Notes under the pieces: model-generated
The model's database searches: none
What the model was told of the DNA's origin: nothing
What the model saw: only the letters and a program-made list of their open reading frames with translations
Source: Escherichia phage BEU50
Sequence record: OM632671.1
Reading direction: 5' to 3' (one strand)
Length of the DNA stretch: 64,000 nucleotides
Program-made: the position numbers and the translations under genes
In this document: in pieces, positions 1-64,000 of the stretch
Position numbering within the stretch: the first letter of the stretch is position 1
How the letters are laid out: the number at the start of each line of letters is the position of its first letter

Positions 1-189
1 ACCGAAGAAGTTATTCGCAACCGCCACCCTGAAGTTCGTATCGATTCAGTACAAGATTCCAAGTTCTGGACAACTGAGCTTAATCTGAGCGGCCCTTATG
101 AAGCTGTTAAGAAGTTCATGGTTGAAGAATACTGCGAAGGCATGCACCCCGAAGACGCCAAGTTTTATGTCAATTTGATTAAAAAATAA
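1..189 (+). CDS. 3' end of an upstream gene (partial, hypothetical)
   Basis: Open frame from position 1 to TAA at 187-189; no recognisable motif. Confidence 0.4.
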   Translation, partial: TEEVIRNRHPEVRIDSVQDSKFWTTELNLSGPYEAVKKFMVEEYCEGMHPEDAKFYVNLIKK

Positions 190-218
190 TTTACAAACTC
201 TTGAGAGCAGAGTATAAT
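189..218 (+). promoter_or_regulatory. sigma70-type early promoter (-35 TTTACA, -10 TATAAT), copy A of a duplicated cassette
   Basis: TATAAT at 213-218; short inverted repeat GAGAGC/GCTCTC flanks the -10. Confidence 0.5.
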
Positions 219-237
219 GCTCTCGTTGGATAATAAA
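192..237 (+). repeat. 46-bp promoter-leader cassette, copy A (second copy at 26356..26401)
   Basis: 43 of 46 nt identical between copies. Confidence 0.6.
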
Positions 238-259
238 CCACCAATTGAAAGGTAATAAT

Positions 260-853
260 ATGAACACACTGAAGAAACTTGTTGAATTCATCCGCACTAA
301 ACTGGGTACTGCTATGGCTAAAAATCTGACTGTCGAAGAACAGTATAACGCAGCTGCAGATAAGTTGATTACCCAAATCAAAGAACTAAAAACGGCTTCT
401 GTTAAATCTATTAATGAAGAAAAACGTATTCGCGAACTTGTTAATGAAAAGAACAAGCAAGCCGCTTCTAAGGAACGTGAAATTCGTAAGCTCCTTGCTG
501 AAGGACAAGATGTTACTATGCATGCTAAGCTTGGTCTTCTGTATCGTCGAACTGCCGAACAACTTAATACAAAGGCTGACGGGTATGCCGCTATGCGAAT
601 TGAAATTGCTCGTAAGGTGGTTGAACTTGACGATGCTCGTCAGAACCTGGCAATCAAACTCGAATACATTCGTGAAACTCGAGCAGCCAATGCCCTTGGT
701 ATCTCTACGGCCGATGATGTAATTGAAATAGCTGCACTGACTAAGGTTGATATCGAAGACACTCTGACTCGTGTTGAAACGTTCAATGGCACTCCAGCCG
801 GCGTCGAAACCACTTCTGCTGATGTACAAGAATATATTAACTCTTTGAAATAA
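260..853 (+). CDS. hypothetical protein, predicted coiled-coil (197 aa)
   Basis: ATG 260 after GAAAGG; ORF-track start at 245 is TTG; charged heptad-like sequence. Confidence 0.55.
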
Positions 854-861
854 AATAATAC

Positions 862-883
862 GGAGGACTCCGGTCCTCCTTTT
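862..883 (+). terminator. rho-independent terminator hairpin
   Basis: GGAGGAC-tccg-GTCCTCC followed by TTTT. Confidence 0.6.
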
Positions 884-902
884 GGATAATAAAGGAGTTA
901 AC

Positions 903-1385
903 ATGCGAAACCAAAATAATGATATTGACTCAATGTTCGAAGAGTTCCGAGATAAGGTAAATCCACCTACGTCTTTAGTTGATTCATTACGATATGTTGC
1001 AACTGGACGTAAATGGTACTGGTCGTCTTCTTATGAGACCACCGAGAAAACGGCTAGCCATAGCAGAAAATCTTTATTAGCCCCAGGTATTATGATTCAT
1101 GATATCGGAGCTATTGCTAAACTAGTTGCAGACCATGATATTAGATTCACCGATTTCGTTGCTCCTACATGGTCTGTTTGTTGTTTAAACACTGAATGGG
1201 AAGCTCCAGATCGTACTCTTCTTCAGTTTGATTGGCAAACATGGCACACTGGTTCTCGTGCAATTAGTAACGGATGGCGTTGGTTCGGACGTGTATCTCG
1301 TAATACAGACCGAGTTAAAAAGATTACCAATGAAATTCGTGTCAATGCCCAAGTTTATCTGGAATTCCCTATGGAAGGTTGGTAA
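903..1385 (+). CDS. hypothetical protein (160 aa)
   Basis: ATG 903 after AAAGGAG; ORF-track start 882 is TTG. Confidence 0.5.
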   Translation: MRNQNNDIDSMFEEFRDKVNPPTSLVDSLRYVATGRKWYWSSSYETTEKTASHSRKSLLAPGIMIHDIGAIAKLVADHDIRFTDFVAPTWSVCCLNTEWEAPDRTLLQFDWQTWHTGSRAISNGWRWFGRVSRNTDRVKKITNEIRVNAQVYLEFPMEGW

Positions 1386-1876
1386 TGATTAACAAAACAT
1401 ATTGGTCTAATATAGACGATGGCGACGAAGGTATTTCGTATTATTCGGTAGATTGGACAGGATGTCCATCCTACTTAGTGAAACATATTTGCCAAGAATT
1501 TAAAATCGACCAGCCAGCAGGTATTATTGTGAACAGATACATTAATGGATATCAACCTATCGATGAAGTAATACGAACAACTCAAGCTGAGCTTGAAAAG
1601 TTTTTCAATAAGTGTCAATGGATAACAGGATGGATTATATTTGTACCGTCGGTATGGTTTTTTAGTACTAAAGTAAGTGCCTTTGCTGTACTAGATATTA
1701 TCGCTATCTTATTAGCATCTACTATCGTAAGTATTATTGGTGGTATTATTGGTGGAGGTACTATAGGCATCATTATTAATCTTGTTAAAAGTAGTTTACA
1801 AGAACATAAAGACAAGATAAAAGCCAAGAATAATGAAGTTGAACGTTTTATTACCGAATGCAGGAATTTGAGATGA
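1385..1876 (+). CDS. hypothetical membrane protein (163 aa)
   Basis: ATG overlaps upstream stop (TAATG); hydrophobic Gly/Ile-rich segment. Confidence 0.5.
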   Translation: MINKTYWSNIDDGDEGISYYSVDWTGCPSYLVKHICQEFKIDQPAGIIVNRYINGYQPIDEVIRTTQAELEKFFNKCQWITGWIIFVPSVWFFSTKVSAFAVLDIIAILLASTIVSIIGGIIGGGTIGIIINLVKSSLQEHKDKIKAKNNEVERFITECRNLR

Positions 1877-2109
1877 GTATAGCAATTTACATTAAATCAG
1901 AATCATGTGATAGTTATCTGTACACATATGATAAAGATGTGTCAGAAGAAAAAATCAAAGACGACCTTAATATGGACCTTGATATGTTCTGTCCTATTGC
2001 AGATTACAAACTTGCGGTCTCTAATAGTGAAAGTCCATCTAAAGAAACGCGCATTGAAGAATTTATGTCCGAATTAATGGCCAAATCATGGGACCGAGAT
2101 GATGAGTAA
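1873..2109 (+). CDS. hypothetical protein (78 aa)
   Basis: ATGA start/stop overlap with upstream ORF. Confidence 0.4.
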   Translation: MSIAIYIKSESCDSYLYTYDKDVSEEKIKDDLNMDLDMFCPIADYKLAVSNSESPSKETRIEEFMSELMAKSWDRDDE

Positions 2110-2557
2110 GAAAAATAAAGTGAAAGAACTATCAGCCGGTATTATTTTCCTTACCGAAGATAAAGAATTATTCATGGGGCGTGTAACTGGTTCTCGTCCT
2201 AAAGGTGCATTAGCTCATCGGTGGGATATTCCTAAAGGCCGTGTCGAACCTGGCGAATCTCCTATCGAAGCCGCTATTCGTGAATGCGAAGAAGAAACTG
2301 GGTTTACACAATATGACCCTGCCTTCCTGAAAGACCTAGGCGAACATCATTACTCAGACAATAAGAATATTCATCTGTTCCTATATACCATCCCTGTAGA
2401 GCACGAGCAATTCAGAAACAGTGTTTGTAATTCCTATCATACATTCCCAGACGGACGACAGATTCCTGAATTTGATGCATTCGCTTTAATTAAACCTTCT
2501 CAATGGGAATATGTAATGGGCAAATCATTATATAAGGTGCTCACCACCCTCCTATAA
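2099..2557 (+). CDS. nudE: Nudix hydrolase
   Basis: Nudix box GRVEPGESPIEAAIRECEEETGF; sits immediately upstream of e as in T4. Confidence 0.85.
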   Translation: MMSKKNKVKELSAGIIFLTEDKELFMGRVTGSRPKGALAHRWDIPKGRVEPGESPIEAAIRECEEETGFTQYDPAFLKDLGEHHYSDNKNIHLFLYTIPVEHEQFRNSVCNSYHTFPDGRQIPEFDAFALIKPSQWEYVMGKSLYKVLTTLL

Positions 2558-2565
2558 GTAATAAA

Positions 2566-2589
2566 TACCTCCTATAAACGTGGGAGGTA
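2566..2589 (+). promoter_or_regulatory. hairpin sequestering the e ribosome-binding site
   Basis: TACCTCC (2566-2572) pairs with GGAGGTA (2583-2589); loop TATAAACGT. Confidence 0.45.
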
Positions 2590-2591
2590 TT

Positions 2592-3080
2592 ATGAATATA
2601 TTTGAAATGCTTCGTAATGACGAAGGTCTTAGACTGACTTTATACAAAGACACCGAAGGCTTTTGGACGATTGGCATAGGCCATTTAGTAACAAAGAACC
2701 CGTCTTTAGCCGTAGCTAAAGCTGAACTTGACAGAATGATCGGACGTAAATGCAACGGTACAATTACCCTTGATGAGGCTGAAAAGCTATTTAATGAAGA
2801 CGTTGATAAAGCCGTTCGCGGAATCTTGGGTAATGCTAAACTTAAACCGGTATATGATTCTTTAGATGCGGTTCGTCGTTGTGCATTGGTCAATATGGTC
2901 TTCCAAATGGGTGTAGCAGGCGTCGCCGGTTTTACTAATTCTCTTCGTATGCTTCAACAGAAACGTTGGGATGAAGCGGCAGTAAATCTAGCCCAATCTA
3001 AATGGTATCGTCAGACACCTAATCGCGCGAAACGTGTAATCTCAACATTTAAAACAGGAACTTGGAAAGCGTATATATGA
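2592..3080 (+). CDS. e: lysozyme (endolysin)
   Basis: MNIFEMLR...GIGHL...[13 protein letters not shown] matches T4 lysozyme along its length; ORF-track start 2580 is GTG. Confidence 0.95.
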
Positions 3081-3358
3081 AAACATATAGTGAATTTTTA
3101 TCAGAATCTATTCTTAACGAAGCTACTGACACATTTGCAACTAAGCTAGGTGCAGCTTTGGTTGAAGCTGAAAGTCTATTAGCACGTATTTCTGAACTTG
3201 CTAGTAAGATAGATACTCGCAAATTTGAACGTACCAGCGATATCGCTAAGCTTGAAGCTTTGTTACGTATGTGCGATAAACCGGAAGAAATCGCTAAGAA
3301 CGGCTCGTTAATGAAACAACGTCTTGAAAAATATATTTCAGGCGCTTCAGAAAAATAG
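3077..3358 (+). CDS. internal-protein-like protein with capsid targeting sequence
   Basis: N-terminus [10 protein letters not shown] resembles T4 IP targeting sequence MKTYQEFIAE; ATG overlaps e stop (ATGA). Confidence 0.55.
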
Positions 3359-3359
3359 T

Positions 3360-3412
3360 GTTTACTTCCTCCAAGGACTTTGATACTATACATTCATCAA
3401 CTACTTGGAGGA
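3360..3412 (+). promoter_or_regulatory. early promoter inside inverted repeat (upstream of denV)
   Basis: GTTTAC 3360-3365; arms TCCTCCAAG (3367-3375) and CTTGGAGGA (3404-3412), distal arm is the SD. Confidence 0.5.
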
Positions 3413-3416
3413 AATT

Positions 3417-3830
3417 ATGACTCGTATCAATTTAACACTTGTTTCTGAACTGACTGACCAACATCTTATGGCTGAGTATCGTGAATTACCACGCGTATTT
3501 GGTGCAGTCCGTAAACATGTTCAAAACGGTAAACGTGTAAAGGATTTTAAAATCTCTCCAACATTTATCTTAGGCACAGGTCACGTAACATTCTTTTACG
3601 ACAAACTCGAATTTTTACGTTTACGTCAAATCGAGCTAATCGCTGAATGTTTGAAACGTGGTTTCAAAATCAAGGACACGACAGTCCAGGATATTTCCGA
3701 CATCCCTGCCGAATTTCGTAATAATTATGTCCCGTCCGAAGCGTCCATTGCGATAAGTCAAGCACGCTTAGATGAAAAAATTGCTCAACGTCCGACTTGG
3801 TACAAATACTATGGTAAATCAATTTACTAA
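3417..3830 (+). CDS. denV: endonuclease V, pyrimidine-dimer DNA glycosylase
   Basis: [12 protein letters not shown]...[11 protein letters not shown] matches T4 DenV; ORF-track start 3405 is TTG. Confidence 0.95.
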
Positions 3831-3836
3831 GGAAAA

Positions 3837-4097
3837 ATGAAAATGTATCAAGAATTTATCATTGAAGCAGATGCCAAAGGTCCTAAATTTAAAGTTAAAG
3901 CTTTCATTGGTGATGCGGAAGACTTTGGCTCATTAAAACGTAATGGGTATTCTTTCTTAGGTGGCGATGGTAAAGAAATCAACACCTATGCAAAACGTAG
4001 TGAAATTGCTTATGTTGTAGCAAGTCCTAAAGTAGATGTTGACGATATTGGATATGATTTTAACAACTTCGGAATTATTTCTGGCGGTAAAGCTTAA
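3837..4097 (+). CDS. internal-protein-like protein with capsid targeting sequence
   Basis: N-terminus MKMYQEFIIE. Confidence 0.6.
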   Translation: MKMYQEFIIEADAKGPKFKVKAFIGDAEDFGSLKRNGYSFLGGDGKEINTYAKRSEIAYVVASPKVDVDDIGYDFNNFGIISGGKA

Positions 4098-4100
4098 ATT

Positions 4101-4130
4101 GTTTACGCTTAAGTATTAATATGGTATAAT
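4101..4130 (+). promoter_or_regulatory. early promoter
   Basis: GTTTAC 4101-4106, TATAAT 4125-4130. Confidence 0.5.
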
Positions 4131-4160
4131 TACTCTATCAAAACAAACAAGGAAACAAAA

Positions 4161-4475
4161 ATGAAAACGTATAAAGAATTTATTGCAGAATCCGCCAACC
4201 AACGCGTTGAAGGTGGTTATATTTGGATTGAACAAGTTGAGCCACCGAGCCGCACTTCTACAGGTAAATGGAAAATTACTGTTGACGGTCCTGGTGGTAA
4301 ACGTAGGACTCTTAAAGAAATTAATGGGTACTATGAAGAAGCTCTTTCGGATGCAGGAACTTACATGATGCAAATCATGATTAAAAACCCTGAAAACCGT
4401 TTTGCAGCTAAAGTCTTCCGTCGTATTGGTAATAAACTTTATGATGCATACTCTAAAAACTTCCCTAAAGAATAA
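4161..4475 (+). CDS. internal-protein-like protein with capsid targeting sequence
   Basis: N-terminus MKTYKEFIAE. Confidence 0.65.
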   Translation: MKTYKEFIAESANQRVEGGYIWIEQVEPPSRTSTGKWKITVDGPGGKRRTLKEINGYYEEALSDAGTYMMQIMIKNPENRFAAKVFRRIGNKLYDAYSKNFPKE

Positions 4476-4500
4476 CATAAATTAAAACAATAGGAACAAA

Positions 4501-4830
4501 ATGAAAACATATCAGGAGTTTATCACTGAAGTTACATTATCTGCGGAACAGAAAGCTGCTATCGAAGAAGGTAAAAATCCCAAAGTAACATACAAAGTAA
4601 ATAGTAAAGGCGTTTTTGATGGCTTGGTTCAAGACCCTGAATTGAAAAAAGCTCTTTCTAAAACTAATGCGTACTTTGCTCCTAAATTTAACACAGCCGG
4701 TGTACTTATTGGATTGGATGTATTCAACTCTAAAGGTGTTCTATCTAATGCCTTTGGTTATGCCGCTAACAAAATTACCAAAGCCGCATGGGAATCCAAT
4801 ACCAAACAAGCTCAAAAGCCTAGAGTATAA
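4501..4830 (+). CDS. internal-protein-like protein with capsid targeting sequence
   Basis: N-terminus MKTYQEFITE. Confidence 0.65.
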   Translation: MKTYQEFITEVTLSAEQKAAIEEGKNPKVTYKVNSKGVFDGLVQDPELKKALSKTNAYFAPKFNTAGVLIGLDVFNSKGVLSNAFGYAANKITKAAWESNTKQAQKPRV

Positions 4831-5003
4831 TTCTTGCCTAATAAAGGGAAACGCAACCTCTCCTCATGAACGTCGAGTCCTCTGAGTGATGTACCTTTTC
4901 CAACCTGTAATAAGGTCGAGCGCAATGCGGTAATGGGTTTACATAGCGAGTCGAAGGACCTAACATGTGCCACGGAATGGCCCCAACCTAAAAGAGAAAC
5001 TAA

Positions 5004-5543
5004 ATGAGAACATTTTTAACTGGACCTTATCTATCCCTGATGAATGCTTTTACACACCATTCTGATGCTAGAGTAGAAGAAATTTGTAAGAACGGTTATA
5101 TCCCACCGTTTGAAGACGTACTCAAGCAGTACTGTACACTTCGTTTAGACGGCGGCAGACAATCAGGTAAATCGACCGCAGTAACTAATTTTGCTGCTAA
5201 TTGGCTGTATGACGGTGGAACAGTTATTGTTCTTTCTAATACTTCAGCTTACGCTAAAATTTCTGCAAATAACATTAAAAAGGAATTTTCTCGTTATTCT
5301 AGCGATGATATTCGATTCCGTTTATTTACTGATTCTGTTCGTAGTTTTATTGGCAATGAAGGTTCTAAATTCCGTGGATTAACGCTTTCTCGTATTCTGT
5401 ATATAATTGACGAGCCTATTAAAGCTCCTGATATGGATAAGATTTACAATGTCCACATTAAAACAGTACAGCACTGCTGCAAAAGCAAATATTGCATCGG
5501 CGGTAATGCTCGTCCTCAATTTTTTGTGATTGGAATGCAATGA
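5004..5543 (+). CDS. hypothetical protein with P-loop-like motif (179 aa)
   Basis: GGRQSGKST motif. Confidence 0.5.
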   Translation: MRTFLTGPYLSLMNAFTHHSDARVEEICKNGYIPPFEDVLKQYCTLRLDGGRQSGKSTAVTNFAANWLYDGGTVIVLSNTSAYAKISANNIKKEFSRYSSDDIRFRLFTDSVRSFIGNEGSKFRGLTLSRILYIIDEPIKAPDMDKIYNVHIKTVQHCCKSKYCIGGNARPQFFVIGMQ

Positions 5544-5848
5544 TGACCACTATTGAAGTTTTTGAGTATTGTTATAACAGCCCAGTATGCAATAAAAGGG
5601 CTCTTGTAGAAAATTATGAGATTTACCATTTTAAACCTAAACGATATCGTTTGACTAAAGGTCCGTTCGCAGGGCAGCAGGTTCTTTGTACTGCTCCTAA
5701 TGCACGGTTGATGACTAGTATTCCGCATTTCAAAATGGAATTTATTGATGGGCCATTTAAGGGATTAATCACTCAAAGTTTAATGGCGTTTAATTCCGAC
5801 CCATTTTTGATTAAAGAAAAATCTTGGATAAATTTATTTTCTAATTGA
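5540..5848 (+). CDS. hypothetical protein (102 aa)
   Basis: ATGATGA overlap with upstream stop. Confidence 0.45.
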   Translation: MMTTIEVFEYCYNSPVCNKRALVENYEIYHFKPKRYRLTKGPFAGQQVLCTAPNARLMTSIPHFKMEFIDGPFKGLITQSLMAFNSDPFLIKEKSWINLFSN

Positions 5849-5854
5849 GGTTAT

Positions 5855-6217
5855 ATGAAAGCATATCAAATTCTTGAAGGTGCACATAAAGGCACTATTT
5901 ATTTTGAAGACAGTACTCAAGCCCGGATTATTGTCTCTAAGACTTTTAAAGAAGACGCTATTGTAGACCCGGAAATTTTCTACGGTTTGCATGCTCGTGA
6001 AATTGAAATTGAACATCAACCTAAAGTTAAAATTGAAGGTGGTCAACACCTGAACGTTAACGTTCTGCGTCGTGAAACTCTGGAAGATGCAGTTAAGCAT
6101 CCGGAAAAATATCCGCAGCTGACCATCCGTGTATCCGGATATGCAGTTCGCTTTAACTCTCTGACTCCGGAACAGCAGCGCGACGTTATCGCTCGTACCT
6201 TTACTGAGAGTCTATAA
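5855..6217 (+). CDS. autonomous glycyl radical cofactor (GrcA/YfiD-like)
   Basis: C-terminal [59 protein letters not shown] with RVSGY glycyl-radical motif. Confidence 0.85.
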
Positions 6218-6441
6218 TGGCTAAATTGATTATAGAAGGGTCTGAAGATGTTTTAAAATGTTTTGCCGCCTGGTTTAGTTGCTCAGGCGAGCAATCATTC
6301 ATTGAAGCATTTAGAATGGGTGATATTACTGGAAACTATCCGACAACTGATATCACTGTACATGGATATGGTATTAATGAGCCTATCCAATTGGTCGAAT
6401 ATGACCTTGCCACCGATGAGGAAATTCCTTATGTCGATTGA
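6217..6441 (+). CDS. hypothetical protein (74 aa)
   Basis: ORF track. Confidence 0.45.
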   Translation: MAKLIIEGSEDVLKCFAAWFSCSGEQSFIEAFRMGDITGNYPTTDITVHGYGINEPIQLVEYDLATDEEIPYVD

Positions 6442-6697
6442 AGACATCAAAGGCTACAAGCCGCATACCGATGATAAAATCGGTAAAGTGAACGCTATTA
6501 AAGATGCTGAAGTCCGTCTTGGATTGATGTTTGATGCTCTGATTGAAGAAGCATATATCTTGAAAGAAAATGAAACAGAGCAACAAACCAAAGAAGATAT
6601 GGATGCAGTGCAGGCTCTTAAGTATGCTAAGCAACATCTAAAAGAAGCCAGCATGTGGGCATGTCGTGCGGTATTTCGACCTGAGGAAAAATACTAA
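6431..6697 (+). CDS. hypothetical protein (88 aa)
   Basis: Start moved to ATG 6431, which overlaps the upstream stop. Confidence 0.45.
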   Translation: MSIEDIKGYKPHTDDKIGKVNAIKDAEVRLGLMFDALIEEAYILKENETEQQTKEDMDAVQALKYAKQHLKEASMWACRAVFRPEEKY

Positions 6698-6912
6698 TGG
6701 CTTCTACTATTACTGGGTTATTGGACTTCCAAGAAAAGGTCAACAAAATTTGTAGTGAATACTTAAAGTATCTTGAAGAAGACCTTGAAGATTGTAAGGA
6801 AGAAGGCGAAGAAGACTATGCTGACCAGCGTCGCCGCCAAATCGAAGAGATGAGGCATTTCGCCAATATGGTATCTAAAGAATCTTGGGCTTTAACTCCG
6901 TTTTATCAATAA
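6697..6912 (+). CDS. hypothetical acidic protein (71 aa)
   Basis: TAATG overlap. Confidence 0.45.
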   Translation: MASTITGLLDFQEKVNKICSEYLKYLEEDLEDCKEEGEEDYADQRRRQIEEMRHFANMVSKESWALTPFYQ

Positions 6913-6916
6913 AGTA

Positions 6917-6967
6917 GTTTACTTCTCCTCTAGTTGTGTTACTATAGACCTGTCAACTAGAGGAGAA
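6917..6967 (+). promoter_or_regulatory. early promoter inside 14-bp inverted repeat (upstream of regB)
   Basis: GTTTAC 6917-6922; arms TTCTCCTCTAGTTG (6923-6936) and CAACTAGAGGAGAA (6954-6967). Confidence 0.55.
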
Positions 6968-6973
6968 ATCAAA

Positions 6974-7432
6974 ATGACTATCAATTCGGAAGTTTTTATC
7001 CGCCGTAATAAACTCCGTCGAATCTTTGAAACGGAGTTCCGCAAAATAAATGCCAGTATAAAAGACGCTGCAAAGTCTCTTGGACTACCAGGCTTTCATA
7101 TCAAGTATTCTCAACATCTCTTAGATCGTGCTATCCAGAGAGAAATAGATGAGAATTACGTTTTTGAATTATTTCGTAAAGTAAAAAATCATGTTAAAGA
7201 AGTTGCAGAATTTTTATCAATGCCGGCACGTCCAGATGTTGATGAAGATTTTGTCGAAGGTGTCGAATATCGCCCGGGCCGTTTAGAAATAACTGATGGA
7301 AATCTTTGGTTGGGACTTACAGTTTGTCGCGAAAATCCGGCATTCAAAATGAAGACTCTTCAATGCAGAATGGCTATTATTAACAGTAAACGACTACCAG
7401 GAAAAGCTTCTAAAGCAGTGATTAAAATCTAG
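6974..7432 (+). CDS. regB: RegB site-specific endoribonuclease
   Basis: MTINSEVFIRRNKLRR...YSQHLLDRAIQREIDE matches T4 RegB. Confidence 0.9.
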   Translation: MTINSEVFIRRNKLRRIFETEFRKINASIKDAAKSLGLPGFHIKYSQHLLDRAIQREIDENYVFELFRKVKNHVKEVAEFLSMPARPDVDEDFVEGVEYRPGRLEITDGNLWLGLTVCRENPAFKMKTLQCRMAIINSKRLPGKASKAVIKI

Positions 7433-7440
7433 AGGTAAAC

Positions 7441-7983
7441 ATGAGAAAAGCACTACTCGCTGGTCTATTTGCTCTTTCATTATCAGCACATAGCTCCGAG
7501 CATACTTTTAGTAATGTCCAACTCGATAACTTGAATTATGCTTATCAGTTTGGGGAACAGTTTTCTAAGGACGGAAAATTTAAAACGCATGAAAATATGC
7601 ATAAGAAAGGACTTGGATACATAATGGCCGCAATACTATGGCAGGAATCATCTGCCGGTATTAATCTTAAAGATAAGAAAGGTCACCATGCGTATGGAAT
7701 GTTCCAAAATTATCTACCAACAATGAGGGCAAGAATTAACCAGCTTGGTTATAATATGACTGATGCCCAAATTAAGAAAATGCTATCTAAGCGGTCTAAT
7801 TCAACCAGATGGGCTTATATCGAATTTTCTTATTGGTTAAATATACATAACGGGGATATAAGAAAAGCTATATCCTCATATAATGCGGGATGGAAGACAA
7901 GCGCTGGAAGTAAATATGCTTCTGAAGTCCTAGAAAAGGCTAATTACCTTAAATCAAATAAACTACTGGAAATAAAAGAATGA
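7441..7983 (+). CDS. secreted lytic-transglycosylase-like protein (SLT domain)
   Basis: Signal peptide; ILWQESS catalytic-Glu context and YNAG motif. Confidence 0.55.
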   Translation: MRKALLAGLFALSLSAHSSEHTFSNVQLDNLNYAYQFGEQFSKDGKFKTHENMHKKGLGYIMAAILWQESSAGINLKDKKGHHAYGMFQNYLPTMRARINQLGYNMTDAQIKKMLSKRSNSTRWAYIEFSYWLNIHNGDIRKAISSYNAGWKTSAGSKYASEVLEKANYLKSNKLLEIKE

Positions 7984-8327
7984 CCAAAATGTTGGCTTTA
8001 ATAGTTGGCTTGGTTTCATTTAACGCTCTTGCTAATACTACATATACTGATGTAACGGAGTATACAAACAGAACGGCGTCTGATTATTGTGGTAAAAGTC
8101 AAGAGTGTAAAGTAGATTTTTCACAAAAATTGTTATATGCGTATAAAGACGGAGAAAAAGATGGGGCGTCTAGTAGGTTCAAGGCGTCTACCTTAATTAA
8201 AAGATACTATAAAAAATGGCAAATATTAGAATGCTCTGTGGCGGAACCTAAAGATAAGGCAGCATGCAATTCTATGGTGGACCGTCTAGTTGACTCTTAT
8301 ACTAGAGGACTTGCAGCAAGTGATTAA
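7980..8327 (+). CDS. secreted hypothetical protein (115 aa)
   Basis: N-terminal signal-peptide-like segment, several Cys. Confidence 0.5.
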   Translation: MTKMLALIVGLVSFNALANTTYTDVTEYTNRTASDYCGKSQECKVDFSQKLLYAYKDGEKDGASSRFKASTLIKRYYKKWQILECSVAEPKDKAACNSMVDRLVDSYTRGLAASD

Positions 8328-8784
8328 AAACTATATCAAGGGCGATATTGTCGCCCTGTTTTCTAAAGGTAATAATATTGCTCATGGGTGTAATTGTTTT
8401 CATACAATGGGCGCCGGTGTAGCAGGCCAATTAGCAAAGGCTTATCCAAAAATTCTGGAAGCCGATAAACTTCAAACCGAATTCGGAGACAAGTCTAAAC
8501 TCGGGACTTATTCGGTTTATGAAAAATATTTTAAGACCCATAAAGCTTATTGCTTTAATCTTTATACACAGTTTGAGCCGGGACCTAATTTTGAGTACTC
8601 TGCTTTAATGAATTGTATAATAGAATTAAATGAATTCGGAAAGAATAAGATAATAAAGCCTGTAATTTATATGCCTAGAATTGGTGCAGGTATTGGTGGT
8701 GGAAACTGGGATATCATCGAAGAGATTTTAGATACGTATTCCACTAAACTAGAAATTGTGATTGTTGATTGGGAACCTAAATGA
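8320..8784 (+). CDS. macrodomain-like protein (ADP-ribose binding/hydrolase fold)
   Basis: IAHGCNCFHTMGAGVAGQL and IGAGIGGGNW resemble macrodomain motifs; no in-frame ATG before the motif, GTG 8320 proposed. Confidence 0.55.
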   Translation: MIKNYIKGDIVALFSKGNNIAHGCNCFHTMGAGVAGQLAKAYPKILEADKLQTEFGDKSKLGTYSVYEKYFKTHKAYCFNLYTQFEPGPNFEYSALMNCIIELNEFGKNKIIKPVIYMPRIGAGIGGGNWDIIEEILDTYSTKLEIVIVDWEPK

Positions 8785-8963
8785 AATTAACTAAAGAAGA
8801 GAAAGCTAAATTGTTCGAACTTATCCATGACCTATTGGATGAGCAAGCAGCCACCAATGCGTATGATGAATATGCTCCTTTAACAGATGAAGAATATCAA
8901 GCATTGATGGAATCATTTGACAGGAAAGAACAAGAACTCATTGACTACGTGAATTCACTATAA
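8781..8963 (+). CDS. hypothetical protein (60 aa)
   Basis: ATGA overlap. Confidence 0.4.
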   Translation: MKLTKEEKAKLFELIHDLLDEQAATNAYDEYAPLTDEEYQALMESFDRKEQELIDYVNSL

Positions 8964-8972
8964 GGGGCTCTT

Positions 8973-9554
8973 ATGGCTAGTTTAATTTTTACATATGCCG
9001 CTATGAACGCCGGTAAGTCTGCTTCATTACTTACTGCCGCACATAACTATAAAGAACGTGGCATGGGTGTATTAGTTCTTAAACCGGCTATTGATACTCG
9101 TGATTCAAAAGGTGAAATAGTCTCTCGTATTGGTATTCGTCAGGATGCCAATATAATTACAAAAGACATGGATATCTTTGAATTCTATAAATGGGCTGCA
9201 GCACAAAAGGATATTCACTGTGTATTTGTTGACGAAGCTCAGTTCTTAACTACTGAAAAGGTGTATCAACTTAGTCGTATTGTTGACGTATACAATGTGC
9301 CGGTAATGGCATATGGACTACGAACAGATTTTAAAGGTAATCTATTTGAAGGTTCTCAAGCATTAATGGCTATTGCCGATAAGCTTGTTGAACTTAAAGG
9401 TGTCTGTCATTGTGGTAAAAAGGCCACAATGGTAGCTAGAGTCACGGAAGACGGACTTCCAATTACAGATGGCAGTCAAATTGAAATTGGTGATACTGAT
9501 AGATATGTGTCATTATGCCGGAAGCATTGGAATGATTTGACAGGATTGTTATAA
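8973..9554 (+). CDS. tk: thymidine kinase
   Basis: NAGKSASLL P-loop, VDEAQFL, C-terminal Zn-ribbon cysteines. Confidence 0.95.
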   Translation: MASLIFTYAAMNAGKSASLLTAAHNYKERGMGVLVLKPAIDTRDSKGEIVSRIGIRQDANIITKDMDIFEFYKWAAAQKDIHCVFVDEAQFLTTEKVYQLSRIVDVYNVPVMAYGLRTDFKGNLFEGSQALMAIADKLVELKGVCHCGKKATMVARVTEDGLPITDGSQIEIGDTDRYVSLCRKHWNDLTGLL

Positions 9555-9557
9555 ATA
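9550..9557 (+). promoter_or_regulatory. late promoter core TATAAATA
   Basis: Exact TATAAATA octamer. Confidence 0.45.
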
Positions 9558-9581
9558 CTAATATCTAACCAAGAGGTATAT

Positions 9582-9794
9582 ATGCAGCAATTAAACGAAA
9601 GACAACTTCGTAATCTTACTGTAACCCAATTGGATGAAATCCGAAGAGAATTAGGACATTCTATTTCTCATTTAAACGAGGATATCCGTCAAACTGGTTC
9701 TAAAGCTGATTATACACGCAAGCGCAAGCTGGAAAAATACCTCACAGATGTTAAGGCCGTCCAAAGGCGAAAAATAAATACTGGCCAAAATTAA
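9582..9794 (+). CDS. hypothetical basic protein (70 aa)
   Basis: ATG after AAGAGG. Confidence 0.45.
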
Positions 9795-9806
9795 CAGGAG
9801 GCCTAT

Positions 9807-10109
9807 ATGGCCTTAAGAGCGATAGCTGTCATGGCGATGCTGGGGTTTTTTGCAGCAACAACTCCTATCGTTGGTACTGCATATGTTGACCCATATTTTG
9901 ATAACTTTATGGAATCAGGGATTAAAAACGTATATACTTTGTTTGAAATTCAAAATGTCGAGAATTCTGAAAAATTCTATAAGTATATGGCAAAGCATTA
10001 CAAAAATAGCCCCTGTGATGATGCATTTGAATGTCACGAACAAGGCATAAAAACTGCCAGACAATTTGCCGAGTTCATGAAAATAAAATTAGAGCCTACA
10101 TCTATCTAA
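9807..10109 (+). CDS. rI: lysis-inhibition regulator rI
   Basis: Signal-anchor N-terminus; DPxFDxFMESGI...KYM similarity to T4 RI; adjacent to tk. Confidence 0.8.
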   Translation: MALRAIAVMAMLGFFAATTPIVGTAYVDPYFDNFMESGIKNVYTLFEIQNVENSEKFYKYMAKHYKNSPCDDAFECHEQGIKTARQFAEFMKIKLEPTSI

Positions 10110-10115
10110 TTTACT

Positions 10116-10143
10116 AGCCCCTTCCGAAAGGTTGGGGCTTTTT
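10116..10143 (+). terminator. rho-independent terminator
   Basis: AGCCCC...GGGGCT hairpin followed by TTTTT. Confidence 0.6.
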
Positions 10144-10154
10144 GGCATCTATCA

Positions 10155-10205
10155 GTTTACTTCTCCTCAGGTTGTGTTATAGTAAACCTTACTTACTAGA
10201 GGAGA
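10155..10205 (+). promoter_or_regulatory. early promoter with imperfect inverted repeat
   Basis: GTTTAC 10155-10160, TATAGT 10178-10183. Confidence 0.45.
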
Positions 10206-10210
10206 ACGTT

Positions 10211-10390
10211 ATGACACGTAAAGAAAAAATTTCTAAGTTAATGTTTTTGATTGAAGAGTACGCTAATGCGGTATCTGATTGGGAAAATGCTCATGGTTGC
10301 GAAGATGGAGACATCGACATTAACAGAGCTATGAAAAAGATGGCTGATGCCCACACCGAATTGCAAATGTATGTTAACGAGATTATGTGA
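10211..10390 (+). CDS. hypothetical protein (59 aa)
   Basis: ATG 10211 after GAGGAGAA. Confidence 0.4.
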   Translation: MTRKEKISKLMFLIEEYANAVSDWENAHGCEDGDIDINRAMKKMADAHTELQMYVNEIM

Positions 10391-10397
10391 GGATATT

Positions 10398-10604
10398 ATG
10401 CTTTACGATTATACTGGAAAATCTGAAGACGGTGTACTTGAACTTTTACCTGAAAGCGCTGAAGATGATGATATGGTGGCGATGTTTTGTAAAAATGGCC
10501 CTGGGGATAAGGGATGGATTTATCTTCGTCAAGAAAATGACTTAATTGTTTTGGACCCTAAACAAGTTGAAGAACTTTATCAACATTTAAAACACAATCG
10601 GTAG
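10398..10604 (+). CDS. hypothetical acidic protein (68 aa)
   Basis: ATG 10398 after GAGGA. Confidence 0.4.
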   Translation: MLYDYTGKSEDGVLELLPESAEDDDMVAMFCKNGPGDKGWIYLRQENDLIVLDPKQVEELYQHLKHNR

Positions 10605-10642
10605 TTTACAACTTGGTAGGACTATGTTATAGTAGTCCTACC
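10604..10642 (+). promoter_or_regulatory. early promoter inside 9-bp perfect inverted repeat
   Basis: GTTTAC 10604-10609; GGTAGGACT (10615-10623) / AGTCCTACC (10634-10642). Confidence 0.5.
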
Positions 10643-10661
10643 AAAACAAATGGAGAACAAA

Positions 10662-10772
10662 ATGAAACTTTTGCTTATCGCTTATGTTGTAGTACAATAC
10701 AATTATCCGATGTTTACGTATAACATGGTAAATGGTGTAATGAATCTTATTGAAGCGAGTATGGTAAAATGA
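10662..10772 (+). CDS. small hydrophobic peptide (36 aa)
   Basis: ATG after GGAGAA; below ORF-track cutoff. Confidence 0.25.
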   Translation: MKLLLIAYVVVQYNYPMFTYNMVNGVMNLIEASMVK

Positions 10773-10869
10773 CCTGTGAAATGGATCTTATTTAATTTTT
10801 ATAGAAATCAGGTTGATGCTCGTCAGAATGATTTGGTGAATTTTGTTGAAACTTTAATTGGTGAATAAT

Positions 10870-11400
10870 ATGAAAACTGTAATTGAAACGACTGAGTTGT
10901 TTGGTGATTTATGTATCGAAAAACGTGGTTATGCGTACGTTCTGACGCAAGAAGATGATGTTGTTACTATTCTTCCTATGGAACTAGACAAGATTTTGAA
11001 ACTCAATCCACCAGGTCATGCATCTGTAATTAACATTGATGAAGACCTCCAAGTTCGTTTTTATCACGGACTTTATAGTGGGGTTAATATCGAAACCGAA
11101 GACGAATGTTTTTCTATTAATAATTGGAAAACATTTGTCACTAAGGTGAAAGAATTCATGGAATCTGAAACAGCCAAAAAGGCCAAACTTCAATGGGCTA
11201 AATGCCGTAATGCTTTTATTACAAATCAGGACCGCCCTGACTATACAACAGTCCTAGGCGTTAATCCTTCTTATGAAGATGGTGATGTCGTAGTTATTCG
11301 CCAAATTGATGACCTTCGTCAACATATCATTACATTAGACAAAGATGAAGCAGTTGCTCTTAAAGCTTATCTCGATTCTATTATCCCAACTTTGAAATAA
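10870..11400 (+). CDS. hypothetical protein (176 aa)
   Basis: ORF-track start 10858 is TTG; first ATG at 10870. Confidence 0.5.
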   Translation: MKTVIETTELFGDLCIEKRGYAYVLTQEDDVVTILPMELDKILKLNPPGHASVINIDEDLQVRFYHGLYSGVNIETEDECFSINNWKTFVTKVKEFMESETAKKAKLQWAKCRNAFITNQDRPDYTTVLGVNPSYEDGDVVVIRQIDDLRQHIITLDKDEAVALKAYLDSIIPTLK

Positions 11401-11409
11401 GGAATTATT

Positions 11410-11886
11410 ATGATTATCAATGAAAACTCTTGGCACTTTAAAATTTATGCCGCGTTCAATAGTACATGGAATCGTCCGAAAACGTTATGTGCTTATTTTT
11501 GGAAAACGTTTCTCCCGGTATTGGCTGCTTCAATTATTGGATTTGCGATTTTAGCAGCAGTCACAATCATTGGCCAGGAAATTTTAACTAAATTCTTTGT
11601 TTTTAGCAGTCTATGGACATTAGTTCTGGCTTCAATTGGTGTAGGCATTTTAATGGTAGCAGTCATGGCTTTTATTGCTACCGGGTTGGTAATTGGTCCG
11701 TCTTGGTTGTTAGACAAATATAACGACAGAAAATATTATAAAGAAATTGAGCTCATTGCACAAAACCAAGAACGAATTAAAAATGGACTTGAGCCTATTG
11801 AACGTAAGAAATCGATTATCGTTGAATTTTTAAAAGCTCGTAAAGCTAAAGTGTGTCCTACTCTTGAATACAAGCCAGGCAAATGA
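11410..11886 (+). CDS. hypothetical membrane protein (158 aa)
   Basis: Two hydrophobic helices. Confidence 0.5.
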   Translation: MIINENSWHFKIYAAFNSTWNRPKTLCAYFWKTFLPVLAASIIGFAILAAVTIIGQEILTKFFVFSSLWTLVLASIGVGILMVAVMAFIATGLVIGPSWLLDKYNDRKYYKEIELIAQNQERIKNGLEPIERKKSIIVEFLKARKAKVCPTLEYKPGK

Positions 11887-12665
11887 ATTATATCAAATGT
11901 TATGATGCAATAATTCAACGAGGAAAACTTAGAGGCAGTGATAAGTCTGAGTTGAATTATTATACTGAATCCCATCACATAATCCCTTCATGTATTGGAG
12001 GGAGTGATGACCCGAGTAATAAAGTTTTATTGACTGCCAGGGAACATTTTATCGCTCATTGGTTATTATCAAAAATTCACCCAAACTCTGAAGGATTGAT
12101 TTACGCTTACTGGGCGTTCTATAATTTAGGCGAAGATGCTTTAGGACGAAATCTTAAATTAACCTCAAGAGGCTATAAAGACGTAAGGGAAAAGTTTTCA
12201 GAAATTCACTCTAATAGAATGAAAGATATATGGGAATCACAAGAATATCGTGATAAGCGTTCAGCGACCATGAGCCTCCCTGAGATAAAGGCTAAAATGT
12301 CAGATTCTCAAATAGAGGCACAGAATAGACCTGAAGTTAAAGCAAAAATATCTACTGCTATCAAAGAGGCCTTTAAGAGAGATGATGTTAAAGAACGGCA
12401 TTCAAGAGCTGTTAAAAAGGCCCTAGATAATCCAGAAACTAAAAAGAGACAGTCTGAAGCGTCTAAAGCTAGACAACGAACTGGTAAACACTGGGAAGAT
12501 TATGATATGCTTTACGAACTTTGGATTAAATTGAATCGACCTAAGCGTGGGGCTTTCGGAACCCATATTAGTAAAATGGGTTATCCTAAATCAAATTACC
12601 AACGCTTAATATTACAGTTCATTGAAGATTATGAAAGGAAAGTGAATAATGAAAACGATTGTTAA
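11883..12665 (+). CDS. HNH homing endonuclease
   Basis: MNY N-terminus; HHIIPSCIGGSDDPSNKVLLTAREH motif; C-terminal NUMOD-like repeats. Confidence 0.8.
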   Translation: MNYIKCYDAIIQRGKLRGSDKSELNYYTESHHIIPSCIGGSDDPSNKVLLTAREHFIAHWLLSKIHPNSEGLIYAYWAFYNLGEDALGRNLKLTSRGYKDVREKFSEIHSNRMKDIWESQEYRDKRSATMSLPEIKAKMSDSQIEAQNRPEVKAKISTAIKEAFKRDDVKERHSRAVKKALDNPETKKRQSEASKARQRTGKHWEDYDMLYELWIKLNRPKRGAFGTHISKMGYPKSNYQRLILQFIEDYERKVNNENDC

Positions 12666-13635
12666 GGCTTACTTTGGTAGCCACCTTTATGGAACGTCTA
12701 CCCCTGAATCTGACGTTGATTTTAAAGAAATTTATGTCCCTCATGCTCGTGATATCTTGACCGGTAACGTTAAAGAACATATGAGCAAGAACACGAATAA
12801 CACATCTTCTAAGAACACAAAAGACGACGTGGACCATGAGTTATATAGTCTCAAATATTTCTTTAAACTAGCTGCAGATGGTGAAACTGTCGCATTAGAT
12901 ATGCTTCACACTCCACCAAGTCTAGTAGTTAAATCTGATTTGCCTGATGTATGGAAGTATATTCAAGATAACAGGTCTCGTTTCTATACCACTAACATGA
13001 AATCTTATTTAGGGTATGTCCGTAAGCAAGCTTCTAAATACGGTGTCAAGGGTTCTCGACTGGCTGTTCTTCGTCAAGCCCTTAAACGTTCTAATGAATG
13101 GGGACAATACTTTGATAATGGTGCAGTAATTCGTTTATCACATATGAAGAATGTTCTGCCTGTAGGTGAATTTGCTTCATGGGTTGAAACCGAAAACGAG
13201 AAAACAGGTAAGCAAACATTCTATAATCTGTTAGACCGTAAATTCCAAGATACGTTAACCAATAAAGAGTTCAATGCCATCCTGGTTAAACTGGAAGAGA
13301 ACTACGGTGAACGTGCTCGTAAGGCGGAAGCCAACGAAGGTATTGACTGGAAAGCATTGAGTCATGCATGCCGTGGTGGACTTCAACTATTGGAAATTTA
13401 CAAAACCGGCGACCTGGTTTACCCACTTCAGGATGCTCCATTTATTCTCGATGTTAAGCTTGGTAAACATACGTTTAAAACTGTACAAGAATTCCTAGAA
13501 GATATCGTTGACCAAGTTGAACAAGCATCAGAACAAGCCGCTAAGAACGGTATGCAACAAAAAGTAGATATGAGTTTCTGGGATGACTTCCTTGAACAAG
13601 TCTATCTCGAAAATCATAATTCTTACTATAAATAA
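12649..13635 (+). CDS. predicted nucleotidyltransferase (Pol-beta-like fold)
   Basis: YFGSHLYGTSTPESDVDF minimal NTase motif. Confidence 0.55.
   Translation: MKTIVKAYFGSHLYGTSTPESDVDFKEIYVPHARDILTGNVKEHMSKNTNNTSSKNTKDDVDHELYSLKYFFKLAADGETVALDMLHTPPSLVVKSDLPDVWKYIQDNRSRFYTTNMKSYLGYVRKQASKYGVKGSRLAVLRQALKRSNEWGQYFDNGAVIRLSHMKNVLPVGEFASWVETENEKTGKQTFYNLLDRKFQDTLTNKEFNAILVKLEENYGERARKAEANEGIDWKALSHACRGGLQLLEIYKTGDLVYPLQDAPFILDVKLGKHTFKTVQEFLEDIVDQVEQASEQAAKNGMQQKVDMSFWDDFLEQVYLENHNSYYK
13627..13634 (+). promoter_or_regulatory. late promoter core TATAAATA
   Basis: Exact TATAAATA upstream of the secreted ORF at 13667. Confidence 0.45.
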
Positions 13636-13666
13636 GTAGATAAATAACCATTAACTTGAGGTAAAT

Positions 13667-13948
13667 ATGAAAAAATTAGTAATTGGTTTATTCGCAGTAA
13701 TGATGGCATTCTCTGTTGGTGCTACCACAGGTGCTGCTGGCGGTAGTGCAGGAGCTGGTGGTAACCAGTCTTCTGGGCCTTCCAATGGTTCGGTAAATGC
13801 ATCACATTCTCAGGGTATTGAGAACATTAAATCAAGCTATATTAATAGCACGGCAGGTCAAGCAACTGAAGCATGGTCAAAGGGCCGAGTAGTTACTCGC
13901 TCCGTATTCTGTGATATGCCTAATTATGTTGCTAAGTGCGATAAGTAA
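13667..13948 (+). CDS. secreted Gly/Ala/Ser-rich protein (93 aa)
   Basis: Signal peptide followed by low-complexity Gly-rich region. Confidence 0.5.
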   Translation: MKKLVIGLFAVMMAFSVGATTGAAGGSAGAGGNQSSGPSNGSVNASHSQGIENIKSSYINSTAGQATEAWSKGRVVTRSVFCDMPNYVAKCDK

Positions 13949-13953
13949 ATGTG

Positions 13954-13973
13954 GGGACCTTCGGGTCCCTTTA
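13954..13973 (+). terminator. UUCG-tetraloop hairpin, weak terminator
   Basis: GGGACC-ttcg-GGTCCC then TTT. Confidence 0.45.
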
Positions 13974-13999
13974 GGGGGTTAAAATATTTTTAAAAAGTA

Positions 14000-14028
14000 G
14001 TGTACATGCTTTTAGGATATGTTATTAT
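14000..14028 (+). promoter_or_regulatory. early promoter
   Basis: GTGTAC 14000-14005, TATTAT 14023-14028. Confidence 0.4.
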
Positions 14029-14066
14029 AGACCTATCGAAACGAAATGAGTAAATTGGAGAATAAA

Positions 14067-15047
14067 ATGTTCAACGTTCAAATCAAAAAAGGTATCTATC
14101 GTAATAACGAAATCTCTGGTTCTTATGTTGCCACAAAGACATGGTTCCCGGCAAAGCTTAATCCTGAATGTTCCCACTTAGGTGATGGTAAAATTTTCGT
14201 TATGATTGATGGTTCTGAACGTGGAGTATGGGTCTTCAAATCAGACATCGTAATGGAAGGAGTTGAGACATCTCCAGTTTCAGTTGTTGAAAGCACTGAA
14301 GATATGAAAACTCGTATCAACAAACGCTTTAAAGTAATGAACATGATGACGAATGGCATTATCGATGGCAAAATTCGTTCACTCATTATTTCAGGTGCAG
14401 CCGGTATTGGTAAGACGTATTCTCTGGATAAAGCACTTAATAATGCTAATGATAATGGTTTCATCAAATACAAAAGCATTAATGGTAAAATCTCTGGTAT
14501 TGGCCTTTACGAACAACTTTGGCTCAACCGTGATGCATACAGCGTTCTCTTAATCGACGACGTTGATGTATTCTCAGATATGGACATCTTGAACCTTCTT
14601 AAAGCAGCATTAGATACCGGAGATAAACGCAAAGTTTGTTGGAGCACTGCGTCATCTTATCTCGATGATAAGGGTATTGATAAAGAATTTGAGTTTGAAG
14701 GTACTATCGTTTTCATTACAAACGTTGATATCGATAAAGAGTTAGAACGCGGTTCGAAACTTGCTCCGCACCTTCAAGCTTTAGTATCTCGTTCAGTGTA
14801 TTTGGACCTTGGAGTACACTCTAATGAAGAGATTATGGTTCGAGTTGAAGATGTAATATTATCTACTGACATGATGCAGAAACGTGGCCTGACGGATGCA
14901 GAAACGTATAAAGCATTGTCCTGGATGAAGGCTAACGTATCTCGTCTTCGCAATGTATCATTACGTACGGCTCTTTATGTAGCGGATTTTATTTCAACTG
15001 ATAAAGATGGTTGGGAGGAAATCTCTGAAGTAACTTTACTGAAATAA
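14067..15047 (+). CDS. P-loop NTPase of unknown function
   Basis: Walker A GAAGIGKT, Walker B LLIDDVD; ATG 14067 has the better SD. Confidence 0.55.
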   Translation: MFNVQIKKGIYRNNEISGSYVATKTWFPAKLNPECSHLGDGKIFVMIDGSERGVWVFKSDIVMEGVETSPVSVVESTEDMKTRINKRFKVMNMMTNGIIDGKIRSLIISGAAGIGKTYSLDKALNNANDNGFIKYKSINGKISGIGLYEQLWLNRDAYSVLLIDDVDVFSDMDILNLLKAALDTGDKRKVCWSTASSYLDDKGIDKEFEFEGTIVFITNVDIDKELERGSKLAPHLQALVSRSVYLDLGVHSNEEIMVRVEDVILSTDMMQKRGLTDAETYKALSWMKANVSRLRNVSLRTALYVADFISTDKDGWEEISEVTLLK

Positions 15048-15185
15048 GCTTATAGGAAGTTCTGAGGTAACAAAAGCCATAAAGATGAATAATCATATGG
15101 CTTACCTCAAAGAAGGACACCAGGAACCTACTGAGGGCATAGAAATATTTAAAAATAATGATGTACAAATCAAAGAGGATATGTT

Positions 15186-15473
15186 ATGGATTTTATGCAA
15201 AAAATTAAAGCCGCAGTCGAACTCTATGCTCATCGTATGGTTAGTTCTACAATGCAATATAGCGAGGAGGTTCGCCAGGACTCTTCCTTGAAAGGAAAAA
15301 CTAGAGCCTTAATTACCTTAGACCGTCTACAAAAGAATGCCATAGAGATGCTCCAGTACGACAAGGGTGTATATAAGAAAGAACAGGAAGAGAAACTTAA
15401 ATCTGAAAAATTACAAAAAATCCCGAAGTCTGTTTGGTTCAGTGGAAAAAATACCGAAAAAAGTTTCTTTTAG
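15186..15473 (+). CDS. hypothetical protein (95 aa)
   Basis: ATG after AGAGGA. Confidence 0.45.
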   Translation: MDFMQKIKAAVELYAHRMVSSTMQYSEEVRQDSSLKGKTRALITLDRLQKNAIEMLQYDKGVYKKEQEEKLKSEKLQKIPKSVWFSGKNTEKSFF

Positions 15474-15475
15474 TT

Positions 15476-15510
15476 GTTTACAAGGTCTATGGTTATGTTA
15501 TTATAGACCT
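15476..15510 (+). promoter_or_regulatory. early promoter inside 8-bp inverted repeat
   Basis: GTTTAC 15476-15481; AGGTCTAT / ATAGACCT; TATTAT 15499-15504. Confidence 0.5.
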
Positions 15511-15531
15511 ATCAACTACTGGAGGTAAAAC

Positions 15532-16059
15532 ATGAACGCTAAAGATATTTTCAACCTGGTAAATTATAACGACGGTAAATTTAAATCTGAAGCACAAAGC
15601 AAGTTCTTTAATGACGTTGCTTATGGTAACGAGATTACCGTGGACGGAGGTCAGATTTTCAAATCTCGCTGGAATTGGATTGTTATCATCGATTCAGTTG
15701 GAATTGTGGAAGTCTACAAAAACACTAACAAAAAACGTACATTATTCTGGTCTCGTGAAACTAACGAGCAGTACAAAAAGGATAAAGCATCTCGTTTATC
15801 CAAAGTAACCCAGGAAGATATCGAGTTTATCAAGAAAGATATCGAGATGTACGAAAATTTAATCGCTGAAGACCAGGCAGTACTCGATAAGTTTGATGAA
15901 ATTAAAGCTTCTCGTGAAATCCCTGACTTCATGAAAGAAACAGTAAACGAACGATACGCTCTCACTTCAGAACGTATTGCAAACTATACAAAACAGAAAG
16001 CAGAACGTATTAGTACTCTTCGGAAATTTGAAGAACGTTTAAAGACGGTTCACGCATAA
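15532..16059 (+). CDS. hypothetical protein (175 aa)
   Basis: ATG after GGAGGT. Confidence 0.5.
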   Translation: MNAKDIFNLVNYNDGKFKSEAQSKFFNDVAYGNEITVDGGQIFKSRWNWIVIIDSVGIVEVYKNTNKKRTLFWSRETNEQYKKDKASRLSKVTQEDIEFIKKDIEMYENLIAEDQAVLDKFDEIKASREIPDFMKETVNERYALTSERIANYTKQKAERISTLRKFEERLKTVHA

Positions 16060-16061
16060 AC

Positions 16062-16086
16062 GCTTTACCCAAGGACGGGTTATAAT
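16062..16086 (+). promoter_or_regulatory. promoter of the CCAAGGA-spacer subfamily
   Basis: GCTTTACCCAAGGACGGGTTATAAT. Confidence 0.4.
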
Positions 16087-16121
16087 GGTTTTGAGTTCCA
16101 ATTCAATCTGAGGAAATAGTT

Positions 16122-17117
16122 ATGAGCATTACATCTGATGCGGTAAAACATGAAATTAACGGTTTATGTGCTTCACAGATTAAAGTGTGGTTTAAAGACC
16201 ATAATGATCGCAGAGCACTTAATTATGAGCAAATTGCTATCCAAGTTCATCAATTACTGACTAGTAAATTTGATTTTCATATGCCGTCTGAAATCTATAC
16301 TAATCTGCCGCGAGCGCTTATTAAAGCGTGTAAAGGTTACGGAAAATCAATGGCTGATGGAATCTTCAGCGCGCTGAATAAACTTAACGTTCTGTCGATG
16401 ATTAACTCTAACAACATCCTGCGTAATCTAGGACGTACTGATTTGTTCGGTCGTGAACAGTGTAAAATGCCTTTGAAATGGATTGTTGCTCATCTTAACG
16501 AGAACCAAACACGTTTTATGGCCGTATCAGCACGCTTACAAATGGGTCTAGATCGTCAGATGAACTTTAAAACTCATCCATGTTATTCAGGTTCAACAGA
16601 CTTTTATAAATGTGAGCTTCAAAAGGTTGGTGGCAAAACTGTCTTAGTAGTTCGTGTAACGTTTGAAGGACGACGTCAAGGATATTTTAACCTAATCGGC
16701 TCTGGTCTTAAACATTGTGGATTTATCGACGAAGTTGATATCAAGCGAGACGGCACTGGATATCGTATTGGATATGTTTGTACTCTTAAAGAAGAGATTT
16801 CAGGACCAGCTCCAGGACTAAAAGATGTTAGATATAAAGATGAGCTCGTTGAAGAAATAAAAGAAGTTGAATATGATATCAACCAAGAAGATGCTCTTAA
16901 AGACCTTATTGATGAACTAAACCAAGACGTTATTCCGGTTCAGAAATTTGAATCAAAACATGCTGAGCAAATCAAATACTTTGAAGCTTTGATTAACGAA
17001 CTTAATGTAACTATTCAACAGACCGACGATGAAATCTCACGATTAGCAGGCTTAAACGGTAAAAATAAAACAGAACGAGCTAATCTTATTCAAGTAGTAA
17101 AACTTCTTAAGGAATGA
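16122..17117 (+). CDS. hypothetical protein with C-terminal coiled coil (331 aa)
   Basis: Own promoter and SD. Confidence 0.55.
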   Translation: MSITSDAVKHEINGLCASQIKVWFKDHNDRRALNYEQIAIQVHQLLTSKFDFHMPSEIYTNLPRALIKACKGYGKSMADGIFSALNKLNVLSMINSNNILRNLGRTDLFGREQCKMPLKWIVAHLNENQTRFMAVSARLQMGLDRQMNFKTHPCYSGSTDFYKCELQKVGGKTVLVVRVTFEGRRQGYFNLIGSGLKHCGFIDEVDIKRDGTGYRIGYVCTLKEEISGPAPGLKDVRYKDELVEEIKEVEYDINQEDALKDLIDELNQDVIPVQKFESKHAEQIKYFEALINELNVTIQQTDDEISRLAGLNGKNKTERANLIQVVKLLKE

Positions 17118-17146
17118 TGTACAACCAAGGATGGTTGGAGTATAAT
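17116..17146 (+). promoter_or_regulatory. early promoter, CAACCAAGGATGGTTGG subfamily
   Basis: TGTACA..CAACCA-agga-TGGTTG..TATAAT 17141-17146. Confidence 0.5.
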
Positions 17147-17172
17147 AAATTTTTCAACATGAGGAATATAAA

Positions 17173-18132
17173 ATGGCTTTTATTACACGTAGAGAACTTA
17201 TCAAAGAATTTACCTCGAACGCATATACTCCAGGACCTAATCCTATCCGTATGCCTGTAAAGACTCCTGAAGAGATTGAGGAAATCTGTTCATATTATGG
17301 GATTACTTCTCGTAAGTTTACTCAATTTGAATGCGTTACTAACACACCCGTTAAAGAGTTCATTAAAAATGGTGAGTTCAGCCGTTTATTAGCCAAACAG
17401 AAACTTCGTAATTTTTGTATTGGTGGTGAAGGACAATATTTCGCTAAGCAGTTCCGGAATAACCTTAACAATCTGATGGCCATTGCTTCTCGTATTCGTC
17501 CTCAAGCAATTAACATGAAACATTTGAAATATACTTACGATAAGTTAGAAATCATGGTTATCGGTGAGAACGAGTTCACTCTTACGTATAAACCTAAGAA
17601 TGATAACGTTGCTCGTGTATTCCACCAAGCGTTGGAAGTTTTAGGTGATAATATCCACCAGATTAAAGCAATTTATTCTCGTGAGCTTAATATTATCGAC
17701 CCTATCAAGAATAAGGGCCATATCGCTATCCAGGCTCGTGTATCTATTGGTAAAAAGGTTCCTGCGCCATGGTGGCACAAAGACTCTGAATACTATCAAA
17801 ATCTTAAAAAGGAAAATGCATTGTTTGAAGCATCGCTTACTGGGACCCCAATTGAACAGGCCGAAGTCCTAAGTGCTTATTCTACTTCGGGTAAATCAAT
17901 GTTTAAAGGTTTGCCAAATGTGTGCAAACTGTCTGCAGTAAAACTAAATGTTTCTAATGACCTTCTTCCGGCCGAAGATTACCGTTACAATCAAATCAAG
18001 GCCACTATGGACCAACTGTCTGTTGAACTTGACAAAGCACAAGCTAAGCTTCGTGATGCTCAAAGTGTTGTAACGAATCTCCAGTTGCAGTATTCTAAAC
18101 TTTTTAACGCAATGAATGCATTAAAATCATAA
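17173..18132 (+). CDS. hypothetical protein with C-terminal coiled coil (319 aa)
   Basis: Own promoter and SD. Confidence 0.55.
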   Translation: MAFITRRELIKEFTSNAYTPGPNPIRMPVKTPEEIEEICSYYGITSRKFTQFECVTNTPVKEFIKNGEFSRLLAKQKLRNFCIGGEGQYFAKQFRNNLNNLMAIASRIRPQAINMKHLKYTYDKLEIMVIGENEFTLTYKPKNDNVARVFHQALEVLGDNIHQIKAIYSRELNIIDPIKNKGHIAIQARVSIGKKVPAPWWHKDSEYYQNLKKENALFEASLTGTPIEQAEVLSAYSTSGKSMFKGLPNVCKLSAVKLNVSNDLLPAEDYRYNQIKATMDQLSVELDKAQAKLRDAQSVVTNLQLQYSKLFNAMNALKS

Positions 18133-18136
18133 AATA

Positions 18137-18166
18137 GTTTACAACCAAGGATGGTTGGAGTATAAT
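18137..18166 (+). promoter_or_regulatory. early promoter, CAACCAAGGATGGTTGG subfamily
   Basis: GTTTAC 18137-18142, TATAAT 18161-18166. Confidence 0.55.
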
Positions 18167-18194
18167 GAATCTATCTTAACGAGAGGAAAATATT

Positions 18195-19145
18195 ATGACA
18201 CGTTCACATTACATTGAATACTTTGCAGGTCTTATCGCTAACGTTCATGCCCAACGTGCTTCTGGTTCATTAGGATTTGATGTTCCACACCGAGATGTAG
18301 TAAGTGGTATTCTTCGAGATTTTGGTACATACATAGGCCAAGAAAATCATATCTGTAAAGATACTCAAAATGCGTATTCTCATTCGTTAGGGACGTTGCT
18401 TCAATGGTTCAAACGTTCTCGTTTATTATCTTCTACTGTAGCTCGCGATAACATTAAAAACTTTATGAAGCCGAGCTTTATTAAATCTGTGACATCTAAA
18501 ACCGATTTGGTTGAATTCACTATTGTTAATGATGTTAAAAAGACTCATTTGGCTGATTGGTTAACTACCATTCCTGAAACTAAATTTGCTGATAAATTTG
18601 CTTGTGAATTCAATAACCAAGTGAATATGCTTTTTAAACATTCTCGTAAATTATTCACAGGCGGCGATGATCGTACAAATAAAGTTCATGCTAAAGATTG
18701 GGTTACTGCAGTGTTCAAACCAACCGGTAATGGTACCGCATCATTATCAATTGATATTCAGGTTCCTTATTATTACTCACGTAATCTCGGCACCATGAAA
18801 GCTGAAGAAATTAAGAAGCACAATAAAACCATTCGTTCGCTGTCTTATAAACTTCGCATGATGTTAAGAATCATGGACGTGGTAGAAATGTATGATGAAA
18901 CCGAAGATAATGGTTCAATGTTATACAGTTCTCGCATTCAAATTAAGTTGAAGAACCCTAACGAGTATAAGCCTAAGCCTATTAAAGAGCCTAAAGCAGA
19001 AAAAGTTGATAACTTAAGAGAAGAACGCGAATATCTCAAATCTCGTCTGAAAGAAGTCGAAGCCCAGATTGCAGAACAAACTAAATCATTAAAAGCTCTG
19101 AATGCAAAAGCGGATGGTTTACGAAATGCCATTGAGGTTTTATAA
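18195..19145 (+). CDS. hypothetical protein with C-terminal coiled coil (316 aa)
   Basis: Own promoter and SD. Confidence 0.55.
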   Translation: MTRSHYIEYFAGLIANVHAQRASGSLGFDVPHRDVVSGILRDFGTYIGQENHICKDTQNAYSHSLGTLLQWFKRSRLLSSTVARDNIKNFMKPSFIKSVTSKTDLVEFTIVNDVKKTHLADWLTTIPETKFADKFACEFNNQVNMLFKHSRKLFTGGDDRTNKVHAKDWVTAVFKPTGNGTASLSIDIQVPYYYSRNLGTMKAEEIKKHNKTIRSLSYKLRMMLRIMDVVEMYDETEDNGSMLYSSRIQIKLKNPNEYKPKPIKEPKAEKVDNLREEREYLKSRLKEVEAQIAEQTKSLKALNAKADGLRNAIEVL

Positions 19146-19450
19146 TGAAACTACGTCTTTTAGAGGATATTGATATGAGCACTAATCATGACTTGGTTAA
19201 GTTTATTGACGATAGTTCAAAGATTGAATTTGTTCAGCGAGATAAAATCCACGGTGAAGAAGAGTTCGTTCCTCCGGCATGGAACGAAATCATGAAAATG
19301 GTTGAACGACGTGAAAATGCTGCCAAATCGGCAGCAAAACATCCATGTCCGGAATGTGGAACTATCCAAGTCCAACTGGTTAACTGGACCACTGATAACT
19401 TGAAATTGAAATGCCGTAAATGCTTCCACAAATTTGAGAGAACATTATAA
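19145..19450 (+). CDS. zinc-ribbon protein (101 aa)
   Basis: CPECG...CRKC motif. Confidence 0.5.
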   Translation: MKLRLLEDIDMSTNHDLVKFIDDSSKIEFVQRDKIHGEEEFVPPAWNEIMKMVERRENAAKSAAKHPCPECGTIQVQLVNWTTDNLKLKCRKCFHKFERTL

Positions 19451-19863
19451 TGAGATATAGCCTTCGTTGTTTTATTGCAGCTTTAGTTTTTGCCATCATT
19501 CCATTCATTTGGAACAGCCAGAATACTTACATGGAAACTAAAGTAATTCCTGTGGAGGTAGTGGAATTAATTTCAGGTCAATCTACAGGAAAATATTCTA
19601 AATTAGAATTTATTGCCGTCTATAAAGATGAGCAAGGACGAGTTTTTGACAGGCGTGTATCACCGTCGTTTTATACGCTTCTGAATAAAGGTGATACGAT
19701 AGCTATAGAAATTCGTGAGATGGATATCAAACAAACTACTAAAGATAACCTGATTTGGTTCTTTGGTACAGTGTTGATGTTCTCTATCGGTATCACAGGT
19801 TTTATTACATGTATTGTATTTGGTGTTGCATATTTAATCGATGAAAGGAAAAATAATGTTTAA
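19450..19863 (+). CDS. hypothetical membrane protein (137 aa)
   Basis: N- and C-terminal hydrophobic helices. Confidence 0.5.
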   Translation: MRYSLRCFIAALVFAIIPFIWNSQNTYMETKVIPVEVVELISGQSTGKYSKLEFIAVYKDEQGRVFDRRVSPSFYTLLNKGDTIAIEIREMDIKQTTKDNLIWFFGTVLMFSIGITGFITCIVFGVAYLIDERKNNV

Positions 19864-20119
19864 AGTGTACGGGTATGACTCTACTATTCACCGTTGTGTT
19901 TTCTGTGATAATGCGAAAAGATTGCTGACTGTTAAGAAACAGCCATTCGAATTCATTAATGTTATGCCAGAAAAAGGTGTGTTCGATGATGAGAAAATTG
20001 CTGAGCTTCTGGTTAAGCTTGGTCGTGAATCACAAGTCGGATTGACTATGCCTCAAGTGTTTGCTCCTGACGGAAGTCACATTGGTGGATTTGACCAACT
20101 GCGAGAATATTTTAAATGA
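19856..20119 (+). CDS. nrdC: glutaredoxin/thioredoxin NrdC
   Basis: MFKVYGYDS..CVFCDNAKRLL matches T4 NrdC; start moved to ATG 19856. Confidence 0.9.
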   Translation: MFKVYGYDSTIHRCVFCDNAKRLLTVKKQPFEFINVMPEKGVFDDEKIAELLVKLGRESQVGLTMPQVFAPDGSHIGGFDQLREYFK

Positions 20120-20451
20120 ACAATATTGATTTCGCCAAAGCATATAAATTTGTAGCAACTCTTCTCGGCCCTGACGCTCCTACTAAGCTTGAAGTTTTAA
20201 ATTTGATTCCGACTTCATTGGTTCGAGATGCTGAAATATGGACATGGGACGACCCAGCTGTTTGTGAAGACCTGTACATTCTGATGAATGACATGATGGT
20301 TAAAAAGCCTGAAACAATGGTTACTATTACTGTTGAAGAATATAATCGCCTACAAGCCATCGAAGAGCTTCTGTGGAATGTTGAATCTGATTTGCCGTCC
20401 GGACTAGAATCCTGGATTGATTATGAAGAGCTCGATAAGCTCCGCGGTTAA
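20116..20451 (+). CDS. hypothetical protein (111 aa)
   Basis: ATGA overlap with nrdC. Confidence 0.5.
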   Translation: MNNIDFAKAYKFVATLLGPDAPTKLEVLNLIPTSLVRDAEIWTWDDPAVCEDLYILMNDMMVKKPETMVTITVEEYNRLQAIEELLWNVESDLPSGLESWIDYEELDKLRG

Positions 20452-20579
20452 ACCGTGGTATTCGGCTCGATGGGAGACAGTCGAGCCAGACGTCGAAACA
20501 GTTTACAACGACGAAGAAACGTGTTATGATGAACCTTCAATAAATGAATTAATTAATATGGAAATGGGAAGAGATTATT

Positions 20580-20750
20580 ATGCAAGTTAAATTATTGTAC
20601 CGTTTATTAAAAAATGGCAAGCATGATTGGTATTTGCTTATTAAAACCGATCCGAATTTTTTCTCCGGACAACCATTTACAGTTCGTCCTACTAAACGTC
20701 AGCTTCGCAAAGCTAAACGTTCTCATCGTAACTTTTATAACGTTTACTAA
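20580..20750 (+). CDS. small basic protein (56 aa)
   Basis: Below ORF-track cutoff; Lys/Arg-rich. Confidence 0.3.
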   Translation: MQVKLLYRLLKNGKHDWYLLIKTDPNFFSGQPFTVRPTKRQLRKAKRSHRNFYNVY

Positions 20751-20759
20751 ATAATAAAT

Positions 20760-20787
20760 ACCCTTATCTATTTAAGGTAAGGGTTTT
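20760..20787 (+). promoter_or_regulatory. hairpin immediately 5' of the gene 49 start
   Basis: ACCCTTA...TAAGGGT stem followed by TTTT and ATG 20791. Confidence 0.4.
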
Positions 20788-20790
20788 ATC

Positions 20791-21262
20791 ATGTTATTAT
20801 CAGGCAAAATATAAAGAAGAAAAACAAAAATTTTATGATGCACAGAATGGTAAGTGTCCTATTTGCCACCGTGAATTAGACCCTGATGTTCAAGGTAACC
20901 ATCTTGACCACGACCACGAATTAAACGGGCCAAAAGCCGGTAGAGTTCGTGGATTACTCTGTAATCTGTGCAACGCAGCAGAAGGTCAAATGAAGCATAA
21001 GTTCAACCGTTCCGGTCTTAAAGGACGTGATGTTGACTACCTCGAATGGCTTGAAGCTCTTCTTGCTTATTTGAAACAAGATTATTCTTATAATAATATC
21101 CATCCTAATTTTGTTCCAGACAAAACTAAAGAGTTCTCAAGACTAGGTAAAGAGGAAATGATGGCTGAGATGCTTCAAAGAGGATTTGAATATAATGAAT
21201 CTGACACCAAAACACAGTTAATAGCTTCATTTAAGAAGCAACTTAGAAAGAGTTTAAAATGA
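20791..21262 (+). pseudogene. 49: endonuclease VII (gene 49) homologue with disrupted 5' reading frame
   Basis: ATG 20791 gives MLLSGKI then TAA at 20812; the homologous frame (YKEEKQKFYDAQNGKC...HLDHDHELNG...) runs 20807..21262 with no ATG before 20990. Confidence 0.6.
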
Positions 21263-23076
21263 CAATTGAAAAAGAAATTGAAGGATTGATTCATAAAACT
21301 AATAAAGACCTTTTAAACGAGAATGCTAATAAAGATTCTCGTGTTTTTCCAACTCAACGGGACCTTATGGCTGGTATTGTGTCTAAACACATTGCCAAAA
21401 ATATGGTCCCGTCTTTTATTATGAAAGCGCATGAAAGCGGAATTATCCATTTCCACGATATTGATTATTCCCCTGCTCTTCCATTTACTAATTGCTGTTT
21501 AGTAGATTTAAAAGGAATGCTTGAGAACGGGTTTAAGCTCGGTAATGCACAGATTGAAACTCCTAAATCAATCGGTGTTGCTACTGCAATTATGGCACAA
21601 ATTACTGCACAAGTTGCTTCACACCAGTATGGCGGAACGACTTTTGCTAATGTAGATAAAGTACTTTCTCCTTATGTTAAACGCACCTATGCAAAACATA
21701 TTGAGGATGCAGAAAAATGGCAAATCGCTGATGCGTTGAATTATGCTCAATCCAAAACAGAAAAAGATGTCTATGACGCATTCCAAGCTTATGAATATGA
21801 AGTAAACACTCTCTTTAGTTCAAACGGACAAACGCCTTTTGTAACAATTACATTTGGTACGGGAACTGACTGGACTGAACGAATGATTCAGAAAGCAATT
21901 CTGAAAAATCGTATTAAAGGTCTTGGTCGTGATGGGATAACTCCTATTTTCCCTAAGCTTGTTATGTTCATTGAAGAAGGTGTTAATCTTTATAAAGACG
22001 ATCCGAACTATGATATTAAGCAGCTTGCGTTAGAATGTGCAAGCAAAAGAATGTATCCTGACATTATTTCGGTTAAGAATAATAAAGCTATTACCGGTTC
22101 ATCTGTTCCTGTTTCTCCAATGGGTTGCCGTAGTTTCTTGAGTGTATGGAAAGATTCAACCGGTAATGAAATTCTTGATGGTCGCAATAATCTTGGTGTT
22201 GTAACATTGAATCTTCCTCGCATCGCGTTAGATTCTTATATTGGAACGCAATTTAACGAACAGAAATTTGTTGAATTATTCAATGAACGAATGGATTTAT
22301 GTTTTGAAGCTTTGATGTGTAGAATTAGTTCCTTAAAAGGAGTTAAAGCGACTGTTGCTCCTATTCTTTACCAAGAAGGTGCATTCGGGGTTCGTCTTAA
22401 ACCTGATGACGATATAATTGAGTTATTTAAAAATGGTAGAAGTTCAGTGTCCCTAGGATACATTGGTATTCACGAATTGAATATTCTTGTCGGTCGTGAT
22501 ATTGGACAAGAAATTTTAACTAAAATGAATGCTCATCTTAAACAGTGGACTGAAAGAACTGGATTTGCTTTTAGTTTATATTCGACTCCTGCTGAAAACC
22601 TTTGTTATCGCTTCTGTAAACTTGATACAGAAAAATATGGAAGTGTAAAAGATGTTACCGATAAAGGCTGGTACACTAACAGTTTCCACGTTTCAGTAGA
22701 AGAAAATATTACTCCGTTTGAAAAGATTTCTCGTGAAGCGCCATATCATTTCATTGCGACAGGTGGTCACATTTCTTATGTTGAACTTCCTGATATGAAA
22801 AATAACTTAAAGGGTCTTGAGGCCGTATGGGATTATGCTGCACAACATTTAGATTATTTTGGTGTTAATATGCCAGTAGATAAATGTTTTACATGCGGAA
22901 GTACCCATGAAATGACTCCTACTGAAAACGGATTTGTTTGTTCTATTTGTGGAGAAACTGATCCTAAAAAGATGAATACCATAAGAAGAACATGCGGCTA
23001 TCTTGGAACTCCTAGCGTTGTTCCATGGAATTTAGGTAAAATGAAAGAAATGGTAAAACGAGTAAAACATGCATAG
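21259..23076 (+). CDS. nrdD: anaerobic ribonucleoside-triphosphate reductase
   Basis: 605 aa; C-terminal Zn-ribbon cysteines and glycyl-radical motif RRTCGYLG. Confidence 0.95.
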   Translation: MTIEKEIEGLIHKTNKDLLNENANKDSRVFPTQRDLMAGIVSKHIAKNMVPSFIMKAHESGIIHFHDIDYSPALPFTNCCLVDLKGMLENGFKLGNAQIETPKSIGVATAIMAQITAQVASHQYGGTTFANVDKVLSPYVKRTYAKHIEDAEKWQIADALNYAQSKTEKDVYDAFQAYEYEVNTLFSSNGQTPFVTITFGTGTDWTERMIQKAILKNRIKGLGRDGITPIFPKLVMFIEEGVNLYKDDPNYDIKQLALECASKRMYPDIISVKNNKAITGSSVPVSPMGCRSFLSVWKDSTGNEILDGRNNLGVVTLNLPRIALDSYIGTQFNEQKFVELFNERMDLCFEALMCRISSLKGVKATVAPILYQEGAFGVRLKPDDDIIELFKNGRSSVSLGYIGIHELNILVGRDIGQEILTKMNAHLKQWTERTGFAFSLYSTPAENLCYRFCKLDTEKYGSVKDVTDKGWYTNSFHVSVEENITPFEKISREAPYHFIATGGHISYVELPDMKNNLKGLEAVWDYAAQHLDYFGVNMPVDKCFTCGSTHEMTPTENGFVCSICGETDPKKMNTIRRTCGYLGTPSVVPWNLGKMKEMVKRVKHA

Positions 23077-23088
23077 GGTTAAACACCA

Positions 23089-23721
23089 ATGAATTATGAC
23101 AGAATCTATTCAAATCTAGTTAATTCTGCTGAACACCCATCTAAGCCCCGTCAAACTAAAGCCGGGTATGAACTTCATCATATAATTCCAAGAAGCATGG
23201 GTGGTCCAGATGATTTAGACAACTTAGTATTTTTAACTTATAAGGCCCACTATACTGCTCACCATTTATTGGCTAAAATATATGGTGGAAAGATGTATGA
23301 TGCATATTGGATAATGAGTAATAGTAAGCATAGAAAAGTTACTTCTTCACAATACGCGTATGCAAAAGCTAAGAAATTTGAAAATCAGCGTGGCGCAAAA
23401 AGAAGCGATAAAACTAAGAAGCTAATGAGCATAGCTAGGTCTAAAGTAACTCTTCCTGATGATTTTGGAAAAAGGATATCTGATGGGCTAACAGGAAGAA
23501 CTTTGTCTACTAGTCATAAAGAGCATATCAAAAATAGTTCTAGAAATCGCTTTAACACCAAAACGGTTATTGGCTATTCACCAGACGGAAATACAATAGA
23601 ACTAACTGGAGCAACTGAAATAAGAAATGCAGGATTTTTTCATTCTGCTGTTTATAAATGTTGCAAAGGAATTCAATCTATTCATAAGGGATATACTTGG
23701 AAATATAAAGATGAATTATGA
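23089..23721 (+). CDS. HNH homing endonuclease
   Basis: MNYDRIY N-terminus; HHIIPRSMGGPDDLDNLVFLTYKAH motif; lies between nrdD and nrdG. Confidence 0.8.
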   Translation: MNYDRIYSNLVNSAEHPSKPRQTKAGYELHHIIPRSMGGPDDLDNLVFLTYKAHYTAHHLLAKIYGGKMYDAYWIMSNSKHRKVTSSQYAYAKAKKFENQRGAKRSDKTKKLMSIARSKVTLPDDFGKRISDGLTGRTLSTSHKEHIKNSSRNRFNTKTVIGYSPDGNTIELTGATEIRNAGFFHSAVYKCCKGIQSIHKGYTWKYKDEL

Positions 23722-24181
23722 TAGAATATACCCGTGCTGCTTTGTTAATGGTCCTGGATGCAGGGTCGTTCTCTTCGTCACTGGATGTTTGCATAAATGC
23801 GAAGGTTGTTATAATCGTAGTACTTGGAATGCTCGTAACGGACAGTTATTCACTATGAATACCGTTAAAGAACTTGCGTCCCATTTAAGCAAATCGTATA
23901 TCCAAGGCCTTACCTTAACCGGTGGTGACCCACTTTATCCACAGAACCGAGAAGAGATTTCAAATTTAGTTTCTTGGGTTAAAGCAAGATTTCCGGAGAA
24001 AGATATCTGGTTGTGGACAGGATATAAGTTTGAAGATATTAAACAGCTAGAAATGCTTAAATATGTTGATGTTATTATTGATGGGAAGTATGAGAAAAAT
24101 CTTCCGACTAAAAAGCTGTGGCGAGGATCAGATAATCAGCGACTTTGGTCAAATACCGATGGGGTGTGGAAACATGATTAA
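23711..24181 (+). CDS. nrdG: anaerobic ribonucleotide reductase activating protein (radical SAM)
   Basis: MNYDRIYPCCFVNGPGCR and CLHKCEGC (CxxxCxxC); ORF-track start 23627 is an upstream extension. Confidence 0.9.
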   Translation: MNYDRIYPCCFVNGPGCRVVLFVTGCLHKCEGCYNRSTWNARNGQLFTMNTVKELASHLSKSYIQGLTLTGGDPLYPQNREEISNLVSWVKARFPEKDIWLWTGYKFEDIKQLEMLKYVDVIIDGKYEKNLPTKKLWRGSDNQRLWSNTDGVWKHD

Positions 24182-24291
24182 ATTGAATTACATTATGGAT
24201 ACTATAAATGATATGATTTTTCGTTTTGGTCCAGAATTTTATTCGCAATATAGTTTAGTGCTTATCAATGCTTAGTTAATTAAGGGTAAAT

Positions 24292-24504
24292 ATGTATAAA
24301 TTTCGTAAAGGTTTAGCTGATTTTCTTACAACTGTAACATTCTTTTTGTTTATGGCAGTTGGAGCTATTTTTCTTATTCCTTTTACTGCTGTATTTTTCG
24401 TGATTAGTTTAATTTCTCCGGAAAAGGGTTTATCCTCCAGCGAATTCAATGAACGTTTGGACAAAATTACTAATAAACTGAATTCTGTTCTTGGCAAGGA
24501 ATAA
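24292..24504 (+). CDS. small membrane protein (70 aa)
   Basis: Two hydrophobic helices. Confidence 0.45.
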   Translation: MYKFRKGLADFLTTVTFFLFMAVGAIFLIPFTAVFFVISLISPEKGLSSSEFNERLDKITNKLNSVLGKE

Positions 24505-24506
24505 TT

Positions 24507-24815
24507 GTGGAACACAACAAGATTGAAATTTATGGCATCCCTGAAGAAGTAGGACGTTGTCCAGGATGTTATACTGTTACAAAACTTTTAAAGGAGCTCA
24601 ATGCTCCTTATACATTTTATAAAGTCCTCACTAATAATGGTAAGATTGAATATGACCGTCCTTTAATCGTATCTCTTGCTAAACGTGCAGGATTCACTTC
24701 ACTTAATATTCGTTATCCTGTCATATTTTTAAATGATAAGAAACAAAAGAATATTGCAGAGTTTAAAAAGTCCTTGATTTCATTAGGATATGACTCTGAT
24801 ATCATAGAAGATTGA
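24507..24815 (+). CDS. nrdH: glutaredoxin-like NrdH
   Basis: CPGC redox motif; GTG start; adjacent to nrdG. Confidence 0.75.
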   Translation: MEHNKIEIYGIPEEVGRCPGCYTVTKLLKELNAPYTFYKVLTNNGKIEYDRPLIVSLAKRAGFTSLNIRYPVIFLNDKKQKNIAEFKKSLISLGYDSDIIED

Positions 24816-24838
24816 CCAGGTGCCGCCTGGTCTTCTTT
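24814..24838 (+). terminator. rho-independent terminator
   Basis: GACCAGG-tgccg-CCTGGTC followed by T-rich tract. Confidence 0.55.
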
Positions 24839-24923
24839 ATCTCATTTCTAATATAATCCATTGGAATCTTCACTTCACTATCTCCTTGTGCCCCTCTCAA
24901 ATCGAAAATATTTTCATAAAACA

Positions 24924-24952
24924 GTTTACATCCTCAATAGACGTGTTAAGAT
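24924..24952 (+). promoter_or_regulatory. early promoter
   Basis: GTTTAC 24924-24929. Confidence 0.4.
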
Positions 24953-24980
24953 TAAACCATCTACTATAGAGGAAAATAAA

Positions 24981-25163
24981 ATGACAATTGAAGATAAAGA
25001 AATTAAGGTTGACCAGTACTATTCTGTCAACGGTAATGCAGTACAGATAACCAGAGTTTCAAGCCTGGATGTTTGGTACCGTTTAATCAAATATCCAGAA
25101 ATTGGCGAAATGCTTTGTGACCGTGGTATCTTCTGTTCAATTGCGAAGGAAATTAAGCCATGA
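24981..25163 (+). CDS. hypothetical protein (60 aa)
   Basis: ATG after GAGGAAAA; ORF-track start 24861 is TTG. Confidence 0.35.
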   Translation: MTIEDKEIKVDQYYSVNGNAVQITRVSSLDVWYRLIKYPEIGEMLCDRGIFCSIAKEIKP

Positions 25164-25408
25164 TTAGTTTAGATTCAAAGAAAGTTGTTCTAACCCTTAA
25201 AGTTAATGACGAGCGACCGGTATTCGTTACCATTTCCGATTTGCATGTTGAAATTGCTAATGGCGTTCGTACTTATCAAGCAAATAAAACTCAATGGGAT
25301 TATATCCCGATGTTGACGCTTACTCAGCGTTTAGAAGCAATTGGCCTTAAAGACCTTTCAGTAAGTGAAGTGAATTTTATCAAACGCATTGTATCAATCA
25401 ACCTCTGA
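25160..25408 (+). CDS. hypothetical protein (82 aa)
   Basis: ATGA overlap. Confidence 0.45.
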   Translation: MISLDSKKVVLTLKVNDERPVFVTISDLHVEIANGVRTYQANKTQWDYIPMLTLTQRLEAIGLKDLSVSEVNFIKRIVSINL

Positions 25409-25415
25409 GGTACTT

Positions 25416-25709
25416 ATGGGTAAAACATATCGTCGTAAAGATTTGAAAGTTCGCGATTACGACTATTTTGGTAAGCGTAAAGCTCCTGATGGTGTTAGCC
25501 ACAAAGACATGGTTGAAAACATTTTCCGCTCAGATAAATGGAAACGTATGAAAGGCGTTGATTCTGAAGTCAAGAATGAAATGAATCGACAACTCCGCAA
25601 AGAAGTTCGTAAGTTGAAAAAAGATGTTTACAGTAAAGAAGAGTATGATTATAATACTTCTCATACTGAAGCCAAACGTAAAGCTAACGAATGTTATCGT
25701 TACAGTTGA
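25416..25709 (+). CDS. hypothetical basic protein (97 aa)
   Basis: ATG after TGAGG; Lys/Arg-rich. Confidence 0.45.
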   Translation: MGKTYRRKDLKVRDYDYFGKRKAPDGVSHKDMVENIFRSDKWKRMKGVDSEVKNEMNRQLRKEVRKLKKDVYSKEEYDYNTSHTEAKRKANECYRYS

Positions 25710-25848
25710 GGAAATTATGAATATCAAACGCTGGCTTTTTAAGCAAGGGTTCTACACTTTAAATGCTACTCCAAAAGGCGATACAACTAAGTGGTCAGTA
25801 ACTGACTGGATTAAATTTATTGATGAAAATGGCAATTGGGAAATTTAA

Positions 25849-26049
25849 ATGAATCCTGAATCTATGTTATCTCAAAAACTTCGTGAAGAACGTGCCGAAT
25901 TCTTTGCCAATATGAAACTCAACGGTGTTGAGGATGAAGACTTCTTACGCTGGTTCTGGATTTACAAATACAAAGAATGCCAGCACGCTGTACTACTGAC
26001 TTGTGCAGTTATGTACGAAGGCTGGAAAGGCGCTAAAAAGTTCGGTTAA
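25849..26049 (+). CDS. hypothetical protein (66 aa)
   Basis: ORF track. Confidence 0.4.
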   Translation: MNPESMLSQKLREERAEFFANMKLNGVEDEDFLRWFWIYKYKECQHAVLLTCAVMYEGWKGAKKFG

Positions 26050-26058
26050 TAATGTACA

Positions 26059-26093
26059 ACGATAGGAAGACATGTTATTATCTTTCCTATCGT
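26059..26093 (+). promoter_or_regulatory. promoter-like element inside an 11-bp imperfect inverted repeat
   Basis: ACGATAGGAAGA...TCTTTCCTATCGT flanking CATGTTATTA. Confidence 0.4.
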
Positions 26094-26113
26094 CTTAAAA
26101 TGAGGAAAATATC

Positions 26114-26353
26114 GTGGCCCAAGAATTAGATTTTATCAAATTCAAAAAACACCTCGACGTTAAAATTGGGGATTCAATTGTTAGGATTGAGTATGACATT
26201 TTAACAGATGCTATTACTGTTAGTTGTGATGGAAATAGTTTCAGCTTCGATACAACCGAAAACAAGTACCCAATCTATAAAGGCATCTTTGATATGGGTG
26301 TTGATATTACTCCACGTGATACAAATTACTTACTTTTCATGCTTAAAAAATAG
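26114..26353 (+). CDS. hypothetical protein (79 aa)
   Basis: GTG start after GAGGAAAA. Confidence 0.45.
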   Translation: MAQELDFIKFKKHLDVKIGDSIVRIEYDILTDAITVSCDGNSFSFDTTENKYPIYKGIFDMGVDITPRDTNYLLFMLKK

Positions 26354-26382
26354 TATACAAACTCTTGAGAGATGAGTATAAT
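26354..26382 (+). promoter_or_regulatory. early promoter, copy B of a duplicated cassette
   Basis: GTATAC..TATAAT 26377-26382; inverted repeat GAGAGA/TCTCTC. Confidence 0.5.
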
Positions 26383-26401
26383 TCTCTCGTTGGATAATAA
26401 A
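26356..26401 (+). repeat. 46-bp promoter-leader cassette, copy B
   Basis: Near-identical to 192..237. Confidence 0.6.
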
Positions 26402-26419
26402 ATAACCGAGGAAAATAAT

Positions 26420-26752
26420 ATGTCTACTAAAATCAAAAACGTAGTTAATTCTTTCGCTTTCGATAAAGTTGTTGCTCTTCTGGAATCCGGCAATATTGTT
26501 ACTCCTCAAGTTCTTGACGCGTGGGAATTCCGTCTTTATGAAATCATGCAAAAACACGACCAGAAAATTGGACGTAATTCTATTCGTGAAATTCTAGTAC
26601 AATATATTCTTTCTGAATTTGACGTTGCTGCATTTGGTGTTGAATCTAAAGCTTATCAGAAACATGAAATCTCTGAAAAGACTATCCGTCGTATGAAAAA
26701 TCAACGTAAGAAAAAATTCGTTGACCTGAAAATTGTTAAGGCGGTAAAATGA
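26420..26752 (+). CDS. hypothetical protein (110 aa)
   Basis: ATG 26420 after GAGGAAAA; the ORF-track ATG at 26372 lies inside the -10 hexamer. Confidence 0.5.
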   Translation: MSTKIKNVVNSFAFDKVVALLESGNIVTPQVLDAWEFRLYEIMQKHDQKIGRNSIREILVQYILSEFDVAAFGVESKAYQKHEISEKTIRRMKNQRKKKFVDLKIVKAVK

Positions 26753-26976
26753 GCGTATTAACAGAAACTTTGATTAATGACCTGCGTCTAGCTGGTTACG
26801 AAGTTGGTACAAATAGCCTAGGTCTTCCTCAGATTGAAGGGCCTGGATTTATCCTAGAATATGAATTCAAACAATGGTGGTTATATGCTACGGTTGACGA
26901 TGCGTTGAATATTGATTTTGTTGACCAATTTGATTCGTTGGATGCTGCTCTTGAAGCAGCAAAGGAACTAGAATGA
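26749..26976 (+). CDS. hypothetical acidic protein (75 aa)
   Basis: ATGA overlap. Confidence 0.45.
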   Translation: MSVLTETLINDLRLAGYEVGTNSLGLPQIEGPGFILEYEFKQWWLYATVDDALNIDFVDQFDSLDAALEAAKELE

Positions 26977-27242
26977 AATTAACTCGAATCAGTATAACTG
27001 AAGAAAAGCTGGGCGAATTTTATGTTGACGAATACATGAAAGTCACGTATTTTCCATTCGTTAAAGGTGTTGGTTTTTGGGAAACTCATGTATCTCAATT
27101 AAACGAAGGCGACTATAACGAAACACATGAGAACTTTTTAGATTTTCTTTATAATGCCGGTCTTACTGAGCTTTATATCGATATCCATGAGTTCAAACGT
27201 TTAATGGAAAAAGTGTTTCAGGCTTATTGTTTGCTCCGATAG
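26973..27242 (+). CDS. hypothetical protein (89 aa)
   Basis: ATGA overlap. Confidence 0.45.
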   Translation: MKLTRISITEEKLGEFYVDEYMKVTYFPFVKGVGFWETHVSQLNEGDYNETHENFLDFLYNAGLTELYIDIHEFKRLMEKVFQAYCLLR

Positions 27243-27249
27243 TATCTCG

Positions 27250-27293
27250 TGCTTTAAGATAGGTCTCTAAATATTATGATATAATAGACCTAT
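27250..27293 (+). promoter_or_regulatory. promoter-like element with 8-bp inverted repeat upstream of gene 55
   Basis: TGCTTTAA box; ATAGGTCT / AGACCTAT arms flanking TATTAT and TATAAT. Confidence 0.4.
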
Positions 27294-27314
27294 GAATTGA
27301 GCCAAGAGGTACTT

Positions 27315-27872
27315 ATGACTGAACAAAAACCTAAAAATAACTATGTGAATAATAAAGAGCTTCTCGCTGCTATAATCGAGTGGAAAAAGGAGCTCTTAAA
27401 TAATAAAGACCCAAACAAAATTATTCGTCAGAATGATACCATCGGATTAGCAATTATGCTTATCGCCGAAGGCCTGTCCAAACGTTTCAACTTTTCAGGA
27501 TATACCCAGTCTTGGAAGCAGGAGATGATTGCAGATGGGATTGAAGCCTCTATTAAAGGTCTTCATAATTTCGACGAAACTAAGTACAATAACCCACATG
27601 CATACATAACTCGAGCTTGTTTTAATGCTTTTGTCCAACGTATCAAAAAAGAACGTAAGGAAGTTGCAAAGAAATATAGTTACTTCGTTCATAATGTCTA
27701 CGACAGTCATGACGATGATATGGTAGCGTTGGTAGATGAAACGTTTATTCAAGACATCTACGATAAAATGACGCATTATGAAGAATCCGCTTATAAAGCT
27801 CCTGGGGCTGAAAAGAAGGAAGTTGTTAGCGATTCGCCTAGTTTGGATTTTTTATATGAGGATGACAATTGA
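27315..27872 (+). CDS. 55: late-transcription sigma factor gp55
   Basis: 185 aa, [17 protein letters not shown]...[25 protein letters not shown] matches T4 gp55. Confidence 0.95.
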
Positions 27873-28071
27873 CATCTCTAACTATTTAGAAGAACCTTTT
27901 GACGAAGCAATCCCTTATTTGGTAAAACTGTTGGGTCGTGAATTTAAAATTAATTTTGACATCGACCCTTTGAACCCACATGACGTGTCATTTTCGATAA
28001 ATGGGACTCCGGTTGAGTATGAGTTCTGTATTGAAGAGGATGGGCGTTTTTATTTTAATTTAATGAGATAA
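27862..28071 (+). CDS. hypothetical protein (69 aa)
   Basis: Start chosen at ATG 27862, overlapping the gp55 end. Confidence 0.4.
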
Positions 28072-28072
28072 T

Positions 28073-28396
28073 ATGACTACCGAGATTATTGAAAATAAAG
28101 AAGCAGAAGATGCAGTAGCTAAAATGCTACAAGAAATCCAAAAGAAAAATGAAGCTGAAGCACGTAAAAAATCCGAAAAGATTCTTAAAAAGAATCGTTT
28201 TGAACTAAACCGTCTTTATGCTCATGCTCAAGAAGCAGCAATTCAAAACAACTTCGAAGCTTACGAATATGCTATTAAGAAATCTCGGGATATTCTACGA
28301 CAACCATATAATGACAAGTTAATTAAAATCCAGTGGGTTACTACTCGTCAGGCTATTGAGGACATCATTAATGGCGCTAGTTCAAACAAAGTTTAA
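28073..28396 (+). CDS. hypothetical protein (107 aa)
   Basis: ORF track. Confidence 0.5.
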   Translation: MTTEIIENKEAEDAVAKMLQEIQKKNEAEARKKSEKILKKNRFELNRLYAHAQEAAIQNNFEAYEYAIKKSRDILRQPYNDKLIKIQWVTTRQAIEDIINGASSNKV

Positions 28397-28577
28397 ACGT
28401 CTGAAGCTGAACGCAGGGTTCACCCTTAAATTGGGAGGTCCTCTTTGTGTTAAAATTTCTGAAAAGGAATATCACGACGGTTCTATTACAGAAATTTGTC
28501 CGCCTATTGTAAAGGCAGACCCAAAACAACTCGTGTGGGTCGATTCATTTCAAGTTAAGAAATGGTGGAAACGATGA
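28371..28577 (+). CDS. hypothetical protein (68 aa)
   Basis: ATG 28371 after GAGGA; ORF-track start is TTG. Confidence 0.4.
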   Translation: MALVQTKFKRLKLNAGFTLKLGGPLCVKISEKEYHDGSITEICPPIVKADPKQLVWVDSFQVKKWWKR

Positions 28578-28616
28578 GAGAAATTGATTTAGGCATTTTC
28601 TGAGAGGTGCTTATGC

Positions 28617-28790
28617 ATGACGAACGACCTGACCTCTGAAAATTTCGATAAAATCCGTAAAGGCAAAGCAGAAAGAATGAGACGTTTTAAAGAGTCTTAT
28701 GATAAAGCTAAAGCCGAAGGAACTATTACATACAAGCCCATTAGATTTAAAAGTTCAAATGAGCCTCTGTACGGTGTACTATGTGGATAG
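28617..28790 (+). CDS. small hypothetical protein (57 aa)
   Basis: ATG after GAGAGG; below ORF-track cutoff. Confidence 0.3.
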   Translation: MTNDLTSENFDKIRKGKAERMRRFKESYDKAKAEGTITYKPIRFKSSNEPLYGVLCG

Positions 28791-28814
28791 GAACTCTTCG
28801 GAGTTCCTTTTTTT
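28790..28814 (+). terminator. rho-independent terminator (UUCG tetraloop)
   Basis: GGAACTC-ttcg-GAGTTCC followed by TTTTTTT. Confidence 0.7.
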
Positions 28815-28837
28815 GCTTTATAAACGGATGATAAAAT
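28812..28837 (+). promoter_or_regulatory. MotA-box-like middle promoter upstream of gene 47
   Basis: TTTGCTTTA 28812-28820, then 11 nt, then TAAAAT. Confidence 0.45.
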
Positions 28838-28860
28838 GAATTAACTAATGAGGAAATAAT

Positions 28861-29880
28861 ATGAAAATTTTGCACTTAGGCGACTTCCATATCGGAGTCA
28901 AACAAGACGACCCATGGGTTCAAGATATTCAACGTGATGGTATTCGTCAAGCAATTGAATACTCTAAGAAACACGGGATTAAAACTTGGATTCAGTACGG
29001 TGATTGGTTCGACGTCCGTAAAGCAATAACACATCGTACAATGGAATTCAATCGTGAAATCGTTGATATGATTTCTAAAGCAGGCATTCACGTTCATGTC
29101 ACGATAGGAAACCATGACATGGCGTTTAAGAATACAATAACACCCAACACTGTTTCTGAATTGTTAACTCAATTTGAAAATTTTACTATTTACGAGCATC
29201 CAACTACTGTAGATTTTGACGGATGTCTTATTGATATCATTCCATGGATGTGTGAAGAAAATACAGGTGAAATCTTAGAGCACATCAAGACTTCTTCTGC
29301 AGCGTATTGTGTTGGGCACTGGGAACTGAACGGCTTTTATTTCTATAAAGGGATGAAGTCTCATGGGCTTGAACCTGATTTCTTAAAGACCTATAAACAA
29401 GTCTGGTCCGGCCACTTCCACACAATCTCTGAAGCTGCTAACGTCAAATATATTGGGACACCATGGACCCTTACTGCAGGTGATGAGAACGACCCACGCG
29501 GATTCTGGGTATTTGACACTGATGTTGAACGTATGGAATTTATTCCTAATGAAACAACATGGCATCGACGAATCACTTATCCGTTTAAAGGCAAAATCAA
29601 TTATTCTGATTATACTAATCTAGCCGTACGTGTTATAGTATCAGAAATTGATTCAGAGTTGACTAAGTTTGAATCTGAACTTGAAAAAGTAGTTCACTCT
29701 CTTCGTATGGTTTCTAAAGTTGATAACAGTGTTGAATCTGATGACGACCAGGAAATCGAGATTAAATCACTTCAAGATATCATTAAAGAATATATTGACG
29801 CGATTCCAGATATCTCAGACGAAGACAGAGAAGCGCTGGTCAAATATTCCAACGAACTTTATATTGAGGCAACACAATGA
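28861..29880 (+). CDS. 47: recombination nuclease subunit gp47 (Mre11-like)
   Basis: LHLGDFHIG, GNHD phosphoesterase motifs. Confidence 0.95.
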   Translation: MKILHLGDFHIGVKQDDPWVQDIQRDGIRQAIEYSKKHGIKTWIQYGDWFDVRKAITHRTMEFNREIVDMISKAGIHVHVTIGNHDMAFKNTITPNTVSELLTQFENFTIYEHPTTVDFDGCLIDIIPWMCEENTGEILEHIKTSSAAYCVGHWELNGFYFYKGMKSHGLEPDFLKTYKQVWSGHFHTISEAANVKYIGTPWTLTAGDENDPRGFWVFDTDVERMEFIPNETTWHRRITYPFKGKINYSDYTNLAVRVIVSEIDSELTKFESELEKVVHSLRMVSKVDNSVESDDDQEIEIKSLQDIIKEYIDAIPDISDEDREALVKYSNELYIEATQ

Positions 29881-30140
29881 CTTTAGATGAATTTAACAAT
29901 GCTGGACTCAGGCTTGAAGTTGAAATGGACGTTAAAGATGATGATGGATTCGAGAACACTATCAAGTATTGGATTGAGCCATTACGCGTTGAAGGCAATG
30001 AAGTTAAAGCAGTTCATGTCTGCACCGACTGGGCTGTATCCTTTAACTTCAACATTTTAGATAATGACACACCTAAATCATTGCGAGATATGGCTGTATC
30101 TTGTATTAAGGATGCATACTGTGAAGTTTTCGACATTTGA
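29877..30140 (+). CDS. hypothetical protein (87 aa)
   Basis: ATGA overlap with gene 47. Confidence 0.45.
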   Translation: MTLDEFNNAGLRLEVEMDVKDDDGFENTIKYWIEPLRVEGNEVKAVHVCTDWAVSFNFNILDNDTPKSLRDMAVSCIKDAYCEVFDI

Positions 30141-30156
30141 CATTAATGATGAATTC
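30108..30156 (+). repeat. diverged direct repeat, copy A (SD + GTGAAG start + first codons)
   Basis: AAGGA, GTGAAG and GA(C/T)ATTAATGA(T/C)GAATT in the same spacing as 30312..30358. Confidence 0.5.
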
Positions 30157-30327
30157 ATAGCAAACATTGATTATACCGAAGAAGATTCTAGATATGTTGG
30201 AATAATTTATATTACATCAAAAACAGCACAAGGCGTTGTTTGCATGGCTGAATTTGATGAATACTTTTTAGATTATGATGATATGATAGAATGGTCTAAA
30301 AGATACATTAAAAGGAATCTTTTGTGA
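30121..30327 (+). CDS. hypothetical protein (about 68 aa)
   Basis: GTG start with AAGGA SD; N-terminus duplicated at the start of the downstream HNH gene. Confidence 0.4.
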   Translation: MKFSTFDINDEFIANIDYTEEDSRYVGIIYITSKTAQGVVCMAEFDEYFLDYDDMIEWSKRYIKRNLL

Positions 30328-30358
30328 AGAATTTTAAACTTGATATTAATGACGAATT
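30312..30358 (+). repeat. diverged direct repeat, copy B, at the start of the HNH gene
   Basis: Collinear with 30108..30156. Confidence 0.5.
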
Positions 30359-31178
30359 TTTAATAAAGGAATTAGTTGAAAAATTAGTGTTGAGCGAAGA
30401 AGACGCCAAGTCTTACATTAATTTTATTTCTATGAATTCAACTGTTAAAACTCCGGGTAAAACGGAAGCACATCACGTGCTTCCTAAATCAATATTTCCT
30501 GAATATTTAAAATCTACATGGAATTTAGTTAATTTAAGTCATTTTAATCATTTCAAAGCACATTTCTTATTAGCAAAAGGTAAAAATGGAAAAATGCTAA
30601 ATGCTTTAAATAGAATGATGTCAGGAAAAACATATAAAAATTTATCTTTAGCCGAAGTTGATTTAATAGCTGCTGAATATAGTTTTATAAGACAAGATGT
30701 AAGTGACACAATATCAAAAAGGCTTCAACAATATTATTCAAATCCGCAAAATAGAAATGCTGCTAGAGAAAGGGCATTAAAATATTTTTCAGTAGCAAAA
30801 AATAGGAAAGATAACAAAGAAAGATTAAATAATTTTAAAACAAAACAAAAAATTTCAATGGCTTCAAGGGAATGGTTTAATAACGAAGAAAATAAAATTA
30901 AACACCAAAAGGCTGTTCGTGCTGCTTTATCAAAACCTGAATATAAAATAGCTATATCAAATTCAGTAGCTGCTAGTTGGAAAAATCCGGAGATTAGAAA
31001 AGCTCATATAGCATCTCGACGAAAAGGCTATCATTGGGATAATAAAGATAAATTGTATGAATTGTGGATATCATATAATCGTCCTAAACATGTGATGTTT
31101 AGGAAAATGTTAGTTAAGAATGGATATCCAATAGAGGCTTCATTACAGGCTTTAGTTAAAGAATTTTCTTCATTGTGA
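30324..31178 (+). CDS. HNH homing endonuclease inserted between genes 47 and 46
   Basis: GTG start; AHHVLPKSIFPEY...LVNLSHFNHFKAH motif; Lys-rich NUMOD-like C-terminus. Confidence 0.75.
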   Translation: MKNFKLDINDEFLIKELVEKLVLSEEDAKSYINFISMNSTVKTPGKTEAHHVLPKSIFPEYLKSTWNLVNLSHFNHFKAHFLLAKGKNGKMLNALNRMMSGKTYKNLSLAEVDLIAAEYSFIRQDVSDTISKRLQQYYSNPQNRNAARERALKYFSVAKNRKDNKERLNNFKTKQKISMASREWFNNEENKIKHQKAVRAALSKPEYKIAISNSVAASWKNPEIRKAHIASRRKGYHWDNKDKLYELWISYNRPKHVMFRKMLVKNGYPIEASLQALVKEFSSL

Positions 31179-31193
31179 ACAATTGGATACAAA

Positions 31194-32882
31194 ATGAAAT
31201 CATTTAAACTTAATAGAGTAAAATATAAAAATATAATGTCAGTTGGTCAAAATGGAGTTGACATTCAATTAGATAAAGTCCAAAAGACATTAATCACTGG
31301 TAAAAATGGCGGTGGTAAATCTACGATGTTAGAAGCCATCACTTTTGGACTTTTCGGCAAACCATTTCGTGATGTTAAGAAAGGACAAATCATTAATAGC
31401 ACGAACAAGAAAGAGCTCTTAGTTGAGCTTTGGATGGAATTCGATGATAAAAAATACTTCATTAGACGTGGCCAAAAGCCCAATATTTTCGAAATCTCCG
31501 TTGACGGTGTTCGTCTTGATGAATCTGCCAGCAGTCGTGACTTCCAAGAAGAATTTGAACGTAGCATCGGAATGTCATACGCGTCTTTTAAACAAATCGT
31601 TGTGCTTGGGACGGCAGGGTATACCCCTTTCATGGCTCTTAGCACCCCTGCTCGTAGAAAACTTGTCGAAGACCTTTTAGAAGTCGGCACACTCGCTGAA
31701 ATGGATAAAATCAATAAGTCTCAAGTTCGAGAACTTAATTCCCAGGGACAAGTTCTCGATGCCAAGAAAGATGGTGTTATCCAACAAATTAAGATTTATA
31801 ACGAGAATATCGAACGTCAAAAGAAATTATCTGGTGATAATGTAGCGCGTCTACAGAATATGTATGACGACCTAGCCAAAGAAGCTCGTTCATTAAAAGC
31901 AGAAATCGAAGAAGCTAATGAGCGACTACTTAATATCGTTCTTGATGAAGACCCTACTGAGGCATTCAACAAGATCGGACAAGAAGCATTCTTGATTAAA
32001 TCTAAAATTGACTCATATAACAAAGTTATTAAGATGTATCATGATGGTGGTACATGTCCTACTTGTGCATCACAGTTGCACCAGGGTGATCCTATTGTCT
32101 CTAAGATTACCGATAAGCTTCACGAATGTAATCACTCATTCGAGCAACTTACATGTCACAGAGATAATCTGAGTGTCCTAGTGGACGAATATAGAGCTAA
32201 TGTTAAGACTAAACAGGACCTTGCATCTGATATTCGTACCAAGAAACAAGCAATGATTGCCACTATTGATAAAGCTAAGAAAGTTAAAGCTGCAATAGAA
32301 CAAGCCTCGGCGGAATTTATCGACCATGCCGATGAGATAGCTTTGCTTCAAAAAGAACTTGATAAAATCATTAAAACAAAATCGGATATCGTTCTTGAAA
32401 AATACCATCGCGGTATTATCACAGATATGTTAAAAGATTCTGGTATTAAAGGTGCTATCATTAAAAAATATGTGCCTCTGTTCAACAAGCAGATTAACCA
32501 TTATCTTAAAATCATGGAAGCTGATTATGTGTTTTCTATTGACGAAGAATTCAATGAATCTATAAAATCACGTGGACGTGAAGAATTCAGTTATGCTTCG
32601 TTTAGTCAAGGTGAAAAGGCACGTATCGATATCGCATTGTTGTTTACATGGCGAGATATCGCTGAAAAGGTCTCTGGCGTTAGAATCAATACATTAATTA
32701 TGGACGAAGTCATGGATTCCGCGACTGATTCTGAAGGTATTAAAGCTATTTCAACAATTCTTAACTCTCTAACCGATGCAAACGTGTTTATAATTAGTCA
32801 CAGAGACCATGACCCACAAGCTTATGGACAACATCTTCAAATGAGCAAAGTTGGACGATTTACTGTAATGAAAGCCTCTTAA
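31194..32882 (+). CDS. 46: recombination ATPase gp46 (Rad50-like)
   Basis: Walker A GKNGGGKST, CPTC zinc hook, long coiled coil, C-terminal signature region. Confidence 0.95.
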   Translation: MKSFKLNRVKYKNIMSVGQNGVDIQLDKVQKTLITGKNGGGKSTMLEAITFGLFGKPFRDVKKGQIINSTNKKELLVELWMEFDDKKYFIRRGQKPNIFEISVDGVRLDESASSRDFQEEFERSIGMSYASFKQIVVLGTAGYTPFMALSTPARRKLVEDLLEVGTLAEMDKINKSQVRELNSQGQVLDAKKDGVIQQIKIYNENIERQKKLSGDNVARLQNMYDDLAKEARSLKAEIEEANERLLNIVLDEDPTEAFNKIGQEAFLIKSKIDSYNKVIKMYHDGGTCPTCASQLHQGDPIVSKITDKLHECNHSFEQLTCHRDNLSVLVDEYRANVKTKQDLASDIRTKKQAMIATIDKAKKVKAAIEQASAEFIDHADEIALLQKELDKIIKTKSDIVLEKYHRGIITDMLKDSGIKGAIIKKYVPLFNKQINHYLKIMEADYVFSIDEEFNESIKSRGREEFSYASFSQGEKARIDIALLFTWRDIAEKVSGVRINTLIMDEVMDSATDSEGIKAISTILNSLTDANVFIISHRDHDPQAYGQHLQMSKVGRFTVMKAS

Positions 32883-33595
32883 TGAGGCTTATATTTACAA
32901 TTATCGAAATGCCAACGATGCATATTAGCAGGGATCCCTATTTTATCGCAATGAGGACATTTAATTTTCTTGTCCTCTTTTTTCTTTCTGTTAGGATTTG
33001 ATTTACAGAATTTTATATGTGGCTTTAACGCCGATAACTTAGTAGTTAAGCCACAAAACGGGCAAGAATCTTCTTTCCAAATTTTCGTGGCCATGGTTTT
33101 AATTATTTTATCTTTTGTTTCTTGATCAAGTTTTACTATTTTAGGCGTTGGACCTTGTTTACAATTATCAAAATGCCAACGTCGCATGTTTCCTTCAGTT
33201 CCAGTTAAACCACAATGTGGACAGGTAATCTTTGGTTTATTTTTTGCAGACTCGGACATTTTCTTACGGGTTTCAGCAGTGAATTCTTTATTCTTTTGAA
33301 CTTCTTGATTCTTACGTCGAAGCCATCCAAATAATTTGTTTTTGCTTCTATCTGCTTTAGGAGATGATATGGTCATCATACGAGCGGCATATATTAAAGA
33401 GGCATTATCTGGATGGATTTTTACCAACAGTTGATGTGCCAAATAATGTTCTTCCGGTGTTAAGTCTACTAAGTTTAAAGCATCATCACTTCCACCTAAA
33501 CATTGTGGTATAATGTGATGACGTTCTGTATAACCATCTAAACTTCTTGATTTAGCATTGGTGATAAGCTTTTCGTATATTGAGTTATAATTCAT
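32879..33595 (-). CDS. HNH homing endonuclease (minus strand)
   Basis: MNYNSIY N-terminus; HHIIPQCLGGSDDALNLVDLTPEEH; C-terminal CPxCG zinc-finger repeats. Confidence 0.8.
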   Translation of the reverse strand: MNYNSIYEKLITNAKSRSLDGYTERHHIIPQCLGGSDDALNLVDLTPEEHYLAHQLLVKIHPDNASLIYAARMMTISSPKADRSKNKLFGWLRRKNQEVQKNKEFTAETRKKMSESAKNKPKITCPHCGLTGTEGNMRRWHFDNCKQGPTPKIVKLDQETKDKIIKTMATKIWKEDSCPFCGLTTKLSALKPHIKFCKSNPNRKKKEDKKIKCPHCDKIGIPANMHRWHFDNCKYKPH

Positions 33596-33672
33596 TTACT
33601 AAATCCTTATTTGATACAGCAACAGATAAATTGATAAACCTATTTATATTGCTTTAATCACGGAGATTTATA

Positions 33673-33864
33673 ATGGCGGAGTATTCAACCGGACAACATC
33701 TTCTCGTTGTCCCTGAAATTAAAAGATATGTTTTGACCAATACGTTTTCAGGTGAAGAACATATTGTTACTGAACAAATGCTCAAATCTGCTTTTAAAGA
33801 TGAGTATAATAAAATAATGTCTAATCGCAATTCCGCATGGACAGTTACCGACTTCTACGAATAA
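33673..33864 (+). CDS. hypothetical protein (63 aa)
   Basis: ORF track; upstream GCTTTA box. Confidence 0.45.
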   Translation: MAEYSTGQHLLVVPEIKRYVLTNTFSGEEHIVTEQMLKSAFKDEYNKIMSNRNSAWTVTDFYE

Positions 33865-33876
33865 GAGAGAAATAAT

Positions 33877-34293
33877 ATGTTTACTACTGCTAAAGGTTTC
33901 ACTGCTGCTGATCTGAAAGTTACTTCTATCCGTACTGACGCTAACCCACATAACCATAATCGTGTTCGTAAAGCATGGGTCCTGCATTGTGATGACGCAA
34001 GTGCTAAAAAACTCCAATCTTTGCCACAAGAAACTCGTTTTATGATTTATGGTTTTATTGATAACGATGTATCTGATATGTGGATTCATCTGATGCGTAA
34101 GCACTATAAAGATTCTATTGAAGCTGGCGGAAAAATCGTTCTTGATAAAGACGGTTCTGAGCGTCTGGAAGATTTCTATTGTGTTGATGCCGACGAACAA
34201 CTAATTGCAGCTGGCGAAATTGTTGCTTCTAAAATTCCAGAATATATTGAATCACTGCCTGAAGCTATTAAAAAGCAGATGGTTGCTGCATAA
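33877..34293 (+). CDS. rpbA: RNA polymerase binding protein RpbA (by position)
   Basis: 138-aa ORF immediately upstream of gene 45; assignment by synteny only. Confidence 0.5.
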   Translation: MFTTAKGFTAADLKVTSIRTDANPHNHNRVRKAWVLHCDDASAKKLQSLPQETRFMIYGFIDNDVSDMWIHLMRKHYKDSIEAGGKIVLDKDGSERLEDFYCVDADEQLIAAGEIVASKIPEYIESLPEAIKKQMVAA

Positions 34294-34335
34294 TAAATTT
34301 GTTATAAACTTTGAATTGTCTTGAAAGGAAATAAA

Positions 34336-35022
34336 ATGAAACTGTCTAAAGATACTATCGCTATTCTGAAAAACTTTGCCTCTATTAACTCCGGCATTCT
34401 GCTTAGTCAAGGTAAATTTATTATGACTCGTGCAGTTAATGGCACCACTTATGCGGAAGCAAATATCTCCGATGAAATTGATTTTGACGTAGCACTTTAT
34501 GATTTGAATAGCTTCTTAAGCATTTTGAGTCTAGTGTCTGATGATGCTGAAATTTCAATGCACACTGATGGCAATATTAAAATTGCAGACACACGTTCCA
34601 CAGTTTATTGGCCTGCCGCTGACAAGAGCACCATTGTTTTTCCTAATAAGCCAATTCAATTCCCAGTGGCTTCTGTGATTACTGAAATTAAAGCCGAAGA
34701 CCTTCAACAATTGCTTCGAGTTTCACGTGGTCTTCAGATTGATACAATTGCTATTACAAATAAAGATGGTAAAATTGTTATCAACGGCTATAATAAAGTT
34801 GAAGATTCTGGACTAACTCGTCCTAAGTATTCTTTGACTCTTACCGATTATGATGGTTCTAACAACTTTAACTTCGTAATCAATATGGCTAATATGAAAA
34901 TCCAGCCAGGTAACTATAAAGTAATGTTGTGGGGAGCTGGTGATAAAGTTGCAGCTAAGTTTGAAAGCTCTCAAGTAAGTTATGTTATTGCGATGGAAGC
35001 CGATTCTACCCACGACTTCTAA
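34336..35022 (+). CDS. 45: sliding clamp gp45
   Basis: 228 aa; MKLSKDTIAILKNFASINSGI...ALEADSTHDF close to T4 gp45. Confidence 0.95.
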   Translation: MKLSKDTIAILKNFASINSGILLSQGKFIMTRAVNGTTYAEANISDEIDFDVALYDLNSFLSILSLVSDDAEISMHTDGNIKIADTRSTVYWPAADKSTIVFPNKPIQFPVASVITEIKAEDLQQLLRVSRGLQIDTIAITNKDGKIVINGYNKVEDSGLTRPKYSLTLTDYDGSNNFNFVINMANMKIQPGNYKVMLWGAGDKVAAKFESSQVSYVIAMEADSTHDF

Positions 35023-35054
35023 GTCAAAGCTTTACGTTTATTGTGATACGTTTA

Positions 35055-35072
35055 TGGAGGAGAAATCCTCCA
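35055..35072 (+). promoter_or_regulatory. GNRA-tetraloop hairpin between genes 45 and 44
   Basis: TGGAGGA-gaaa-TCCTCCA. Confidence 0.45.
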
Positions 35073-35097
35073 GTTTAATGATAATGAGGAAAATTAC

Positions 35098-36060
35098 ATG
35101 ATTACTATCAATTCCAAAGAACACATTCTAGAACAGAAATATCGTCCTTCTTCCATTGACGAATGTATTCTGCCTGCGTATGACCATGAAACATTCAAGT
35201 CTTTAGTATCTAAAGGAAAACTTCCTCATATTATTTTGCACTCTCCTTCTCCTGGTACAGGTAAAACAACCGTAGCAAAAGCATTATGTAACGATATCAA
35301 CGCTGAAATGATGTTCGTCAACGGTTCTGATTGTAAGATTGATTTTGTGCGTGGTCCGTTAACTGCATTCGCTCGTTCAGTCTCAATGGAAGGCAAGCCG
35401 AAAGTTATCGTTATCGATGAATTTGACCGTAGTGGCCTTGCTGAATCACAACGGCACCTTCGTACATTCATGGAAGAATTCTCTAGTAACTGTTCTATTA
35501 TTATTACTGCTAACAACATCGATGGAATTATTGAACCATTACGTAGTCGTTGTCGAGTTATCGAATTCGGACGTCCAACCGAAGAAGATAAAATCTCGAT
35601 GATGAAGAAAATGATTCATCGTATGGTTGAAATCTGTAAGAACGAAAATATCGAAATCGCTGATATGAAAGTTGTTGCAGCTCTGGTTAAAAAGAACTTC
35701 CCGGACTTTCGTCGTACAATTGGACAATTAGACCAGTACTCGTCTAAAGGTGTTCTCGATGCAGGTATTCTGTCTATCGTAACTAATGACCGTGGCACAG
35801 TCTCTGATGTTATCGAAGCAATGAAGAACAAAGATATCAAACAACTTCGTGCATTAGCTCCAAAATATGCTGCAGATTATTCATGGTTCATCGATAAATT
35901 AGTTTCAGAATGTTATGACCAAGTTGCACCTGGTAAAAGTATTATTTCGCTTTACGAAATTGCAGGCGAAAATAATAAGTTTCATGGACTAGCTAGTAAT
36001 ATTGAATTACATGTTATGTATATGCTTCTTCAATTGACTTGTGAACTGACTTGGAAATAA
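35098..36060 (+). CDS. 44: clamp loader large subunit gp44
   Basis: AAA+ motifs GTGKTT, DEFD, SRC. Confidence 0.95.
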
Positions 36061-36061
36061 T

Positions 36062-36625
36062 ATGAACTTATTCGATGATGACGTCCGGCTTAACGAGCAC
36101 CAAATTGCATGGAAGTCTAATGACGCTGATGCGATTCAAAAATGTGCTGACATGTTTAAAGAAAAACCTGAGAATGAATTCTTTAAAATCATTAATGCTA
36201 TTAATGAAAAGAAATCTATGTCAATTGCTCAGGTCGACTACTCAAAATTTATGGTTGAGAACTCATTATCCCAGTTCCCGGAATGTATGCCAGCTGTTTA
36301 CATGATGAACTTAGTCGGTTCTGAATTAAGTGATGAAGCACACTTCAACTATATGATGGCGGCAATTCCGCGTGGTCGTCGATTCTCTAAATGGGCTAAA
36401 CTAGTTGAAGACACTTCAGAGTTACTAGTTATCAAACTGTTGATGAAACATTACACAATCAACATGAATGATGCTACCGAGTATAAGCGGCTCCTTGAAA
36501 AAAATAACAAGTTGCCAATAGTCCTTAAAGAACTGAAGGCCATGGTCACTGATGAGTTTCTCAAAGAAGTTACAAAAAATGTGAAAGAACAAAAACAATT
36601 TAAAAAATTAGCATTGGAATGGTAA
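36062..36625 (+). CDS. 62: clamp loader small subunit gp62
   Basis: Position and size between 44 and regA. Confidence 0.85.
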
Positions 36626-36627
36626 AA

Positions 36628-36996
36628 ATGATCGAAATTAAATTGAAGAACCCTGAAGATTTTCTGAAAGTCAAAGAGACTTTGACCCGTATGGGCATCG
36701 CTAATAACAAGGATAAAGTCCTTTATCAGTCCTGTCATATACTCCAAAAGCAAGGTAAATATTACATCGTCCACTTTAAAGAAATGTTGCGTATGGATGG
36801 ACGACAAGTTGATATCGATGGTGAAGACTACCAACGACGTGATTCGATTGCTCAGTTGCTTGAAGACTGGGGCTTGATTGTTATTGAAGACTCTGCTCGT
36901 GAAGATCTGTTTGGCCTGACTAATAACTTCCGTGTTATCTCTTTTAAACAGAAAGATGACTGGACTTTGAAAGCAAAATATACAATTGGTAATTAA
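36628..36996 (+). CDS. regA: translational repressor RegA
   Basis: 122 aa; MIEIKLKNPEDFLKVKETLTRMGIANNKDKVLYQSCHIL matches T4 RegA. Confidence 0.95.
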   Translation: MIEIKLKNPEDFLKVKETLTRMGIANNKDKVLYQSCHILQKQGKYYIVHFKEMLRMDGRQVDIDGEDYQRRDSIAQLLEDWGLIVIEDSAREDLFGLTNNFRVISFKQKDDWTLKAKYTIGN

Positions 36997-37000
36997 AGCA

Positions 37001-37020
37001 ATGGGACTTCGGTCCCATTT
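37001..37020 (+). terminator. UUCG-tetraloop hairpin, weak terminator or RNA stability element
   Basis: ATGGGAC-ttcg-GTCCCAT then TT; TATAAT follows at 37025. Confidence 0.4.
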
Positions 37021-37077
37021 GGAGTATAATAAGTTCATCAACAAACAAAAGACAATAACTCGTCTAAAGGAAATTAA

Positions 37078-39789
37078 ATGAAAGAATTTTACTTAACGGT
37101 TGAACAGATTGGTGATTCAATTTTTGAACGTTACATCGATTCTAATGGCCGTGAACGTACTCGTGAAGTAGAATATAAACCATCACTGTTTGCTCATTGT
37201 CCAGAAAGTCAGGCTACGAAATATTTCGATATCTACGGTAAACCGTGTACTCGTAAGTTGTTCGCTAATATGCGTGATGCCTCCCAATGGATTAAACGCA
37301 TGGAAGATATCGGACTTGAAGCACTTGGCATGGACGATTTCAAATTGGCGTATTTGTCTGACACTTATAACTATGAAATCAAATACGACCATACAAAAAT
37401 TCGTGTGGCTAACTTCGACATCGAAGTAACATCTCCGGATGGGTTCCCTGAGCCGTCACAAGCAAAACATCCTATTGATGCTATCACCCATTATGACTCA
37501 ATTGACGACAGGTTCTACGTATTTGATCTATTGAATTCTCCATATGGTAATGTGGAAGAATGGTCTATCGAAATTGCGGCTAAGCTTCAAGAACAAGGCG
37601 GTGATGAAGTTCCATCCGAAATTATCGACAAAATCGTTTATATGCCGTTCGATAACGAAAAAGAATTGTTGATGGAATATCTCAACTTCTGGCAACAGAA
37701 AACTCCTGTCATTTTGACTGGATGGAACGTTGAGTCATTTGATATTCCATATGTGTATAACCGAATCAAGAATATTTTTGGCGAATCTACTGCGAAACGT
37801 TTATCACCACATCGTAAAACTCGTGTTAAAGTTATCGAAAACATGTATGGTTCTCGTGAAATCATTACATTGTTCGGTATCTCTGTTCTTGATTACATTG
37901 ACCTTTACAAAAAATTCTCTTTTACCAATCAACCGTCGTATTCTCTGGATTACATTTCAGAATTTGAATTGAACGTTGGTAAACTGAAATATGACGGCCC
38001 TATTTCTAAGCTTCGTGAAAGCAATCACCAACGATATATTTCTTATAACATTATCGACGTGTATCGTGTATTGCAAATTGATGCTAAGCGTCAGTTCATC
38101 AACTTGAGCTTGGACATGGGTTATTATGCTAAGATACAGATTCAATCTGTGTTTAGCCCAATTAAAACATGGGATGCTATTATTTTTAATAGCCTTAAAG
38201 AGCAGAACAAGGTGATTCCACAAGGTCGTTCTCACCCAGTTCAACCTTACCCTGGTGCTTTTGTTAAGGAACCTATTCCAAATCGATACAAATATGTAAT
38301 GAGTTTCGACCTTACATCTCTGTATCCAAGTATTATTCGCCAAGTGAATATTAGCCCGGAAACAATAGCAGGAACGTTTAAAGTAGCTCCACTGCATGAT
38401 TATATTAACGCAATCGCTGAACGTCCTTCAGATGTGTACAGTTGCTCTCCTAACGGCATGATGTATTATAAAGACCGTGATGGTGTAGTTCCAACTGAAA
38501 TCACTAAGGTCTTTAATCAACGTAAAGAACATAAAGGTTACATGCTTGCAGCTCAACGTAATGGTGAAATAATTAAAGAGGCATTGCATAATCCTAATCT
38601 TTCTGTTGACGAACCATTAGATGTTGATTATCGTTTCGACTTCAGTGATGAGATTAAAGAAAAGATTAAAAAGTTGTCTGCTAAATCTCTTAATGAAATG
38701 TTGTTTAGAGCTCAACGTACTGAAGTTGCAGGTATGACTGCACAGATTAACCGTAAATTGCTCATCAACTCACTTTATGGTGCACTTGGCAACGTTTGGT
38801 TCCGTTATTATGATTTGCGTAATGCTACTGCAATCACAACATTTGGTCAAATGGCTTTACAGTGGATTGAACGTAAAGTTAATGAATATCTGAATGAAGT
38901 TTGTGGTACAGAAGGTGAAGCTTTCGTTCTATATGGTGATACAGACTCCATTTACGTATCTGCAGATAAAATTATTGATAAGGTTGGTGAATCTAAATTC
39001 CGTGATACCAACCATTGGGTAGACTTCTTAGATAAGTTCGCTCGTGAACGTATGGAACCTGCTATTGATAGAGGTTTCCGTGAAATGTGCGAATACATGA
39101 ACAATAAACAACACTTAATGTTCATGGACCGAGAAGCTATCGCTGGTCCTCCGCTCGGTTCTAAAGGTATTGGTGGATTTTGGACTGGTAAGAAACGTTA
39201 TGCATTAAACGTGTGGGATATGGAAGGAACCAGATACGCTGAACCTAAGCTTAAAATCATGGGTCTCGAAACACAGAAATCTTCGACTCCTAAAGCAGTA
39301 CAGAAAGCTCTTAAAGAATGTATTCGTCGTATGCTTCAAGAAGGTGAAGAATCATTACAAGAATATTTTAAAGAGTTTGAAAAAGAATTCCGTCAATTGA
39401 ATTATATTAGCATCGCGTCGGTATCTTCTGCGAATAACATTGCTAAATATGATGTAGGTGGATATCCAGGACCTAAATGCCCGTTCCATATTCGTGGAAT
39501 TCTGACGTATAACCGGGCTATCAAAGGTAATACCGATGCACCGCAAGTTGTAGAAGGTGAAAAAGTATATGTTCTGCCTTTACGTGAAGGAAACCCATTC
39601 GGTGATAAATGTATCGCATGGCCTTCTGGTACTGAAATCACAGATTTAATTAAAGACGATGTACTTCATTGGATGGACTACACTGTTCTCCTTGAGAAGA
39701 CATTTATTAAACCACTTGAAGGATTCACATCAGCAGCGAAACTCGATTACGAGAAGAAAGCATCTCTGTTCGATATGTTCGATTTTTGA
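37078..39789 (+). CDS. 43: DNA polymerase gp43 (family B)
   Basis: 903 aa; exonuclease and polymerase motifs (DIE, YGDTDS); sequence matches my recollection of RB69 gp43. Confidence 0.97.
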   Translation: MKEFYLTVEQIGDSIFERYIDSNGRERTREVEYKPSLFAHCPESQATKYFDIYGKPCTRKLFANMRDASQWIKRMEDIGLEALGMDDFKLAYLSDTYNYEIKYDHTKIRVANFDIEVTSPDGFPEPSQAKHPIDAITHYDSIDDRFYVFDLLNSPYGNVEEWSIEIAAKLQEQGGDEVPSEIIDKIVYMPFDNEKELLMEYLNFWQQKTPVILTGWNVESFDIPYVYNRIKNIFGESTAKRLSPHRKTRVKVIENMYGSREIITLFGISVLDYIDLYKKFSFTNQPSYSLDYISEFELNVGKLKYDGPISKLRESNHQRYISYNIIDVYRVLQIDAKRQFINLSLDMGYYAKIQIQSVFSPIKTWDAIIFNSLKEQNKVIPQGRSHPVQPYPGAFVKEPIPNRYKYVMSFDLTSLYPSIIRQVNISPETIAGTFKVAPLHDYINAIAERPSDVYSCSPNGMMYYKDRDGVVPTEITKVFNQRKEHKGYMLAAQRNGEIIKEALHNPNLSVDEPLDVDYRFDFSDEIKEKIKKLSAKSLNEMLFRAQRTEVAGMTAQINRKLLINSLYGALGNVWFRYYDLRNATAITTFGQMALQWIERKVNEYLNEVCGTEGEAFVLYGDTDSIYVSADKIIDKVGESKFRDTNHWVDFLDKFARERMEPAIDRGFREMCEYMNNKQHLMFMDREAIAGPPLGSKGIGGFWTGKKRYALNVWDMEGTRYAEPKLKIMGLETQKSSTPKAVQKALKECIRRMLQEGEESLQEYFKEFEKEFRQLNYISIASVSSANNIAKYDVGGYPGPKCPFHIRGILTYNRAIKGNTDAPQVVEGEKVYVLPLREGNPFGDKCIAWPSGTEITDLIKDDVLHWMDYTVLLEKTFIKPLEGFTSAAKLDYEKKASLFDMFDF

Positions 39790-39829
39790 TATAATGTCAT
39801 GGACGGTAAACTAATTAAATGAGAGAAAT

Positions 39830-40465
39830 ATGAAAACTACTCCTATTACTATCGCTATTGACGCAATCATAAAACAAGCTTCTTCTTTGGCCGCTATGGC
39901 CAAAGTAATTAGTCAAAACCCTGCTCGTTATAATGCTATTCTAGAAACTCTTCGACGCCCGGGACTTAGTAATTATGAAAGCCGAGTAATTATTACAGGT
40001 GTTGGTAAGAATGCTAATATTGCAACTAAAGCTTCTGAGACATTTGCTTCACTCGGTATCCCGAGTATGTACTTGAACACTGGGCATTATTCTCACGGTG
40101 ATGCAGGATTCATTGCGCCTAATGATGTGTTGATTCATATTAGTCGTTCTGGTAAAACTGAAGAAATGATAGGCGTGGCTAAGCATCTTAAAATGATTCG
40201 ACCGAACGTCAAACAGATTCTGTTGCATTGTAACCCAGACATTCCACAAGAAAATGAAGCCCTTTTTGATTACTCTTTCTGTACAGGCATCGCAGTAGAG
40301 GTTGATGAGAATTCTCTGGCTCCGACTATGTCCACTACATTGTTGTTAGCGCTTATCGATACGTTTGCTATCAACCTTTCGTCTGAACGTGGATTTACCT
40401 CTAATGACTTCCTTAAGTTCCACCCTGGTGGTGCACTAGGTGCCATGTTACGAGGCGAACAATGA
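39830..40465 (+). CDS. SIS-domain sugar-phosphate isomerase, KdsD/GutQ-like arabinose-5-phosphate isomerase without CBS domains
   Basis: ITGVGKNANIATKASETFASLGIPS, HGDAGFIAPNDVLIHISRSGKTEE, LAPTMSTT...FHPGGALG parallel the KdsD SIS-domain motifs. Confidence 0.75.
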   Translation: MKTTPITIAIDAIIKQASSLAAMAKVISQNPARYNAILETLRRPGLSNYESRVIITGVGKNANIATKASETFASLGIPSMYLNTGHYSHGDAGFIAPNDVLIHISRSGKTEEMIGVAKHLKMIRPNVKQILLHCNPDIPQENEALFDYSFCTGIAVEVDENSLAPTMSTTLLLALIDTFAINLSSERGFTSNDFLKFHPGGALGAMLRGEQ

Positions 40466-40605
40466 AAGCAATAACAATAGGACTTTTACTATTGATGCTT
40501 GTCATGACTATCTACTGGAGCTTAACGGCTCCAGTAATGATTCCAACACTTGTAATTGGATGGATTATGATTGGACTACAAGCAAAGTATGAATGCTTTA
40601 ACTAG
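40462..40605 (+). CDS. small membrane protein (47 aa)
   Basis: ATGA overlap with the isomerase stop; two hydrophobic segments; below ORF-track cutoff. Confidence 0.3.
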   Translation: MKAITIGLLLLMLVMTIYWSLTAPVMIPTLVIGWIMIGLQAKYECFN

Positions 40606-40646
40606 AATAGTGTACAATACTCCTACTTACCAATGAGGACCACAAC

Positions 40647-42332
40647 ATGAAAAAAGCTGTTATTCTTGGTGCTGGACTGGCAACTCGTTTATATCCAATT
40701 ACTCACCATATTCCTAAGGTGCTTGTTAACTATAAACAAGACACTATTCTGAGCAATTTGTATACAATTTATTCTGACCTAGGCGCAGATGAAATTATTG
40801 TAGTAGTTCATTCAAAATTTGCTGAAACTGTTCGAGCTTATTGTGAGCAAGAAGGGTTCAATGTGACTATTCGTACAGTTGATGAAGCGTATGGTTCTGC
40901 TTATGCTCTTGCTAAATTACACAAAGATTTAGACGGCCATAATGTAATTGTTAACTGGTGTGATATTATTCCGGATTTTGGTTCATGGTCTTGGAATGTT
41001 AACGCAATCTATGTTAAGGGTGACGAATGTCGATATAATTTCGACGGTGAAAATATCACTAACGTAGGTTCAACAGGTGGTAATGTTGTAGGAATTTATC
41101 AGTTCAAAGACTGGGAATTCTATATGGGTTCTACTGATGAGGAAATTCATGAATACTGCAAAGGACGTGATTTCGTAGAATTCCTTTACGGCAGCGCATT
41201 CAATAAATCAGAGCTTATGAATCTAATTGATTTAGGTGATATGCCTAAACTTGAAAAAGCTCATGAAGTTCGTGAACTTAATCGTAGTTTTAATGCAGTT
41301 GAAATTGGTGAAGAAACTGTAACTAAATTCGCATTAACCGAACAGGGCCGAGCTCTTCAGAAAGATGAGATTTCGTGGTATTTGAAAGTGAAATCAGATT
41401 CAGTCCCTCAGTTAGTTTCTGTTAATGAAAATAACTTTGAAATGGAACGCATTAAAGGTAAGCCGGCATTTGAATATATTAAATCCAAATCAAGTCTTGC
41501 TCGTCCACAAATTGTTGATGCAATTTTAGATGCACTGAAATTCAGCACAGACACTTATTTTGTAAGTCCTGAAACTGTTCGTCGTGATTTCACTAAAGAA
41601 TTCTATACGAAAGTTATTGATCGTTGTGAAAGCATTCAACCATTGATTGATTCATTTGGTAAAATCACACATGTGAACTACACTAAGATTGGACGTCTGA
41701 AGCCAATGCTGAAACAAGCTTTAGAACACCTTATTCGTTATCATAACCGTTCTCAGGGACAGTACTCTGTTATTCATGGTGACCCGAACTTCAGTAATAC
41801 TATGATTACTGATAACGGCGAAGTCAAATTTATCGACCCTCGTGGATATTTTGGCGAAACCAAGATTTACGGGCCAAAATTGTACGATGAAGCTAAAGTG
41901 CTTTACGCTGTTTCAGGTTATGATGAATTCAATGCTAATCCGACCTGGGGACAGTTTACTATTGATGAAACAACTTGTAATGTGACTATTAACATCAATC
42001 CATTAGTTTACAAATATGGAAAGATGAGTTCGTTTAACGAGTATCATCATTTGGCAGTGGCAATTATCTGGATTGCATTAGGTGGTTATTTCAAGAATAA
42101 TCCACTTAAAGCGGTAGCCGCATATTATAAAGGTATGGAACTTCTGACTAAGCAATTACGTAACATGGGCCGTGTACTTCAGGACGGCTCTATTAGTTAT
42201 GACGTAGCAGAACCTGTAACGGCTACTCTGATTACAAAAAATCCTGGTAAATGGGTACTAACTGATAAAGAAACTGGTGTTTCCTATCGTCCAATCGGTG
42301 GCGATATCACTCATCAATGGGAACGAATTTGA
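40647..42332 (+). CDS. bifunctional sugar-1-phosphate nucleotidyltransferase / sugar kinase
   Basis: N-terminal ILGAGLATRLYPIT NTP-transferase motif; C-terminal VIHGDPNFSNTMITDNGEVKFIDPRGYFG kinase catalytic loop. Confidence 0.7.
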   Translation: MKKAVILGAGLATRLYPITHHIPKVLVNYKQDTILSNLYTIYSDLGADEIIVVVHSKFAETVRAYCEQEGFNVTIRTVDEAYGSAYALAKLHKDLDGHNVIVNWCDIIPDFGSWSWNVNAIYVKGDECRYNFDGENITNVGSTGGNVVGIYQFKDWEFYMGSTDEEIHEYCKGRDFVEFLYGSAFNKSELMNLIDLGDMPKLEKAHEVRELNRSFNAVEIGEETVTKFALTEQGRALQKDEISWYLKVKSDSVPQLVSVNENNFEMERIKGKPAFEYIKSKSSLARPQIVDAILDALKFSTDTYFVSPETVRRDFTKEFYTKVIDRCESIQPLIDSFGKITHVNYTKIGRLKPMLKQALEHLIRYHNRSQGQYSVIHGDPNFSNTMITDNGEVKFIDPRGYFGETKIYGPKLYDEAKVLYAVSGYDEFNANPTWGQFTIDETTCNVTININPLVYKYGKMSSFNEYHHLAVAIIWIALGGYFKNNPLKAVAAYYKGMELLTKQLRNMGRVLQDGSISYDVAEPVTATLITKNPGKWVLTDKETGVSYRPIGGDITHQWERI

Positions 42333-43078
42333 TACATTATCTCTACAAAACTACTAATCTTATAAACGGTAAAGTTTATTTAGGAATGCACTCGGCTGAA
42401 GAAGCCGAGCCTTTAGATTTATATAAAGGTTCTGGTAAATTATATAAAAAGGCTGAAAGGAAATACGGTAAGGAAAATTTTCTTAAAGAAATCATTTCCT
42501 ACCATAGCTCAAGAGAAGAATTAAAAATAGCTGAAAAGGCTCTAATAACATTAGACATAGTTAAAGACCCGAATTATTACAATCTTAAAACTGGTGGCGA
42601 AGGTGGTTCTGACGGGTTATCCCAAAGGTCCAAGGATAAAATTTCTAAGGCAAATAAAGGACGTTTAGTTGGTGATAAAAACCCAAGATGGGGTAAAACT
42701 TTGTCAGCTGAATCTATAGCTAGGGGTAAAGAAAAGCACAGGAGGTATGGTAAACCTGCATTACATGGTCTAAAGATTAATGTAGATGGCAAATATTATG
42801 AATCCTGTCGGGAAGCGGCTAAAGATTTGGGTATATCTTCTGCCACGATTCAAAAGAGAGTAAAATCGCCTAAATATCTTAATTATCGATATCAGGACGA
42901 AAGCAAAAATGCTCACAAGTCTCAAAAATTTGTTAAAATAAACGAAAATTACTATGAATCTCTTAGGATAGCTGAAAAGAAAACGGGTATTCCTAGAAAG
43001 CGTATAGCTGATAATATTAAAAATTCTATTGAAGGATATTGCTATGAAACCATTACATCTTTGCGTGGACGTCGATGA
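42317..43078 (+). CDS. GIY-YIG homing endonuclease (Seg-like)
   Basis: IHYLYKTTNLINGKVYLGMH GIY-YIG motif; C-terminal NUMOD/HTH-like region; overlaps both neighbours. Confidence 0.75.
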   Translation: MGTNLIHYLYKTTNLINGKVYLGMHSAEEAEPLDLYKGSGKLYKKAERKYGKENFLKEIISYHSSREELKIAEKALITLDIVKDPNYYNLKTGGEGGSDGLSQRSKDKISKANKGRLVGDKNPRWGKTLSAESIARGKEKHRRYGKPALHGLKINVDGKYYESCREAAKDLGISSATIQKRVKSPKYLNYRYQDESKNAHKSQKFVKINENYYESLRIAEKKTGIPRKRIADNIKNSIEGYCYETITSLRGRR

Positions 43079-43418
43079 TTGTATAACAGAGTGGAATAAC
43101 AATCGTGATTACGTGAACTTCAAACCAGACGTCGAAATGGTGTCTGCCATTAATGCCCTGTATGAGGCAGGGCATACCATAACGCTTTACACTGCTCGCG
43201 GTATGAAGTCAGTAGGTCCTGGTCGTATAGCAATTGACATTCTCCCAAGTCTGATTCAGAACTTGGCAAACATTGGCTTGAAGTACCATAATTTGCTAAC
43301 ACATAAACCAGTATATGATTGGATTATCGACGACAAAGCTATGCGTCCTGACGAATTCAAAGCTCTTATGAATAAAGGCGAATTCGAAACATTTAAATCA
43401 TATAAACCGAATCTATAA
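43044..43418 (+). CDS. HAD-superfamily phosphatase
   Basis: DVDDCIT motif I, downstream T, K and IIDD motifs; ORF-track start 43029 is TTG. Confidence 0.6.
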   Translation: MKPLHLCVDVDDCITEWNNNRDYVNFKPDVEMVSAINALYEAGHTITLYTARGMKSVGPGRIAIDILPSLIQNLANIGLKYHNLLTHKPVYDWIIDDKAMRPDEFKALMNKGEFETFKSYKPNL

Positions 43419-43464
43419 TAATTTAAGTAAGACCTGCAAAAACCATCGCATCAATTAACGTGAG

Positions 43465-44637
43465 ATGCAAAAAAAAATGAATACTTTTAAAATCGGAACG
43501 AATTTTGATTTAGCTCTTCTTGATAAAATCGTAGAGCTCAATAAAACTTATCCTAATAGCTTGATAAACGAAGTATACGGCTCTACAAGAGAAATGGCTT
43601 TTGTAGCAGCCAGACCTGATTTTAGGCTTCCTGACGTTGACAAAAAGATGTTAGAAGATTACGTTAAACGTTGTAACGAATTAGGTATTTGCTTTAACTA
43701 TACACTCAACACGATAAATCCTGGTTCAAAAAGAGAACTAGTTGAGTGGAAGAAGAAAGCTATTCAGGATTATGTTCAGTATCTTTGGTCAATAGGCGTA
43801 TGGCGTATTACTATCGCTAACCCTGTTGTTATGGAAATTGTTCGTGAAGTCAATAAAGACATTGAGATTGAAGTTTCAACAATTCTACATGTCGATGCTG
43901 TAACTCAAATCAAATACTTGCATGACCAATATAATATCAAAAAGGTCTGCTGTGGAATTCATAAGAACCGTTCAGTTTCTTTCCTGAAGCGTGCAGCAGA
44001 GTTTTGCAATAAGAACAATATAATATTTGAAGTTCTTGTAAATGAGTTCTGTTCTAATGCTGGTAAAGGGTATACAACACATTGTAGCTATCGTGACTCT
44101 TGCTATATTTTCCATAGTACTGATGTTACAGCTGATGATGCTAAATCCTTAAACGGATATCCAATGCAGCACTGTATTAAAGCTCGTGATACAGACCCAT
44201 TTAACTGGTTGAGAACTCGTTTTGTTCGTCCTCAAGATTTGAAACTTTATAATGATATTGGTATCACTCAATTCAAAGTTTCAGGACGTACAGGTAGCAC
44301 AGACTACATTTTGAAAGTTCTTGAAGCATACGCTTCTGAAAAGTTTGAAGGTAATTTGTTAGAACTGTGGAAGCCTTTAGAGACTATTTTCACTCTTGAA
44401 AACGAAACTGAGTTTTCACATACGGTAAATATTGAAACCTCTTTGTTAGATGGCTTTTTAGAAAAAAGGTGGTTCAGACATCCAGATTTCGATTGTGCTA
44501 ATGAAATCTGCGGGACGACGTGTACATATTGTGAAAGATATTATAAACGTCAGTTATCTAAAAATGGGTTATCAGAAAATTCTATATCTATTATTGATAT
44601 AACTAACTCTGACGACGCTTTGAGGTACCCGGAATGA
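43465..44637 (+). CDS. hypothetical Cys-rich protein, possible Fe-S enzyme (390 aa)
   Basis: C-terminal CANEICGTTCTYC (CxxxCxxC within it) plus CSYRDSCYIF; family not assignable by eye. Confidence 0.5.
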   Translation: MQKKMNTFKIGTNFDLALLDKIVELNKTYPNSLINEVYGSTREMAFVAARPDFRLPDVDKKMLEDYVKRCNELGICFNYTLNTINPGSKRELVEWKKKAIQDYVQYLWSIGVWRITIANPVVMEIVREVNKDIEIEVSTILHVDAVTQIKYLHDQYNIKKVCCGIHKNRSVSFLKRAAEFCNKNNIIFEVLVNEFCSNAGKGYTTHCSYRDSCYIFHSTDVTADDAKSLNGYPMQHCIKARDTDPFNWLRTRFVRPQDLKLYNDIGITQFKVSGRTGSTDYILKVLEAYASEKFEGNLLELWKPLETIFTLENETEFSHTVNIETSLLDGFLEKRWFRHPDFDCANEICGTTCTYCERYYKRQLSKNGLSENSISIIDITNSDDALRYPE

Positions 44638-44873
44638 TTTCTAGAAAAACTTTTAATTATAAACTTAATGAAGAGATTTTGACTATGAAACTGAACACCA
44701 ACGAACAAATTCTTAAAAAGGCCCTTATGGGCCTGTTTGAAACCAAAGCGGCTAAAGTGATTAAAGAACCTATTCAATTGGAATACTATGCTGATGCATT
44801 TCTTCATAGTGTTCTTGGAAGTATCGATGCTGAAGCTTTACGTTATATCAACATTGCCAAGAAATTCAAATAA
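44634..44873 (+). CDS. hypothetical protein (79 aa)
   Basis: ATGA overlap. Confidence 0.45.
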   Translation: MISRKTFNYKLNEEILTMKLNTNEQILKKALMGLFETKAAKVIKEPIQLEYYADAFLHSVLGSIDAEALRYINIAKKFK

Positions 44874-44896
44874 GCTTTACGAATTGAGTATATAAT
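44873..44896 (+). promoter_or_regulatory. middle-promoter-like element upstream of the gene 42 homologue
   Basis: AGCTTTA box, 11 nt spacer, TATAAT 44891-44896. Confidence 0.35.
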
Positions 44897-44915
44897 AAAT
44901 TGTATTGAGGTAAAC

Positions 44916-45632
44916 ATGGGAAAACATAACACAATGAAATATATCAAAGCCGCAGATTTTCAAGCCGCATTTAAAGCAGTCAATCGTGAAATTTTAGAAA
45001 ACCCGGAATTCGTAACTGATTCTCGTATTGGGCGTTGTAATGAAATTGGGTCTATGACAGTAGTTGTTGACACTCCATCATCATTCAAAATGACCGACCC
45101 ACGTATTAACCGCATCTCTTATGAATATGCCGAAGACTTCTGGAAGTTTATGATTTCTGGTGGTACCAACGCAGAAGAAGCGTTTAAGGCATATCCTAAT
45201 GTCGCTAAATTTATTTCTAAACCAAAATCAGATGTTTTGCCGGCGAACTTCAACACTTTCTATGGTCCTCGCATTGCGGCCCAATTACCAGCTCTTCTAA
45301 AAGAACTTAAAGAGAAGCCTAACTCTCGAAGAGTTGTGTTCCAAATTCTAGAAAGTTCTGATCAGGCTTTGCTTGATTCAGACGAAACGCTTGAATATCC
45401 ATGTACTGACTCAGTGACTTATTATATTCGTGATGGTAAGCTTTATACCCACTGTCATATGCGTTCTCAGAACTGTGCTGTTGTTATGCAGTTGGATTTT
45501 TATCTCCAAGGAAAATTACTTCATTATATCGCTAACGAATGTGGTGTAGAAGTTGGTGATTATACTCATACCATGGTAAGTGCCCATGTGTTTGAACGTG
45601 ATTTTGATTATGTTAAAGGATTCCTTGACTAA
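44916..45632 (+). CDS. 42: thymidylate-synthase-family deoxypyrimidylate hydroxymethylase (gene 42-like, divergent)
   Basis: PNSRRVVFQI, CTDSVTYYIRDGKLYTHCHMRSQN and SAHVFERDF parallel T4 gp42/ThyA catalytic regions, with low overall similarity to T4 gp42 as I recall it. Confidence 0.65.
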   Translation: MGKHNTMKYIKAADFQAAFKAVNREILENPEFVTDSRIGRCNEIGSMTVVVDTPSSFKMTDPRINRISYEYAEDFWKFMISGGTNAEEAFKAYPNVAKFISKPKSDVLPANFNTFYGPRIAAQLPALLKELKEKPNSRRVVFQILESSDQALLDSDETLEYPCTDSVTYYIRDGKLYTHCHMRSQNCAVVMQLDFYLQGKLLHYIANECGVEVGDYTHTMVSAHVFERDFDYVKGFLD

Positions 45633-46531
45633 TGGCTATTTTCCGCGTACCTATTTTGAGTATGCGGTCTTATGAAACTGGACAGTATGCCATCCTTAAG
45701 GATGGCAACTTCCAACTTCATTTGCACCGTGCTAATCCAGGTGATGTGATTACATATCCACGTAATGCATCCGATATTAAAGAATGTGAACGTCTTTTCC
45801 CAGAATTTAAGTTTGTTCCATTATGGTATAAAGATAACGCGTATAACACTCGTAAATATTTCTGGTCTGAAAATGAATTTGTGGTTGATTCATTAATCGC
45901 TTATTATGATTGTGATTTTCTAATCACAGATATCACTGGATACGACGGCGCTTTTGATGTAGAATTCAATTTCAATATCACTGCAGACCCTAATAAACCA
46001 CGTTTTTATATTGACGAATTCTTAAAAACCGACATGTTGTCGGTTAATCGTTCAATCCAAACAACTGTGTTGAATAAACGTCAAAAGGAAGTGCTGGTTA
46101 ACGCAGGTGCAGATGGTAATAAGATTATCATAACCCAGAAAGTTATACGTCCTTCCATCATGCAGCGTCTTGTAGGTGATTTAGCTCCTATTCATCTAGA
46201 TGGTATTTTTCATCCATTTCGAATTAGTGACCCGTGCTATCGGTTTGAACAAGTGGTTGAATGTGCAATTCAATTAGGCCAACCGCTTTATATAACCGAT
46301 CCAAATAATAGCTTCGACAGAAATAAGTATCCTGAAGAAGCGCTGATTCGAATTTTTAAACCAACTAAAACTGAGTACTATCAAATTCTTAAAGGACGTC
46401 CGAAGATTCAATATTTCGAAAATCCTGAAGAAGTATTCCATCCAGGTCTTGGTGAGTTCATCTACTTTAATGCTTTAATTTCTTCACCGTATAATATACC
46501 TAAATACGAAGATGTCGTAATCGAGGAATAA
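45632..46531 (+). CDS. hypothetical protein in the beta-glucosyltransferase position (299 aa); candidate DNA sugar transferase
   Basis: No recognisable motif; placement between gene 42 and uvsX only. Confidence 0.45.
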   Translation: MAIFRVPILSMRSYETGQYAILKDGNFQLHLHRANPGDVITYPRNASDIKECERLFPEFKFVPLWYKDNAYNTRKYFWSENEFVVDSLIAYYDCDFLITDITGYDGAFDVEFNFNITADPNKPRFYIDEFLKTDMLSVNRSIQTTVLNKRQKEVLVNAGADGNKIIITQKVIRPSIMQRLVGDLAPIHLDGIFHPFRISDPCYRFEQVVECAIQLGQPLYITDPNNSFDRNKYPEEALIRIFKPTKTEYYQILKGRPKIQYFENPEEVFHPGLGEFIYFNALISSPYNIPKYEDVVIEE

Positions 46532-46532
46532 A

Positions 46533-47081
46533 ATGGCTAAAATTATTTTAGTAGATGGCCCGGATAATGCTGGTAAAACAACTTTCATTAATGACATAAT
46601 GGAAATTAGTGAAAGATATGTAAAGATTGATTTCCCTAAACGAACAGTTGATGGACGTTTCGATGTTAAGTCTCGAAATGAAGTTGGCTGTTTCGAAACG
46701 ATGTTGAATTATTTAGACCCTACTAAGATTTATCTGTTAGACCGTGGATATATTAGTAACTGGGTTTACGGACGTATTCGACAAGATGCGGACTCTGTTC
46801 TTGACGTTTATGAACAGGATTATGTTCGTCTTTGCCAAAACCATGATGTGTTCACAATTATTTTAACACGTAACGAAATGACTGAAAGTTTTGAAGACGA
46901 CCTTATTACTTTGTCTTCATTCGGTTTTAATACAGTCATTTCACATTTTGAAGAGTTTGCAATTCATAACAAAATCCAAACGTATCAATTACTTAATCAT
47001 GATGGTGCTAACAAAGTTATAGGATTTAATGCAAGCGAACGTAATGTTTTGATTACAGAAATCATCAAATGGGCTCGTTAA
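46533..47081 (+). CDS. P-loop nucleotide kinase (thymidylate-kinase-like)
   Basis: Walker A VDGPDNAGKTT and DRGY (DRY-like) motif. Confidence 0.6.
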   Translation: MAKIILVDGPDNAGKTTFINDIMEISERYVKIDFPKRTVDGRFDVKSRNEVGCFETMLNYLDPTKIYLLDRGYISNWVYGRIRQDADSVLDVYEQDYVRLCQNHDVFTIILTRNEMTESFEDDLITLSSFGFNTVISHFEEFAIHNKIQTYQLLNHDGANKVIGFNASERNVLITEIIKWAR

Positions 47082-47101
47082 GAGCCATTTAAAGTTTTAA
47101 A

Positions 47102-47126
47102 TGCTGTATAACCCTTAGTATATAAT
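47102..47126 (+). promoter_or_regulatory. middle-promoter-like element upstream of uvsX
   Basis: TGCTGTA box, 12 nt, TATAAT 47121-47126. Confidence 0.35.
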
Positions 47127-47179
47127 CATCTTATCTTTTAAACATGAGTAAAATATAATGATGCCTATGGAAAAATACA

Positions 47180-48352
47180 ATGTCTGATTTAAAATCTCGT
47201 CTGATTAAAGCTTCTACTTCTAAAATGACTGCAGACTTGACTAAGTCTAAGCTGTTTAATAATCGTGATGAAGTCCCTACTCGTATTCCGATGTTGAATA
47301 TTGCATTAGGTGGTGCACTGAATGCAGGGTTGCAATCAGGCTTAACTATTTTTGCTGCTCCTTCTAAACACTTTAAAACGTTGTTTGGGCTGACTATGGT
47401 TGCAGCGTATATGAAGAAATATAAAGATGCAATCTGTTTGTTTTATGACTCAGAATTCGGTGCTTCAGAATCTTATTTTCGTTCAATGGGTGTTGATTTA
47501 GACCGTGTAGTTCATACTCCGATTCAATCTGTCGAACAACTTAAAGTCGATATGACTAATCAGCTTGACGCTATTGAACGCGGTGATAAAGTTATTATCT
47601 TTATTGACTCGATTGGTAATACTGCATCTAAGAAAGAAACCGAAGATGCATTGAACGAGAAAGTTGTAGGTGATATGTCTCGTGCTAAGGCACTTAAATC
47701 TCTGTTCCGCATTGTGACTCCTTATCTGACTATTAAAGATATTCCATGTGTTGCAATTAACCATACAGCAATGGAAATCGGCGGATTGTATCCTAAAGAG
47801 ATTATGGGCGGTGGTACAGGTATTCTTTATTCTGCCAACACGGTATTTTTTATCTCTAAACGTCAGGTTAAAGAAGGTACAGAATTGACCGGTTATGACT
47901 TCACGTTGAAAGCAGAAAAATCTCGCACAGTTAAAGAGAAATCTACTTTCCCGATCACGGTTAATTTTGATGGCGGTATTGACCCATTCAGTGGCTTGTT
48001 AGAAATGGCAACTGAAATTGGTTTTGTAGTTAAGCCTAAAGCCGGTTGGTATGCTCGCGAATTCCTTGACGAAGAAACAGGTGAAATGATTCGTGAAGAA
48101 AAATCATGGCGTGCTAAAGCTACTGATTGTGTAGAATTCTGGGGACCTTTGTTTAAACACAAACCTTTCCGAGATGCAATTGAAACTAAATATAAACTAG
48201 GTGCTATCTCTTCTATTAAAGAAGTTGATGACGCTGTTAATGACCTTATTAATTGCAAAGCAACAACTAAAGTTCCGGTTAAAACTTCTGATGCTCCGTC
48301 TGCAGCAGATATAGAAAACGACCTTGACGAAATGGAAGATTTCGATGAATAA
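47180..48352 (+). CDS. uvsX: RecA-like recombinase UvsX
   Basis: 390 aa; RecA-fold Walker motifs; acidic C-terminus. Confidence 0.95.
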   Translation: MSDLKSRLIKASTSKMTADLTKSKLFNNRDEVPTRIPMLNIALGGALNAGLQSGLTIFAAPSKHFKTLFGLTMVAAYMKKYKDAICLFYDSEFGASESYFRSMGVDLDRVVHTPIQSVEQLKVDMTNQLDAIERGDKVIIFIDSIGNTASKKETEDALNEKVVGDMSRAKALKSLFRIVTPYLTIKDIPCVAINHTAMEIGGLYPKEIMGGGTGILYSANTVFFISKRQVKEGTELTGYDFTLKAEKSRTVKEKSTFPITVNFDGGIDPFSGLLEMATEIGFVVKPKAGWYAREFLDEETGEMIREEKSWRAKATDCVEFWGPLFKHKPFRDAIETKYKLGAISSIKEVDDAVNDLINCKATTKVPVKTSDAPSAADIENDLDEMEDFDE

Positions 48353-48686
48353 TCTCGATGATTTAAATCTAGAAATCGTTGATGAATCCCCTTCTTCGGA
48401 AGGGGAAGACATTCGCAAAGAACGAGTGTTTAATGAATCTCTTAAAATTATCCGTTCAGCAATGGAAAATGTCATTCAAGAGATTCTGATTACACTTGAA
48501 GACGGTTCCCATCATATAGTCTATATTACAAAACTAGACTGGGTTGATGGTAAAATCGTAATGGACTTTGCAGTTCTTGACCAGGACAGAAAAGCAGAAC
48601 TTGCACCACATGTTGAAAAATGTGTTACAATGCAAGTACAACAAGCTTTTAATGAACGAACCAAGAAAAAATTTAAATTCTTTTAA
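48345..48686 (+). CDS. 40: gp40 head vertex assembly chaperone (by position)
   Basis: Between uvsX and 41 as in T4; start overlaps the uvsX end. Confidence 0.55.
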   Translation: MNNLDDLNLEIVDESPSSEGEDIRKERVFNESLKIIRSAMENVIQEILITLEDGSHHIVYITKLDWVDGKIVMDFAVLDQDRKAELAPHVEKCVTMQVQQAFNERTKKKFKFF

Positions 48687-48695
48687 GGAGTTATC

Positions 48696-50138
48696 GTGGT
48701 AGAAATTATTTTGTCTCATCTAGTATACGACCAGGCTTATTTTTCTAAGGTCTGGCCTTATATGGATTCTGAGTATTTTGAGCGTGGACCGGCAAAAAAC
48801 GTCTTTAAAATTATAAAGAGCCACGTTAACGAATATAATGCAATGCCATCTATCAATGCATTAAAGGTGGCTTTAGATAACAGTTCTTTAACTGAAGCCG
48901 AATATAAAGGAACTTCAGACCTAATTGAAAAATTGGCTGATACTCCTGAAGACCACGAATGGTTGGTTAAAGAAACTGAGAAATATGTCCAGCAAAAAGC
49001 GATGTATAATGCTACATCCAAAATCATTGAGATTCAGTCTAATGCTGAACTACCTCCAGAACAACGTAACAAGAAAATGCCTGATGTAGGAGCTATTCCT
49101 GATATTATGCGTCAAGCACTTTCAATTTCGTTTGATAGTTATGTTGGACATGACTGGATGGAAGACTACGAAGCACGCTGGCTTTCTTATCTAAATAAAG
49201 CACGTAAGGTCCCGTTCAAATTAAACATTCTGAATAAAATCACTAAAGGTGGTGCTGAAACAGGTACACTAAACGTTTTAATGGCTGGTGTTAACGTTGG
49301 TAAATCTTTAGGCCTTTGTTCACTTGCTGCAGATTATCTTCAAACAGGTCATAATGTTCTTTATATTTCCATGGAAATGGCTGAAGAAGTTTGCGCTAAG
49401 CGTATAGATGCAAACATGCTTGACGTATCACTTGATGATATCGATGATGGTAACGTATCTTATGCTGAATATAAAGCCAAGATGGAAAAATGGCGTTCAA
49501 AATCCACATTAGGACGTTTAGTAGTTAAACAGTATCCTACTGGTGGAGCTAATGCTAATACATTTCGTGCATTGCTTAATGAGTTAAAACTTAAGAAGAA
49601 CTTTGTGCCATCTGTAATCATGGTTGATTACTTAGGTATTTGTGGGTCTTGTCGTATCAGAGTTTACACTGAAAATAGCTACACATTAGTTAAAGCTATC
49701 GCAGAAGAACTTCGTGCATTAGCAGTAGAATCTGAAACAGTTCTATGGACTGCAGCTCAAGTAGGACGTGCAGCATGGGATGCTTCGGATATGAACATGA
49801 GTGATATTGCAGAATCAGCAGGTTTACCAGCAACGGCAGATTTCATGTTGGCCGTAATTGAAACCGAAGAACTTGCACAAGCTGAACAACAACTTATCAA
49901 ACAAATCAAATCACGATATGGTGATAAGAATAAGTGGAATAAATTCCTGATGGGTGTACGTAAAGGCAACCAGAAATGGATTGAGATTGAGCAAGAAGGC
50001 ATGAACACACCTAACACAGTAAATGAAAACGCAGGTGCTCAGATGCGTCAGGCAGAGGTGAATCGTACGGAACGCGTAGGTAAAGCCAAAGCAACACGGG
50101 CTGACCTAGATAGCTTAGCCAATGAGTTAAAATTTTAA
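48696..50138 (+). CDS. 41: replicative DNA helicase gp41 (DnaB-like)
   Basis: GTG start after AAGGAG; MVEIILSHLVYDQAYFSKVW...GVNVGKSLGL Walker A. Confidence 0.95.
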   Translation: MVEIILSHLVYDQAYFSKVWPYMDSEYFERGPAKNVFKIIKSHVNEYNAMPSINALKVALDNSSLTEAEYKGTSDLIEKLADTPEDHEWLVKETEKYVQQKAMYNATSKIIEIQSNAELPPEQRNKKMPDVGAIPDIMRQALSISFDSYVGHDWMEDYEARWLSYLNKARKVPFKLNILNKITKGGAETGTLNVLMAGVNVGKSLGLCSLAADYLQTGHNVLYISMEMAEEVCAKRIDANMLDVSLDDIDDGNVSYAEYKAKMEKWRSKSTLGRLVVKQYPTGGANANTFRALLNELKLKKNFVPSVIMVDYLGICGSCRIRVYTENSYTLVKAIAEELRALAVESETVLWTAAQVGRAAWDASDMNMSDIAESAGLPATADFMLAVIETEELAQAEQQLIKQIKSRYGDKNKWNKFLMGVRKGNQKWIEIEQEGMNTPNTVNENAGAQMRQAEVNRTERVGKAKATRADLDSLANELKF

Positions 50139-50144
50139 TAAAAA

Positions 50145-50164
50145 GGAGACTTCGGTCTCCTTTC
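50145..50164 (+). terminator. rho-independent terminator (UUCG tetraloop)
   Basis: GGAGAC-ttcg-GTCTCC then TTTC. Confidence 0.55.
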
Positions 50165-50167
50165 GGG

Positions 50168-50197
50168 GTTTACATCTTCCTCTAGGCATGATATGAT
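50168..50197 (+). promoter_or_regulatory. early promoter
   Basis: GTTTAC 50168-50173, TATGAT 50192-50197. Confidence 0.45.
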
Positions 50198-50226
50198 GTA
50201 CTTACACCAACCAAGAGGAAAACATT

Positions 50227-50601
50227 ATGAATATGTCTCAAGCAATTTTTACTGCAATCACCGAAAACACAACTGTTGAAGTAGTTTCTCCACTGGCAAC
50301 CTACGTTATTCTTGCTCCTAAAACTATTGTATCTCGTATGGAAAACATGGGCAAACGTATCGTACAAATAGTTGGAGCCGGAAATCAAAAACTTGATTAT
50401 CTACGAACCATCAAAGCTTATGAACATTTCCAACTCGAAAAAGGTTCTCCTATCCAGGTAGAACTCGTAAATGGTGATATCGTTCGAGCAATGTTCCATC
50501 ATTTCTATGCATTGAATGACCCATCTAAAGCGGTTCGTTTAATTGCATACGATGCAAACCAAAACGAAATCAACGCAGATATATCTAAATTACGTTTTTA
50601 A
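50227..50601 (+). CDS. hypothetical protein (124 aa)
   Basis: ATG after AAGAGGAAAA. Confidence 0.5.
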   Translation: MNMSQAIFTAITENTTVEVVSPLATYVILAPKTIVSRMENMGKRIVQIVGAGNQKLDYLRTIKAYEHFQLEKGSPIQVELVNGDIVRAMFHHFYALNDPSKAVRLIAYDANQNEINADISKLRF

Positions 50602-50650
50602 GTTTACTTCTCCAGTAGTTGTGTTATTATAGATCTATCAACTACTGGAG
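50602..50650 (+). promoter_or_regulatory. early promoter inside 12-bp perfect inverted repeat
   Basis: GTTTAC 50602-50607; CTCCAGTAGTTG (50610-50621) / CAACTACTGGAG (50639-50650); TATTAT in the loop. Confidence 0.55.
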
Positions 50651-50656
50651 AACAAA

Positions 50657-50974
50657 ATGAAAACCATCGATTGTAAAGCAGAATTTAAGATTTTTTATCA
50701 CGGTTCAAGTAGTTCAGCTAACATCGAAAACATGCTTTGTCCTCCTGAGGAAACAGGAGTTCTGTCTGAAACTGGACGTAAGAAAAACTTGGATCGTGTA
50801 TTCTTTACTGAAGATATCGGTTTAGCAAAGATTTATGCAGGACGAGCAGCACGCTCTTATGGAGGTGAACCACGTCTCTACCGAGTAATTTCTCCGGTAG
50901 ATGTAGTTCAAATGAATGATACTAAAGGCGCTACAGTTTATCACGCTGAATGGGCATTTTGCGAGGAAATATGA
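50657..50974 (+). CDS. hypothetical protein (105 aa)
   Basis: ORF track. Confidence 0.5.
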   Translation: MKTIDCKAEFKIFYHGSSSSANIENMLCPPEETGVLSETGRKKNLDRVFFTEDIGLAKIYAGRAARSYGGEPRLYRVISPVDVVQMNDTKGATVYHAEWAFCEEI

Positions 50975-51159
50975 GCAAATTAACTAAAGTTACTTTTATC
51001 GGTTGGTTTAAAAGCGGTGAGATGTTCACTAAAGATATGATGTTATCAGGTGATCGCGAAGAAATCGAGTGGGTTACGGTACAACTTGCTGAAGTGAACA
51101 AAGCATTAGTTAAAGCATTTGTTAATGACGAGAAAGTTTTCGAAGCAGATTTTCGATAA
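50971..51159 (+). CDS. dmd: Dmd-like antitoxin (inhibitor of host RnlA/LsoA RNase toxins)
   Basis: VTFIGWFKSGEMFTKDMM...AEVNKALVKAFVNDEKV resembles T4 Dmd; ATGA overlap. Confidence 0.75.
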   Translation: MSKLTKVTFIGWFKSGEMFTKDMMLSGDREEIEWVTVQLAEVNKALVKAFVNDEKVFEADFR

Positions 51160-51172
51160 TTTTAAAATAACT

Positions 51173-51202
51173 GTTTACAAGCCCCACATACTGTGTTACT
51201 AT
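51173..51202 (+). promoter_or_regulatory. early promoter
   Basis: GTTTAC 51173-51178, TACTAT 51197-51202. Confidence 0.45.
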
Positions 51203-51230
51203 CTTTCTATCAACTACAGAGGAAATTGAA

Positions 51231-51599
51231 ATGAAAAAATTAATCGCTTTAGCAATGGTATTCGGATTAACCGGATGTGGTGCCCATGGCTTTATCCCTA
51301 ATAACGTTGGCCAACTGATTTACAATCCGAATGTTAAACAGTACGACCAACCTAAAGTTGAAGTGGAAGACCCGGTTACTGTAGGTAATCGAATGATTCA
51401 AGCTGATGCCCATGCTCAACGTTATCGTGACTCTGATACTGTAGCATTGTCAAAAGAACAACGCGTTAAAGAACATTGCTTACAGGCTACTGAAATCGCA
51501 TTCATTCGCTATGTTGAAACAACTGGTAAAGAGCCTACCCAGAAACAAATAGCGAATAACTACGTCCAGTGTATTGAACGTTTAAACAAATTTAATTAA
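51231..51599 (+). CDS. predicted lipoprotein (122 aa)
   Basis: Signal peptide ending LTGC lipobox. Confidence 0.5.
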   Translation: MKKLIALAMVFGLTGCGAHGFIPNNVGQLIYNPNVKQYDQPKVEVEDPVTVGNRMIQADAHAQRYRDSDTVALSKEQRVKEHCLQATEIAFIRYVETTGKEPTQKQIANNYVQCIERLNKFN

Positions 51600-51660
51600 T
51601 TGGTTTACACCAAAGTTAAAACAAGATACTATAAACATAACAAATCAAGAGGAAATTAAC

Positions 51661-51909
51661 ATGGAATTATTCGTAGCTAGTTCAGTAGCAGTTTTAATCG
51701 CAGGTATTGGTTCAATCATCATTTACATGTTGCCTTGGGTAATCGCACTTATTCGTGGCACAAAAGGCACAACAGCAATCTTCTTTGTATCTTTACTCTT
51801 TAACTGGACGATGGTTGGTTGGATTGGAACTTTAATTTGGTCTATCGTTGCCGAAAAGAAATCTGCTCAGCAGCCTCAACAAGTAATTATTATTCGCGAA
51901 AAAGAATAA
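51661..51909 (+). CDS. small membrane protein, superinfection-immunity (Imm)-like
   Basis: Two TM helices with a GW-containing loop. Confidence 0.45.
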   Translation: MELFVASSVAVLIAGIGSIIIYMLPWVIALIRGTKGTTAIFFVSLLFNWTMVGWIGTLIWSIVAEKKSAQQPQQVIIIREKE

Positions 51910-51913
51910 ACTT

Positions 51914-51948
51914 GTTTACATTATAGATGGACTATAGTATAGTAGTCC
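51914..51948 (+). promoter_or_regulatory. early promoter with inverted repeat
   Basis: GTTTAC 51914-51919; GGACTA / TAGTCC arms. Confidence 0.45.
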
Positions 51949-51972
51949 TATCAAATCAACTAAGGAGTTAAA

Positions 51973-52266
51973 ATGAAAAAGTTATCATTGGCAGCAATCT
52001 TACTTGCAGTATCATGTGCACCGGCTCCAGTTACGGCAGGTTATGATAAAGACCTCTGTGAGTGGTCAATGACTGCAAATCAAGAAGATGTTGAACAACA
52101 AATCTTCTCTGATATCATGAACATCACTAAACGAGACCGTCCTAATATGGTTAATAAAGTTGTTGAACAACTTAAGTCTGGCGGTATCATGCAGTACAAC
52201 TATGTTTTGTATTGTGACCCTAATTTCGATAACAAAGATATCGTAACCGAAATCACAGGTGAATAA
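51973..52266 (+). CDS. sp: Spackle-like periplasmic superinfection-exclusion protein
   Basis: 97 aa with signal peptide; AGYDKDLCEWSMTA...GGIMQYNYVLYCD matches T4 Sp as I recall it. Confidence 0.7.
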   Translation: MKKLSLAAILLAVSCAPAPVTAGYDKDLCEWSMTANQEDVEQQIFSDIMNITKRDRPNMVNKVVEQLKSGGIMQYNYVLYCDPNFDNKDIVTEITGE

Positions 52267-52267
52267 T

Positions 52268-52918
52268 ATGATTTATTATATGCACAAAAATGCGCCATTT
52301 AAATATGGTAAATTTCCTAATGCACAATGTTATAATATAACGCCGAATGAAAATAATAACGGATACCATCTCGGTGTAATTTTTGTAATTGTTAAAGATA
52401 ACGAAATCGTTGCCTGGGCAGATTTTAAAGGTACAACATATGACGTTAATCCTGTGCCTTTCACATATTACAATATAATGGATTTGGCATATGATTATAA
52501 TTGGTTTAATCATGACACGTTGGCTCATATTGAAGGTGTAGGATTTGACATCTCTTATTCTAGTTATTCATTATGTCCTATGAGCCGAGCTCACGGTAAA
52601 GATGCATCATATCTTTCAATTCGGAAACGTGTAAACTTCAAACGTAGTACAGAGTATGTTGGTGGACTCTTTGTTAAAGATAATAAAATAACCCGTATTA
52701 GTTATCCTCTAAGTGTAGGCCAAAAAGATGTTGATGTTGATTTGGACTTAACTGAAAATAACATTAATCGTATTGCTTCTGTATATTTTGATATCGATGA
52801 AAAAATTGTAGTGTGTGGATATGAATTACCACCTGAAGAAAAGGCTGAAGCAATTGAAGTCGAATTAGAAATTTCTGTTGATGACCAAATATTTAATGCA
52901 TTTATGAATCGAGGTTAA
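52268..52918 (+). CDS. hypothetical protein (216 aa)
   Basis: ATG after AGGTGA; ORF-track start is GTG. Confidence 0.5.
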   Translation: MIYYMHKNAPFKYGKFPNAQCYNITPNENNNGYHLGVIFVIVKDNEIVAWADFKGTTYDVNPVPFTYYNIMDLAYDYNWFNHDTLAHIEGVGFDISYSSYSLCPMSRAHGKDASYLSIRKRVNFKRSTEYVGGLFVKDNKITRISYPLSVGQKDVDVDLDLTENNINRIASVYFDIDEKIVVCGYELPPEEKAEAIEVELEISVDDQIFNAFMNRG

Positions 52919-52919
52919 A

Positions 52920-53117
52920 ATGACTACTGCAATTTGCACTGGTTCTAAAATTAGTGTTTTTACAAGTTTTGAAGATTATGAAGTTGTTTCAAAACACCAA
53001 TGCCATATTAGCGTAAAAGCTAATGACGGTGTAATTTGGAATATTCCACAGTATGAAGGCACTACATATGAAGTCACAGATATAAATGGTGACAAAGCGA
53101 TCTTTGTAATTGATTAA
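52920..53117 (+). CDS. hypothetical protein (65 aa)
   Basis: ORF track. Confidence 0.4.
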   Translation: MTTAICTGSKISVFTSFEDYEVVSKHQCHISVKANDGVIWNIPQYEGTTYEVTDINGDKAIFVID

Positions 53118-53136
53118 ATATACTCAGGAGGTACCT

Positions 53137-53604
53137 ATGGGTATTATTAACACTGCAATAGATTCTGTTTATGCATATAAGTTTATTCGACTAATGCAAA
53201 AACCTTTTACCGAATGGAAAGCATACGAAGCCAAAATCATCGATGAACGTGGAAGTGTTCTTAAACGTCCTTCTACTCCCGAAGAAAAAGCGGCGTATAC
53301 ACCTTTTCATGCTTCAGTTCGTTCAATGAAGCGAATGATGAGCACTGTTCCGGGTCTTAATGGAATGGCCTCAATGATGTCTGCCTGGAGTGCTGTAGCT
53401 TCACGCTATAACATTACGGAAGAACAACAGAAAGAAATATTTAAAGAACTCCCTTTATTTGAGGATATGGTTGCTGGTGATTCAGGCGGCAGTCCTCAAG
53501 CTATTGCATCAGGAACAACTACAGGTGCAGTCGTAAATAAAGGTCCAGACCAAATTCCTTCCAAGAAAAGAAAGCGAATTAAAGTAAATATTAATAAGTT
53601 GTGA
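53137..53604 (+). CDS. hypothetical protein (155 aa)
   Basis: ATG after CAGGAGG. Confidence 0.5.
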   Translation: MGIINTAIDSVYAYKFIRLMQKPFTEWKAYEAKIIDERGSVLKRPSTPEEKAAYTPFHASVRSMKRMMSTVPGLNGMASMMSAWSAVASRYNITEEQQKEIFKELPLFEDMVAGDSGGSPQAIASGTTTGAVVNKGPDQIPSKKRKRIKVNINKL

Positions 53605-53610
53605 TATGAT

Positions 53611-53632
53611 GGCCTTAAATTAATTTAAGGCC
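53611..53632 (+). promoter_or_regulatory. perfect 22-bp palindrome upstream of gene 61
   Basis: GGCCTTAAATTAATTTAAGGCC. Confidence 0.4.
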
Positions 53633-53645
53633 TCTGGAGAATACT

Positions 53646-54668
53646 ATGGCTGAATGGATAGATAATGAATTTGCTTATCGTGCGTTTTCTCACCTCCCTC
53701 GTTTTAGACAAATCAATAATTCAAGCACATTTAAATTAACGTTTCGTTGTCCAGTTTGTGGCGACTCTCAGACAGATGCAATGAAAGCTCGCGGTTGGTA
53801 TTATGGCGGTACTCCTGGTAATGTACATTGCTATAACTGTCAATACCACAATACAATTTCCGGATACTTAAAAGAGTATGATGAAGAGCTTTATCGCGAA
53901 TATCTAATGGAAGTTCGTAAAGAAAAAGCTAGAATGGAACCAAAGATTGAAAAGGTTCCTGAAGCTAAGCCAGAGCCAGAGAAAAAGACTATAAATTCTT
54001 TGCCGTCTTGTTCTCGTCTGGACAAGTTGCCTGAAGAGCATCCTATTGTGAAATATGTTAAGTCTCGGTGTATTCCTAAAGAATCATGGAACAGATTATG
54101 GTTCACATTAGAATGGCCCAAATTGGTCAACAAGATTCAACCTGGTACGTATAAGAAAGAGATTCCAGAACCACGTTTAGTGATTCCTATTTTTAATAAA
54201 GATGGGAAGGCCGAGTCATTCCAAGGACGTGCACTTCGTAAAGATGCTCCTCAGAAATATATCACTATTAAAGCGTTTGAGTCTGCAACAAAAATTTATG
54301 GTGTTGAACGTGTTAAGGAAGGAGACGTCTGGGTAATGGAAGGCCCTATTGATAGTTTATTCATACCCAATGCAATCGCTATTACAGGCGGCTCAATAGA
54401 TTTAGATGTGGTACCATTTAAAGAACGTCGGGTATGGGTAATGGATAATGAACCTAGGCATCCGGATACTATAGCTCGCATGAAGCGATTAGTTGATGCA
54501 GGCGAACGTGTCATGTTCTGGGATCGAGCTCCATGGAGATCAAAGGATGTGAATGATATGGTAATGAAAGAAAATGCAACACCACAAGAAATTTTAGAAT
54601 ATATGAAACAGAATATTTCAAGTGGGTTGCATGCTAAAATGAGATTATCTCGTTATTCGAAGATTTAA
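53646..54668 (+). CDS. 61: DNA primase gp61
   Basis: Zn-ribbon FRCPVCGD...HCYNCQYH; strong match to T4 gp61 throughout. Confidence 0.95.
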   Translation: MAEWIDNEFAYRAFSHLPRFRQINNSSTFKLTFRCPVCGDSQTDAMKARGWYYGGTPGNVHCYNCQYHNTISGYLKEYDEELYREYLMEVRKEKARMEPKIEKVPEAKPEPEKKTINSLPSCSRLDKLPEEHPIVKYVKSRCIPKESWNRLWFTLEWPKLVNKIQPGTYKKEIPEPRLVIPIFNKDGKAESFQGRALRKDAPQKYITIKAFESATKIYGVERVKEGDVWVMEGPIDSLFIPNAIAITGGSIDLDVVPFKERRVWVMDNEPRHPDTIARMKRLVDAGERVMFWDRAPWRSKDVNDMVMKENATPQEILEYMKQNISSGLHAKMRLSRYSKI

Positions 54669-54853
54669 ACAAGCCCTATAATAGCAAAGGCCAAATCAAC
54701 TACAGTATCCAATGGAACAGAAGGAACTATAATACCATGGGCAACTAACAATGGTGCAATCCCGAAGTTCCATGAAATAATGCCACCTACAACTATTGCA
54801 GTTTTCTTTTTATTGCCTTTAATAGCGTTGATTAACGATGGAAGTTTAAACAT
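54665..54853 (-). CDS. small membrane protein (62 aa, minus strand)
   Basis: Hydrophobic; ORF track only. Confidence 0.35.
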   Translation of the reverse strand: MFKLPSLINAIKGNKKKTAIVVGGIISWNFGIAPLLVAHGIIVPSVPLDTVVDLAFAIIGLV

Positions 54854-54941
54854 AATATCTCCTTAGTTACCTATTATTTATTACGCTTTATAAAATTAAT
54901 GTTAGAATTAACTCTCTTATACTGAATTGAAAGGAAAAATA

Positions 54942-55463
54942 ATGGCACACTTTAACGAATGTTCACAACTTATTTCTGGTGTTGATAAAGCAGAAGAAGC
55001 TTATTTTAATGCTCTGATTCACGAAGATAAAGACCCACTGCAGGTAATGCTTGATATGCAGAAATCTTTACAGGTTCGTCTGGCAAATGACAAGCCTGAA
55101 CATAACAAACATCCTGATGAATTGGCCACTGCTGGTGATGTTGTTGATTGGCTGCGTAATCAGAAAGATTATATTGATGATGAATTCCGTGAACTGCTGA
55201 CTTCACTTGGTGGTATGAGCAATGGTGAGAAAACCGCTAGCTCTGTATGGAAGCCATGGAAAGCACAACATGCTGAATATCGAAATCGTCGTATCGATGA
55301 ACTGTCTCCTGAAGACCAGCTTGAAATTAAATTCGAGATGATTGATATCCTCCACTTTGTTCTGAATATGTTCCAAGGTCTGGGTCTTTCCGCTGAAGAA
55401 ATCTTTAAACTTTACTACTTGAAAAACCAACACAACTTTGAACGTCAGGATAATGGTTACTGA
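54942..55463 (+). CDS. 56: dCTPase/dUTPase gp56 (MazG-like)
   Basis: MAHFNEC start as in T4 gp56; ORF-track start 54927 is TTG. Confidence 0.9.
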   Translation: MAHFNECSQLISGVDKAEEAYFNALIHEDKDPLQVMLDMQKSLQVRLANDKPEHNKHPDELATAGDVVDWLRNQKDYIDDEFRELLTSLGGMSNGEKTASSVWKPWKAQHAEYRNRRIDELSPEDQLEIKFEMIDILHFVLNMFQGLGLSAEEIFKLYYLKNQHNFERQDNGY

Positions 55464-55469
55464 TTAAGT

Positions 55470-55477
55470 TATAAATA
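55470..55477 (+). promoter_or_regulatory. late promoter core TATAAATA upstream of soc
   Basis: Exact octamer about 30 nt before the soc ATG. Confidence 0.55.
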
Positions 55478-55508
55478 CACCTGTAATTAAACAACAAAGG
55501 AGTTAATT

Positions 55509-55745
55509 ATGGGTGGTTACGTTAATATCAAAACCTTTACACATCCGGCTGGTGAAGGCAAAGAAGTTAAAGGTATGGAAGTTTCTGTACCGTTTGAGAT
55601 TTATTCAAACGAACATCGGATTGCAGATTCTCATTACCAAATCTTTCCATCAGAAAAGGCAGCTTATTCTGATGTCGTTTCTGATGCAGCAACTTGGAAA
55701 ACTAAGAACGCTGCAATGTTTACCCCTACACCAGTAAGTGGTTAA
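55509..55745 (+). CDS. soc: small outer capsid protein Soc
   Basis: GYVNIKTF...HYQIFPSEKAAYS resembles T4 Soc. Confidence 0.85.
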   Translation: MGGYVNIKTFTHPAGEGKEVKGMEVSVPFEIYSNEHRIADSHYQIFPSEKAAYSDVVSDAATWKTKNAAMFTPTPVSG

Positions 55746-55753
55746 ATAATTTA

Positions 55754-55781
55754 AGGAATCCTTCGGGATTCCTTTTTTTTT
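55754..55781 (+). terminator. rho-independent terminator (UUCG tetraloop)
   Basis: AGGAATCC-ttcg-GGATTCCT followed by nine T. Confidence 0.75.
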
Positions 55782-55790
55782 GTTTCTACA

Positions 55791-55820
55791 GTTTACATCC
55801 ACTAAAAACTGTGTTAAGAT
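55791..55820 (+). promoter_or_regulatory. early promoter
   Basis: GTTTAC 55791-55796. Confidence 0.4.
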
Positions 55821-55848
55821 ATTCTTACTTACTCAAGAGGAGAACAAT

Positions 55849-56076
55849 ATGTTAAATCGTTGGATTAAACCTAATAACACATTAGGTGCTTTGATTGCTC
55901 AAGAAGTTTCATTGAAATACGGTCTTGGATATTACGATGATGTAGTCGTACACTCATTCATGATGGATGGTGAAGACGTCAAATTTAATGCCGAAATCCG
56001 TTGGGATGATGGTGGTGTTCGTTTTGTTCGAGGAACAATTAATGCTTACGATACTGAAGAAGTTGTTTGCTGTTAA
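55849..56076 (+). CDS. hypothetical protein (75 aa)
   Basis: ATG after GAGGAGAA. Confidence 0.45.
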   Translation: MLNRWIKPNNTLGALIAQEVSLKYGLGYYDDVVVHSFMMDGEDVKFNAEIRWDDGGVRFVRGTINAYDTEEVVCC

Positions 56077-56089
56077 ACCAGGCGAAGGT

Positions 56090-56290
56090 ATGATGCCTAT
56101 TCCTGATACACATGAAAAGGCTTGGGAATACATTGGTGACGGCATGATAGAAGAAGTTGTTCGTCCAAAAACAAAACATGTTAATGCTTCAAGCTCTTCA
56201 AGTTATAATCATTCATACGTATCGTCTTGGCCTGGTGATTCTGGGTCAAGTTATTCTGATTGTGGTTCAAGCTCAGGGAGCTGCGAATGA
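56090..56290 (+). CDS. hypothetical Ser-rich protein (66 aa)
   Basis: ATG after GGCGAAGG. Confidence 0.4.
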   Translation: MMPIPDTHEKAWEYIGDGMIEEVVRPKTKHVNASSSSSYNHSYVSSWPGDSGSSYSDCGSSSGSCE

Positions 56291-56466
56291 ACAAGATAGT
56301 TAAATGGTTTAAAAGCTGGGACGATGGTGTCGGTCCAGAAGATTGGCTGGATGTTCTTGAAGAGAATATGGCTAAAGAATTCCAGAAACATGAAGAAAAG
56401 CTCGTCGAAGATGAAGGCGAACGTATTGTAAAACTTTATATGGGTGAACCATCGAGGAAATTATAA
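56287..56466 (+). CDS. hypothetical protein (59 aa)
   Basis: ATGA overlap. Confidence 0.35.
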   Translation: MNKIVKWFKSWDDGVGPEDWLDVLEENMAKEFQKHEEKLVEDEGERIVKLYMGEPSRKL

Positions 56467-56930
56467 TGGATGCTATGTTATTTAAAATGTATTTGCTTGA
56501 AGCCAAGTCATTTAAACATATACCAGTGGAAGATAAGACTCCACTAGAAATAGCTATTCTCATTAACAAAAGTCTAAATAATCCGCAATATATCGTAGAA
56601 GAATTCTGCAAATTGCAGATTCCTAAAGGTTACAAAATTCGTGTAGAGCGAGTTGGAGCTATTACTCATTCTAAAAATTCTCCGTTTAGTCTTGAAGAAG
56701 GCATAAAGGACTTAGGTTATGAATCTACGGAAAATGCCGTTTATGTGAATCCTGAAAAGCGTTTAGACTTGTTTGAAAAGCGAGACCATAAGTATTTTGC
56801 CAAAAAATACTTTATTACATCATTAGCAGATTTAATCCATTTGCAACGAGCTATTTGGAAATTTTTTAAGACAAAAGGTGTAGCGCTAGAAACATTCTCC
56901 GAGCAGCCTAGTTTTTATTTAGGTGAATAA
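56466..56930 (+). CDS. hypothetical protein (154 aa)
   Basis: TAATG overlap. Confidence 0.5.
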   Translation: MDAMLFKMYLLEAKSFKHIPVEDKTPLEIAILINKSLNNPQYIVEEFCKLQIPKGYKIRVERVGAITHSKNSPFSLEEGIKDLGYESTENAVYVNPEKRLDLFEKRDHKYFAKKYFITSLADLIHLQRAIWKFFKTKGVALETFSEQPSFYLGE

Positions 56931-56931
56931 T

Positions 56932-57111
56932 ATGGACCTTATGAGTATGTTTGACGAGCCTGAAGTTGAGGCTCCTAAAGTGCATCGTAGTGAACTTGTT
57001 GATGAACTAGATAGTATTATACAACGACACGGCTTTAGTTTACCTGTTGAAGCCCTGAAAGACCTTGCCTCTTATTATGACGACCCTCCGCCATGGAGTC
57101 CTTGGAAATGA
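56932..57111 (+). CDS. hypothetical acidic protein (59 aa)
   Basis: ATG just after upstream stop. Confidence 0.35.
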   Translation: MDLMSMFDEPEVEAPKVHRSELVDELDSIIQRHGFSLPVEALKDLASYYDDPPPWSPWK

Positions 57112-57272
57112 AAGAGAAATTTAAAGAGAAATTCTTACTAGAAATCAAGGAAAAAGACTTTGAGACATGGTATCGAATGGTGAAAGGGTTGACATTGCTT
57201 TTTAAAGCATCCTTATTCATGTTAGAACAACCTGGTCCTGATGGTCCTTTAGTAGGAAAGCTTAAAAAGTAG

Positions 57273-57300
57273 TTTACATTCCCTCCTCTCGTGTTATGAT
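57273..57300 (+). promoter_or_regulatory. early promoter
   Basis: GTTTAC 57273-57278, TATGAT 57295-57300. Confidence 0.45.
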
Positions 57301-57327
57301 AGGCTTATCTTTAAATGGAGGTCTATC

Positions 57328-57909
57328 ATGACATGTCAATCTGAACTTCAAGAACGTGAATACCTAACAAATCTGATTGATAGCAAATTCACCCGCCAAG
57401 AACAAAACATTCTCTGGGCTTGCACCGATTCTAAGGAAGACCCGGATTTCCACTATGAATTAGACCATCTTGTTCGTAAGCATATGACTTCTACAGTACC
57501 AGTAGAACTCTACCGTGGTGTAACTCCAGAAGAAGTAGAACGTCTTTCCCTTCTTTCTGTTGGATGCCATTGGTCTCCTGGACGAGTAACATCGTTCACA
57601 ACTGATTTCAGTACAGCTCGTCAATTCTCCGGGAGTTGGGAATATCAGACGTACACTATTCTTAGTCTCAGGAATGCTCCATTCATTTTTGATTACTACC
57701 AAAACATGATTAACATTGTACTTGCCGGAAAGAACCCTAAGCATGTTATGGAAGAAACTCGTATCGATGTCCTAGATATGATTGAATCTGAACAAGAGTA
57801 CATGGTCTCAGGCATCTCTCGATTTGAGATTGTGGAAATTGAAGACTTAGAATATGACCCTTTATCTCGATTATACAAAATCATTCATTTGAAAATGTTG
57901 AATTTTTAG
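57328..57909 (+). CDS. ADP-ribosyltransferase, ModB/ModA-like
   Basis: YRG (Arg), STS-like segment and EQEYMV (ExE-like) motifs; paralogous to next gene; between soc and dda. Confidence 0.65.
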   Translation: MTCQSELQEREYLTNLIDSKFTRQEQNILWACTDSKEDPDFHYELDHLVRKHMTSTVPVELYRGVTPEEVERLSLLSVGCHWSPGRVTSFTTDFSTARQFSGSWEYQTYTILSLRNAPFIFDYYQNMINIVLAGKNPKHVMEETRIDVLDMIESEQEYMVSGISRFEIVEIEDLEYDPLSRLYKIIHLKMLNF

Positions 57910-57938
57910 TGTACAAACTCTTCCGATGATGATATTAT
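57909..57938 (+). promoter_or_regulatory. early promoter
   Basis: GTGTAC 57909-57914, TATTAT 57933-57938. Confidence 0.45.
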
Positions 57939-57966
57939 ACCTTTATCAACCACAGGAGAAACCTAA

Positions 57967-58575
57967 ATGTTTATGCCGTATAACGAGTGTGAAATTGAAG
58001 AAATGGTTCGTCGTGCTCAAAACCCCGAATATCAAGATGTATTGCAGTACGAAATTGATAGTCAATTCAACGATAATGAACAAAGCATCCTTTGGCAGTG
58101 TATGGAAAACAAGCCAGACTGTATTCAACAGGAGTTAAGTTCAATCGTTCGTAGAAATTGGACGTCTTCTGTTCCTGAGACAATGTATCGTGGAATCTCT
58201 AAGAAAACTATGGCCACACTTGATGATAAAGGCATTGGTAGTATTATTAAATTTGACAGAGTAATGAGCTTCAGCCCAGTGTTCGGTGTAGCACGTAACT
58301 TTGCTTCGTATAATTTTTACGGAACATTTAATATGTTCTGCATCAAAGATGCACCATTTGCTTTCAACTTCCGTGAACATATGCTTAACATGATTCTGGC
58401 CGCGCCATCTTGCGAGTTCAATGGAGCTTTCCCTGAAGCGACAAGACGGTCTAATGCTAGACTTATATCTGACGAATGTGAATTTATGCTCCCTATAGGG
58501 ACTACACTGCGTGTAGATTCTATTATTCAAGATGGACGTTATACAATCTGGAATCTATCTATTGTCAGTTACTGA
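57967..58575 (+). CDS. ADP-ribosyltransferase, ModA/ModB-like
   Basis: YRGIS, SFSPVFGVA, ECEFMLP motifs; paralogue of the preceding gene. Confidence 0.65.
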   Translation: MFMPYNECEIEEMVRRAQNPEYQDVLQYEIDSQFNDNEQSILWQCMENKPDCIQQELSSIVRRNWTSSVPETMYRGISKKTMATLDDKGIGSIIKFDRVMSFSPVFGVARNFASYNFYGTFNMFCIKDAPFAFNFREHMLNMILAAPSCEFNGAFPEATRRSNARLISDECEFMLPIGTTLRVDSIIQDGRYTIWNLSIVSY

Positions 58576-58649
58576 CTGAATTGGAATAACCGGATGGAAC
58601 TCAGAACCATTATAACACATAAAAAATTAAAGCATTTTACGAAAAAAGA

Positions 58650-58678
58650 GTGTACACTACCTGAGGGCATGATATTAT
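58650..58678 (+). promoter_or_regulatory. early promoter
   Basis: GTGTAC 58650-58655, TATTAT 58673-58678. Confidence 0.45.
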
Positions 58679-58727
58679 AAGCTTATCAGCTAAATGACCT
58701 AACGTCCGTAAGACAGAGGAAAATATT

Positions 58728-59474
58728 ATGTTATCAAATAATAAAATTAACAAAATCAATCGTCGTCTTGACCACACCAGAGCTTCTGCGAAGAGACGCT
58801 CTAAGGATTTTAACTTAGACTTTAATTACCTTAAAAACATTCTTGATCAAAAGGTCTGCGCTTACTCAGGTGAATCTTTTAATAACTCTGTTGAAGGTGA
58901 GAAATTATCCTTAGAACGTTTTAATAATGATATAGGCTACATTAAAGGTAATGTTATCCCAGTTAAGAAAAAATATAACACGGCTCGTTCTGATTTAACA
59001 TTAGAAGAACTTATTGGGAAACGTGATGCCATTGCAAGACGTATCGCTAATCCTTCTGTCAGTAAAGTAGAGAAACTTAATCTTGACGAGAAGAAATGGG
59101 CCCAAATTAAAAAGGTTTATGATACTATTTTAAAAATCCGAGCAAAACGTGAAAATCGTGTTAAGCATATGGCGAACATGATGAAAAATCAACCTTTATC
59201 TAACGAATCTAAACTTAGAATTGTTGCTTTGAAAGCACGCATTAATGGCTCACATCAAGCACTAGGCCATGAACTTACTAAACTCAACGTTCTTCTTAAA
59301 GGCTCTGACTGGAAAACTAAAACTAAATTAACTGACGCTGAATCGCTTTTCGATACATATGATAAAGTTATCCAAGGTCTGCAACGTTTTGAAAAGATTG
59401 GTTTCATTGGTAAATTAAAATTGAAACGTGGCTTACCACTTAGCGCATCATTATTCCAACTGATTAAAGGTTAA
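58728..59474 (+). CDS. srd: Srd-like protein (by position)
   Basis: 248-aa basic protein between the mod genes and dda; synteny only. Confidence 0.5.
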   Translation: MLSNNKINKINRRLDHTRASAKRRSKDFNLDFNYLKNILDQKVCAYSGESFNNSVEGEKLSLERFNNDIGYIKGNVIPVKKKYNTARSDLTLEELIGKRDAIARRIANPSVSKVEKLNLDEKKWAQIKKVYDTILKIRAKRENRVKHMANMMKNQPLSNESKLRIVALKARINGSHQALGHELTKLNVLLKGSDWKTKTKLTDAESLFDTYDKVIQGLQRFEKIGFIGKLKLKRGLPLSASLFQLIKG

Positions 59475-59476
59475 TT

Positions 59477-59788
59477 ATGGTTTATGTATATGCAATAGTT
59501 TATCGAGATATGGAAGGATTTACTGTCCCGGTTCCACTTGATGAGCATCGTCCTGCAGTATTTTTTAGAAAGGATATTGCAGATAAAGTTTTCGATACTT
59601 TGAAAACACAGTATAAAACAGATTTAAAAATGGGAGTTCTAAGAATGGTCGAAACTCCGCGTAAGTTCTGGTTTAATAAGCTTGAAATGAAACACGTTAA
59701 ACTAGATGCGGAGACGCAAAGATTGTATCAACGAATCCTGGACACAGGCCGTATTGTTAGTATTCCAATTGCAGGGACTTTACGATGA
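59477..59788 (+). CDS. hypothetical protein (103 aa)
   Basis: Immediately upstream of dda. Confidence 0.5.
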   Translation: MVYVYAIVYRDMEGFTVPVPLDEHRPAVFFRKDIADKVFDTLKTQYKTDLKMGVLRMVETPRKFWFNKLEMKHVKLDAETQRLYQRILDTGRIVSIPIAGTLR

Positions 59789-61098
59789 CATTTGATGATT
59801 TGACTGAAGGTCAGAAAAACGCCTTCAACGTTGTTATGAACGCTATTAAAGAAAAGAAACATCACGTAACTATTAATGGGCCTGCTGGTACAGGTAAAAC
59901 AACCCTTACTAGATTCATCGTTGAAGCCCTTATTTCTTCTGGAGAATCAGGTATTATTTTAGCAGCCCCTACACATGCTGCTAAAAAGGTTCTAAGCAAA
60001 CTTGCTGGTCAAGAAGCATCGACTATTCATAGCATTCTTAAAATCAACCCAACTACATACGAAGAAAACGTATTGTTTGAACAGAAAAAGGTTCCCGACT
60101 TAGCCTTGTGCCGTGTACTGTTATTTGATGAAGCGTCAATGTGCGACCGTTCTCTGTTTAAAATAATGTTAGCTAGTATCCCTAAATGGTGTACAGTAAT
60201 TGGAATCGGCGACCGATGCCAGATTCGACCGGTAGACCCAGGCGAATCAACTGCGTATCTAAGTCCTTTCTTCACTCACAAAGACTTCGTGCAATGCAAC
60301 CTTACAGAAGTTAAACGTAGCAATGCACCAATTATTGATGTTGCGACTGATATTCGTAATGGCAAATGGATTTACGATAAAGTAGTTGATGGGCACGGTG
60401 TTCATGGATATACAGACCTTAAATCGTATATGATGAACTATTTTAACGTTGTTAAAACTCCTGAAGACCTTTTCGAAAATCGAATGATGGCATTCACAAA
60501 TAAGTCAGTGGACAAGTTAAATTCAATTATTCGCCGAAAACTTCTTGAAACAGAAAAACCATTTATTAAAGACGAAGTCATTGTTCTACAAGAGCCATTT
60601 ACTAAGACATATAAGCTAGATGGTAAAAATATGACCGAAATGCTTTTCAATAACGGGCAATTCGTTCGTATTCGAGATGCTGTAGAAACGTCTACATTCG
60701 TTAAAGCACGTGGTGTTTCAGGCGAATATATGATACGATACTGGAATCTTACAGTAGAAACATATGGGGATGATGAAGAATATATCCGCGAAGATATAAA
60801 GGTTATTTCTTCTGAAGAAGAGCTTTATAAATTCAATTTGTTTTTGGCTAAGACTGCAGAAACATACAAATTCTGGAATAAAGGTGGTAAAGCTCCATGG
60901 AGCGAATTCTGGGATGCTAAACGTATGTTCACTAAGGTGAAGGCACTACCTGTATCAACCTTCCATAAGGCCCAGGGTATGTCTGTTGACACGGCCTTTG
61001 TTTATACACCGTGTATCCATTATGCTGATTCAGAATTAGCTAAACAGTTATTGTATGTCGGCACGACTCGTGGTCGTTTTGACGTCCATTTTATTTGA
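59785..61098 (+). CDS. dda: Dda DNA helicase (SF1B)
   Basis: Walker A GPAGTGKTT, Walker B LLFDEASM. Confidence 0.95.
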   Translation: MTFDDLTEGQKNAFNVVMNAIKEKKHHVTINGPAGTGKTTLTRFIVEALISSGESGIILAAPTHAAKKVLSKLAGQEASTIHSILKINPTTYEENVLFEQKKVPDLALCRVLLFDEASMCDRSLFKIMLASIPKWCTVIGIGDRCQIRPVDPGESTAYLSPFFTHKDFVQCNLTEVKRSNAPIIDVATDIRNGKWIYDKVVDGHGVHGYTDLKSYMMNYFNVVKTPEDLFENRMMAFTNKSVDKLNSIIRRKLLETEKPFIKDEVIVLQEPFTKTYKLDGKNMTEMLFNNGQFVRIRDAVETSTFVKARGVSGEYMIRYWNLTVETYGDDEEYIREDIKVISSEEELYKFNLFLAKTAETYKFWNKGGKAPWSEFWDAKRMFTKVKALPVSTFHKAQGMSVDTAFVYTPCIHYADSELAKQLLYVGTTRGRFDVHFI

Positions 61099-61107
61099 GA
61101 GAAAATT

Positions 61108-61785
61108 ATGAGCACTGATGTTATTATAGATTTTGAAACATTCGGCAATACATCAAAAGCGGCTGTTATTGACCTTGCGGTTATTGCATATAATTCCGAC
61201 CCTGAAGTTGTTGAATCATTTGAAGAACTTGTTCAACGAGGTAAGCGAATTAAATTTAATTTAGCTTCTCAGAAAGGGAAGCGAGTTTTCGCTAAATCCA
61301 CTATGAAATGGTGGAAAGAACAATCGGCTGAAGCGCGTAAAAACTTGGCTCCGTCTGAAGACGATGTCACTACGCTTGAAGGCATTAAAATCTTTTTAGA
61401 CTATTGCCGAGCTAATAAAGTTGACCAATGGAAATCACAGATGTGGTGCCGTGGTATGAGCTTTGACTTCCCGATCTTGGTCGATTTGATTCGTGACCTC
61501 TATCGTGATGAAGGTGTTCTTGAACCAGATATTGATACTGATAAATTAGAACCGGTTAAATTCTGGGCTCAACGCGATATTCGTACGGCAATCGAAGCTT
61601 ACTCTTTGACACGAGGATTAAGTATGTGTCCATTACCGATGGGTACGCTAAAAGGATTCGTTGCCCATGATAGTATTCATGATTGTGCTAAAGATATTTT
61701 GATGTTAAAATATGCTCAGCGTTATGCGCTTGGCCTTGAAGATGTACCTGAGAATCCTGACCCGTTAAGTGTAAAACAGCGATAA
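61108..61785 (+). CDS. dexA: exonuclease A (DEDD family)
   Basis: IIDFETFG...AHDSIHDCAKDI matches T4 DexA. Confidence 0.85.
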   Translation: MSTDVIIDFETFGNTSKAAVIDLAVIAYNSDPEVVESFEELVQRGKRIKFNLASQKGKRVFAKSTMKWWKEQSAEARKNLAPSEDDVTTLEGIKIFLDYCRANKVDQWKSQMWCRGMSFDFPILVDLIRDLYRDEGVLEPDIDTDKLEPVKFWAQRDIRTAIEAYSLTRGLSMCPLPMGTLKGFVAHDSIHDCAKDILMLKYAQRYALGLEDVPENPDPLSVKQR

Positions 61786-61789
61786 AACA

Positions 61790-61819
61790 GTTTACAACCA
61801 AGGACGGTTGGAGTATAAT
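61790..61819 (+). promoter_or_regulatory. early promoter, CAACCAAGGA subfamily
   Basis: GTTTAC 61790-61795, TATAAT 61814-61819. Confidence 0.55.
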
Positions 61820-61850
61820 CTTTCTATCTTAACCAAACAGGAAAAACATT

Positions 61851-62345
61851 ATGAATATCAATACTACGGCTACTTACATCCTGAAAGACGAAAAACAAAT
61901 CAACTGGTACGGTGCTTCAGTGAGAGCTTATGAAAAGTTTTGTGAAATTTTAGGTGCCACTCAAGGTAATAGTTTCACTATTGTTAACTTCATCAAACAA
62001 GCTGAAGGCCCTTGGTTATTCTTAGAAATTAAAAATTCATACGGTACAATTTCTACTACCGCCCTTCCAAGCACCGACTTTGAACTGTTGATTGAAGAAG
62101 TAGAACCCGGTAAAGACATCTGTATTGATATGGATATCGCTTGTATGTACGGTACTCTGATTAAGCCTATTGAGCCTACTGATTTGTTGTGTAAAGCTGT
62201 TTCAATTCGACGTCCGTTCGCAGGTCCAGTGAGTGGATGGGTAACTGATCAATGGATTGAAGACGGTGTTGAACTTCTGAACGTTGTTCATGCAGGTGAT
62301 TTTAGTGTAGTTCCACGTAGTGCTGTGGTTAATATCCTTAATTAA
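61851..62345 (+). CDS. member of a tandem paralogous family (164 aa)
   Basis: Shares C-terminal GWVTDQWIEDG...LNVVHAGDFSVV with the next two genes. Confidence 0.55.
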   Translation: MNINTTATYILKDEKQINWYGASVRAYEKFCEILGATQGNSFTIVNFIKQAEGPWLFLEIKNSYGTISTTALPSTDFELLIEEVEPGKDICIDMDIACMYGTLIKPIEPTDLLCKAVSIRRPFAGPVSGWVTDQWIEDGVELLNVVHAGDFSVVPRSAVVNILN

Positions 62346-62346
62346 T

Positions 62347-62378
62347 GTTGTACATCCAAGGATGGATGGAGTATAGTG
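62347..62378 (+). promoter_or_regulatory. early promoter, CCAAGGATGG subfamily
   Basis: TTGTAC..CCAAGGATGGATGG..TATAGT. Confidence 0.45.
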
Positions 62379-62407
62379 AATTCAATTTAAACAAAGAGAG
62401 AAAAATT

Positions 62408-62863
62408 ATGATTACTATTGGTGAAATTAAGCGTGTATCGTCTGCATCTCGTTCTAAAGCTGCAGGTCGTCTAGTTGAAGTGGTAGGACTTCGTACTAAT
62501 GGTACTGGTCGTGTTAAAGAAGTTAAAGTTCGAATCATTCCTAGTTCTGGAAAAACTGAAACTCAGTACGCTTACGTAAGTCCTAAATTTTTGGAAACTC
62601 CTGTGAGCGCTCATTTTGCTTCTACTGAACCTAATGCACAGTTCAAATGGGCCCTTTGCAAAGGTGTTGAATTCCAGACGGATAAAGAATTTGACTTCAT
62701 CGATGAATACGGTTATCCAAGCAAAACTGATACTATGTGTGGCTTCATTAGTGACCAATGGGTTGAAGATGGTGAAAAGTTATACAATATCGTATTCTTA
62801 GGTGACTTCCGAGTTGTTAAAGAATCTGAAATCACTCGCTATGTGTCTCCTCGTAAAGCTTAA
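62408..62863 (+). CDS. member of a tandem paralogous family (151 aa)
   Basis: GFISDQWVEDGEKLYNIVFLGDFRVV; ATG 62408 after AGAGAG. Confidence 0.55.
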   Translation: MITIGEIKRVSSASRSKAAGRLVEVVGLRTNGTGRVKEVKVRIIPSSGKTETQYAYVSPKFLETPVSAHFASTEPNAQFKWALCKGVEFQTDKEFDFIDEYGYPSKTDTMCGFISDQWVEDGEKLYNIVFLGDFRVVKESEITRYVSPRKA

Positions 62864-62872
62864 GGAATTATT

Positions 62873-63292
62873 ATGAATATTGTAAATCTCTCTACAGGTG
62901 ATTATGTATATGTATCCGTTGCTTCTCGCTCTAAAGTTGCCGGGAAGTTGGTTGAAGTTCTTTCTGTGAGTGATCCGGTTTTTGGACGTAACGAAGTTAA
63001 AGTTCGTGACGCTGATGGTAACATTGGTTATGTCTCAAGCCAATTCATTGAACCAGAAGAAAAAGCGTTCAAATGGGGACTATGCAGATCAGTTTCTGTT
63101 GAAAAAGACCATGAATTCACTATTGCTGCGGCAACTGATGGAACACCGTGGAAAACTAAGCAAATCGCTGGATTTATTAGCGACCGTTGGGTAGAAGATG
63201 GTGTTAAGCTTTATAACATCGTTTTCGCTGGACAGTTCATGGTAGTTCCTGAATTCCAAATTAAAAAATATAGCCCAGCTGCTTTCGCATAA
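62873..63292 (+). CDS. member of a tandem paralogous family (139 aa)
   Basis: GFISDRWVEDGVKLYNIVFAGQFMVV. Confidence 0.55.
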   Translation: MNIVNLSTGDYVYVSVASRSKVAGKLVEVLSVSDPVFGRNEVKVRDADGNIGYVSSQFIEPEEKAFKWGLCRSVSVEKDHEFTIAAATDGTPWKTKQIAGFISDRWVEDGVKLYNIVFAGQFMVVPEFQIKKYSPAAFA

Positions 63293-63296
63293 AGTT

Positions 63297-63345
63297 GTTT
63301 ACTTCTCCTCTGGTTTTGGTATTATAACCATATCAACCAGAGGAG
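63297..63345 (+). promoter_or_regulatory. early promoter inside 11-bp perfect inverted repeat
   Basis: GTTTAC 63297-63302; CTCCTCTGGTT (63305-63315) / AACCAGAGGAG (63335-63345). Confidence 0.55.
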
Positions 63346-63351
63346 AATAAT

Positions 63352-63876
63352 ATGTTAGTTTACCGCGTAGAACGTAGTTTTTGTACTCAACGTGAATCAT
63401 TACCAGGAATTGCTATCGAAGACGGTAAAGCCGTCAGAATTTGGGAAACCTCTTGGAATAAAGAACCTCGCTCACCATACGGTTGGTCGGGCACCGACAA
63501 CTCTGAAGAAACATGGGAGTTCCTTGATAAACATGGAATAATCTCAGGTAATTTCTACCATCACGGCGACAACTATAACGTCCCTAATCGTCCTACAGTA
63601 AATGAAGACAAACTCCTTGAACAAAATATCTTAAGATACTATAGAATTGAGCACACATTTGAATTGAGTGAAGATTGGGCTCAAGGGTTCTATTTTGGAT
63701 TTGAAAGTGTTGACGCGGTTTATGCATGGTTTGATGACCAGGTGGATGTTGAACTCTTGAAAGCTAAAGGATACTACATCGCGGTCTATGAAGCACCTGA
63801 TTTCATCCTCGGAAGTTGTCAATTAATGTTCAGACGTTCATTGGCAGAACAAGTTGATTTTATTTTGCTAAAATGA
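63352..63876 (+). CDS. hypothetical protein (174 aa)
   Basis: ATG after AGGAGAA. Confidence 0.5.
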   Translation: MLVYRVERSFCTQRESLPGIAIEDGKAVRIWETSWNKEPRSPYGWSGTDNSEETWEFLDKHGIISGNFYHHGDNYNVPNRPTVNEDKLLEQNILRYYRIEHTFELSEDWAQGFYFGFESVDAVYAWFDDQVDVELLKAKGYYIAVYEAPDFILGSCQLMFRRSLAEQVDFILLK

Positions 63877-63910
63877 TGTACAACAACTATGGTCTATGAT
63901 ACTATAGACC
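63876..63910 (+). promoter_or_regulatory. early promoter with 7-bp inverted repeat
   Basis: ATGTAC; GGTCTAT / ATAGACC arms; TACTAT. Confidence 0.45.
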
Positions 63911-63933
63911 TATCAAAACAAGAGGAGAATATT

Positions 63934-64000
63934 ATGAAACGTCAAATCATTAAAAACGTAACTACTGATTCAAACATCGATGAGTTTGAAGATGTTCTGT
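63934..64000 (+). CDS. 5' end of a gene truncated by the window edge
   Basis: ATG after GAGGAGAA; open to the end of the window. Confidence 0.4.
   Translation, partial: MKRQIIKNVTTDSNIDEFEDVL

Follow-up and report, generated by a model that had tools for sequence, protein, structure and literature searches.

A conserved hairpin and an adjoining promoter-like box at the start of the primase gene 61 of Escherichia phage BEU50 and related T4-type phages

Introduction

Replication in T4-type phages needs the primase at the right time and in small amounts, and in T4 itself the supply is attributed to read-through and to the MotA-dependent promoter P61. In Escherichia coli, the T1 intrinsic terminator is located between rpsU and the primase gene dnaG. 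Promoters of the TGn/-10 type need no contact with a -35 element.

The closest described arrangement in T4-like phages is the promoter-early stem-loop (PeSL) cassette, whose stem-loop often overlaps the -10 element (PMC2839356, PMC4122927). The stem-loop of these cassettes is read as a terminator or attenuator of upstream transcription. The cassettes have -35 and -10 elements at about 17-bp spacing and an AT-rich region upstream, and they occur as dispersed repeats in hyperplastic regions flanking variable ORFs. In the hairpins of T4 genes e, soc and I-TevI, the Shine-Dalgarno (SD) sequence or AUG is sequestered in the read-through RNA, while transcripts from the internal late promoter (TATAAATA) lack the 5' strand of the structure (PMC3014915). 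The start site of T4 P61 is at position 19122 (Table 1, PMC2988021). TGn/-10 promoters are immune to AsiA (PMC2988021), so that a promoter of this type could be used during the whole prereplicative period with no need of MotA. In the literature searched, we found no description of a natural MotA-independent TGn/-10 promoter class in T4-type phages, no prior description of the 61.1-61 junction, and no start-site or 3'-end data for phages carrying the element analyzed here.

Materials and Methods

The window, i.e., the whole stretch of DNA analyzed, comprises 64,000 nt of Escherichia phage BEU50 (OM632671.1; one strand, 5' to 3'). Junctions upstream of gene 61 were gathered from annotated phage records and, by searching with an alignment of gp61, from 44 loci of viral metagenomes; the alignment-based search was needed, as a single-protein search of viral contigs yielded only two near-identical loci. 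With MAFFT, the stems of distant lineages fell out of register in the hairpin alignments, and pair counts were therefore made in Python on an alignment anchored at the stem base.

Results and Discussion

Genomic context of gene 61

The window derives from an RB69-like Mosigvirus; in this region, identity is 99.6% with Escherichia phage NRG-P0074 and 98.6% with RB69. The gene order, 41 ... dmd, 61.4, imm.1, imm, sp, 61.2, ORF033c, 61.1, 61, is as in RB69, and the order from 61.1 to 61 is identical in T4. Gene 61 (53646-54668, plus strand) encodes a DNA primase of 340 aa; its region has 98.6-99.6% DNA identity to records annotated as RB69-type DNA primase, and the product has a match to the Pfam family DNAG_N, below the cutoff. 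Upstream of it lies a 61.1-like ORF (53110-53604, plus strand) of 164 aa from a TTG or 155 aa from the ATG at 53137. The encoded protein is 56% identical to the annotated 61.1 of an Acinetobacter phage; comparison with Pfam assigned it to no family. In the window and most relatives the 61.1-like sequence is one ORF of 155-164 aa, and the RB69 reference splits it into two annotated ORFs, ORF032c and 61.1. T4 retains just the last 54 aa of the protein, the end of 61.2 being joined almost directly to this remnant; the loci compared with the window in this respect were L001 4238-4704 and L005 1967-2131.

A possible middle-mode promoter, homologous to T4 P61, was found by sequence comparison at the end of gene 61.2 (52895-52921, plus strand), about 720 nt upstream. 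It consists of aaTGCATtt, a 14-nt spacer and TAAAAT, compared with aaTGCTTtt ... TAATAT in T4; as the core of the MotA box has one mismatch, activity of this promoter in BEU50 is uncertain. To judge from its sequence, it is a likely source of read-through transcripts carrying the hairpin described below. Another possible source is the nearest canonical early promoter upstream, TTTACA-17-TATAGT, identified by a promoter scan before sp (51915-51943, plus strand), whose -10 is overlapped by a hairpin of its own (51929-51948). A complementary distribution of T4 P61 and the gene 61 element was also considered, and is weakened by the retention of the P61 homologue in the window.

Palindrome and layout of the junction

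The sequence GGCCTTAAATTAATTTAAGGCC at 53611-53632 equals its own reverse complement and, as the first-pass annotation had it, forms a perfect 22-bp palindrome with 13 nt between its end and the ATG of gene 61 (53646). None of the phage records compared has an annotation at this position. Within the window no other perfect palindrome is as long. Perfect palindromes of at least 22 bp arose in 4 of 100 dinucleotide-preserving shuffles of the whole 64 kb, so length by itself is marginal evidence, and the case for more than chance rests on comparison with relatives. The second-longest perfect palindrome of the window, 20 bp (TGCCATCCTTAAGGATGGCA, 45688-45707), is inside a 299-aa ORF without a Pfam family (45632-46531), just downstream of a thymidylate-synthase-family, gene 42-like ORF.

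The palindrome belongs to a compact series of features on the plus strand. The TGA stop codon of 61.1 (53602-53604) is followed by the hexamer TATGAT (53605-53610), which comparison of variants identifies as -10-like (family consensus TATAAT) and which directly abuts the stem; the TG of the stop codon fills the TGn position of an extended -10. Then come the 5' arm of the hairpin, GGCCTTAAA (53611-53619), with the conserved core GGCCTTA, the loop TTAA (53620-53623), which among relatives varies freely in length and sequence, and the 3' arm, TTTAAGGCC (53624-53632). The first two G of the 5' arm also occupy the discriminator position after the hexamer. The predicted transcription start region (53616-53618) would be within the 5' arm, with T53616 as -1 and A53617 as +1; the spacing rule behind this prediction is established knowledge on sigma-70 promoters. 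Three nucleotides separate the end of the stem from the gene 61 SD sequence GGAG (53636-53639; context GGAGAAUA), which is predicted to be mostly unpaired. The key features lie outside the palindrome to which the first-pass annotation was confined; they are the hexamer (53605-53610) and the TG of the stop codon (53602-53603). The fusion of the invariant hexamer to the stem was missed there, as were the T-tract in distant relatives and the lack of a perfect palindrome in RB69.

In RNA form, the palindrome gives a 9-bp stem with a 4-nt loop and four G-C pairs at the base (-10.6 kcal/mol). None of 300 shuffles of the window junction was as stable as the observed hairpin, and the surrounding 111-nt region folds with z = -3.6. 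The hairpin has the stable, G+C-rich stem-loop of an intrinsic terminator, and a U/T-tract directly 3' of the stem is absent, the 8 nt there being TCTGGAGA with only two T. The terminator scan of the window did not call it, and the earlier opinion that a simple terminator was unlikely holds for BEU50. A T-tract is absent from the minus strand at the palindrome as well, so that a minus-strand terminator role is not indicated. A search of Rfam gave no family at the gathering score, the best match being the histone 3' stem-loop (15.9 bits vs 34). Elsewhere in the window, a perfect stem-loop after a soc-like ORF (AAGGAATCCttcgGGATTCCTT, 55753-55774), with a T-tract on the plus strand and an A/T-rich tail on the minus strand, is annotated as a terminator in NRG-P0074; it is a clear canonical terminator, unlike the gene 61 hairpin.

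Hairpin in related phages

A hairpin was found at the identical position in 16 distinct sequence variants representing at least nine genera. Those with both hexamer and hairpin are Mosig-, Karam-, Jiaoda-, Dhaka-, Gelderland-, Gapriver-, Kanagawa-, Lazarus- and Tulanevirus, nine named genera that fall in Tevenvirinae, Twarogvirinae and Tulanevirus. Both features are absent from Tequatrovirus, Slopekvirus and Krischvirus; in T4, the stop codon of 61.1 is followed by 2 nt and then the ATG. As far as the sequences compared go, the distribution is far wider than RB69, and T4 is the exception lacking the element, which is probably why it has been undescribed so far.

Perfect 22-bp symmetry is limited to the window, NRG-P0074 and a20. 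RB69 has a 20-nt version, GGCCTTA-AATTAA-TAAGGCC, without the perfect 22-bp palindrome, and most other Mosigviruses have GGCCTTA-TTAATT-TAAGGCC. The palindrome of the window is the union of these two forms, which indicates that the loop and the upper end of the stem can change freely. The kept feature, to judge from these forms, is a 7-bp core stem GGCCUUA/UAAGGCC, extended to 9 bp in BEU50. Conservation in relatives, by which the palindrome was to be judged, is thus found for the hairpin in at least nine genera, and does not extend to the perfect symmetry.

The stem is GGCCTTA/TAAGGCC in Mosig-, Karam-, Jiaoda- and Gelderlandvirus, GGCTCTA/TAGAGCC in Dhakavirus and L042, GGCTCTC/GAGAGCC in Kanagawavirus, GGGTCTC/GAGGCCC in L030, GGTCC/GGACC or GGGCC in Gaprivervirus, GGGAC/GTCCC in L045, GGAACC/GGTTCC in Lazarusvirus, GGAGC/GCTCC in L047, GGCCC/GGGCC in L051 and GGGGC/GCCCC in Tulanevirus. 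Across the 16 variants of the stem-base-anchored alignment, pairs 1 and 2 are invariant G-C, and pairs 3, 4 and 5 are represented by five, five and two canonical pair types with zero mismatches, a 100% pairing that is partly by construction because the arms were picked by a hairpin search; a shuffle control was therefore added. Per lineage, 0-3 of 300 junction shuffles matched the observed hairpin energy, the lineages being related to one another. When the 3' partner was shifted by 1, 2 or 3 nt, pairing was 61, 31 and 19%, respectively. The arms of the maximal stem are 3 to 7 nt apart across lineages, and those of the GGCCTTA/TAAGGCC core 4, 6 or 8 nt, with 6 vs 8 nt within Mosigvirus alone; the loop or upper stem may be GAAA, UUAAUU, AAUUAA, UCA or UCCG. 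A role as a replication-origin unwinding element was rejected, as the AT-rich center is not conserved (GAAA loop in Karamvirus). By the pattern of these replacements, the hairpin is under selection for pairing, not for sequence.

A functionless chance palindrome in AT-rich intergenic DNA, for which the 4 of 100 window shuffles could be cited, is refuted by the compensatory changes over at least nine genera and by the junction shuffle controls, and its probability is practically nil. The same comparisons bear on the protein-binding operator put forward in the first-pass annotation, that is, a palindromic DNA site for a dimeric protein, placed across the point where the gene 61 transcription unit begins. 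BEU50 offers a perfect 22-bp dyad for such a protein, which would overlap the start site if the hexamer is a promoter; however, RB69 and most Mosigviruses lack perfect symmetry, the core arms may be 4, 6 or 8 bp apart, and in other genera the half-sites are replaced (GGCCTTA, GGCTCTA, GGTCC, GGAACC, GGGAC, GGAGC) with the pairing kept. Since arm spacing and half-site both change while pairing stays, a DNA operator is disfavored, and we consider it very improbable.

In Kanagawavirus, Lazarusvirus, L030, L045, L047 and L051 the stem is followed by a T-tract, and the unit resembles a normal intrinsic terminator; in several of these lineages the AAT of the hexamer pairs with an ATT 3' of the stem. 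No T-tract follows the stem in the window or in Karam-, Jiaoda-, Dhaka-, Gelderland- and Gaprivervirus. The element could thus be an attenuator or terminator only, which cuts read-through from the strong early genes and keeps the primase scarce, the hexamer being incidental. The stem and T-tract at the same place in the former lineages, the strong early promoters upstream in the window, and the parallel with the T1 terminator before dnaG in the rpsU-dnaG-rpoD operon of E. coli all agree with this explanation. Yet the T-tract-less stem of the latter lineages is still maintained by compensatory change, and the stronger conservation of the hexamer than of the stem, described below, would go unexplained; we regard attenuation as the sole role as unlikely, while giving it some weight.

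In one relative, Klebsiella phage vB_KpnM_5N (L064 2337-3030), a homing endonuclease gene occupies the exact boundary between gene 61 and its hexamer-hairpin-SD leader, so that the endonuclease takes over the leader and gene 61 gains a new SD sequence. Similar ORF ends are present upstream of gene 61 in L027 and L052.

Hexamer adjoining the hairpin

Among 33 junctions, the hexamer is TATAAT in 20, TAAAAT in six and TATGAT, as in the window (5/6 match to TATAAT), in four. Within the 16 distinct variants, no change is seen at positions 1, 2 and 5, and 15 have T at position 6; the differences are confined to positions 3-4, which in the -10 box of sigma-70 promoters are the least constrained. Conservation of the hexamer even exceeds that of the stem. 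Directly 5' of it, TGA is found in 21 of the 33 junctions, giving TGnTATAAT, and directly 3' of it GG is found in 31. Six bases past the hexamer every variant (17/17) has a pyrimidine, and one base further on 12/17 have an A. The hexamer is retained wherever the upstream stop codon falls; Marfavirus has it without any hairpin, and in Tulanevirus the hexamer-hairpin unit is present though the upstream gene is unrelated to 61.1. Escherichia phage mogra (L060) has the hexamer TAAGAT, which matches TATAAT at four of six positions (still T1, A2, A5 and T6), together with an intact hairpin.

In the window, TGaTATGAT at 53602-53610 agrees with the TGn/-10 sequence, with A2 and T6 of the hexamer in place. 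A -35 element was found in none of the lineages scored (best match 2-4 of 6), and no MotA box (TGCTT core near -30, 11-13 bp from the -10) was found at the required distance from the hexamer. The late promoter consensus TATAAATA is not matched either, the window having TATGATGG and relatives TATAATGG. Readings of the hexamer as part of a MotA-dependent or late promoter were therefore rejected. For an extended -10 promoter with a G-rich discriminator and a Y(-1)R(+1) start, sigma-70 recognition predicts just the pattern seen in the variants; an AU-rich RNA motif of arbitrary kind would have no use for it. A mini-ORF starting at the ATG formed by the hexamer and the following G (MALN* in the window) was rejected, since this ATG is missing in Marfavirus and L047, an SD sequence is lacking, and neither the length nor the stop position is conserved.

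At the RNA level, the unit might serve processing or stability and contain no promoter: UAUAAU would be an RNase E-type entry site, and the hairpin would protect the 5' end of the gene 61 mRNA or the 3' end of the upstream RNA. The direct contact between a single-stranded, AU-rich hexamer and a stable stem, with no nucleotide in between in any lineage, points this way, as do the lack of a U-tract after the window hairpin and the wide processing of T4 mRNAs by RNases E and G (PMC3014915). Nevertheless, Marfavirus retains TGATATAAT without a hairpin, and an RNase site provides no reason for the detailed match to a sigma-70 promoter, with TG before, GG after and Y-A at the start distance. Processing without a promoter is thus rather improbable in our estimation, though worth keeping in mind.

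The comparison of lineages shows that the hexamer, the hairpin and their geometry are conserved and that both parts are under selection; from the same patterns we infer promoter activity, its start site and the role of the hairpin in read-through RNA.

Translation of gene 61 and RNA-binding proteins

The SD sequence and AUG of gene 61 lie outside the stem, and the predicted probability of the SD being unpaired is 0.76, or about 70% when both RNA forms, with and without the hairpin, are considered. For the start codon the probability is 0.26 in the window and 0.01-0.18 in L017, Dhakavirus and Tulanevirus. The region of the stop codon and hexamer can pair with the gene 61 start region at 53598-53652 and at the equivalent places in L008, L017 and L055. 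Conserved occlusion of the start codon was rejected, as among 22 junctions tested it is strong in Dhakavirus, L017 and Tulanevirus, weak in the window, and absent in Jiaoda-, Gelderland-, Gapriver- and Lazarusvirus; to judge from the folding predictions, start-codon pairing may influence translation of read-through RNA in particular lineages. The first-pass interpretation is supported in part: the element is conserved, looks functional and acts as a hairpin, but a translational control hairpin that masks the ribosome-binding site is not supported, with SD and AUG outside the stem and start pairing not conserved.

An RNA operator beside the ribosome-binding site, bound by a translational repressor such as RegA, gp61 or another phage RNA-binding protein, is a related explanation. 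Such operators are present in T4-type phages for genes 43 and 32 and for RegA targets, and the hairpin ends 3 nt before the SD sequence; moreover, RB69 RegA selects UAA-rich RNA (PMC3014915), and the stem top in the window is UAA-rich. On the other hand, RegA sites are described as unstructured (PMC3014915), the loop and upper stem vary freely, so that no recognition surface is conserved beyond the GG/CC base, and SD and AUG are predicted to be accessible with or without the hairpin. We hold this operator to be quite improbable.

The SD context GGAGAAUAcuA (53636-53646) agrees at 9 of 11 positions, the first eight and the last, with GG*AGRAYARAA, the consensus of strong RegB sites, which are unpaired and situated in the initiation regions of early genes. 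This RegB-like context is not conserved in Jiaoda-, Dhaka- and Gaprivervirus; GGAGAAUA is also found in Karam- and Gelderlandvirus, L017, L021 and L036. If RegB were to cut at 53636-53639, the upstream RNA would acquire a 3' end 5 nt beyond the hairpin.

Comparison with known promoter and stem-loop systems

Like PeSL cassettes, the gene 61 unit joins, in intergenic DNA, a promoter box and a stable stem-loop with an SD sequence and the next start codon, within the range of about 40-100 bp. It differs in lacking a -35 element at about 17-bp spacing and, since coding sequence lies directly upstream, an AT-rich UP region in intergenic DNA, and in having the hexamer 5' of the stem, not inside or after it, with no U-tract in the BEU50 lineage. 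Furthermore, it is single and position-fixed before a core gene across genera, whereas PeSL cassettes are dispersed and flank ORFans: the intergenic hexamer-hairpin of the gene 61 type is present in one copy in 64 kb, both strands considered. A dispersed repeat family was rejected, as other position-checked hexamer-hairpin sites in the window are situated inside ORFs. PeSL architecture itself appears to be common in the BEU50 genome, and the window has canonical examples, e.g., 51915-51948. PeSL-like hairpins span the spacer or -10 of canonical early promoters, with a GTTTACA -35 just 5', or lie just 5' of the -35; they were found at 202-225, 10613-10644, 15483-15510, 51929-51948 and 50142-50163, the last one before a -35 at 50169.

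The putative gene 61 promoter resembles an extended -10 sigma-70 promoter in having TGnTATGAT without a -35, GG after it and a pyrimidine-A at the start distance; a difference is that the TG here comes from the stop codon and is missing where the stop is TAA. With the T4 e, soc and I-TevI hairpins the unit shares that transcripts from its predicted promoter would lack the 5' strand of the read-through structure. In those genes, however, SD or AUG is sequestered and the internal promoter is late, whereas in gene 61 neither SD nor start codon is paired within the hairpin and the box is sigma-70-like. As with E. coli T1, a stem-loop just upstream of the primase gene would limit read-through, and the relatives with a T-tract fit this well; in the window there is no T-tract, and there is no homology to T1. 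T4 P61 is likewise a dedicated promoter for gene 61 in a T-even phage, but it depends on a MotA box and lies about 160 nt upstream in T4, which is without the hexamer-hairpin unit.

Possible mode of action and significance

The reading we put forward, in which our confidence is evenly poised, is that the palindrome is the local DNA form of an RNA hairpin joined to a -35-less, extended -10-type promoter-like box for sigma-70. The junction would then be composite, the read-through RNA carrying the hairpin, the predicted promoter starting within the 5' arm and the gene 61 mRNA being hairpin-free, a proposal that in our opinion could equally hold or fail. Transcripts from the upstream early and middle promoters would contain both arms, and the hairpin would fold directly behind the stop codon of 61.1. 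The U-tract that follows the hairpin in distant relatives would bring about termination of read-through; as this tract is gone in the BEU50 lineage, the hairpin there would be at most a weak read-through attenuator or a 3'-exonuclease barrier for the upstream message. RNA polymerase would also use the -10 box and begin some 7 nt beyond it, near A53617; because this start is within the 5' arm, the transcripts would have no hairpin and a short open leader with the SD sequence. As no -35 contact is needed, the promoter would stay active after AsiA remodels sigma-70, without MotA, and the primase would thereby get its own mRNA supply.

Some observations weigh on the other side of this promoter-hairpin reading. 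The hexamer departs from TATAAT at one position in the window and at two in phage mogra. Since the P61 homologue and canonical early promoters lie upstream in the window, gene 61 has no obvious need of its own promoter. Moreover, without a U-tract, sequence alone gives no function for the hairpin in the BEU50 lineage.

A broader formulation is tentative, and we lean slightly against it: a position-fixed "promoter inside a terminator hairpin" for primase in much of Straboviridae, with a -35-less TGnTATAAT-GG that is MotA-independent and AsiA-insensitive and whose start falls in the 5' arm, while read-through RNA coming from the variable region upstream would be folded or terminated. If true, T4-type phages would have a fourth prereplicative transcription route, in addition to the early, the MotA-dependent middle and the read-through routes.

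The gene 61 unit is a variant of the promoter/stem-loop composites already known in T4-like phages. Unlike the model phage T4, most of the other T4-like genera have a strongly conserved signal of a different kind where gene 61 begins. If the hexamer is an active -35-independent promoter, a replication gene would be transcribed in a MotA-independent and AsiA-immune manner, the unit would exemplify how a gene can naturally be shielded, in little space, from transcription coming from upstream, and genome annotation of T4-type phages should include the signal. If it is not a promoter, the conserved hairpin without a U-tract would be a clean natural system for studying intercistronic stems and the fate of phage mRNA.

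Follow-up and report, generated by a model that had tools for sequence, protein, structure and literature searches.

The three adjacent open reading frames (ORFs) downstream of dexA in Escherichia phage BEU50 (sequence record OM632671.1) very probably form the motB.1–motB–motB′ early-gene cluster of Mosigvirus, with all three products belonging to the MotB family; this reading best explains the region as a whole. The window, by which we mean the entire 64,000-nucleotide stretch analysed, is assigned on sequence to Mosigvirus as an RB69/PhAPEC2-like T-even phage, and Mosigvirus genomes related to RB69 (for example, PhAPEC2, NRG-P0074 and F27) share 97–99% nucleotide identity with this segment. 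An initial annotation had described three neighbouring ORFs behind dexA, and both the coordinates and the ORFs are correct. The upstream gene (61108–61785) encodes the DexA exonuclease, as identified by PF16473, phrog_255 and the RefSeq annotation of PhAPEC2. It is followed, on the + strand, by ORF1 (61851–62345), a motB.1 homolog encoding an acidic protein of 164 residues; ORF2 (62408–62863), a motB ortholog of 151 residues; ORF3 (62873–63292), a second motB paralog of 139 residues; and a motB.2 homolog (63352–63876), the product of which is 34% identical to T4 MotB.2 (E = 2e-16).

Synteny with PhAPEC2 and T4 places ORF1–3 in the dda–dexA–cef early region. In the RefSeq annotation of PhAPEC2, the genes run srd, dda.1, dda, dexA, ‘similar to MotB.1’, MotB-like, MotB-like, ‘similar to MotB.2’, cef. 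The T4 order (dexA, motB.2, motB.1, motB, cef) differs from that of the window, in which the motB.2 homolog lies after the second motB, whereas in T4 motB.2 lies between dexA and motB.1. Earlier work has already described the family, the C-terminal domain common to its members, the differing N termini and the extra copy in RB69-like phages, and the finding is therefore a rediscovery, real but ordinary and of little weight as a discovery. The results presented here consist of homologies, domain boundaries, predicted folds, early-type promoters, purifying selection, and the gain and loss of a motB.1 cassette at repeated promoters.

The shared domain and the MotB subfamilies

The initial annotation was built on a C-terminal motif of 23 residues. 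This motif is present in all three proteins (GWVTDQWIEDGVELLNVVHAGDF, GFISDQWVEDGEKLYNIVFLGDF and GFISDRWVEDGVKLYNIVFAGQF), but the shared part is a complete β-barrel domain of 57–75 residues, with 57 in ORF1 and 73–74 in ORF2 and ORF3. When the C-terminal parts are aligned alone, the homology of ORF1 to ORF2 and ORF3 takes in an LC(K/R)xV strand that precedes the quoted motif. The claim that the module is real stands, beyond chance: BLASTP gave E = 2e-11 for ORF1 versus ORF3, E = 2e-10 for ORF1 versus ORF2, and E = 1e-32 for ORF2 versus ORF3, which align over their full length with 44% identity across 145 residues. All three proteins score above the gathering score of 25 bits for the Pfam motB family PF17613 (InterPro: transcription regulator MotB) and so belong to the MotB family, at 34.9 bits for ORF1 (C-terminal part only, residues 92–159), 130.3 bits for ORF2 (E = 8e-38) and 76.3 bits for ORF3. 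They also carry the C-terminal core that characterizes the family, G-x-[VI]-[TS]-D-[QR]-W-[VI]-E-D-G...L-x-N-[VI]-V...G-x-[FY]-x-V-[VI], the columns of which are invariant in the alignments. As judged by tblastn, ORF1–3 account for the copies of the module in the whole 64-kb window; no further copy of the C-terminal domain was found elsewhere in it. The proposal that the N-terminal halves differ holds for ORF1 and fails for ORF2 and ORF3, which are homologous throughout.

ORF1 matches phrog_2333 (E = 2e-82, residues 1–164) and is 38% identical to T4 MotB.1 over its whole length. It comprises an N-terminal β-barrel (approximately residues 1–82), a low-confidence linker bearing a conserved DMDIACMYGTLIKPI motif (residues 93–107) and a MotB-family C-terminal barrel (residues 108–164). 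The KOW-like N-terminal motifs S-R-S-K-A/V-A-G-K/R-L-V-E-V and E-V-K-V-R are absent, and ORF1 is therefore filed under MotB.1 instead of MotB proper. This placement agrees with the features that define the MotB.1 subfamily, namely full-length similarity and a non-KOW N-terminal barrel combined with the C-terminal domain DPTDLLCK...GWVTDQWIEDGVELLNVVH. ORF1 resembles T4 MotB.1 (NP_049627; phrog_2333; ‘Category 2’ of Patterson-West et al. 2021) in its non-KOW N-terminal barrel and in its C-terminal core, DPTDLLCKAV.IRRPF...GWVTDQWIEDGVELLNVVHAG, but differs from it by an insertion of approximately 20 residues between the domains, within which lies a conserved DMDIACMYGTLIKP motif. The N-terminal domain of MotB.1 has been proposed to form an LSm-like barrel akin to those of GoF and Frd.2, and T4 lacking motB.1 shows an unchanged burst size and latent period (Kim et al. 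2025, PMC12152347).

The reference annotations of this gene deserve a separate remark. The T4 reference MotB.1 has 119 residues and ends inside the C-terminal domain, owing to one additional base; the other T4 genome records listed do not have it. In RB69, the motB.1 of the reference sequence is broken by two single-T insertions into an ORF of 132 residues and a ‘peptide’ of 29 residues. Other genomes lack these inserted bases, and motB.1 of the window is one intact ORF of 164 residues. Published MotB.1 expression constructs were made from the 119-residue T4 reference form, which is missing more than half of the conserved domain.

ORF2 and ORF3 both carry the two KOW-like N-terminal motifs, as expected for MotB proper (‘Category 1’, PMC7827196). 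ORF2 matches phrog_1671 (E = 2e-64) and is 48% identical to T4 MotB over its full length, in an alignment that begins at the methionine encoded at 62408; ORF3 is 39% identical to T4 MotB. Both share with T4 MotB (NP_049626; PF17613 ‘motB, modifier of transcription’) the two-domain layout, the dexA–cef neighbourhood and an early-type promoter. They differ from it in that ORF2 is less basic overall (net charge +2 versus +6) and ORF3 is shorter (139 residues), lacks an inter-domain segment of approximately 20 residues and has no net positive charge. ORF3 is a diverged motB copy that has lost its net positive charge. T4 has one motB copy and the window has two. A close counterpart is the motB cluster of RB69 (RB69p010–p013), which belongs to the same genus and has the same gene order and near-identical sequences, ORF3 being 96% identical to RB69ORF010c. 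For RB69, two motB genes, one motB.1 and a 29-residue peptide matching the C-terminal core have been described (Patterson-West et al. 2021, PMC7827196).

Promoters, the motB.1 cassette and gene history

A promoter scan gave three early-type sites on the + strand in and beside the cluster, the first two of which were compared with the T4 early-promoter consensus TTTACW-N17-TAYWAT (PMC4122927). A T4-type early promoter, TTTACA-N17-TATAAT (61791–61819; 11 of 12 matches), precedes ORF1; an early-type promoter, TGTACA-N17-TATAGT (62349–62377), precedes ORF2; and another, TTTACT-N16-TATTAT (63298–63325), lies at the right edge of the cluster before the motB.2 homolog. Predicted T4-type promoters upstream, together with the position between dda–dexA and cef, mark ORF1 and ORF2 as putative early genes. 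The start of ORF2 is likely to be the ATG at 62408 (151 residues), because the promoter lies 3′ of the ATG at 62345 and the alignment with T4 MotB begins at the 62408 methionine. The alternative start at 62345, which would give 172 residues, was rejected, as it lies upstream of the promoter at 62349–62377 and as most other orthologs, too, align from the 62408 methionine. ORF3 begins 9 nt past the ORF2 stop with its own AAGGA ribosome-binding site; it has no promoter of its own and is therefore probably co-transcribed with ORF2.

The promoters of ORF1 and ORF2 are embedded in a direct repeat of 54 nt on the + strand that spans promoter and leader (left copy, 61793–61846; right copy, 62351–62404), the two copies being 72% identical and 558 bp apart. 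In the Mosigvirus phage AV115, motB.1 is cleanly absent, and the two repeat copies are fused into one hybrid between dexA and motB. The motB.1 gene is a 558-bp cassette between repeated early promoters and has been gained or lost there. Shuffling of such promoter cassettes (PeSL) has been described for T4-type phages (Arbiol et al. 2010, PMC2839356; Comeau et al. 2014, PMC4122927), in which repeated early promoters likewise surround a small non-essential gene and recombination between the repeats explains gene presence or absence, as at the AV115 junction. By analogy, the loss of motB.1 in AV115 may be seen as resembling PeSL shuffling, with the difference that the likeness here is confined to the 54-nt repeat of promoter and 5′ leader. 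A PeSL also includes a stem-loop or terminator, and the stretch 61700–62410 yielded no terminator-like site.

The initial annotation interpreted the cluster as a triplication within a diversifying family. That the genes are paralogs born of duplication is borne out; the history reads better, however, as an old duplication with replacement of the N-terminal domain (motB.1) and a separate duplication of motB. The duplications are old because motB and motB.1 both occur in T4 and because ORF2 and ORF3 are only 44% identical. A recent triplication was discarded: the DNA repeats between the copies are short and only 62–74% identical, and no pair of the proteins exceeds 44% identity. Nor is the term diversifying supported if it is taken to mean fast adaptive evolution. 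Nei–Gojobori counts were pooled over all pairs of 8–10 orthologs (the window plus seven to nine other genomes), and the resulting pN/pS values were 0.16 for ORF1, 0.27 for ORF2 and 0.19 for ORF3. When the N- and C-terminal parts were taken separately, the values ranged from 0.12 to 0.34, below 0.35 in both halves. Purifying selection maintains all three genes, and there is no gene-wide diversifying signal.

The family is conserved across hundreds of phage genomes. The ORF3 type, at an identity of at least 80%, is present in 207 of the 766 MotB-carrying phage records, among which no ORF3 match falls between 60% and 80% identity; this gap indicates that the ORF3 type is a discrete lineage. It also occurs beside motB.1 and motB in some Tequatrovirus genomes (RB9 and Shigella phage A2). 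In many phages, a C-terminal domain that is 75–88% identical to that of ORF1 stands behind unrelated N termini, and chimeras (P0148 and P0151) combine an ORF2-type N terminus with an ORF3-type C terminus. When a profile built from the C-terminal domains of ORF1–3 was run against 1.84 billion representative proteins, only 29 clusters at 50% identity were recovered, and this search did not support family members in bacteria or in other virus groups. Three long, multi-stretch profile matches (P0184–P0186, E = 4e-5 to 3e-4) resemble noise from repeat proteins. Most of the distant members inspected join a KOW-like N terminus to the C-terminal domain through a linker bearing a DxDVxSMY-type motif, which suggests that the form with KOW and C-terminal domains is ancestral and that the N-terminal domain of MotB.1 is a replacement.

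Predicted folds and charge

The AlphaFold2 (AF2) model of ORF3, built with 28 homologs, contains two β-barrels (mean pLDDT 87.4, pTM 0.72). That of ORF1 (mean pLDDT 79.5) contains two barrels joined by a linker, residues 90–99 of which have a pLDDT below 50. Block-mean pLDDT values for the shared segment are 79–90 in ORF1 and 81–94 in ORF3. In ORF1, the predicted N-terminal strands span residues 8–11, 42–49, 55–61, 67–73 and 80–82 and the C-terminal strands span residues 116–119, 127–137, 140–147, 150–155 and 159–163; the C-terminal strands of ORF3 span residues 73–85, 92–108, 111–118, 121–126 and 130–133. The shared module is accordingly a five-stranded unit in both models. A generic low-complexity region, named by the initial annotation as the finding that would overturn it, is not what was observed, as the models give this segment four to five well-ordered β-strands.

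For ORF1 and ORF3 alike, the best neighbours in the PDB were the 53BP1 tandem Tudor domains and DSIF KOW6–KOW7 (Foldseek E of approximately 1e-3, probability 1.0, TM 0.3–0.45). These proteins are likewise tandem pairs of small five-stranded barrels, but their sequence identity to the phage proteins is 10–17% and the resemblance is one of fold only. Against BFVD, the ORF1 model matched MotB.1 proteins, MotB (E = 1e-6) and a KOW-domain phage protein, with GoF appearing weakly. The models of ORF1 and ORF3 may be read as two SH3-like barrels in tandem, with structural matches that are marginal (TM below 0.5) and that partly reflect two-domain geometry. Such a reading would agree with the published KOW call for the N-terminal domain of MotB and the LSm-like call for that of MotB.1. 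No OB-fold neighbour occurs among the top Foldseek hits listed for the two models, and the OB fold published for the C-terminal domain finds no support in the predicted structures. A PDB search with the ORF2 sequence gave no match at E up to 1; ORF2 therefore has no solved relative.

Computed net charge has diverged sharply among the paralogs, from a basic ORF2 to a neutral ORF3 and an acidic ORF1. ORF2 has a pI of 8.5 and a net charge of +2, which is divided between an N-terminal domain of pI 10.3 (net +7) and a C-terminal domain of net −5. ORF3 has a pI of 5.8 (net −1), and ORF1 has a pI of 4.5 (net −9, with −3 in the C-terminal domain). For T4 MotB, the corresponding values are a pI of 9.2 and a net charge of +6.

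Function and competing explanations

A 2021 study by Son et al. in NAR is said to deal, at least in part, with DNA compaction driven by MotB. Made early in infection and toxic to E. coli, T4 MotB binds DNA, whether modified or not, in a sequence-independent manner; it co-purifies with H-NS and StpA and increases burst size approximately two-fold (Patterson-West et al. 2018, PMC6070864). It alters H-NS footprints, and 75 host genes, about one-third of them in the H-NS regulon, are upregulated (PMC7827196). An alignment of 102 phage homologs showed that MotB and MotB.1 have a common C-terminal domain and different N-terminal domains; it was suggested that one of the two genes derives from duplication of the other, and HHpred placed the C-terminal domain in the cold-shock DNA-binding OB-fold family (Patterson-West et al. 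2021, PMC7827196). The role in host interaction that the initial annotation expected fits the founding member, T4 MotB, which takes part in host takeover through DNA binding, H-NS and StpA, and the upregulation of H-NS-repressed genes; the expectation is thus partly right.

By homology to T4 MotB, ORF2 would be made from its early promoter, coat DNA non-specifically, change the occupancy of H-NS on DNA and improve phage yield. The charge profile is consistent with DNA coating by ORF2, the basic KOW-like N-terminal domain of which (pI 10.3) would be the more plausible DNA-binding surface; it does not back such a role for ORF3 (pI 5.8). Transfer of the DNA-coating function to ORF1 (pI 4.5) and ORF3 is doubtful, because neither has the net positive charge of T4 MotB, and the two would be unlikely to act as simple DNA coaters. 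The shared C-terminal barrel would confer a common function. Given its acidity in ORF1 and ORF2, our guess is that it would serve common docking or self-association and would not be the place where DNA is mainly bound. Tentatively, the domain might be mainly a protein-interaction module, although T4 MotB has a slightly basic one (net +2). The different N-terminal domains would give different partners, DNA for ORF2 and others for ORF1 and ORF3.

Could the C-terminal barrel be the DNA-binding module instead, making all three proteins DNA coaters that their N-terminal domains modulate? It is the sole part conserved in all family members, and the HHpred cold-shock assignment (PMC7827196) would favour such a role. 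We nevertheless consider it somewhat unlikely, given that the domain carries a net negative charge in ORF1 (−3) and ORF2 (−5), that its invariant core D-Q-W-V-E-D-G is itself acidic, that the strongly basic part of ORF2 lies at the other end of the protein, and that the neighbours of the AF2 models are SH3-, Tudor- or KOW-like, with no OB-fold among the top hits listed. As for the absence of any real family, with similarity due to chance or low complexity, the BLASTP E values (1e-10 to 1e-32), the Pfam scores above the curated threshold, the ordered predicted strands and the presence in hundreds of phage genomes rule it out; the shortness of the motif originally quoted is the one point in its favour, and its probability is close to nil.

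Quite improbable, too, is an arms-race family, in which anti-defence or host-range factors duplicate and diversify rapidly under positive selection. The gene-wide pN/pS values of 0.16–0.27 in all three genes, and the low values in both halves, oppose it, as do the age of the paralogs (44% identity, with motB and motB.1 both in T4), the bimodal identities of ORF3 matches, which indicate two stable lineages and no continuum, and the normal burst of T4 lacking motB.1 in the laboratory (PMC12152347). Such a history would nonetheless suit a plastic early region that is bounded by repeated promoters and variable in gene content, with motB.1 absent from AV115, a second motB in 207 of the 766 MotB-carrying records, the chimeric copies P0148 and P0151, and N-terminal domains swapped between subfamilies. 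H-NS is, moreover, a xenogeneic silencer, so that MotB can be viewed as counter-defence (PMC7827196). On balance, we favour an old MotB-family cluster of motB.1, motB and a second motB.

Within that cluster, the paralogs might together constitute a phage ‘chromatin’ set with variant subunits, a proposal that we rate as unlikely. The common C-terminal domain would serve self-association or docking to H-NS and StpA; ORF2 would coat DNA; ORF3 and ORF1 would co-assemble via this domain and so cap, tune, detoxify or redirect the MotB coat (in the case of ORF1 perhaps towards RNA, by means of the LSm-like barrel); and the DxDVxSMY linker would act as a separate docking peptide. The side observations made here, namely the truncated motB.1 annotations in the T4 and RB69 references, the conserved linker motif and the charge divergence, may be of more use than the family assignment itself. 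The window contains an intact three-member family, which suits tests of a division of labour among basic, neutral and acidic MotB paralogs.

Frameshifts in the T4 and RB69 reference copies of motB.1

Comparison of the T4 reference motB.1 (NC_000866.4 2142-2330, minus strand) with window positions 62235-62345 revealed an additional G in the T4 sequence (ATTGGAAG versus ATTGAAG), and the resulting frame shift falls within the conserved C-terminal domain. The 119-aa MotB.1 of the T4 reference ends in GWVTDQWI-GRWR*, and the +1 frame reads on as EDGVELLNVVHAGEYSVVPRSAVVAILN*. Among the T4 records listed, the additional G is found only in AF158101.6 and NC_000866.4; 11 other T4 records and the near-identical phages RB55 and RB59 lack it across 79 matching nucleotides, and OZ035787 carries an intact motB.1 product of 143 aa. 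NC_000866.4 was the source of the motB.1 amber-mutant fragment in Kim et al. 2025 (PMC12152347), who give a size of 13.8 kDa for MotB.1. Because this value matches the size of the truncated form, over half of the C-terminal domain was probably missing from the MotB.1 that they expressed.

The RB69 reference is also disrupted. Relative to the window (61851-62345), the RB69 motB.1 region (NC_004928 2877-3373, minus strand) contains two single-T insertions, CCGTTTCGC and GACGGTTGTT, which break the gene into RB69p013 (132 aa) and RB69p012 (29 aa). This split accounts for the orphan 'Category 3' peptide reported in Patterson-West et al. 2021 (PMC7827196), which is the tail of motB.1.

A conserved linker motif in ORF1

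In ORF1, the motB.1 homologue of the window, residues 93-107 (DMDIACMYGTLIKPI, window 62127-62171) form a short conserved linker motif with the consensus D-x-D-[VI]-[AV]-[SC]-[MTA]-Y-x-x-x-[IVM]-x-P-[LI]. It overlaps the least confidently predicted stretch of the inter-domain linker (pLDDT <50, residues 90-99). The same motif occupies the extreme N-terminus of family members of ~180 aa, lies between two N-terminal barrels in those of ~245 aa and follows a KOW-like N-terminal domain in those of Klebsiella and Enterobacter phages. T4 MotB.1 does not have this motif. The motif in ORF1 may be a docking peptide.

Possible recombination and exchange in the early block

An early promoter and its leader are present as a 54-nt direct repeat (window 61793-61846 and 62351-62404; copies 72% identical) flanking a motB.1 cassette of 558 bp. 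Mosigvirus AV115 has no motB.1 and carries a hybrid promoter at the junction (AV115 locus 860-960), an arrangement consistent with recombination between the repeats. Three metagenomic proteins (P0148, P0149 and P0151) are chimeric MotB, with an N-terminal half of ORF2 type (the motB orthologue) in P0148 and P0151 and of T4 type in P0149, and a C-terminal half of ORF3 type (the second motB) in all three. Such chimeras would be expected if unequal recombination between the paralogues had reduced two genes to one.

The Tequatrovirus phages Shigella phage A2 and RB9 both contain ORF2-type and ORF3-type genes, with 84-89% nucleotide identity to those of the Mosigvirus window. Shigella phage A2 also has an ORF1-type motB.1, in place of which RB9 has a motB.1 of the T4 type (145 aa). 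This distribution suggests that the early block has been exchanged between genera. A MotB.2 homologue of 174 aa (window 63352-63876; phrog_1106), 34% identical to T4 MotB.2 and without a match in Pfam, is located after the second motB. By contrast, motB.2 sits between dexA and motB.1 in T4, RB9 and Shigella phage A2, and the gene order of the early block is thus rearranged between genera.
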